A stretch of 60,119 nt of DNA, the filler included, from Sluysia triapertura (taxonomy: Eukaryota): assembly GCA_046118255.1 (NCBI GenBank). It is 5 parts of 5 records of this genome, joined end to end, with 100 filler letters (N's around TTAATTAATTAA, not from the genome) between each part and the next. Parts side by side here need not be neighbours in the genome. Positions count along the whole stretch, not along the records: positions 10,938 to 23,398 come from JBJNIA010106651.1; 4 more parts are not named here. One strand, 5' to 3'. The notes under the pieces are model-generated. The model saw nothing but the letters and a program-made list of their open reading frames with translations. It was not told the DNA's origin and did not search any database. The stretch's first letter is position 1; each line of letters starts with the position of its first letter. Below, piece by piece: positions 1 through 60,119 of this stretch. The translations under genes and the position numbers were made by a program.

Positions 1-12593: not shown

Positions 12594-14383
12594 TGTTGAG
12601 TAATGCTAATGCTAAATTTAATTTATCATGTGAATCTCTTACAATCTTAGACTTACTCATTTAAGGGCTAAGTTGTAAGCAGTATTTTAGAAGAACTTAT
12701 ATGGAGGTATAAGTAGGTTTGTTAAATCAATTATATTTTTTGGGCAAAATTTGTTTATGCGATGCTAATTTTGGCTCTTTTAAGAAGTTATTAAATGATA
12801 ATAAAAAATGATCAAACTACAGTTAAGAACTTTTATTAGGTTTAATTTAAATACAAATGTTATTTTAAGTTATAGTTTTCAACCTTATTTCAAAAACGGT
12901 GAGCCTTAAATACAAATCTATTCTTTAACTATAAATTACCTCTATCTTACGTCCGATTAAAATCGGCGACCTTATTTTAGTAATAAAAAACTCGAAAAAT
13001 CTTTTAGAATGATATATTAACAAATTGACAAATTTATAATAATGTATTAATACACTTTATAAAGAATATGATAATATCAATAATAATGATTTTAATTAGG
13101 TTATTGTATAATCTGTAATGTATAGGTTATTAAAAGTTTCTTCACCTCTTAAAAATGGGGATAAAAATAATAAAAGAATTAAATTGGGTATAAAATTTAC
13201 AATTAATTAAAAGTGATTTTAAAAACTTATAGAATTCAAACTAACGGTTAACTGAATGAAATTTGTTAGAGAAAATTATAGTCCGTAGATAGATTGAGTT
13301 TCCGAGAAAATCGAATATGTAATTTGGATATTGAATTTTGAAAAAACACGTTTGGTAAAGCTGTGACAATATTTTTATAACAATTCCTGTTGTTGAAAGT
13401 TTATAAAGAACATGTAAAGAACGTGTAAACATTCTATTTGTATGAGAATGTTTATACATATTTTTAATTTGTCCTCGACCGAGAATTTAATTTATTAAAA
13501 TAAAGAATTTTGGAAATCATAATTTAATTTTTAAAGAATTTTTGGAAATAATATTGATAATGATTTAATAAATAATAATAATAATAAAAACAATAATAAT
13601 AATACCATTTAGAATACTAAAAAAATCAATATTTTTTAACTTATTATTTTGTTTTTAGACTTAAGTAACTGTTTGTAAACTATTTTTAGACAATACTAAA
13701 AAATCAACTACACATATTAAATATTGTACGAAAAATCTATTTTTAACCACACTTGCACTTTTAACTACACACATTGACACGTATATGTGTATTTTCATAA
13801 ATTTTTATTTACCTATAGTCTAAATTAAAAATATTTTGTATATCGACAAAAAAACAATATTATTTTATGTAATATTATTTTATGTACATTTTTTATTATG
13901 TAAATTCTATTTTTAGAATTATTAATTTATTTTATAATTTATTAATTTATAAATTTATATATAACGAATTATGTAAAAAGAATATTTTTAATAAATAATT
14001 TGTAAAATTAAATTTAATGGATAAAAACTTTTGTTTAAATTTTGTCACAAATAAACTTGAAATTAAGTATAAATATATAATACTTCACATAATATTTCAC
14101 AACAACAAACAACATAAAATTCACGATGGTCAATCAACATATTCTTAACAAAATCATACACAAAAATCAGGACGTTATACAAATTCTAATAGTTTAGAGA
14201 ATAACGGCATCAATTCAGAATTGACCACATTCATATAAAAAGAATAACCGTTAGTCAGTTGTTGTTGACGTAAAATCTTACTCAAAATCTTTTTATTCAA
14301 TTTGTTTTTTTCGACTGTTTAAAGGGTTGAAGCAAAGTTAATTTCAAAAATTAATTATCACTAGTATTTAATTTTTTGTAACA
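12594..14383 (+). repeat. Long dispersed element, family H, copy 1 (TGTT...AACA, hairpin blocks, decayed ORF)
   Basis: Shares ordered blocks with 30106-31793 and 37883-39939: CTTAGACTTA..TAAGGGCTAAG..GGAGGT, CCG-N8-CGG, CACC..AAA..GGGGA, AAACTAACG, CCTYGACC. Ends approximate. Confidence 0.7.
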
Positions 14384-15788
14384 TTTATAAATTTATTATA
14401 CAACGTTTTTGTAGATTGCTTTAATTTTTATCCTAATACAAATTATTCAAATTGTGTTTTCATAATTAAATTATTTTCGTAGCATTAAACTTACATAGTT
14501 ATAAATTGACGCAAAAATCCTTTGTGTTTTGATAGTTTAACATTAAATTTCATTTTCGAAGATTCTTTTTAATTGGGATCCGAAATGCATAATTCTAACC
14601 TGTCATTGCAATAAGACAGAAACCTATAGCTCTAGTAACATTGTAGCTATAGTTCTTTAACTAGTCTGTTGACACTTTGAGATATAAAAAACCTCCAAAT
14701 AATTATTTTATACGTCACTTACGTATTGGCCTTTAAGTGAATAAGTCTAATATCCTAAGGAATTCACGTAGATTAAAATCTAAATAAATAATCATATCAA
14801 TACAATACTGAAAAAATATAATTTCACTCTCACAATTCTTCTTGAAAAATTTCCACAGAACCAGGATATCAGAGAAAGAAGATAAATGAAATCCATTGAT
14901 CTGTCGACATTAATCGTTACCGGCCTACTGACTATATTATAACTGATCGAGAACTGAAATTCTCATTTTTATTTATTATATTTGACCTAAGTTGGTGAGT
15001 CTAGTTATTATTTTTTTATTGACTGAATAGAAAATAAATTTTAAAAAAAATTTGTTCTACATCTTTTAAATTAATAATTTTTTGTTTAACTTTATTTATT
15101 TAATATGAAAAAAACTGACAATAGAGCTCAACAAAGGAGATAGACTTAATATTTTGAATAAAACACATTAAATATATAAAATGAACTCTTTTGAGTAATA
15201 CTGATATTTTAGTAGTAAAAATTAATTCGAATTTAAAATATTAAGTAACATGCTTAGCACTTACATTTCAGGTCAACGAAACGAGTATCTGAATTCACAA
15301 CTCCAGATAGAATAGATATAATAGACATTTATAAAATAAGATAATAAAGAAATTTCCTATTAGTAAAAGAGTGTACCTCCAGAGAAATCTTTAAGAGAAA
15401 ATATCACTAGAGAACTTAAATTATTACTAAAGGATTAAGAGTTCAATATAAACAAATATAAATTGCAAGATATCAGTTAAACATATTTAAATTTCACGTC
15501 AGTTCGGAATATTAATTGAAAAATAAATAAACATAGCACGTAAATTTTGAAGATTCAATCGTCAATAGAGAAGTTTCACCAAATTTTTAGCAGAAGCATT
15601 TTATTTTAAATTTTATTCTACATTATTATTAAGTGATGATAACCGTTCGTTTTATTTTAGTCTTGACAGTGTTGTTGATTGTCTATATTTTTAATCATCA
15701 TCATTAATTGTGTAATCCGACAATAAAAACAAATCTAACATTAGTGTATCCCTGTATTCGATTTTAATCCACCACAACATGTAAGTGT

Positions 15789-16560
15789 CATGGTTATGGT
15801 GGCCAACACTCACAACCACTAGAAATTTATTTAAATTTCACAACAAATTAAATCACAATCATATTCAACATTATCAACTTACATTAACTATTTCACAAAA
15901 ATCATAACTTGTCATTCACATTAACCCAACAATAAACTCATTTGAAATAATACATCTAATACTCCCAAACCCTTCATCTTACACTACATTTGGCAATTAA
16001 TATCTAACATTCGATAACATTCATTTAATAGTTTATTCTCTTAAATCGAACCACAATCACAAACTTACAATATATAAAACACAAATACATTTAATACCAT
16101 TCCACAACACTAATATACCTATTAGAACGCATAACATACGTTGAATCAATTACAACATTCAAAACTCACTATTCATTTACATATAATCATCATCAACATG
16201 GAACAACAACACCTTAAATATACAAAGAGTTGTATTGCAATTGTCCCCTTCAAATTCAACAAATTACAATCTTCTCAATAAACCTTTATCCATTATAATT
16301 CAATACATAAAACTTCTTGTCAAACATAAAAACTTCAATCAACATCAAAGAATTTATTCTAACACTCCTCAATTCACTTCAAGACTCATATCAAATATTA
16401 TACCTTCAAAGATTAAGCATACTTAACAATTCTTTCAAAACAACCTTTACTCAGAAATTTAGTTTCAAACACAATTAAGTTATTTCACTATGTTAAAATT
16501 CTACAACAAGTTACCAAAATCTAATACAGCTTCAAAGAATTCAATTTTTTTACAATGAAG
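15789..16560 (+). repeat. C/A-skewed dispersed repeat (possible old solo LTR)
   Basis: Starts CATGGTTATGGTGGCCAA, compared with CATGGTGTGGTGGTCAA at ~51348 and CATTGTAGTGGCCAA on minus at ~23593. G-poor body; right end uncertain. Confidence 0.45.
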
Positions 16561-16832
16561 TAGCAGCGATAACTCGAGCACCGTAAACCCCATTATCGTT
16601 GCTCTTTCATACAATATCAGTAACTCTTATTTCATTTTCTTATCTTTATGTCAGAAGAAATCAAGATTAAAAGAAAAGATCGTTTAATGTGTAATTTAAG
16701 AGAAATTTATGTGATTTTTTTTTAATTCCTGATAATAATAACAATATTGTTTTGTTGTTATTATTATTATCAATTATTGAATTATTTTAGTCAAATTTTT
16801 AATTTTTAATTAATATCAATAAGCTGGTTACT

Positions 16833-16895
16833 ACCATCACCAGTGTTGACACTATGTATCACAATTCTTATTAAAGTGCCAACACTGATGATGGT
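16833..16895 (-). ncRNA. Candidate pre-miRNA-like hairpin 1
   Basis: 21-bp stem (16833-53 / 16875-95) with a 21-nt loop. The two plus-strand C.A mismatches become G.U pairs on the minus strand. Confidence 0.45.
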
Positions 16896-16944
16896 TAATC
16901 ATCAGATCAATAATTTTCTGCCAAAATAGCAGTCAGATTACACA

Positions 16945-17001
16945 TCATCCAATCAGGACTTATTATTCTCAGCTGTCATTATTAAAGGCCTGATTGGATG
17001 A
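16945..17001 (-). ncRNA. Candidate pre-miRNA-like hairpin 2
   Basis: TCATCCAATCAGG / CCTGATTGGATGA perfect 13-bp stem plus further pairing; ~57 nt long, 50 nt from hairpin 1. Strand inferred from hairpin 1. Confidence 0.4.
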
Positions 17002-17348
17002 CCAATAATAACACTTTTTACACCAAACTATCTAAAAAATAAAAAAGAAAAATTGTTAAAAATTAAAAAAGAGAGATATACTTTCTACGGCATGACGAAT
17101 AATTTGAATAACGTTTTCCAGTTTTCAATTAAAAATCAATAATTAACTGTGCTAATGTAGCTACTCTCTACAAATATTCAAAAGTATTGCAAGTAGAATC
17201 CAACTATCGTAAAGCTCAAATGAAACCAAAATTGTCATTTAAAATCATCGAAACCAGAATATTATTCACAAGACTTTAAAAAGATCAAAAATACGACTAT
17301 CAAAGATGATGTGGAACAAATAAAAGTATTGTCAAAAATACACTGCTA

Positions 17349-17624
17349 ATGATGGATGACCATTTCGTTCAAGATGATGTTTTTTCCAATGATGACTACG
17401 ATTATTTAATTCAATCTTTAGCATTTGTTGATAGTATTGTTGGTAAAACAAGTTTATTTTATCAGTATTCAAATTGTACTTTCACTCCTCGATTTACATC
17501 TATAGTTGGAGTTGATTTTCGGCGAAAACGTATAGTTCGAGAATATATTAATAATTCAGATGGTTTATTAGGTCAACGTCAAAAGTTACATTTACAATTA
17601 TGCGATACTGCCAGACAAGAAAGA
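17349..17624 (+). pseudogene. RAB27: Rab27-like small GTPase N-terminal fragment with degenerate motifs
   Basis: DDYDYLIQSLAFVDSIVGKTSLFYQY...VGVDFRRKRIV...GQRQKLHLQLCDTARQER aligns to Rab27 (DYDYLIKFLALGDSGVGKT..LYQY..RIHLQLWDTAGQER). G1 and G3 are mutated and similarity stops at QER. Confidence 0.8.
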
Positions 17625-17639
17625 TCAATTAGATATGCT

Positions 17640-18686
17640 CTTACGGTTAGATCAGACGAAGTTTCATCTTATGGTAACATAATCAACATCGTAACAATAA
17701 AAATGAAAATTATCAATTACCGAGTTATGCACATAGCAATTCAATTATCCAAAGGTTATTTAGTTCATAGTCAATCCAAAGTAAAACATCATTTACAAAA
17801 ACTTCATTTATTTCTATGGCAAATGATTTTTCTAACTCCACAAGCTATATTTCAAGTTATGTTATTAGTATCATATGCGGATTCCACTGATCCCGTATAC
17901 GAAGATCTTCGTTCAATACTATTTAGAGTCAAAGAGTGCGAAATAATCGTTAATGCTCATTCAGTACAAAATATATGTAATTATAGTGATGACATCTATT
18001 TATCGGAATCTGTCGATGTTATTTTTCTCAATGACAACTTCCTCGTTAGAACTGTTACAATTTCATTATTCCAACATATTGCATTTTGTGCTTTATTAGT
18101 ACGTAATTTGTTTTTCTGGAAGTTGATGATGTTTACAAAGTCTTATATTCGTTTTCTATAAGTAATTTAATATTATTCTTCCTTTCTACCACCTCGACGT
18201 GCCTAAAGACATTCTCATCCATCTGTTTAGCTTCATTATTTATGCTATCATAGACATTATCTCTGCTGATACTTATGTATTGTCTCCATGCTTCAACAAA
18301 TCATTTATATTCATAATATTTCAATCGCCATATTATTTGGTAAGCGAGCTAAGAGCACAAATTTCTCTAAATTAACTATTTTTTCCACTCCGTTTCTCAC
18401 TTCAGATATATATAATCATCAAGTTTTCATCCAAAGATAGATCACGGGCTTTAAAGACCTTTTCTAAATCTATCTGATAATCTGCTGATATTTCAATATA
18501 AAAGTTCAATGTTGAGACATGCAATAGAAATGGCATAAATTTTATTGCTTTTTCAATTTGTTGCAAAAATTGTCGTTTCCATGGTTCCAAATCTTCGCAG
18601 ACATTTATTTGAACTCCATACGACATAAAATAAAAAATCGAATTCAGAATTCTTATAAACGCAACTGGAAATAAATTCAAAATCAA
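17640..18686 (-). pseudogene. Decayed coding-like sequence of unknown identity
   Basis: Long near-open frames broken by stops (..FYIEISADYQIDLEKVFK.., FVEAWRQYISISRDNVYD..) and a possible ~34-nt GT-AG intron at ~18367-18400. Confidence 0.3.
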
Positions 18687-18860
18687 GAATTTAGTAAAGT
18701 TGAAAATCTAATTATTGATAAATAATCATTGTAAAATAAATAGTTTCAATTTTGATATAATTGAAAAATATCTTTTTAAATTATATTGATTAAAATCAAA
18801 ATAAAGTAATTTGATATTTTTTAATTACTAAAATAATTTCTTTTTGTTTAAATAAATCAA

Positions 18861-19094
18861 TTACAAATCCATTATTTCGAGTTCCCTTTCAAAATTATCC
18901 ACCAATAAACTAATTTCTATTATTCTATCTCGGTTTCTTTGAATCACTTCTTTATCGTACAAATTTTGTGTTAAAGTTTTTAACCAATTTTGAATATTTT
19001 CCGAAATATCATCATATTTTTTATCGATTTTTCCAACATGAACACTTTGTGATGTACCAATAGCATTTTCCATTGATTCTTTATCGATTAATCT
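18861..19094 (-). CDS. DRC3: Dynein regulatory complex subunit 3 (LRRC48), terminal exon
   Basis: RLIDKESMENAIGTSQSVHVGKIDKKYD...RNRDRIIEI..ELEIMDL* matches the DRC3 C-terminus (DKDTIVNAVGASHDIHLLKIDNRED...RNRKRVKEI). Acceptor ttttAG, phase 0. Confidence 0.85.
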   Translation of the reverse strand, partial: RLIDKESMENAIGTSQSVHVGKIDKKYDDISENIQNWLKTLTQNLYDKEVIQRNRDRIIEISLLVDNFERELEIMDL

Positions 19095-21556
19095 CTAAAA
19101 AATAAAATTATCAAATCAAAAAAAAAGAATAAGCGAACTTAATAAAATAAAATAACAGATTTGCTAATAACTTGTAACCTCATTAAAAATATTGATGTTT
19201 AATAATACATATCAAACTTGATTTATATTGAAAATGTAAAAATTAAATGAAAATTAATTAAGAAACTATTTTTTAAGTAAAATGAACTCTTTCTTAAATA
19301 TTTTTTTGACTTTTTCATTAAGTAAACTTCAAAAGTATAATTAAGATAATCAAAATGCTAAAAGATTTCTGTACATTTTCGGTATAGAAAATAGAATGCA
19401 AAAATATCTGTGGTGACTCTTTCAAACTTACAATTTTATCATCAGTATAAAAATAGACAAAATCACTAAACTTAAATCATTTGAAATGTCAACGTATCAC
19501 AAACACTGTACATATTACATTTCTGTCTATACATTTAATATCATTTTACGCTTCAGACAACATACACCAAATCTCTACCAATCACAGTCTTAGAACATTT
19601 AAAAACTCAATCAATTTAATTAAACATATTTAAAAGTCAACATTTATCTGTCAATCTAGACACAACGTATTCCAAATTATCATTCAAAATATAAACATTC
19701 ATTTTATTCATTCATATATATATATATTTTCATTGCAGAAAAATGTTAATTTTCGTTATGCAGCAATCTCACAACATCTTCCGCAGCTTTTGTATGTTTA
19801 AAATTACGATTATTAAGATAAAATAATTCTTATTCCTTCATTTCGTGACATTTCTACATCAAACGGAACTTTCCTCATCGTCCATAAGGAATAATAAAAT
19901 CTAATATTAAGATAATAATATATTTTAGCCAAAAATTTCTTATAAAAATTGCCATTATAATCATCACTGTTGTCACCAATATCACAACTCAATTAATATA
20001 GCTAATATAAAGTTACTTTAATGATATGCGAATTGGCTACAATAGCTGCTGATTCAGATTCCATTTACAAGAACTTTTACAATTTTGTCGAAATTAATTT
20101 ATGCAATGATTAATTGAAAAAATTCTTTCATCAACTAACAGCCAATAATATTTAGTTAAATTTTGAAACAAAAAAGTTACTGAAGTCGATCAAAGACAGA
20201 AATTAAAGAATTTAAATTTATTTAAGGAAGTTCAAGAAACTATTCTACATCAGAAAGTAGCATTACCAAAACATATTATTATGATACAAATGAGTACGTT
20301 GTTCAAGTACAAATTATCAAATTTAATTCTGAAGATCAAGAATAAACAAATTTGTTATGCATTGTGAAACCAATATTGTTATTTACTGATGAAGACTTTA
20401 ATGTCAGAGTCAAACCTAAATGTTAGATGTTAATGTACGATTTAGAAAGTGTAAAGAGCCATGTTCCACATTATAATTAAAATAGTCAAAATACAGACAA
20501 CGACAAGTGATGCTTTTATTTCAGTATGTTATAATATTACTTAACAAGACAAAGCAATTTTAATTTTAAAGCACTTAGTATATGTAAAATTCCATAAGAA
20601 CTCCGTTTTTACAAATCTTGTTCATCCAGACTTAATTTACAATTTTTCCCTTAATTAAACACTTATTCAGTATCGTGTTTCTTATTGGTAAAATATCTTT
20701 ATCAACAAACTAACTCTAACTTATGGAAAACTTGTTAAAAATTTATTCGGACAATTTAGTAGACATTTTTATTTTTATCCTTTTTATTCTATAAATATGC
20801 TACACTTTATTTATGTAACAAGAATATTTTGTGCCGTTATTGTTTTATTCAATAATAAAATCACGCACTTATGTATTTTTCTTAATGAAACCAAATGATG
20901 AATTAAAATTTTGAATATGAATTGAAATAAATTCTTTCCCTTTGATACTAATCGGTTGAAATAAACCTTAGTCATGCTTGTAAACTACTCATTCTTAGAA
21001 TATATTTACACATAAGTTAGAGTAAGGACTAACAGCTATTATTAAACTTTAAGAAGTCTCGTATCACTGAAATTTGATTATTTTACTACAAAGAAATTAC
21101 AGTTTTCAATTAATCATAAGTGAAAATCGTTAACATCAAGCTATCTATGATTATTTTAACTTATACAAAAGGTACGTCGACGAGTAAAAGTTCAAATCCA
21201 ACAACTATAAAGTTCATATTATGATTTCTAACTGCGATAATCTTCTTATTAGTTTTTCAAATTACGTAAATGAAATTGTTCTACATTCCAGAAAATTAAA
21301 TAGGTATAATTTCAATTAATCACTTGTCGTATGTTGATCTGTAATGTCGACCATACTTTTTGAACATTTAATTTCGTCTTATAATTTCTTTCCTAACCAT
21401 TCTAGATTTTATTATAATCCTATCAGAAAACAATGAATCAATATCGAAGTTATACAGTTAGGTTAAGTTGTAAACATAATTATATGAATAGTCAGAAAAG
21501 TGAGTCTGACATGCATAAATTTAAAAATAATGCTAATAATGTATAAACTTAATGTA

Positions 21557-21713
21557 TGTTGGGGTAAAAAGGTCTAAAGTTCCATTTGGTAAAATTGACT
21601 ATAATAAAACAAAATCGTTAGACGGGGCTGATAGCTCAGTGGTAGAACATCGGACTGCGCAGCTAGAGGTCCCGGATTCGATCCCCGGTCAGTCCATTTT
21701 ATGAAGTCTAACG
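21557..21713 (+). mobile_element. ~157-bp LTR-like element carrying a tRNA-like gene, copy 1
   Basis: TGTTGGG...GTCTAACG with flanks TGTA/TGTG; collinear with 45461-45603 over its whole length. Confidence 0.75.
21625..21696 (+). tRNA. tRNA-like Pol III unit (Cys/Ala-like body, GCG in anticodon position; probably not a functional tRNA)
   Basis: Paired acceptor stem GGGCTGA/TCAGTCC, A-box TAGCTCAGTGG, B-box-like GATTCGATCC, TTTT terminator. The anticodon stem is poorly paired. Confidence 0.7.
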
Positions 21714-21938
21714 TGTGGACTTCCTGACCACTTGCTAGAAGATAAAATTTGCTCGACCTATTTGAATTGTAAAAGTAGGAAATTATTCTAAATATTGTGA
21801 AATTGGATTTACTACATGATATACGGTGATCAACCATTAAAATACATTATCGAATAGTTAATATCATGAATTAAAATTTGAGAATAATAAAATTCGGGTA
21901 ATAAATAGATCATTTACCTTTATTTAAATTTTTTAAAA

Positions 21939-21939
<1 letters not shown>

Positions 21940-21996
<57 letters not shown>
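21940..21996. repeat. (ATT)n microsatellite
   Basis: Direct reading; similar tracts at ~679-728, 35044-35096, 44469-44523 and 47995-48069. Confidence 0.95.
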
Positions 21997-21998
<2 letters not shown>

Positions 21999-22190
21999 TT
22001 TTTCATCATCATCAATCATCATCATAATTCTACTATTCTATTGAGATCATTTCAAATTATTAAGGTAACAATCACAATACCAATACATGATTGAAATACA
22101 AATACAGATATTGATAATTCAAAAAGCTTATCTAAAGAATAAATGTTTATAAATTTTTTATTGATAATAAATAAAAAATCGAATATTAAC

Positions 22191-22319
22191 CGTTCTCAGC
22201 TCTTCGGAAATGTCATCTACAGGATCGCCTTTGTTGATTTTTTCTTGCATTGCAGATGCTTCTTGTAATACTTTTTCTTTGTAAATATTAATATATTCAC
22301 GTATTTTACTAATGCTATC
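22191..22319 (-). CDS. DRC3: DRC3 internal exon
   Basis: DSISKIREY...KEKVLQEA...GDPVDDISEELRT, 43 codons, AG/GTTAAT, phase 0-0. Aligns to SLMAQCRDLE..HEKLLE..GDLDEDLPNDLRA. Confidence 0.8.
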
Positions 22320-22758
22320 CTATTGAAAAATTATTGTTATAAAAACAAATTATTTATTAATAATAAAATTAAAAAACCAAAAGTAAAACCATTATAAAAA
22401 ATGTACAAATTTAAGGCAGCCTAATAAAAGTTAAAATTTAATGAAATTTAAAAAAATTTGATTTATTAGATCATAAAAAGTACCTAAATTATTTGATAAA
22501 AATAAACAAATATTTTCTACTTATAAACAAATAATAAGTAACAGTAACAAATGAGAAACAGTTTTCATAAATGCATGTTTTTATAAAATCTTCAATGATT
22601 TTAATTAATTTAATTAACAAATGTACTTTTATTGTTTTAAATATTAAAACTTTGGTTGATTTAAACATCTTATTTAACTATCGTATAATCAAACGGAATT
22701 GTTTATTGTTTATTTATTGTTTATTTATTTATTTATAAGTTAAATTAATATTACTAAC

Positions 22759-22950
22759 ATTCATATTCTGTATAAAACTTTGAACATTTTCTTTTACATT
22801 TCGTTCAAATTCTTCAATTGCTTCTTCAATTTGATCCATCATTTGTATTTCTAAAGCCATTAATTGATTTTTCAATTCAGAACAACGAAGTTTGTATTTC
22901 TGTCGAATATATTCTTCATCTTCAGTTTCTTTGGAAGGTTCCATAAAAAT
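22759..22950 (-). CDS. DRC3: DRC3 internal exon (upstream LRR exons not found in this block)
   Basis: ..ELKNQLMALEIQMMDQIEEAIEEFERNVKENVQSFIQNMN matches LMTLEMQLVEQLEETINMFERN..FIENV. AG/GTTAGT, 64 codons. Confidence 0.85.
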
Positions 22951-23398
22951 CTATTTACATTTATAATTTGAAATAGTAAAACGACTTTATAGAAATTTTA
23001 ATTATTAAAAGTCTCCAATCAATCCAAGTTACTCTAATATCAGTAAAACAAATATTTTAGATGTGCCTAATTCTATAAAATTAAATTTAACCGACCCGAG
23101 ACAATATTTCTAACAGATAATTAACAAACTAAGCAGTCTTGATATATTTCAGTTATCTCAATTTAAATTCTTAGTTTTAAATTAAATTAATGTTCCGCCA
23201 CAATTAATATTATTTAATATTTGCAATCCATTTTCAATAGTCAATACATCAACGATACGCTATTCAATAAAACAAATACTGAACTTAAAATTGTATCATG
23301 AAGGGTAATTTCGTGGCTCTTTTCGTAATATTTTGTGGCTTTATATATTTTTCTCGCTGATTTAGAACTCAATAATAATGAAATTGAAAAAGAAAAAT

Positions 23399-23498
23399 NN
23401 NNNNNNNNNNNNNNNNNNNNNNNNNNNNNNNNNNNNNNNNNNTTAATTAATTAANNNNNNNNNNNNNNNNNNNNNNNNNNNNNNNNNNNNNNNNNNNN
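23399..23498. other. Assembly spacer (44 N + TTAATTAATTAA + 44 N)
   Basis: Direct reading. Confidence 0.97.
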
Positions 23499-24565
23499 AT
23501 TGTTGGATGTAGTTTGGTGAAATGTTAAGGTTGTATCTTGTTGTTTTATGGAATTATTTTAAATCTTAACTTATGGAGTTGGCCACTACAATGAACTATA
23601 TAATTTTATATTTTTAAGTTAATAATTAATAATTAATTGTTATTAGACTTCGGACCGAAACTTATTGTAAATTTTAAATTTTCATTATTGTTTATATTAT
23701 TCATTAATTTTCATTATTGTTTATTCTAAAACATATTATTCATTAAATAATCATTTATATTAAAAGTGCAAAATCTAAAATTTAATGTCGGAGCAAGGTC
23801 CACCAATCATAACGATATATAAGGCAAGTAATAATCACAACAAATTATTAGTAAATTGTAGAACTTATTCATAACATTATAAAAAGAATTTACTACGTCG
23901 TCGAACTAATTATTTTGGATATTCAATCAGAACTTAATTCAATTGGAAACATTTCGTCTCAGGATTAAAATCATTGTAAAAGTCAAAGTAAGATGATAAT
24001 TTTCTAACTATTGCTTCAATAGATAGCAATAAACTACTACTCAAAATTTAGCACATTAAACCCAAGAATAACTCCTGGGTTAAAATACTTTCTAAAATTA
24101 CTATATGTATTGATCAAGAAGAGAAATCTTCGAATTTTTTAAATTGCATATATTATATTATTATTATTTGTTTTTTTATTATTTTTTTGGAGTAATTTTT
24201 ATAATCTTATATATTTTTAAAGCTTGTAAGTAATTAGAGAATCTTTGTGAAAAGTATAATACATTTTGATAAGTTAAGGGAAATATAAGTTTATTTAAAG
24301 TTTTAGAGGTTACATATTGAACGATAAATTAAAGGATTTTTGGGTACAGATACACATACGGTTATTGAAGAGTAAGGCATAATTACACATAAATAGAAAG
24401 CGAAAAAGAAAAACTAAAACAAGAGGATTATTTATATCTGTAGCTACAATGATTACAGACGAACCCGTTTAAATTTTATAATTGTTATAAAATATTTTAT
24501 GTAAAAAATATATAACAGAGTTAATATTATTTGCTTGCTAACATTAAACTTCTATCCTAGTACAT

Positions 24566-24770
24566 TGAGATGGATCAAACCCAATGGTAATTTCTCATTT
24601 GTCATTATTGACTTTTGATTCTGGGCGACCCCGTGATCATTCTTAATAACAAAGTTACCTGTACGAAATTTGACGAACCAATTTGATATCGTCTGCTGTG
24701 GAGTAACAGTATCAATACAGTATCAATGTTTCGCGCGGTCTGCGATGCCGCAATTCCACTCAAAATTAAT
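24566..24770 (-). mobile_element. mariner transposase N-terminal (HTH) remnant
   Basis: Frameshifted translation ASQTARNIDTV..TISNWFVKFRTGNF....GRPESKVNND...DPSQ. Confidence 0.8.
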
Positions 24771-25020
24771 TTTATAAAATCTTTTAATATTTTTTAGAGC
24801 TTACAATGATTTCTTTAAAATGGCATGATATGTAATTTTCCTAAAAACGAAAAAAATATTAAGCCAATGTCAAATTATAAGTTGTTAAAGTTGGCCATAT
24901 AATTAATTACACATTTCATTATTAACAACCTAATAATTTAGAGTTTTTTTTAAAAATATAGCTTTAATAGTATTGTATTAACAATTTTTGAACATGATAC
25001 CGAGAAACTCTAATTTAAAT

Positions 25021-26073
25021 GAGAGTTTTTCAATCAAAGTGGATTAGAATATCAAATTAAAGATGAAATTTTCATGTTTTCTAATGAAATGGATGTCTTT
25101 TCATTCAAAGTGGATGTTTTTCAATCAAAGCGGATTTAATAAATTTATGAATTAAGAAACTTTTGATTTAAAAACCATTACATAACATATAATTAAAAAA
25201 TTATAATCTATCTTGCTTCAACATTTTTCTAAATGCAACATCACAATGTAAAGGCTAGGCCTAAGCGTGGACGTGCTTTAAGAGGAAAAGCGCCTTGTGT
25301 TCTGTAAGTGCCGCAAGAAGTAACTTCTCTGTGATTGCAGCCATGAGAAAGTATGGTATGATTTACCGTAAAATCTTCAATTCTGCAGTGAATTCAGAAC
25401 TTTTCAAAGAGGCACTGATGGAAATAAAGAATGGATGTATGAGAAAAGAAATTTATGATCCTATATTCATCCTTGATAATGCCGGAATACATCGTCACAG
25501 GGGATTGGCTGAAACAATTAGCTCCTTAAATTTAGTAATGCTATGCATTGCCCTTTATTCCCCCTTCCTAAATCCTATTGAACAAATATTCTGTGTTTCG
25601 AAAAACCATGCTATACATAAAAATCAACTTAAAAGTCTTATTTTAAATGGATTTAGGGAGGTAACAGACCTTCATTGTGATGCCATATCTGAAGCAAGAG
25701 AGATCATCTATGAATAAATCTTTTTTATTTTTATAAAATATGTTATATCACACATATGTTATATAAGAGTTTGTTCCAAATTTTCTATGTTATTCGTGGT
25801 TGTGCTAAAAATGAAAATGAACTTAAAATGAATTTGACTTTCATTGTGATGCTGCATTTAGAAAAATGTTGAAGTAAGAGAAATTATAATTTTAAATCAA
25901 AAACATGTTATATAATGGTTTTTAAATCAAATTTTTTTAATCCATAAATTTATTAAATCCACTTTGGTTGAAAACATATCCATTTGATTGGAAAATCTGA
26001 AAATTGCATCCTTAATTTGATATTCAAATGATCCACTTTGATTGAAAATTCATCCACTTAGGTTGAAAAACCC
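25021..26073 (+). mobile_element. IS630-Tc1-mariner DD34E element, deleted, with ~220-bp TIRs containing direct repeats
   Basis: ORF 25295-25717 has ILDNAGIH...YSPFLNPIE, with 34 residues between D and E. Long inverted repeats ~25021-25249 and ~25842-26073 contain iterated TTTTCAATCAAAGTGGAT; the right end is followed by TA. Confidence 0.85.
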
Positions 26074-27227
26074 TATATTTCATTATGGATTTGGCTTTCA
26101 AAATTACACTATTATTTTTAAAAATACTAAACGCATATTTTAAATCCGATCTAGATAGAATGTTAATGTCTACTAAGCAATAGGAACAAACTTTAATGCA
26201 TAAAAATGTCAAAATATTAACGAACTCTAATTCCTCAGCTTTATTAATTTTAAATTTATGTAAGATAACGCTCGAAGAATTTATAGAAAATTATTGTTTG
26301 TCCATTAGCCTTTTTTAGTACAGAGATTAATTTTCTTTCTAAACTTTGCTGGTGTGTTAATTTGAATTTCATTGCCTTAGATTTAACGTAATAGATGGTG
26401 AAAAAACATTTTTATTCTTATACCTGAAATAAAATATCTTTGTTAAACTTCATTGTACATAAAAATATTAAGTGAAAAATTTGACATTCAAGTCTAATTA
26501 AAACAATAAATAAAATTAAAAAATTATAAAGATAAAATCATAATAACTTTAAAATAATAATTATAATTTATTTTGCACAATATTATTTTTGTAAAAATAA
26601 TCTATAATTAATTGAAGAAAGATGTAAGAGATTAAAAAAGCTTGAAAATTGTTATGTGAAATTGAATGAATGTTTAATGGTATAAGTTGAAATCGTGAAG
26701 ATAGTGTATTAAACATCCTTTAAGGCAAAGTCAGTCCATTTTATTTAGTCATGGATTTTTCAAGTTTTCTACTTTATTGCAAAACATATAACAAATTATC
26801 AAAATATAATAATAATTGAAATATTTTATAGTAGTGATGATTGAATGAAATTTAATAATCTTCCGTTTAATTTATAATTTCTCTACTGAAATACTTGGAA
26901 TAATACATTTGTTTTTTTGGTAATTAGTATATTAAAATATCGTTCACTTAGTTTCTTTTCTAAATTTAGATAGACTTATTATATTTATCATTTTATATTC
27001 ACTCCAAATATTTGATCTAAAGTTATTTATAATTTCTTATTTTGAATTTCATTTGAGATCACTGCTTTCAAATAATACGTCATTGATGATATTGTATCAT
27101 TGTAAAAATTTTAAGTACATTAAATTTAACAATGTAAAATTAAAAATTAAAAATAATTTATAGATTTTATAATTATTTAAATAAGCGGACATTAAGTATG
27201 GATATGTGTAAATGTATTAATATAGAA

Positions 27228-27508
27228 ATGCCAATATTTTTGTTAACAAAAAAACAGGCGTTTAATAAACTTAAGACTAACCTCAATATAATAATAAATC
27301 GATTAAAAATAATTCAAAGAACTAAAACCGAAAATTCATTAAAATCACGAAATGAAATAGCCGGATATATCAGAGAAAAGAAATTTGAAAAAGCTCGAAT
27401 AAAGGTTCAGCATATTATTAGAGATGATTATATAATTGAATCATACGAAATATTAGAAATGTTTTGTAGTTTACTAATTGCTAGATATGGATTACTAGAG
27501 TTTCAAAA
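27228..27508 (+). CDS. IST1: IST1 (ESCRT-III-associated), first coding exon
   Basis: KLKTNL.IIINRLK...RNEIAGYI...EKARIKVQHIIRDDYIIESYEILEMFCSLLIARYGLL is the IST1 N-terminal domain. Donor GTACGT, phase 2. Confidence 0.92.
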
Positions 27509-27718
27509 GTACGTTTTTCAGTATTTATTTAATAAAACATTAATATAAACTTTCATTCTATTTTTATTAATCTTAAATTTTTCAAAAATGAAATTTTAAG
27601 GTAATTAATTTTGTATAATTTGTAAATTCATAATAGATACTTTACTAATACTAAATGCGGTTGAAAAATAACAATGAAAGTATATATACACTGATATATT
27701 CAAAAAATGATTTTTAAG

Positions 27719-27926
27719 TAATATAGATCCAAGCTTAGAAGAAACTCTATCATCAATTATTTGGTGTGCTCCGAGACTAAAAAGTGAAATTAAGGAATTA
27801 CAGAAAGTACTGGATTTATGCAGTCACTTATACAAACCTAAGTATGTTGATGAATGCATTCGAAATTCAGAAAATAAAGTCAATCAACAGTTTATGCATC
27901 ACGTTACTGCATATGTACCGTCGAAG
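27719..27926 (+). CDS. IST1: IST1 exon 2
   Basis: IDPSLEETLSSIIWCAPRLKSEIKELQKV...VNQQFMHHV...PSK versus LAESVSTLIWAAPRLQSEVAELKIV. Phase 2 in, phase 0 out (GTACAT). Confidence 0.92.
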
Positions 27927-30105
27927 GTACATTTTAATGTTTTTAAATATTAAATAGCGGAAAAAATAAAAGTTCAATAAAATAAATTATTAACTAAATT
28001 TATTGTAATATTAAAAATATTTTTAACAACAATAATGTATCGAATACTCATTTTAAAAATAATGCTCATTTTCAATTTAAAAATAATACTCATTTTTATC
28101 CTAAAAATAATGTTCAAATAATGCTCATTTTCATTTTTTAAAATCAGTGTAAAAAATTACTGAGATCGTAATGTTTTTGTATTAATTTAAAAAGAGGTTA
28201 CGTAGAGTTAACACAAATTCAAAATTTAGAAACAAATAATTAATTTTAAATCGAAATTGTATAAATCATCATTTTTGTATTTGAGATTAAAATTTAACAA
28301 ACACTAAACCTTACTATCACAATAAAATCGTTTTAAAATAAGAATTTATAATAATATGAAACCAAATTTTAAGAGCATAACATCCTATCAAAATTATCTT
28401 AAAAACATGATTTAGAACATTATTATAAATAAAATAAAATCATATTAAACTGGGATTAAATAGAAATAATATAAAATCAAAATTTAAAAACCTTATATTC
28501 GATAAAAACTATTTTAAACTAAAGATTGGATAGAACAGAGAAAAGTAAAATTAAAAACTAGTCTTGTTAGTGGAATTGATAGTAATTGTAATGTTCGCAA
28601 TTTTGGTTGTGGAATTGAGTACAATGTACCATTGTTAAAATCTATATTGTAAACAATGTTAAAACAAAGTTTTTTTTATTTATATTATTTAAATAATTAT
28701 GTTGTGTCACAAAGTTTGCTTCATTTATAAATAATTATGTAAATTAAATAATCATGATAATACCTAAATATATAAATTAATATTTAAATATTTTGTAAAT
28801 TTGTTAATGTAATTTGTAAATTTATTAATGCATAAATTAATATTTATGTAAATAAAATATGTAAAATATTAACATACAAAGTTATAATTTAATTTGTTTA
28901 AATTCACTAGGTTAAAAACACGAATAGTGTATATACATGCAAGATTATGCTAACATCACACAAATATTTAAACTTCTATTACGTATAATCTTCCTTTCAG
29001 CGCATCATAGATCTAAATATATGTACCTGGTATACAAATAGGTATACACAAAATTGTGGTAGAAACAGTGTTAAATAGATATTTTACTTATGATCTTATT
29101 ATTAAATTAACTCTATACCACGTTTTATTATGTTAATAATCTTAAGTGGAATTGTAGTAAACTATTCAAAAGAAAATGTGTCCTCTAACAGTGTCCGAAG
29201 ATATTGGCTGCAATAGATAGGTGGATGCTTGTTCTTGAAGGTATTAATTATAAGTTTTGTAAGTGCTGAATTAAATCACGAATTAGATTAAAAAATTAAT
29301 AATAAAATAAATCACAAGGATGAATCTTTTGATTTTTATCATAATTTAACTAATAAATTAAATCCCATAAACACCTGCAAGGATTTTTTGACTTTGATTA
29401 TAACTTTAATCATAATCGTAATATACATGACTACAATTATAATAGTTAACCACTCAACCAAATTAAATTTTCTAATTTTTAATTTCTAATTTACTTTTTC
29501 ATAATTACCCTCAATCGGTGTACGTTTAGTGTGATTTTATTTGGTCACCTATTACTAAGAACAAAGCAAAGAACTCAGAAATGAAGGTTTAATTGCATTA
29601 AATAACGCGTAACAAATAAATATATCAAAATGTAACATAAACAAAAATGTTTAATAAATAATTCAGTAATTGAATATGATGTATTATTTTAAAATATCTT
29701 TTAAGAGAAATATATTAAATTTCCCAAAATAATAAATTTTAAGTTCAATTTAATCATAATTAAATAGGCTCCTTCCAAAATATTTAGACTAAACTGTAAT
29801 ATCTGAGTTTTTTAAGAATGAGTATTAAACTTTAAAATTAATTCAAATTTTGTGTGCCTTTCTTAAATGGACTATTGTCAATATTTATACTTATTTTTTC
29901 TTTTTTAAAATTATTTTATTTAGTTTGGGTTGTTATTATTATAAAGCTTATTTTTATTATAATTCAGTTTATTAATATTTTCGTTTTTGATGGCATATGA
30001 CACACATGTAATAAGTAATAATGGATGAAATATTTACCTCATTTGATATCATATTACTTAATAAAACAATGTTTTCTTTTATTAAGTATTTCATGTTTAT
30101 AATAT

Positions 30106-31793
30106 TGTTAAAAAGTGAAGATGTCAAGAATGTAAATCTTATTTATTCTTAACGTGAGCTCCCTATAATCTTAGACTTACACACTTAAGGGCTAAGTTAT
30201 AGGCAGTATTTAGAAGAAGTTATGGAGGTTCTCAAATAGAATTCCTTCTTAGTGAAGCTTAATAACCTTAGTGGAAAGATAACTTGATACTTTTTTGATA
30301 AAGTGCTTTTATGCTTGAAGAAAAATCAGATTTATGTTGATCCTTTGACAAATTTATCGGTTTTATGGGTACTGCAAAACGGTTAAAATTATTATAAACT
30401 TCAAAGATATTTAAAGTGTATTTTACGTCCGTATAAAAACGGCGTACCTTAATTACTTTATTCTTTTATTTCAATAATTTTAGCGTGATACTTTTCCACC
30501 GAATAAAATCGGGGATCTTAGAAATTATTCAATGAGTAATTAAAAATTCTAAATAAAAATGTTAATTAATAAAGTAACATACAACAATAATAATAAAAAG
30601 TTTTAAAATTGCAATATGTATAATGATAATATATTTTTAAAAAAGATTATAATATAATCTAGATTTTACAAATATTTCCACCTTCTTAAAAAAGGGGAAC
30701 TAAAATATTAACTTATTTATTTTACGAACAATTAAAAATGTTAAAAAACCTCGAAACAAAACTAACGTAATTAATATATTCAAAAATGAGTAAATTGTCC
30801 AAATGTAAAAATTGGTGACACCACTTGAAGAAAAATTCTTTAAAAGGTTTCCTCTAACTTGATACAGTTTCGGTTTTCGGAAATAATATTGCAAATAATT
30901 GTTTTGTATTAGAATACTTGTGTTATTTTTGCAATTTATGTAGAGTTTATATATCTAAAATTTTACCTTGACCTATTTAGAGAATTTTAAAACAATAGAA
31001 ATTTAGAAAAATAAAATAATAATTACAATAAAATAATACTTACAGTAATAATAATACCAAATATTAAAATTCCAAAATTGTTTAATTCCAAAATTATTTA
31101 AAAATATTAAAGTTATTTCCAAATATTAAAATTTATAAAATTTAAAATCAATAAATAAAATCTTATAATTACAAATATTGATTTATTTATTTTTAGATAC
31201 ACATATCGAAATTTAACTATACATAATTATTATAAAATTTTTTATTTGATGTCACATAAATCTATCTATTTTTAAATATAAATTGAATTGCACACATAAA
31301 TCTATTTTTAAATATAAATATTTTTGTGCATTGACAATATTGTAATATTAGTAATAATAATAGTGATAATAATAATAATAATAATTATTATTATTATTAT
31401 CATTTATGCACTATTATTTATGTAAATCATATATGCAACCAAACTATGTAATAAAATTATAATATAATTATTAATGTAAATATAATTGAATTATTTATGA
31501 GAACTAATTTAATTAAATAAATTAAAAACTCACACAATAGATATTGGAGATAAAAAAATACCCTAGGCACGAAAAGATTTGTTAAGCCAATATTCATAGA
31601 TTTCACGATCAATATTCAAAAGTTGTTTAAGATGTATTATGTAAGTTTTTGTCTTCTTTAAAAGGCGACACAAAATGCAACGTTAAGTCTATTCAATTTT
31701 TACAACTAGCTTTAAAATCGTATTTAATATCATTCATGATATTAGATTGAAAATCTAATATATTAATATAATATTTTATGCATATTAAAAACA
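30106..31793 (+). repeat. Long dispersed element, family H, copy 2 (inside IST1 intron 2)
   Basis: Blocks at ~30151-30230, CCG-N8-CGG at 30429-42 and 30499-512, hairpin 30676-99, GACACAAAATG near 31667. Confidence 0.7.
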
Positions 31794-31878
31794 TTTAAAA
31801 TTTTAAACTAGGTTAATTCTAGTGTTAAACAGCCATTATAGACATTATTTTTTGGGCGTTCATTTGTATTATGTATTA

Positions 31879-32291
31879 GAATTTTAAAATATTTAGATTT
31901 AGTTTGTTGTCACTAAAACAAAAGCGTAGCAAAATCAATGTAGTAGTGTTAATAGTAGTATTGATATGAAGGAAGCGCAAAATGGAGAAATTCTCTGTTG
32001 AAAATTATTACCATAATTAGTTTGCATAAGCAGCTTTGAATTTTCCATTTTCATATACTACTTATAAATTGTTATTTAAGTAGTATGTTTCAAGTAGTGT
32101 TTTAAGTACGTTTTTTGCACTACTTTTTAAAATCAATGCTTGTATAGTTTGATGAACAACAAAAGTAAATAGAAATGCTTAATTGTAATCAAGTTTTCTT
32201 TGTTGAATTTTAAAATATTTACATTTAGTTTGTTGTCATTAAAACAAAAGCGTAGAAAAATCAATGTAATAGTGTTAATAATAGTATTGAT
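31879..32291 (+). repeat. ~87-bp direct repeat pair
   Basis: GAATTTTAAAATATTTA.ATTTAGTTTGTTGTCA.TAAAACAAAAGCGTAG...AGTATTGAT at ~31879-31966 and ~32205-32291. Confidence 0.85.
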
Positions 32292-32950
32292 TTACTAATA
32301 ATTTTTCTTTTATGATTAATTTTGAGAATATACGTTAAGACTTCATTTATTTTGGTTTAATAGTTAGTAAAATTAGTTGATAAAAAACTAAATTGTTATT
32401 AAGATTAAATTATTAATAATAAAAAATCGCTAAGCCTAACTTATTAAGCACCTTCAGAATCCGTTTTGTTCAAGTAAACCATTGTGATAATTTCGATAAG
32501 TGCGTCTTTCGTAAGAAGATTGTGCAGATAAAAATAAGAAGATTCAAACTACAGTAATACATTAGATGAAAAGCACATAAAATAATGTAATATATCGTAA
32601 TCTAAGATTAAGTTCCTTAACTTTTTTCATTCCAAATAAAGTTGTACGTTACCAAAAGTAAATTTGCGAAGAATTAAAACAAATTTAAAATAATTTAAAA
32701 TACTTTCATTGTAAATAATAATTTATTAAATTTCACATTGAATTAAATTTAGTATAATAATATTTTTCTTGGCATAGATCTTATTTCTTATAGTTTAACC
32801 AAACAATTATAAACAATAATTATAATTATAAACGAGTATAATTTTATAGTTCTAAACCGAATAATAATTTTAATTAATTCTTTATTTTATCGTATTTTTG
32901 TAAATTATCTTGATATAGTTATCTATCTAACATGATTTTATATTAATCAG

Positions 32951-33124
32951 AAATTAATCGAAATGTATCTTGAAGAAATAGCTAGAAATTTCAAATTAAA
33001 CTATATTGCAGATATAGCACCTGATGATCGACCGAATATTCCCAACACATCATGTACTTCCGTTAAACCAGACGCAGTTGAAACAAAACCTCCTATTGCA
33101 GAAACTACAAAAGAAAAACAAAAT
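32951..33124 (+). CDS. IST1: IST1 exon 3
   Basis: KLIEMYLEEIARNFKLNY.AD versus LVERYLIEIAKNYNVPYEPD. Acceptor tcAG; probable donor GTTATA (otherwise reads on to a stop at 33160). Confidence 0.88.
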
Positions 33125-34447
33125 GTTATAATCACTTGTACTTTTATTAATTATCATTAGTTTTTCCTTTTGCATATAAGCAATAAACTTTTTATATTTA
33201 AACCTAGGTTTACTTGAAATTTATGTATGCATATTTTCAGCTACTCGATGTAATTTAAATAAAAAGTAAATAGTGTACACATAAAGCCATACACTTTATT
33301 GTTTTGTTTTGTGTTCAAAAATACTTAGTTTATTAGTTGTTGTTTTAAGTAAACAATTTCTGCAAACTATTGTAATGGTTTTTGGATAAATCTAGAATGA
33401 ATAAGTATTAACTAAACATAATATAAAAGACAAATACAGATTAAAAATGAACAAAATAAATAGGCACAATACGCAATTTAATAACAAATACTCGGTTTAT
33501 GATATTTGACTGAATAATTTTAAAATTGAATTTTCTGTCCTTCGAAGAAAATAGTTATAGTTTAATAAAGGATTCTCTGACAAAAATAGTATATTAAATC
33601 TCAAGATATAAACTTTCAATCGAATTACTTTTCGCGAATTTTTTCGAAAATTTTTCTTAACTCTTAATTTTGAAGCACTTTTTTTCTGTGATTGATTTAA
33701 TACAGTTTTAAATGAATCAATGATTTAATTTAAGTCAGTTTTAAATGTTTTCCAAACATAATTAACTTTTCTCATTTTTTTCTGCGTAACATTATTTTCG
33801 TTATTAAATTATTAATTTTCGTAATTAAATTATTTTGTGATAAATTTGTGAAAATTAATTAAAATATATTAAACGATAACAAAATAAAATAAAATTATAA
33901 CTTAATAAATTAAACTATTTTAATAATATCACCAGTAATTTAAAAGAAACACCTTAAAATATTTAGAAATAAAAAGCAAATAAAAACAAAACCTTAATAT
34001 TTCCACCAAATTTTCTAAACAATCCTTATCTAAATAAATCGAAACAATCACTATCAAATAGGAAATCATAATAATTAATTTAGCAAGCACAATATTTAAA
34101 TTATTAAAACAGATTACATAATTATTCTCTGTGACCATCTCGTAAGACCATTATTAAGTATGTTTTAAATAACAATTTTATTTGTATTTGGGAAAATTAA
34201 ATAATATTTGTTGAATTTTATACATTTCAAACATTTTGTCGATAGACCGGAGTCTTCTTGATGCACAGTCAATTTCTTTCATTATGCACAGTTTTATTAT
34301 AGCGAATTGTATGATTTTTAGGCCTAAATATTTTGTATTACCACATTTTCTTTCATTATTTACCTATCATTAGTACGTCTATTGAATTTTAAAGTAAACG
34401 TAATATTATTTTCTTAATTATTTATTGTCACATTTATTTTTATTTAG

Positions 34448-34478
34448 ACTGATGACAAAATTACCAATGAAAATATAA
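34448..34478 (+). CDS. IST1: Possible IST1 micro-exon 4
   Basis: tttAG|TDDKITNENI|GTGAGT, phase compatible with exon 3; no recognisable homology. Confidence 0.4.
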
Positions 34479-34922
34479 GTGAGTACATTAATTGGAATAC
34501 ATTTTTAGCTATTTCAGATCAGGTCATCTTCGACTGAGATAAGCTTTTGTTAAATCGTTTCAATGTATCAAAATTGTTTTCAGTTTAGTAAAAAGAACAA
34601 TTTGAAACCAATTAATATCAAAAGATCAATACGAAATCATTAATTATAATTAAAATAATTATAAGAAAAAACAAAAATCATAGCATACATTCATATTCAA
34701 TTTTATTGTAGTGCGCGAAATTTTTCAACTTGATTTAATCAGCAAGATTTTAGTAATATTTAGACGAATATTGTACCTTGAATTTCAAATAAATTTGTTT
34801 CAAATAGTTGTGTTGAAAAGAATAAAATAATAAAATCGAATCATCTATAATATCCATTTTATGAATTTATGATATCATTAATTACATTAGCATTATAGAT
34901 TATAAAAGTTCAGTAAGATACG

Positions 34923-35022
34923 NNNNNNNNNNNNNNNNNNNNNNNNNNNNNNNNNNNNNNNNNNNNTTAATTAATTAANNNNNNNNNNNNNNNNNNNNNN
35001 NNNNNNNNNNNNNNNNNNNNNN
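34923..35022. other. Assembly spacer (44 N + TTAATTAATTAA + 44 N)
   Basis: Direct reading. Confidence 0.97.
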
Positions 35023-35041
35023 ATCATCATCATCATCATCA

Positions 35042-35096
<55 letters not shown>

Positions 35097-35097
<1 letters not shown>

Positions 35098-35735
35098 GTT
35101 AGTCATTATTCATTTTTAGATATCATTTCTGACAAAACTTTCTAACGGAAAATTTGTCATCAAATAATTTAATTTATTATTATTTATTATTATTATTAAT
35201 CATTATTCATTTTTATTTCAGGTATCAGTTCATATGAGGTTATTTAATTTATTATTATTTCTTATCATTATTATAGTTAGTCATTATTCAGTTTTAATTA
35301 TATCAGTTCTGACAATACTATCCATCAACGGAAAATTTGTTAATTTATTATTATTTCTTATCATTATTATTATTATCGTTATTATTAATCATTATTCATT
35401 CTTATTTCAGGTATCAGTTCATATGAGGTTATTTAATTTATTATTATTTCTTATTACCATTATTATTTATTATTATTAGTCTTTATTCATTTTTAGATAT
35501 CATTTCTGACAATACTTTCCATCAACGGAAAATTTGTCATCAAATAATTTAATTTATTATTATTATTTTTAGTCATTATTCATTTTTAGATATTATTTCT
35601 GACAATACTTTCAATCAACGGAAAATTTGTCCTCAAATAATTTAATTTATTATTATTATTTCTTATCATTATTATTATTATTATTATTAATCATTATTCA
35701 TTTTTATTTCAGGTATCAGTTAATGAGGTTATTTA

Positions 35736-35781
<46 letters not shown>

Positions 35782-35846
35782 TCTTATAACTATTAGTATT
35801 ATTATTGTTATTGTTAGTCATTCATTTTTAGATGTCACTTCTGACA
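35097..35846 (+). repeat. Composite tandem array of two unit types (A, B) separated by (ATT)n
   Basis: A = TAGTCATTATTCATTTTTAGATATCATTTCTGACAATACTTTCCATCAACGGAAAATTTGT, B = TTTTATTTCAGGTATCAGTTCATATGAGGTTATTTAAT; order A-B-A-B-A-A-B-(A). Confidence 0.85.
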
Positions 35847-37882
35847 TAATAATCATAATAATAATAATAGTGGTAACTATACTACAAATAATTTTAATTA
35901 ACATGAGTTATTAATTATGAGTATTATAAACATCATAAATTAAGTTTCTAACTAAATAATCATTAATTTCCACCTTCATCGTCATGAACTATTACTGTAA
36001 GTAAATTGAACTTCATTCGCAGCTACTTTTATTGAGGTTCACTATTATTTTTAATTTTTACTATTATTATGAACAAAAGTTGTTTTTAGTCAAGTTAATA
36101 AGACCTACTTTGAATGCCATTTTGTAATATATCCTTTTAATACATTATCATATTCAGTACCGATGAACTATTCGGATTGCTAATTTGTCAAATTTTCTGA
36201 ACCTCAAATTATGTTATATAACCTCAAAAACCTACAGTTAATCTAAAAGGTATTCCCCAGATTTCTCAAGACTATACATTCAAAAAGTTCAGTAAGATTT
36301 CGAGTTTCAGATTTGAATTAGTTAACGATTATCATTATTCAGCAAAATCACTTCGTAATTCAAAAGTATTTTAAGGACGATACTTCAAAAATATTTCAAA
36401 CATTATTGTGTGATGCCGACAAATTATTTTGTAATTCTAGAACATCTCGTGAGTACTTTGTGCCAGAATTATTTTTATAAAGTAGTTTTATTTTAAATAT
36501 GTTCAATAACATTAATGTGTCTATTATGTTGAGAAGATCACCCGCCTAAAATCATGTGACTAATGAGTCACTGTACAAAATAAGATCATTGTAGTAAAAT
36601 AAACCCTAACTTACAATTAATATATAAGTTAAATATTGCAATCAGTGTAGATGTACAATCTCTCAATGATCATATGGAGTATTACAATTAAACAAGGAAC
36701 TATAAATTAAAATTCGAACTATTGATTTTTCATGGGCTTGAACTAAAATTAGAGAATGTGAACCATCTAATGAACGCTAGCACTTAGTTTTCGCTTTCAG
36801 ATTGTGTATCGACCCCCTACAATTATTTGTCGATGTCTTATTACTTCAACAATTACTTGCTGTTAGTGATCGCGACTTAAAATTCTTAGAATAGAAGCAC
36901 TACTAACAGAAATCTTTCTCATTTCTAGTTGGATAATTTCCAGTCAAAAATTAGTATATAAATTTGTGGAATTAGAATATCATTTTATCACTTTTCTCAA
37001 CTTCGTAAAAAATCAAAAATAGATCAGATGTAGAGACTAAATAGCACGGCTGAAAAGCAACAAATTATCAAACAATTTGGGTTCGAAAAAAAACACAAGG
37101 GAATATAGATAGACAAAATAATTAAGTAGCAAATGCCTCAAATAAAGCAAGAACTTCAGAAAATGAAGTCGGAAAAATAAATAAAAACAATGACAAGCGA
37201 AATAACTGGTAATAAAATTATAATAATGGTGCATCTAGGTATTCAAATTCTGGACAGAATCGACCGTAAAAGCAGATGAACTAAGAGGTACATCTTGAAA
37301 TGGATAATATAGAAAAGATGACTAAAAATATTAAGAGAATTAAAAAATGAGGTTATAGAAATATCCGATAAGGGAAATAAATCAGTTAACAATTAGTTTA
37401 AAATATTAATTTTAGTTCTATTATTATCTGGAATTAGATCAACAGACATAATGAAATTCCCGGAAATTGTAAGGCACTTTTCATCGTGGATATAGAAAAT
37501 TGTCCGGAAACAACACCGATAAGGTAATTCAGTTCGGAAAACGAAATATTTCACATAAATAATGACTGGTTAAATAAACTGCTGTATTTTTGAGTTTAAT
37601 GGATTATAAATTAAAAGTTTTGTTTTAGATAAAAATAAACCTTTATCGATTTAAGATTAACACAAAAAAGGTGATACATTTTACTTACTTTGGTAATTCT
37701 GTTAGTTCAAAAAATCCATCACTAGTTATTCCATAATTAGCACCTGAAATTATAACAATATTAATTTCGATATTATACAATTATACAATTATTAATAAAA
37801 GTTTTTTATCTTATTTAGGTCATAAAATTTCTATTGCAAATTGATTAGATATTAAAAGTAAATTCGTTTTATGTTTTGAAAA

Positions 37883-39939
37883 TGTTTTGTATAAACAGAA
37901 TGTAAATAGACACAAGATCTTTAAAAGATCCATAAGACTTCGCTAAATTATAAACAAATAAAAGAAATTGTATAACACGTTGGAAGATTAATTCAATTTA
38001 TGTATCGATTCCTCGATCGTAAGGCAGTTCAGTATTGTAAAAGATAACATAAAAGAACAAAAGAGTTACAAAATCAAGTGGATATTACAAATAATGAAAC
38101 AATTATAATTAACAAGAGACAAAATATTGGCAGAATTAATACTCCTTACAAAAGGAACCATTTCAAAAGTATGTTTAGTTTTATTGTAGTATGTTTTTCA
38201 CCATTTAAAGGCGAATAAAATCCACATAAATTAATCAAATTTTTGTACACCAATTTAAAAAGAAAAATCTGTTTTAAACTTAAATTACTATACTTAAAGA
38301 TCCAAAAAAACGCCTTTAAATATTTAAGGTTTAGTTTTTAATCCGTGAAATTTTTGTTGTGAATTATTTAACTATATTTTAAAAACTCTCATTTCTTTAA
38401 TTATCAAATATGCATTTATTTCTTATTTTATAAAGATCGTATAAGTATGAATAAAATATCTGATTAATTAACTAGGCCATTCATTGTTTTCACCTCATTT
38501 TAAAATTAAGATAAAATAATTGAGATAAACATTATTAAAAACTGATTGATTCTTGATTGAACACATAAATTAGAATTAAACAATAGATAAAGCATTAAGT
38601 AATCTTATTGTGTATGAAGGATTTATTGGGTCTATGTTTACTGCGGATAAAAAATTTGTACATAGTTGTATAGTTTCGTTACTGTTTGAAATTATATCTA
38701 TTTCTTGTTGAAAATTTGTGAACCGAGTTGCTATCATAAAGTTATAAATTAAGGAAGTATCGTATATTTTATAGAAAGATAAAAATGGTGTAATTTCGTT
38801 CAATGTATTTTTTACGAGTATTAAAATGAAGTAAATGATTAACTCTAATTAAAATTAAAATGAAATATAGCCCATTCATATTAATTACTGTTTTTATTAC
38901 GATATGTTTCAATAATAAAATTCCGCTCGAACTTATTTTAATCTGAATACCGAATTCCATGTACTTTTTTTTCTTTTTTCTTAAAATTTTAAAATTTATT
39001 ACTTTGGTGCATTGAAAAGTGGTTGTACTTGGGGTCAGATTTAGTCTACTTGTATGTTATAGTTTACATTACTCATTTCAAACTCGTAAACATTATGATT
39101 TATTCTTTCACAACTTGATGAACTAAATTGTTTATAAATCTCTTTCAAGTAGTTTAAAAATTTTTAAAGTTCGACTTCTCAAGTGATTAATATTTCGTTC
39201 TACGATTCTTCAAGTGACCTGCGAATAGGAAGAAAATCTTTTAACAACTTTGATTGTATATTAAACACGTTAGTTTTATCATTTAGGATTCGACTATTTT
39301 ATAAGTTCGAAAAATCTACCGATCATTTTTTGTTCCCCTTGTTTAAATAAGGTGGAAAATTCAATAAAAATTCTGATTATATTATAATCATTTTAAAATT
39401 TGTATCCTTTTTATTATTTATATATTGTACGTAATTTTTGTGTATAACTTTTAATAATACAATTTACCGAATTAATATATTTTATTTTAATTATATTTGA
39501 TAAATTTTTAAGGTCCCCGATTTTATTCGGTGGTAAACTCTCACGTTAAAATCACGAAAACAAAGAATAAAGTAATTAAGGGATGCCGTTTTTATACGGA
39601 CGAAAAATCCACGTAATCTTCGAAAGTTATAATTTAAAAACATTTTTTAATATCGAGAATATTAATCCAGATCTACATAGGATACGAAGCTCAAAAAAGT
39701 GATTTTATTTTAAAAAGAATTTTTTAAAAATTGTTGAGCCGAGTGACAAAAGTATTGAAGCATTCTATTTGATTTTTGCCACATTTTTATTTTATCGAAG
39801 CTGCAAAATATTCTGTTCAAATACCTCCACTGTTCCTCTTAATATTGCCTATAATTTTAGCCATTAAGTCTAAGGTTATAGGGAACTCACGTTAAAAAAT
39901 TAAGAAACTAAGAATCTTCACACTTTTCACATATTAACA
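37883..39939 (-). repeat. Long dispersed element, family H, copy 3
   Basis: Reverse complement shares TGTTAA..GTGAA, AACGTGAG.TCCCTATAA.CTTAGACTTA, CCGTATAAAAACGG (39586-99), CCGAATAAAATCGG (39517-30) and the hairpin at 39333-57. Flanks AAAA/AAAG. Confidence 0.72.
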
Positions 39940-40479
39940 AAAGTAATTCTTAAATGTGATTCGATTTATTCTGATTTATTTCTAATTTTATATTTTTCTT
40001 TATTTAGCGAAATATTTGAAGACTACAGGTGGCATGTTAGGAAATTTTAGACAAATAAAAAAACTTTTTGAATTTTAGTTTCCGTATTATAAAAATAGTA
40101 GATTTTCTTCGTTTTCTTACGTGCTTTTATGTTTAAAGAAGTTTAAATCAAGTTTTATAATAAAAATTTTAATAAAATGTAATATTAATAATCAAATTTG
40201 TTTCTTAATAACGGCTTTTAATAAAATTAAATCAAATTATTTAATAAATACAGCTAATCTTATAATAGTAATAAATAATATTAGACTCAACAACAAGCAT
40301 TACCACCAAAAACACATTAAAGGCGGGGGTCGTATTAGTACGGTTTGCAACGACATTGCGAAATCCATGCGTCACTTTACATTTGTATTTAGTATGTTTT
40401 GTGGCTTGAAGCTGTTTGGTTGTTCAAATTCTACTTACAGTAAATATTATTCCTCGCCTTTAATGTGTTAATATATACA

Positions 40480-41445
40480 TTTATTGTAAAGAATATCAAT
40501 ACCAATATATCACACATATATCAAAAAATTTATAAGCGTAATTTTCATTTTGTGTCACCAGTTTCTTCCCTGTCGTTCTTTCACTTGATACTCGAAATAT
40601 TTATTGATAATATTGTTATATATGTGATAATCACTATGTGTTATTATTATTATGATTTATTATTCATATTACGATTTATTTATAGTCAAGGTGAACTAAA
40701 TTATTGATATTTCATTAACTATTGTTTATATGTTAACTATTTTATTTAATTGTTTTTCATAAACTAATTTGTAATTTCTGGATTTTAAAGTTATAAAGTT
40801 TCAAAGTACATCTTATTTTTAAATTTTTATAAATATTTTATTAATTTTTAAATTTTCATAATATTCATTTTAATTTTCAAATATTAATTTTTAAATTGCA
40901 TTTTTAAAAATCTGTTTAAATTGCGTTTTAAAAAAACTGGTCAAGGTCAAGAAAAATTTACATAAATACGAGCATAATTGATTTAAATTTATAAATCTCT
41001 CATCTGCGAACAGTGGTAAAAGCAAATCGATAATTTCAACCAGAAAACAGAGTCCTTGATCAGCTTTTTGATTTTTCTTTTAAACATTAGTTTATTTGTG
41101 TTAAGGTTTGATATTCTAGTGATATCTCAGCAAAATGTAGGTAAAATCGATTAATATTAATTTTTGATCTTTTATTAGATCACCATAAAATCATTTACTA
41201 AAATCACATTAAAATTAGAATTATTTTTAATTCTAAGGTAAAGTTTTATTATCATTTTTGCCTGTAATTTATAAGTTCTTTTATTTGTACTGAATAAAAT
41301 TTTAATAACTACGAGTTTTTCTTTTTAGATAGTTTCAATTGTAAAATTTTTACTATCAAGACAGCGTTCTATAGTTAGATTTAATTCCAACTTCGTAAAA
41401 TAATTTTTAACGATCCTTTTCATAGGGTCCTCGTAAAATATTAAA
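40480..41445 (-). repeat. Divergent partial family H copy 4
   Basis: Minus strand has TTTTACG..CCCTATGAAAAGG, AAACTAATGTT, GAGAGATTTATAAA, CCTTGACC and GTGACACAAAATG in the same order as the other copies. Confidence 0.45.
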
Positions 41446-44400
41446 CTATGAAGAAGAATTAAACTTTTATTTCAGAATTTTAATGATTTTAATTAAAAGT
41501 AAATGAATAAATTTGAATAATGATTTCAAAATTTTAAATTGTTGAAAAACAAATAATGATTTTAAACAATCAAAGGATGATTTTAATTCTTGATGTTTAT
41601 TTAATAATCAAACCTTATGTGTATTTAGTGATTAAAAAGTATAAATAGGTTGAACTCTTATAACAACACATAATATAAAACTTGTGACTTAAAGATTTAA
41701 CGAATTTAAAGCTATGATATACAATTCATCAACAAATTGTTATGTTGGAAGACATTATAAACAGATTTTCTTATAATATCATTCAACAAATGAGTTAATT
41801 ATTTATTTTTATTTAAATTCTTGTATAATTTTCAGCCAGTTATAAAATCTATTCTTAAAATCTACTTTAGGTTGTACCAAATGCAATAAAGTTTTATTAA
41901 TTATTGATGTGTATAATTTATATCAACCTTGTTCTAAGTTTTATTTTGATAATATAAAATCCTATAGGTGCGTCGTTAAGTATAACGTAAAGAGCATAAT
42001 CCATAAGTGAATACAAAAGTAAATAAGTAAAATTTAAAAAATTGATTTTTTAATAAATTGTTAAGAAAAAAATTTTCAAAGTTATTCTTTTGCGATGCTA
42101 GGTATTAAATGATGTTTGACTGTAAAAGTTAAATATTTACAATACATTTTTGGTGAATTGTTTATCTATTCAATATATTTTGTCTATATTTTGTAATAAA
42201 CTATCTATTATTTTATAATTTTTTTATTTATGACAATAATTTTTGTAAAAATGTTGCCTATTGCAGAAATAAATAACAAATAATAAATGTTAATGCAGTG
42301 CAGAAATTCTTGGACATGCTATTTTTAATAAAATGCACCAAATTTCACAGTTTGTTATTGAATGTATTTCTTTTTGAAATAATCAAACAATGGACCTAGA
42401 TTTTTTCGTTACATTCCCATGACAATGCGTTTATTTTTGGCAACATTTTTCCATGGCAAGTTATCTGAGATAAGATAAAGAACTGTTTGCATTTGGGAAT
42501 AATTTATTTATGGTATATTTGAATTTGTTTAGAGTTATAAATTTGATATTTTTTGTTCCTTTATTATGTCCTGTACAATTAGCTACTTGAGCCTCAAAAT
42601 TCAGTGAATAAATAACAATTGTAGTGTTTGCATCATTATAGCGAATGGATAATTTAGTTGAAACGTGAGCAAAAAGTTCATAGAGGCGTCTGAAAAGGAA
42701 ACAATGGTAATAAGTAATGGAAATATTAATATTTATACAAAATCGTAATAGTCTGAAGATGTTGGTTCTTAAACAGAATCGTCTTAAAAATTCTTCGCTG
42801 CACAGGTCTTGCTAAGTATTATTTATTTCTTAGTAGGTTAAAAAGGCTGCTGTCAGAATATTAATATCCACCTCGACAAAGAAGTTACAGCACTGATAGT
42901 TAGTTCTAAATAGAACTCAGTATTGCAAAGGTTGCGATACTTGATGAATATTAATTATGTGAATTGGAGCGTTTTATGATGAACTTTGAAACAGGTGAGG
43001 AAATATTTATTTTAAAATAATTCGTTTTGGTAAAATAATAAGCCCTTAATTGTGTAAGACTTGAATCAAAGATGAACTCACTAAGATTTTAAATATTCAA
43101 TTTATGATCGTCGATTATAAACACCTGAATTCTACGAAACATGATGCAGAAACAGCGCAAAAATAGTTAATTTTAATTAATTTTCTTTTGTAGTAAAGTT
43201 AAATTATTGTGCTCTAATAATCATATCTAGTAAATGTGTATCAAATTAATGCTCATTTTAAAATCATTTTATATTTTAAGAAATTATTTTATAGGCATTT
43301 AATGTAAATTTGTAATATATTTTGACAAAATAATAGACAGCAAAGGTATATCAAAATCGCAAATTGAGCATTATAGATGATACATAATCGTAAAAAAACT
43401 CATTAAACATTAATATTTTGCACAATTCCGTTATTATTTTTAAGGTATAAGACATTTAAAAATAGATTAAGCACTTGTATATTAACAAATACTCATGACT
43501 TTTACTTAATTGAATTTGAAGAATGACGGATATTCCTTTATGCTTACGTTTATCTCACTGTAAGTTTATATAAAGCTTACAAAAGCCTACATTAAAATTA
43601 TAAAAATTTAGCGTATTGTATACAATTCCATTTTTTAACCCTCAAAAAAATAATAACGTCAACAAGCTATGTTTTATCGATAATATTAAAAAAAACAAGA
43701 ACCATATACTAAAAACGTCAAGTAGTTTTTGAATTGTTTTGTAACTTAAAAAATGTCCTCTAAAAACCTCTATTCTAAAACAGCGCAGTAAGGTACAATA
43801 CTTAATTCGTAATTTAAACCCTTATATTTTATAATATTTATCTTTAAATTCATGTCCCACAATCTTTAAATTGATGGCATAGAACTTTAAATTACATTTA
43901 TTTTAAAATTCGTGTCACAAATTTAGACTTATGATGATCATCTTGAAACTTATAGCATAAATTTTACATTTGTAACAGTCATCTTTAAACTGTGTGAAAG
44001 CTTTATCACAAAATTTCACAATGTTTATCACAAAATTTAACAAGTATTAAATTAGCACATCCTCGTTTATTAGTTTAATTAAGTAATTCAGCGTCTAAAC
44101 TAATATCATTATCGATGTAACCTTAATAAAGATCGAGATGGAGTTTTAAACGGATATTTTTCATTATTTTATTTTCTTAGGAACTTTCAAAACTTTCAAA
44201 TTTTTACTATGAAGTTTCTAAATTATTAACCCCATTTAATTTATTATTTATATCGTTAAGTACAAAATAAAAATGCATCCCAGACAATTAATAAGTTGTT
44301 TGCAAACATTGCAATAATGAATTAAATTAACATTTGTACTATTTTATATAAGTGATGATTTCATTTCTGCAGTTAAAAGTGCAATAAAAATTTTATTTAA

Positions 44401-44467
44401 AAATTAAAACTAAATTGAATTCAACTTAGAAGATCGACCTAGTCAACACAGATTTTTAAGAAAAAGA

Positions 44468-44525
<58 letters not shown>

Positions 44526-45460
44526 GCAAGATAATAATACAAATAATACAAATATATTGAATTAAGTTATAAAATCGAGAATAAACATTTTAACAATTAC
44601 ATAATTAAATTATCAAGAGTACTTGAAATAGTGACACTTATTAAAAATTGGTAAAGATTTAAATCAAATATTTGCCATGATTATTAAATTTAGACTAAAG
44701 AACTTGGCACACCACAATTACTTTGAGTTAGTTAGATGACTGTTATCACAAAATTCAATATTTTTGGACAATTGCTGTGTGATGATAAGTTGGAAATCGA
44801 TCGAAAAACGACGGACAATCGACGAAGATTAATGTCAAATTTTTAATAACTAAAATTGGTCAACTTAAGATCAAATCATGTAAGGTCGACAAATTATAAA
44901 ATTAATGTAATATTAGTGTTAATAATATTATCTTAATAATGAAAATAAAATATTAATATTAATAATAATTTTATATATAAAAATATTTAAACCATGATAA
45001 ATATCTTAATAGTATATCTTAATAAATAACTTTTAAGGTCACAACCAGAAAATTTCCAATGAGTAAAATTAAGTACTAATAAGTTTTATAAAAATGAATG
45101 CCAAAATAAATGCTTACAATTGAAATGCATCGATAAATTTAGGCACTGTTAATAGTACGATGATTTTAAAACTCATCACAAAAAATTGGCAATGAAAAAG
45201 TAGCAGTAGTTGAAAAATGTTCATATAAAAATATCTCGGCAACAAATTTTATCACAATTTTATTATTTTGTGACAAATAAATTAAACCTTTGAGAGAAAC
45301 GTTGAACCAGTTAACTCAGTATGGAGAACAACTTATATCTGTGTAATGTGAAAGTCTCTGCTGAATGCTAAATGTTAGGAAATTTCTATTCTGGTACTGA
45401 AATTTATATATATTGTGCCGTATTTTAATGGCATGTTTTTATAACGCGACTGGTTCATAT

Positions 45461-45603
45461 TGTTGGGATATAGGCCTAAAGTGGCATTTGGTATAATTGA
45501 ATATAATAATCTAAAATTACTAGACGGGGTTGATAGTTCAGTGGTACAACATCGAAATGCGCAGCGAGAGATTCCGGGTCAGTCCATTTTATGAAGTCTA
45601 ACA
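45461..45603 (+). mobile_element. ~143-bp LTR-like element carrying a decayed tRNA-like gene, copy 2
   Basis: TGTTGGG...GTCTAACA with a perfect ATAT TSD (45457-60, 45604-07). The tRNA-like part starts at 45527 and has a T-arm deletion. Confidence 0.78.
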
Positions 45604-45804
45604 ATATAAATGATTTTGAATATTAATTAATTTTGTTAAAATCAATTATATTGAAATTTGAACTCGTTTGATTTTGATTTGAAAACAGATTTTTGTTAAT
45701 TTCATTAATTGAATGAATTAAGAGTTTAATAGAAAAATAAATATTATCGTTTATTTAAATTTGTACAGTTTAAAAATAAAATTTAATAAAAGTTATGTAA
45801 TAAC

Positions 45805-45985
45805 TTGAGATGCATCAAAAGTCCAAGACCCAAACTTCATATCACAACTTTGTTGATCAAAAGGAAAATATTCAACTCGAATGGTACACGAACTAATAAA
45901 AATAGCTGGCGGAATCCATAATACTTCACCACTGTATTCAACAAGTACATTAGGATTCCATGATACTTCATAATTACCATCAGCA
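45805..45985 (-). CDS. Nicotinic acetylcholine receptor subunit, ligand-binding/Cys-loop exon
   Basis: [15 protein letters not shown]...[42 protein letters not shown] contains the C-x13-C Cys loop. AG at 45987-86, donor GTTATT. Other exons not identified. Confidence 0.93.
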
Positions 45986-48007
45986 CTAAAATAATAAATT
46001 TTTATATACTTTTTTTGCAACTATTAAAATACTTATAATAAATATAAATAATTTACAAATCATAGTTTATTCGAAATTTTGTTATTTTATCTCTAAATTT
46101 TATCAATCTATCTTTTATAAAATAAAATATAGTATTATTTAAAAGCGATAGATGTTCATTTGCTTTTATAACTGCAGATAAGTCCGACTTTAGCTCGACA
46201 TTGTTTATCAAGATAAAAAATAATTACTACTTACTATAAAACATAATTAAAATTATGAACAAAATATTTATAACTCTTAATTATAATTTAATTATTAATA
46301 TGTTTTATATTTAAAAGCATTGCCAAAATACTTTCATTAATTTTATTACATTTAAAACGTTTAAAAAATTAAACCCAATGACCGATGGTATTTAAAAGGC
46401 TTCTATATTTTTGAAATTTTTAGAAATTCGTAATTATTATGTAAGACTTCTGAAAATAAACTAAAATTTGCAACATGAATTGACAAAAAGGATAACATTA
46501 TCGGCAACTGATGTGAACTTACAATATTGTTAAGTTCAAACTTACATAAAATAAAATTAAATTTTATGCAATCATTATCTATTCATTTACATGAGTAGAT
46601 AATAAAAAAATTATTTTAATTTTTTTAAAGTTACAAATATAAGTATTTAAAATATGCCCAAAAATAATTCAACGTGGTTGAATTTCATTGGTGAATGATT
46701 AGTAAATATTTATGTCAATGTAAAATTCAAATAAGACAAAATCAATTTTCAATTTTTGCAAAATTATTTTTGTTTGCTCATTTTGTTCAAGATATCCGCC
46801 ATATTTATGTTTTTTTATGTTTCACATTAAAAAGTAATAGTTAATAAATCATTGATTTTTTTCGACTTAGTGAAAATTATTGATATTTTTGTAAACAAAT
46901 GAAATATTTGTTAAAATGCTCTAGAAAAACGACTAAATAATTACCACAAATTTTATTTCAATAATTGCTTTGTAACACTTGTATTTTTAATATTATTATT
47001 TTTAAAAATCTGCCACGTTTCTCTGATTCAAAAAATAATTAAATTATAAAAAAGCCAAATGTCAATTAAAAATAAATTAATAATTTGTGGATTGAATGTG
47101 ACAATATTTTTACACGAAATTATTTTCTTCAAATTGAAAATTGTGCGGTATTTTAGTATTATTTAAAATGCAATTTTTATGATTCCATTTTTAGACAAAA
47201 AATTAATCTAATTGGAAATTCATGGCAATAATTATTCTAAGCAATTTGATATATAAAATCTTAACACAGTGAAGACGTCATGTGATGAAAAGCATATAGC
47301 CTAAATTTCTGCATATTTTGGTGAAATTATGTAAATTAAAAGTATAATACATTATTAAAATTTATGAGCACATAAATTCACATAATATGAATTCACGTCA
47401 TCCGTCTTCAATGATTTAAAATTCATTTTTATTAATTACATAAGAATTTAATATATTATTTATAAACTCAAATAATGCATAACAATTATATTTAACTGAA
47501 AATTTAAAAGCGAAATATCTATAAAACATATTATTATTTTTCCATTTTATGTGAAATAGAATATTTTCATTAATTTTCACAGTTTTGTTTGTTCGAAGTA
47601 TTACAAAATTTCTTTATTACATAAACATATATTTGTTAAATAATTATTTTTACCATTGTTTTATTTATGTATAATTAAACAAGACATTTTGTTTGAATAA
47701 ATTATCTATATTATATTAAATTAATCTAAATTTAATCTACTTACACTTTAATAAATAAAAATAATTATTTCTATGATATAATTATAAATTTATTTTAATA
47801 ATTAATTATTTAAAACTCTCAATTGAATAAGGAAAAAGTATTATAATAAATATGTATATATAATTCAAACAGTATATAATTCTACTTTTATTTGTCAATA
47901 TAAATTTATAAATGTCTATTAATCAGGAACAAAAATGAAATTAATTAGAATAAAGTATATATTTTCAAAATATTCTTACTAATTATTAGATTTTATTATT
48001 ATTATTA

Positions 48008-48057
<50 letters not shown>

Positions 48058-48069
48058 GTTATTATTATT

Positions 48070-48169
48070 NNNNNNNNNNNNNNNNNNNNNNNNNNNNNNN
48101 NNNNNNNNNNNNNTTAATTAATTAANNNNNNNNNNNNNNNNNNNNNNNNNNNNNNNNNNNNNNNNNNNN
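48070..48169. other. Assembly spacer (44 N + TTAATTAATTAA + 44 N)
   Basis: Direct reading. Confidence 0.97.
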
Positions 48170-48938
48170 TTTCTTGATATTGGCACTAGCAATACTAGTC
48201 TGACTTGTTAAATCAATCTTAGTATTTGGATCTTGGTTTTGAACTTACCAATTCTGCTCTTTATCATTGTTCAATTCAGCAGAATCTCCTCGTAATGGAG
48301 ACATCACATGTTTGATGGCCAAGCAGCAGATATCTTTGTCGCACTGATTGTTGATATTAGAATGATATTTTTTGATAAATTTTCTTATTACTTCAATATT
48401 ATCAACAGTAACAATCTTTTTAAAATAATTATTGATATTGATCATTTTTTATCGATTACTTTTAATACTTTTTACTGCAAGGCCTGGATAGGTTAATTTG
48501 AACTTTCCAATCAGGTGCTTTTTATGCTTCTAGTTATTGTTTTATTATTTATTATCGTTATTATTTGAGGTTGTTATTAAGGTTAACTGCGATTATTTCG
48601 TAGGAAATTATTTTTAGTGAATATGTGAGACATTTAAACTACGGAAAAGTTCTTACCGTATTAGAATTAGCGTCATGGAGTGATCGATATCACATGTTTT
48701 GCGTACTTGGTAGAAATGCATAAGTGGAAGGTTGTAATGTTTGTGATCTTTACGAATTATGGATGATTGTATTTAAAGATTTGATGAATTTGTAAGTTGT
48801 GTCAATGTTTTAAAAATGTGATTTGATTGCTGAGTGTGGTAAATGATAAAAATTCAGTGCCATAAAAATGTTGAAAGATTCATGAACTAGCGAATGTTAA
48901 AATTGTAAGTTAAAGATTAAGCAACAACAATTAGTATG

Positions 48939-49421
48939 TGTTGGGATTGCCCAACTGTGGGTCAGGATATGAATGAGAAACATAGAGAACTATAAAATGA
49001 AGGAAAAATTAATAGATATAACATTAAAACATTGTTATGAAGATGAAGACATCTATAACAATATTACAGCTGAAGAATACCTTGGAGTTCCAAAGAACTT
49101 CTGAACCTTGAAATTATTTAAGACTTTATTGACCTCTAAGTAATCTTGAAACCTTGATAAGCATTTATGATTTTATTGAGCAGTTGAAATCCTTAACATA
49201 TTTGAGAAACAAAATCATTGTTACTAATATTTAAGATAAATTTGATACGGTAATAATTAACGTAAAGAGTGGTTACGATGAAAGCATCTAGAAACTCCTG
49301 ACTACCTTATAAAGTACTAAACAATTGTAAAACCTTAATCAAACCTTTAAAATGTGATAAAGTCTAAAAATAGATTAATTAATTAAAATCTTAATTAACT
49401 TAATTAAGAAAAGTACGTTCT
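48939..49421 (+). mobile_element. Solo LTR (family L)
   Basis: Starts TGTTGGGAT and is homologous to the reverse complement of 53020-53882. TATG on both flanks; the 3' terminus is degenerate. Confidence 0.7.
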
Positions 49422-50982
49422 TATGAATAATGATAGAGTACAGGATGTTATGCCAAAGTAGAAACTGTGTATGTATTTGGTTTAAAAAGATCTTTTGATG
49501 AAGGTACGATTTAATGTAGTTCATGAAAGAAAAGCCTTAATATTGAGAAAAGTCACATTTTAATTAATGTTAATGTTGAATGTTTAATTTTTAATACTTA
49601 GAATGATGAAATTATAATGAACTCAATACGAGATGATTGCTATGAAAGAGAAGAATCTAAAAGTGAGTTTGAAATGTTTGTAGAGTGGTTTCTTGAGAAT
49701 AAGAACATTTTTCATTAGAAAATTGGACGTAAAAATCAATTATTTTAATGTGAGAAGTAATTTAAGTAAAAATAGGTCGAGCAGAATAGAAGAAAATAAT
49801 AGATGATCATAAATCAATTTTTGAGTTTTGTATCTAATAAAGTTTGACTAGACGTGCCAGGTACTGTCAAAGTTATTGTCTATTTAATTCTCAAAGAGTG
49901 TTGCGGTGATTTTTATGAGAGAATGAATGATCAATGAGAAAGTATAAAAGAGAATATTTGAAAATTTTAAAACACAATATGTAACGAAACTTTAATGTTG
50001 CTGCTAAAGATCCATGTAAACTAGTTATCTTGGAAAACTTCCAATTTAATTATTTTGTCTCTCAATTAATCGACAAAGTCGGTTTGTAGTTAATAAATTT
50101 TATTTAGAAGAGCTTAATTAGTGAATTGTAATTTTTGTGTATATTGGAAGTTATATTGAGATTGCAGACTAATTCGATTATTGAAATTTGTTATTTATAT
50201 ACAAATTATTTTGCAAATAATTGATTTGATTTTGTTAGTTGCATCATATCTAGTTTTTTGCAATAAAGTATTGTGCTCTTAATAGTTATAAAATTAGTGT
50301 TAATTATGAGATTTAGTCATTTTTATTTAATTCTTTTGTATTATTGTTAAAGTAAAAACTGATGGTAACAATTTGTATTTGATTTTGTAATTATTAAATT
50401 ATCGAGTTACCTTTATTAATTTAAACCGAATAACGTAACAATTTGGTTTTAATAAAAACCATTGTTAAAAAAGTGGATTTGCTACAATTTTGTATTTATT
50501 AAATTTATTGAGATTCTCTAGACTAAATTGATTTGTTATTGAGTTATTGTTACTGATAAATAAAGAAGCAAGATAAGAAACCAACTTTATTTCAAGATTT
50601 TGCATAAAAGGAGGGTAGTACATTACTGAATAATTTTGCAACTTTCATTCTTATTCTATTTGGTTTATTTGTCTACTATGTATTCTGGAAGTGAATTTAT
50701 TCATGTTTATTCGATAATTTCCACCGTGTTTCTGAGTACTTTTTGATGTTTAAGAAGATACCTTTTGAGTTTTTATCCGTTTTGAGTTCTAAAGTGAATT
50801 TCCATAGATAATTTGATATTTTTGATTGTGTAAGTAAGAGAAAGGTTCTATTTTTATGTCATTGTCATTGTCGACATTTCTTTCAATATACTGAATGAGG
50901 AGTCAGACACTGAATACACTTGAAAGGATTGATTATGAAATACACTGAAACATATAATAAAATCGATTTTGTATTGATTTAG

Positions 50983-51090
50983 CAAGAAGCCAGGAAACAT
51001 TATGGTTGTAGTGATATTGATGCCGTTGACTTGGAAGATGGTGGAGGTAGTGGATCTGCATTATCGCATTTCGACGAATTAATTGCTCAT
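50983..51090 (+). CDS. LMLN: Leishmanolysin-like / invadolysin M8 metallopeptidase exon (third Zn-ligand His)
   Basis: QEARKHYGCSDIDAVDLEDGGGSGSALSHFDELIAH; AG/GTTAGT, phase 0-0. Confidence 0.92.
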
Positions 51091-51347
51091 GTTAGTTTAC
51101 ACTGTTCTTCCTATTGTAATATAATTATAATTAATACGTGGATTCAATTGTTTAACAAATGAATATTGAGTAGTCCATTATGAATGACAGTATCGACGAA
51201 TACAACAAGTAATACATTCATAGACGAATGAGGTAATTCCGGCGAAAAATCGATATTAATTAATTTTGATTATAAATTTAATAGGCGCAACTCAAAAATA
51301 TCAAAGATTGGTTAGAAAGCATTGCACATGTCATAATTATAGTTGAA

Positions 51348-51870
51348 CATGGTGTGGTGGTCAAACTCATTACAACTTATTTTATTATAAAATCAACTTA
51401 TAACAAAATTAACAAAATTCTCAGTCTAAATCATATAATCCTTAAACATTTCGCAGTCTTTCTTACATTTTATATCTTAAAACCTTCACAATTAAGTAAC
51501 TCACAATGTCAGTCAATCAAACATTTTAAATGTTAACGTCATATTGGACAAATTCACCCTACAAATCATCCACAAACTGAAACAATTAAGTTAAATACAA
51601 TAATAAAGGAAGAGTAAACATATTTCATTGAATTCATTTAAGATATACACATTTTTAGAACACAATATTAATTTACAATAGCACATACATTTAACGAACT
51701 CATTCTATAAACCATGTAGAACTTAAATAATTTATATTACTGCAACACAATCACCTAAACTCACTTCATATTACACCTTTAGAAATCACTAAATAAACAC
51801 ACACTTTAATACTCCCACAATTTAAATATTCCACACTTCCACACTTCCAGATCTGATACACAAATACCAA
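51348..51870 (+). repeat. C/A-skewed dispersed repeat (possible old solo LTR)
   Basis: Same start motif and composition as 15789-16560; no TSD resolved. Confidence 0.4.
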
Positions 51871-52865
51871 ATAATTTGTCAATTTATGCACAGATCGTGC
51901 AAGAATTAAAGATCAGACATAAAAAGCTTACTTAATTTAAGCCGCAATTCTTCTTGGATAATTTCATTGTTTTTATGTATTCTATACTTCAGAATTAATT
52001 AATTTAGTAATCAAGTTTTTAGTGCCAACAGTTCTTTCAATGTGTCGATTTATCAAGTGTTTTTGGAGCATTAAATGTAGAACACGTTTCTCAACTGATT
52101 GTAGACACATTGAAGCTGTTAATTACAGTTTCATTGCTTAGATTTTCGTGAAAGTTTCCTCGATAATAATTATAAATTGTTAAATCGTGATTATTTCATT
52201 TGTCTTAGCTTAACTATAAATGTTTCATCTTTTACATTTGCCTACCCTGTAAATATCAAAATACTGTAATTTATCATCAGATAAAATCTAATTAAGATAC
52301 ATGAAATAAATCTAAGCTGGACACTAATATCTGAAACTAATTTAAATAAGATGACAATGAATGTCTTGGGAAACAAAGAAATAATAAGAGTTAGATTGCT
52401 GCACAAAAAATACAATGCAATACGAAATAAAAAGATCAAGCATTTCTAATAATAACCCATCCTAGAAGTACTTCACTGTAAAGTACATGTTAGTATTAGT
52501 AATGTGTTACGTCTTACAACTCTAACAGATGTTCTTGATTATATATCAACTCATCTTGACGACAATATTTTAAGAATTATTTGACAATGTTTGCTTATAC
52601 CAACCTTCTGATAAAGCCTTTCTTGAGTAAACAGATGGCTCTTATTCGTGTTAATACAATAATCACCACTCGGTCCATCCATGTTTTATCTGTAAAATAT
52701 AACTTACAATGATATTATTCATAAATATAGATTTAACATTAGAAAAATTGATATTTGCGTGATCGTTATATTCAGCAACCATGACACCAAAAGAAGACAA
52801 AAGATGAGATGAGAGAAGATGCATAATTTTATATTTATATTATAATTTATTTTAATTCATATTAG

Positions 52866-52945
52866 GAGGAAATTATGTCACCAGAAGCTACAATTAATGG
52901 CGTGTACATTTCGAATTTAACATTGGCTCTCTTATACGATACTGG
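52866..52945 (+). CDS. LMLN: Leishmanolysin-like exon (Met-turn)
   Basis: EEIMSPEATINGVYISNLTLALLYDTG; AG/GTTAGT, phase 0-2. Confidence 0.92.
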
Positions 52946-53019
52946 GTTAGTGTGTGGTTACGACGTTTTATGACAAATTTAAAAGAAGAGTATAGTGTAT
53001 ATTTTTATTTTCAACAATA

Positions 53020-53882
53020 TGTTACGTCTTTATTTTATTATTTATAATAATAATTTAATAGCAAAGCAAACATTTAGAGTTAATTTTATGAAGGTTTTTA
53101 TGAAGGTCTTAAATTTATTTAGTAGTTTATAAGGCATTCAGGAAGTTCTGGATGTTTTCACCTTTATCTCTCTGATTCCTTCTTCTACTTCGTCATGTTA
53201 ATTATTACCATACTAGATTTATTCTTAATACCAAGAACAATGATTTTATTTCTCAAAGATTTTAAAGATTTTAAACATTTTATAAGGTTGATAAAGGATC
53301 TCAAATGCTTATCGATGTTTCTAGAATAGTTAAAGATTAATAAGGTCTCAAATGATCTAAATGTTCACAAATACAAAGATACCTTAATGCTTCTAAAGGT
53401 TTTCCAAGTCAATCTTCAGCTTCCACATGGAGTTCCATATATAGGTCTTTGGAACTCCAAGTATTCTTTGGCTGTTAACATTATTATTGATCAGGGGTGG
53501 CCAAACTGCGGCTTGCGAGCCACATGAAGCTCTTTGAAGGATTCTCGATAAATGTACCCGAGTTCCCTTTTCATTTTTGTGTTATTATATTTTAAAAAGT
53601 TATTATCGTTCCGTCAGTGTTTCAAAAAGTCTTTTAAAATAAATATGAAAGAATGATATAATACATCGAAAAAATTTTTTAATACATATTTAATTGCAGC
53701 TCGCGAAAACTTTCAAATTTTGAAAAATGGCACGGATTATCAAGGAACTTGGCCACCCCTGTTATAGATGTTTTAATTTTTATGATTCCTATTCGAACAG
53801 TGTTTAAGAATATTCAGTCCATCACTTTGTATCAGTTCTTCCTTCATTTTATAATTCTATATGTTTCTCACACATCCCAACA
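53020..53882 (-). mobile_element. Solo LTR (family L) with a nested hAT MITE
   Basis: TGTT...AACA termini and a perfect 4-bp AATA TSD (53016-19, 53883-86). Confidence 0.82.
53492..53761. mobile_element. hAT (Buster/Charlie-like) MITE, 270 bp
   Basis: TIRs CAGGGGTGGCCAA; 8-bp TSD TTATTGAT/TTATAGAT; the paralogous LTR near 49051 has a single copy of the target. Confidence 0.92.
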
Positions 53883-54249
53883 AATATAATAGTGAAACTT
53901 TCTCGATAATAAATTATTGTGAACGATAAAATTTACGAATAGTTTTAATACTAATAAGTCAAAGTAAGAGTTATTCAATATTATTTAAGTTTGAAATTGT
54001 AACTCGTCTTTCATGCAGGATAATTTTATAAAGATTGAGAATAGTTTTATTATGAGTGAGTCGAGTAAAAGTCAGATTGTTGTAAACTTAAATTGAACAT
54101 GTTCCACATCCACTCTGAATAAATCCTCAAAGTGTACAATACCTATTTTAATTAAAAGTAATTATTAAATTTATATTCGAATTTAATTATAAATATTAAT
54201 GACAGAGATTGTTGTTTCCGAAGAATCGTCAAATATTATTTTTATTTAG

Positions 54250-54360
54250 ATGGTACCTCGTGAAATATTGTGCTGCTGAAACTATGAATTTTGGTAAAAA
54301 TACTGGATGCACTTTTGCTTTAAGAGGATGTTTCGAGTACATGAAAGAGAAAAATTTTGT
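54250..54360 (+). CDS. LMLN: Leishmanolysin-like exon
   Basis: (G)WYLVKYCAAETMNFGKNTGCTFALRGCFEYMKEKNFV; phase 2-2, donor GTTAGT. Confidence 0.9.
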
Positions 54361-54669
54361 GTTAGTTTAATCTTTTCGATTCTGCGATAATTCTTCCATT
54401 TTTAGAAATTATAAAATGTCATTTATACCCTGTAAGATAAGGTTACATAAGCTTTCAAAAGTAAATTTTTACAAAAGTATGAAATATTTATTACATAAAA
54501 GTCATTTTTCTATAAAAAGAGCTCTGTATCTTTTGTATGAGGAAATAAATACAACTCTCATTGGATCCTTTGTTTTATCGATTGGATCAAAGAATTCATT
54601 TAGGTGTAAGTGTTTTATGTGTCTATTTACAACTTACGGGATTTTTTAAATCGTTTATAAACTTCTAGA

Positions 54670-54905
54670 AGACTGTTTCAAAGGGTGCATCCAATATTAT
54701 GACGATTCAATTAAAATGGAACATAATATTATCATTGTACCTTGATTCTTTGAAATATTTCTTATGTACAGTTCCTCAGATTTAACTCCTATGGACTTTT
54801 TCTAGTATGACATTGAAGACATGGATGAATTAAGGAATAAATTATTTAATGAAGTTGGGAATACTCGGCTGAACGGATGTATAAATATGAAAATGGGAGT
54901 ATAGA
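54670..54905 (+). mobile_element. mariner-like (DDxD) transposase C-terminal remnant
   Basis: FQ..GAS...SSDLTPMDFF*..IEDMDELRNKL...RLNGCI; heavily deleted. Confidence 0.5.
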
Positions 54906-57008
54906 TGAGACCACCTGCATTCCTCTTACGGTCAAGCATAGAGACACATATTGAATGGTATAACAGTAATAATAAAAGATTGTAAGAATATGTAGTACTC
55001 AATTTCATAAGGAAATGTGAAAATATTATAATTAATAATTAACCAAGCAGCAAGACTAATTCTCCAAGTGGGAAGAAGATCTTATGTAACACCTTATCTT
55101 AAGAAATTACATTGGTTGCCAATAAAAGAAAGAATAGAACAATTTACAAATGCTTACATTATGGAGGTTCTGAATATCTTTTAGAAATAATAAAAAATTG
55201 GAAACCAAGATGAATGTTTCATTGAGACATAATAATAATCTACATAGAATCCATAGTGATAATCAGAGCTAGGTGATAGGTTGTATACTGTTTATGTTTC
55301 AAAAATATACAACTAGTATTACCAGAGAATATTTAAGAAAAAGTCAAAGTTGTTTCTGTTTCAGAAATATTATAGTGAATGATTTCTTTTAAGCGCTTTT
55401 GAGTACTTACTTTGTAGTAGATATGAGCAGATATTATATTTCAAGTAATAAACTAATTTTATAATTAATTTTTATTGCGTAATTTTATAAGCTAACGGTT
55501 TTAAAGAAAAATATTTACAATTTAAAAAATGTAGAATAAACTTTAAAACTTATAAATTACATAAATTAAATAAAAAATTAATGTTGTATATTAATGTTGT
55601 ACGTTTAGTAATATTTTAATTCACTACTTTAATTCGAAGTTCATTTGAAAGACATTTCAGGTCAAACTGTTGAAAATAGTCTATATATTTTCAAAAATAA
55701 CACGTATTCTTGATCATTTATTTAATAGAACTAAAATTGATTTTTTGAAGACTAATCAGTAACAGATTCAAAGATCGTTTAATAAATTAATATTTGGAAA
55801 CAGATCACTAATTAAATCAGAGATCGTTGGATAAGTTAAGGAACTTTGGATAACTACAAAACTTACAAAAATCTCTTCAACCGTTAGTTTGTGAAATTGT
55901 TGAACATATTAATGAACATTTTAATACGTATCGCAAACGTAACGTAAAGTCATCTTATAAAATTTGCAAATTTTTAAAATAGTCGACTAAAATAATTTAT
56001 TAATTTTCTAAAACAAATTGATTAACAAACTCTGTGTTGATAATCTAGTTCATTGCAAGTTGAAATATATATTTACATATTTGAATATTCTTCTGAAATT
56101 ATTTTGGTGATTAATCTGATCAAATCTAAATACATAATAATAACATTGTTCACGTTGACAAATATCAATTTTGCCCAGTCTAAATATTCTTTTGTTTAAG
56201 ACAATTTTTCGAAAATTATCGTCAGAACTAAATTATTTAGTTTAAAATAATTTAAAATCTGTTTCTTTGTCCAAAAGAAAGCCGAGTATTTTCATTTTTC
56301 AAGATACTCTTTTATTTGGAATCTTGTTTATTAAAATAACACTTTCGCATCTCTCCCTGAACGATAGCCAAATCAAATTAGTATTATATCGAATAATTAT
56401 AGTATTAGAGTAACAAATATTTGATAGATAACATTATATTTAGTATTGTTAGCACATAATTTCACCCTCAATTAACTTACTTTTCTTCAAATATCCCTAA
56501 GGGCGTAAACCGAGGATCGTAAGGGACTCAGGCTACATATTATTATAAGTTTGTGTTATTCTTTGTTATTATCTTCAAATGTAAAGAGAATTTTGTTAGT
56601 GACTGAGATTCATAAATTGAATGGAGTAAGTTTAAGAATAAAATATAAATTATAACAAACTCTTCACTGTTTGAAGACATACGTAATTACGACAGAAAGA
56701 AAGGAGTTTTAAATTAAAATCTTTTATAAGAGCACTCTTTTCGATCGCGAATTAATCAAGACTAAGAATTGAAGGAAGAGGGATTTAAAAATCTCACAGA
56801 TATAGATATAGGCGGACCTATATTAGTACATTAGTACATTTACTGCCAACTGCGAATTATCTCGAAGATAGAAGTTTGTGTTTGTGTCGTCCGGCAGAGA
56901 TCGTATTTAACATACTAAAAGATTTACAATCATTAAACTGCTTTTAGAGTGGTGGCGGAATTATTAGACTAAAACAGAAAAATATTTTTCTTTGGTTTTC
57001 TTAATATT

Positions 57009-57190
57009 TGCTCTCCAGACATGAATCAGATAGAAAATCTGTGTAAATTGTCAAAAGGAGAGTTTCTACCCATAAACCAACCACCAGGACGGAACTTATT
57101 GAAATCCTGATAAAAGGCTTGTGTCCTAAGCTCATGCCTTTAAGGATCAGGAAATTATTGGATAACAAAGGAGGGCAAACAAAGTACTGA
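57009..57190 (+). mobile_element. Tc1 transposase C-terminal remnant
   Basis: Frameshifted SPDMNQIENL..VKRRVSTHKPTTRTELIE...MPLRIRKLLDNKGGQTKY*. Confidence 0.8.
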
Positions 57191-57529
57191 TGCAACTTTT
57201 GATGCAACAATTTGATTTATAGTAATTTGTGTTATCACATTCTACATGAATAAAATTGCTGTATCTTTTGGATCTCAGTATTTTTATCTATTATTTTACT
57301 TTCACCAGAATTTGTTGGAGAAAATAGTTATTTTCCAACATTTTACATTTTTCGTGACAATGTTTTTATACACTTTTGATTAGTAGTTTCATAGTATCCT
57401 TGAAAAATGTTGAATTTTATCACAAAACTCGTCTAATAATTTGGAAATCTATATACAATTTAAACAATAATTGGATTGTTTGTTTTTGAATTTATTATAA
57501 TTCCAATTTATTATTAATTCCAATTTCAG

Positions 57530-57722
57530 ATCAAATTTAATAGATCCATTTTGTTCAAAACCATTTGCATATGGTAACGTTCTGAGTTGTTCGGATACGA
57601 AGCAATATTTAAAGTATTGTTTTCTAAAGTCATCTACAAGTGTATCATCGAAATATCAATATTTTGAAAATCCAACTTTATTTGGAACTTCAGTTTTTTC
57701 AGAATATTGTCCATTTTTTAAT
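57530..57722 (+). CDS. LMLN: Leishmanolysin-like exon (Cys-rich region)
   Basis: SNLIDPFCS...LSCSD...YQYFENPTLFGTSVFSEYCPFFN (compare YQYF..GG....DYCP). Phase 2-0, donor GTTAGA. Confidence 0.9.
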
Positions 57723-58809
57723 GTTAGATTTTAATAATAATATTAATAATAAGAATAATAAAAATAATAATAAACAATTATTAAAAGAACAATCGATAAT
57801 TTATAAATATTCTTAAATATTCATTCTAAATATTAAATTATTTATTTGAAAAATATAACTATAAACACAATTTTTAATTTCACATAATTATCGATTACCA
57901 ATGAGAGCGACTTATTTAACACAAACATTATTGATACTGACGAAATCAGCAAGCTAGTATTTACTGCAGACTCGAATGATCAAATGATAAGAACAGATGA
58001 AACCTCAAGTGTAGATACGTAGTGAACATGTAAAGCATTAGAAAATTCGTTAAAAGATTTGAATTGTCGAATTTCAACTTCTAATAAAATATCCTCAATT
58101 GGATCCACGAATAATTACAAATTTTTAAACTTCGAAATGATATTTTGACTTGTAGTTTTACTTTTATTTTATGTTGTAAATTTTGATTTCAGAGAACTCC
58201 GTTAGTAAAATCACAATATTTACAAAATTCATTAAAAATTCCTATTAAAAATAATCCATTTAGTGTAATTAATTTTTTATGTATCATCCAGCAATTTATT
58301 ATTGATATATTTTTCATTAAGAATGATTATACTTATTAAAAAATCAATTAATTTTGCATTTTTCAAAATCTATTAGTTTAATGGATTTACTTTATTATGT
58401 ACATTTATTTTGCTGTTTTCTTTTTATTAATATCTACTTGCATAATTATTTTTTTGTGTGGGTTCGTCTATAATATACGTTTTATATTCTGAAGAAAGAT
58501 TTTCAATGGTTTTTTCTAATGCAGCGAATCATATTTGACTTATTTTAAATTGAATGATTATATTAAAGTAACTTTTTACTTAATTCTTATATTAAATCCT
58601 TTCTCTTAAAATAGATTTTCTCAATTGTTGCACTATAATTCTATGTCGATAGTCCTCTGTCTTATTGCTTTACAATCTTTACAATAATAAATAATTACAA
58701 ATTTCCTTTAAAACAATAATAATTACATTATTATATTAGGCTGCGCCTAGTGAAAAATAATGAGATTTTAAAACTGATTTCATCCTGGATTTTATTTGAC
58801 TTACTTACC

Positions 58810-59970
58810 TTAGGAAAATGTTCTGGAAGAATTATTGTTGGTCGTGTTGACGAATATTATCATTTGAGTTCATTAATAATTCCAATTAAAACAATAAATA
58901 GTGCCAATAATGTCAAATAAATAATACCAAATTTTACGAAATTATTCTAGTTTTCTAAATTAATTTTCTCATATTTATATTTATTAATATAAATATAATA
59001 ATAATATAATTTGTATTATATATTATAAATAAATTACTATAATATACTAATTTATAATATAATAATATAAGGTACTTATTAATTTAAATACGATCTGATT
59101 GTAATTGCCTTTTAATATTGATTATTCCATTTCCATTGGAATTTTCTAATTAATAATAAATTTGATTTATTCTAATCGATTTTGTTTTAAAATAATTAAA
59201 ATTTAAAAATTAATTAATAATTAATTAAAAATTAATAATTAAAAATAATTAAAGTTATTAATTTAGTCAACATTTTAAAAATATTTTGGCATTCTGACCA
59301 TTGTCCACATTTAATATTCGATACTTCTTAATATTTGATATTAGTTCACATTTGTAGTGCTATCTTGTACAAGTTCATCTAGAAACCATATTGAATGGCG
59401 CGTCCTGATGATCGGTTCCATGGAAGAATAATGGGAAATAAAAATTGATTATTAATTAAAAAATTAACAAGAAACAGAAAGTCTGTTTTAGTATATAAAA
59501 GGACAATTATTAATTTTTATTAATTATTAATTATTAATTATTAATCGAAAATATTTGTCCTTATACCACTTCTTAAAAATCCTTTAATAAATTTTATTCG
59601 AAAATATAAAATTATCGTTAGAAGAAGATATATCTTAAACAAAATTAAAATGAGTAATTTAGATAAAGCTTTTCGATATGCATTATGATTTTCATCTGAC
59701 TGCACTACTAGATTAAGTTTTGATTGGATATACTTTTCTATAAATATTTTTTATTATTATTTATATTTACTATGTTTTTTATTTAGTACTTACCATGTTC
59801 GGAAAAAACAGGTTGGATCTTCTAAATTTGTCTGTTTTACCTTTTATTTCTTTTTCAGAAAGTTTTATTTTTAATTTTACGACACTTTCTTTGAAAATGT
59901 TTTCGTAAATATCACCTACTGCATCCTTAATTGTAGATTTATTGATTGACAGTCGAAAATTAAGTCTCAT
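58810..59970 (-). pseudogene. Possible decayed spliced gene with hydrophobic segments
   Basis: GTAAGT donors at ~58809 and ~59793, and hydrophobic stretches (FGIIYLTLLALFIVLIGII; LLILILFKIYLLLTIILYF), but stops and inconsistent phases. Confidence 0.25.
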
Positions 59971-60119
59971 AAATTAAGTATATTTTCCAATAAAACATTA
60001 TTAAAAATTCGAAATACCTTTATAAAATGATAAAAAACTGAAATAATTCATTAATTAATGTTCGAAATGTTCAAATATTTATTAACTTTCTATTACCATT
60101 TGTTTTAATGCATCAAATA

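Follow-up and report, generated by a model that had tools for sequence, protein, structure and literature searches.

A putative Helenus-type solo LTR built around a decayed tRNA-like unit in the genome of Sluysia triapertura, probably a flatworm

Is the decayed tRNA-like sequence found at this locus of Sluysia triapertura the remnant of an ordinary tRNA gene, or is it the core of a small mobile element? The window, a stretch of 60,119 nucleotides from the genome assembly GCA_046118255.1, consists of five parts joined end to end, and the piece analyzed here, positions 10938-23398 (JBJNIA010106651.1), contains the sequence in question together with ∼10.6 kb of upstream and 1.7 kb of downstream DNA. 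An initial annotation had interpreted a 157-bp segment of this piece as the solo LTR of a non-autonomous TRIM with a tRNA-derived Pol III promoter, perhaps moved by the integrase of its family L. The boundaries of this segment, retained in Table 1, come from that annotation, where they were drawn from a second copy (45461-45603) that lies beyond the analyzed piece, as do a possible third fragment near 26730 and the family L LTRs. Its base-level claims that could be checked within the piece are all exact, including the first eight bases TGTTGGGG (21557-21564), the last eight bases GTCTAACG (21706-21713), and the flanks TGTA and TGTG. The tRNA-like unit, placed ∼65 bp inside the segment, starts 68 nt from its left end and does contain A and B boxes, a paired acceptor stem, and a TTTT run. 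The inverted repeat around the unit is also present, with arms of 8 nt, CGTTAGAC and GTCTAACG, rather than the 7 nt reported. As discussed below, the balance of the evidence tips modestly towards a Helenus-type (TRIMp3) solo LTR, probably in a flatworm.

Table 1. Coordinates of the 157-bp element, its parts, and its immediate flanks in the window
Feature	Position	Strand	Remarks
Left flank TGTA, one half of a putative 4-bp target-site duplication	21553..21556	.	3/4 match to TGTG
Whole element, putative Helenus-type solo LTR	21557..21713	+	157 bp; sequence confirmed
U3-like part	21557..21624	+	68 nt, GC 0.31; opens with TGTTGGGG, 21557-21564 (putative integrase-recognized end)
TATA-like run TATAATAAAA	21600..21609	+	25 nt upstream of the tRNA-like unit
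8-nt inverted repeat, left arm CGTTAGAC	21616..21623	+	
tRNA-Ala(CGC)-like pseudogene, putative R-like region and Pol III unit	21625..21696	+	Rfam tRNA; relaxed ARAGORN
A box TAGCTCAGTGG	21632..21642	+	Contains TRGCY and YGG
B box GGATTCGATCC	21674..21684	+	tRNA position 53 is A, not G
TTTT, putative Pol III terminator	21697..21700	+	Directly after the discriminator base
U5-like tail, 13 nt	21701..21713	+	Closes with GTCTAACG, 21706-21713, right arm of the inverted repeat
Right flank TGTG, putative second half of the target-site duplication	21714..21717	.	
TGGACTTCCTGACC, complement of the unit's 3' end	21716..21729	+	Starts two bases past the element

The tRNA-like unit is recognized by the Rfam tRNA model (RF00005) with a score of 34.9 bits (gathering score, 29; E value, 2.8e-4). 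Its acceptor stem, GGGCTGA/TCAGTCC, comprises 7 pairs, including G3.U70. The internal promoter of tRNA genes has the consensus TRGCNNAGTGG in the A box and GGTTCGANTCC in the B box; the A box of the unit, TAGCTCAGTGG, is a perfect match to the former, and its B box, GGATTCGATCC, differs from the latter by a single base, the A at tRNA position 53. With default settings, ARAGORN calls no tRNA in the unit. Once the thresholds are lowered to 90%, tRNA-?(Arg|Ala)(gcgc) is called; the anticodon loop has 8 nt, and three stems (D, anticodon, and T) contain mismatches. The minimum-energy fold of the unit is not a cloverleaf (z = -1.3). The intact-stem cloverleaf, 7-nt anticodon loop, and assignable anticodon of a functional tRNA gene are all missing, and the unit is a pseudogene that encodes no working tRNA. 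Its ancestor may have been a tRNA-Ala(CGC), a lead that comes from the G3.U70 pair, the T arm, and the CGC reading of the loop in comparison with tRNA-Ala sequences. In the preceding U3-like part (21557-21624), an Rfam scan recognized no RNA family.

tRNA-derived sequences inside LTRs are the defining feature of Helenus, a set of TRIMs that has been grouped with Cassandra and Ajax as TRIMp3 (Kojima 2024, PMC10886601). The initial annotation had raised the prospect of a tRNA analogue of Cassandra; this class was in fact described and given its name in that 2024 paper, which also reports 4-bp target-site duplications (TSDs) for its animal members. Accordingly, the element described here would at most add to a known class, and its membership cannot be proved from one copy. 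Most Helenus tRNA-like units are described as non-functional tRNAs, and their conserved parts are given as TRGCY plus YGG for box A and as GGTTC for box B (PMC10886601). The 157-bp element likewise has a decayed tRNA-derived unit with A and B boxes, located in the 3' half of the putative LTR; its box B reads GGATTC, one base off GGTTC, so that, unlike in Helenus, the exact GGTTC is absent (A53).

The element also resembles Helenus in the order of its parts. In the Helenus LTRs from a nemertean, a brachiopod, and the ark clam Tegillarca, as printed in PMC10886601, an initial TGT is followed by the U3, the tRNA-like unit, a T4-T6 run that stands a few nucleotides past the unit, a tail of 11 to 24 nt (counted by hand on the printed sequences), and a terminal ACA. 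The element under study consists of TGTTGGGG, 60 more nucleotides of U3, the 72-nt unit, T4, and 13 nt that end in AAC(G); the layouts were compared by eye rather than by computer alignment. Among the mussel Helenus LTRs shown in the same paper, a T4 run follows the unit in two of the three, and the tail then measures ∼30 nt; those from oyster and pen shell have no T run in this place. A T run after the unit is thus a regular Helenus feature, and it fits an assignment of the tRNA-like unit as R and of the short tail as U5. Given the T4-T6 runs in published Helenus LTRs, a T run as such is no argument against an LTR. In the element, the T4 directly follows the discriminator base instead of standing a few nucleotides further on as in the nemertean, brachiopod, and Tegillarca sequences. 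A solo LTR of a TRIM, with a layout like that of published elements of the same kind, appears to be the best available explanation. In a k-mer search of the published Helenus sequence file, nothing beyond generic tRNA motifs was found in common with the element, which would therefore represent a separate family.

The TG start that the initial annotation had listed as part of an LTR signature is in place (21557-21558); the end of this copy is CG (21712-21713), one transition away from CA, and its flanks agree at three of the four positions. The two ends form a short inverted repeat, with TGTT at the start and AACG at the end, and with the CA ending that is reported for the other copy, the pair would be TGTT...AACA. 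In the analyzed piece, the dinucleotides TG, CA, and CG have frequencies of 4.3%, 6.2%, and 1.6%, respectively; 4-nt flanks match by chance in at least 3/4 positions at 10% of sites and in 4/4 at 1.2%; and an inverted repeat of at least 8 nt around a 72-nt core is found in 8% of windows. Taken by itself, this copy thus has TG..CG ends, flanks with a 3/4 match, and an inverted repeat that all lie close to what chance would give. The combination of a TG start, a C[A/G] end, and flanks that match in at least 3/4 positions has a chance of ∼3e-4 if both boundaries are fixed in advance. Up to 250 bp from the unit in either direction, 22 rival TG..C[A/G] boundary pairs with TSD-like flanks exist, and therefore the boundaries are not fixed by the copy at 21557-21713 alone.

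Searches for further copies and for other parts of a retrotransposon gave little. A blastn comparison of the element and its flanks with the rest of the piece returned AT-rich noise and no further copy, and local alignments of the element with 100 nt on each side, in both strands, did not rise above shuffled sequences. A search of 5.8 billion proteins returned no relative for the 50-amino-acid open reading frame that spans the element, and the sequence words of the element led to nothing relevant in the full-text literature. Exact-pattern scans of metagenome, prokaryote-genome, and viral contigs found no copy. Their sole match, metagenome contig JGI24700J35501_10821664, carries GGATTCGATCCCCGGTCAGTCCAT at 716-740, a T arm with the same unusual A53 followed by the acceptor strand. 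As a copy of the element this contig was rejected: it shares just the 24 nt of T arm and acceptor strand, lacks the 5' tRNA half, has 40% GC, and is not matched by any Rfam model. What it contains is probably a piece of some other organism's tRNA-derived repeat, unrelated to the element.

Neither a partner LTR nor a primer-binding site (PBS) or polypurine tract (PPT) was found in the 10.6 kb upstream or the 1.7 kb downstream of the element; the downstream part contains no start of a 3' LTR and no G-containing purine tract. The missing two-LTR structure would be explained if the element is a solo LTR. The heptamer TGTTGGG, which the initial annotation had found at the start of its family L solo LTRs, occurs only once more in the piece, at 15925-15931 on the minus strand. 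This site was discarded as a family L LTR end, being inside a uniformly G-poor stretch. That stretch, ∼700 bp at 15800-16500 on the plus strand, shows a strand-asymmetric depletion of G, with only 3 to 7% G and 18 to 26% C, compared to ∼10 to 14% each in the neighboring DNA.

All these observations within the piece could also be accounted for by an ordinary decayed tRNA-Ala pseudogene that was duplicated, along with its flanks, at the DNA level, the TG..C(A/G) ends and flank repeats being coincidental. A tRNA gene normally has a TTTT directly behind its discriminator base, and a TATA-like run at -25 is equally normal for one. The decayed stems of the unit, the near-chance end and flank signals with their 22 alternative boundary pairs, the lack of a PBS, PPT, or partner LTR in the piece, and the failure to find other copies, be it within the piece or among metagenome, prokaryote-genome, and viral contigs, all point the same way. 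Such a pseudogene would fail as an explanation only if the second copy is as the initial annotation describes it: located on an unrelated piece of the genome, with the same two end points and a perfect 4-nt flank repeat. There is no reason why a duplication should stop 68 nt before and 17 nt after the unit in both copies, and the detailed layout match to Helenus LTRs also argues against this origin, the main rival of the LTR, which appears possible if doubtful.

A copy of a tRNA-derived SINE, or of another short transposon without LTRs, such as a MITE, is a less attractive alternative. In animals, decayed tRNA-like units most commonly stem from tRNA-derived SINEs. The Sm-alpha SINE family of Schistosoma mansoni, for example, accounts for ∼2,340 of the tRNA-Gln predictions made by tRNAscan-SE (PMC2770079). 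The 8-nt inverted repeat around the unit might suit a SINE or a MITE, but repeats of this kind are at the chance level (8%), and no TSD flanks the inverted repeat. No A-rich, simple-repeat, or LINE-derived tail is found behind the unit and its TTTT; since the TTTT adjoins the unit, any Pol III transcript would stop short of a SINE body or tail. Besides, the 68 nt upstream of the unit that are reported to be common to both copies fall outside the transcripts that an internal promoter would produce. DNA transposons with 4-bp TSDs, such as piggyBac, target TTAA, and the flanks of the element are not TTAA. Any of these origins is unlikely.

A similar TATA-like run would also be expected upstream of a small multicopy Pol III gene for a tRNA-like noncoding RNA, whose upstream promoter would consist of a TATA at -25 and of a proximal element near -60, and whose copies would be similar only as far as function extends. 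The conserved block begins at approximately -68 and continues for 17 nt beyond the unit, which is roughly what a gene with a hybrid Pol III promoter would occupy, and neither the A and B boxes nor the terminator is missing. Such a gene is very improbable, given that the unit has no convincing RNA structure (no cloverleaf; z = -1.3), its stems are decayed, only the generic tRNA model was matched in Rfam, and the run TATAATAAAA, which bears only on this alternative, is not significant at 76% A+T, where it is expected by chance.

The DNA across the 3' boundary of the element has a structure of its own. A hairpin at 21687-21729 pairs 21687-21710 with 21716-21729 (DNA fold z = -2.0; 8/200 shuffles); its outer arms are GGTCAG (21687-21692) and CTGACC (21724-21729), and the inner ones are GAAGTCTA (21703-21710) and TGGACTTC (21716-21723). 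The region 21714-21765 has a GC content of 0.40, with 40-nt windows of up to 0.45, compared to 0.24 for the piece. One could imagine that the element is a 5' LTR followed by the start of the internal region and that TGGACTTCCTGACC serves as a PBS for the tRNA-like RNA of the element itself, a self-encoded primer of reverse transcription. To act as a PBS for the 3' end of the unit, TGGACTTCCTGACC would need a 4-nt insertion in the pairing, and its complementarity to the 3' end of the unit plus CCA is, in a post hoc test, equalled by 5 of 4,046 25-mers in the piece and by 19 of 3,000 shuffles. A self-encoded primer was sought in Helenus, and none is reported as found in the account by Kojima (PMC10886601). 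Behind the element, neither an internal region nor a 3' LTR is seen in the 1.7 kb of downstream DNA. The proposal is hardly credible.

On the assumption that the element is a Helenus-type solo LTR, its observed anatomy can be translated into a tentative life cycle. The first bases of U3 (21557-21624), TGTTGGGG, would be the end recognized by the integrase. The decayed tRNA-Ala-derived unit (21625-21696) would correspond to R, with its A and B boxes recruiting TFIIIC and RNA polymerase III, and the TTTT at 21697-21700 would act as the terminator in the 3' LTR, whereas in the 5' LTR the polymerase would read through it. The 13-nt tail (21701-21713) would be the U5, with CA as its original ending. 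In a full element, two LTRs of this kind would enclose a short internal part, with a PBS, at which reverse transcription would be primed, and a PPT; reverse transcriptase and integrase would be supplied in trans by a Gypsy-type element. A 4-bp stagger at integration would result in a target duplication of 4 bp, and subsequent recombination between the two LTRs would leave a single LTR behind. Several features speak against a Helenus assignment, namely, the CG end, the 3/4 flanks, the inexact GGTTC, the single visible copy, the lack of a PBS, PPT, or partner LTR in the piece, and the position of the T4 right after the discriminator base, which is also typical of an ordinary tRNA gene. The solo LTR proposed in the initial annotation is the likeliest of the explanations considered, and a single copy does not prove it.

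The surrounding DNA gives some indication of the host. With 24% G+C and a small number of long open reading frames, the piece looks like DNA of an intron-rich eukaryote. At 17349-17630 (plus strand), it encodes a Rab27-like first exon, whose nearest relatives are the cestode and trematode Rab27 proteins, at no more than 63 to 69% identity. Rab27 has the GTPase motifs GDSGVGKT and WDTAGQE, which are altered to VDSIVGKT and CDTARQE in this exon; it belongs either to a pseudogene or to a pseudo-GTPase paralogue. Another exon, at 11423-11500 (plus strand), encodes an Unkempt-like CCCH zinc finger (Pfam accession number PF25427; 32.4 bits, cutoff 31.1). From the Rab27-like and Unkempt-like exons together, the host is probably a flatworm with proteins that the databases lack. 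An (ATT)n microsatellite of ∼18 units (21941-21996) is located 230 bp downstream of the element.

Platyhelminthes do not appear in the list of Helenus hosts in PMC10886601, and the element, whose host looks like a member of this unlisted phylum, is possibly the first Helenus from a flatworm. If this is confirmed genome-wide, Helenus/TRIMp3 would reach a seventh animal phylum, apparently the flatworms, and a non-autonomous element would be matched with a candidate autonomous partner through their common first bases (TGTTGGG). At the LTR level, PMC10886601 indicates no such link to a partner for Cassandra and does not lead one to expect common LTR sequences in TRIMp3 generally. Elements of this kind inflate the counts of tRNAs and tRNA pseudogenes in genome annotation and scatter possible Pol III promoters across the genome. 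If it is not confirmed, what remains is merely a decayed tRNA-Ala pseudogene.

In its dimensions, the element resembles the known animal Helenus, the LTRs of which are 104 to 323 bp long, are flanked by 4-bp TSDs, and are thought to be mobilized by Gypsy elements (PMC10886601); its 157 bp fall within this range. Unlike Helenus, the element stands alone in the piece and shows no two-LTR form, PBS, or PPT; solo LTRs of Helenus are reported in the same paper for fungal families. With Cassandra, which is found in green plants as elements of 565 to 860 bp (PMC10886601), it would share a general principle: the LTRs of a non-autonomous LTR retrotransposon contain a small-RNA gene whose Pol III promoter is internal. 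However, the gene captured by the element is derived from a tRNA and not from 5S rRNA: an Rfam scan of the element with E values of up to 1 matched tRNA only, with no match to 5S. tRNA-derived SINEs (SINE2), such as Sm-alpha of Schistosoma, have a similar decayed tRNA-like head with A and B boxes. In SINE2, this head comes first and is followed by the body and tail, whereas in the element 68 nt precede the unit and TTTT directly follows it.

The flatworms are already known to harbor a TRIM, the ta-TRIM of taeniid tapeworms, which is represented by many solo LTRs and generates 4-bp TSDs (Koziol et al. 2015, PMC4558846). Unlike in the element described here, no small-RNA gene is described for the ta-TRIM LTR in that paper. 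According to the same source, ta-TRIM transcripts start within the LTR, at the U3/R limit, and are often spliced into long noncoding RNAs or fused to downstream genes. The first eight LTR bases of ta-TRIM are reported to be identical to those of lennie, its candidate autonomous partner of the Gypsy type (PMC4558846), and this common start parallels the argument that the initial annotation had based on the TGTTGGG of the element.
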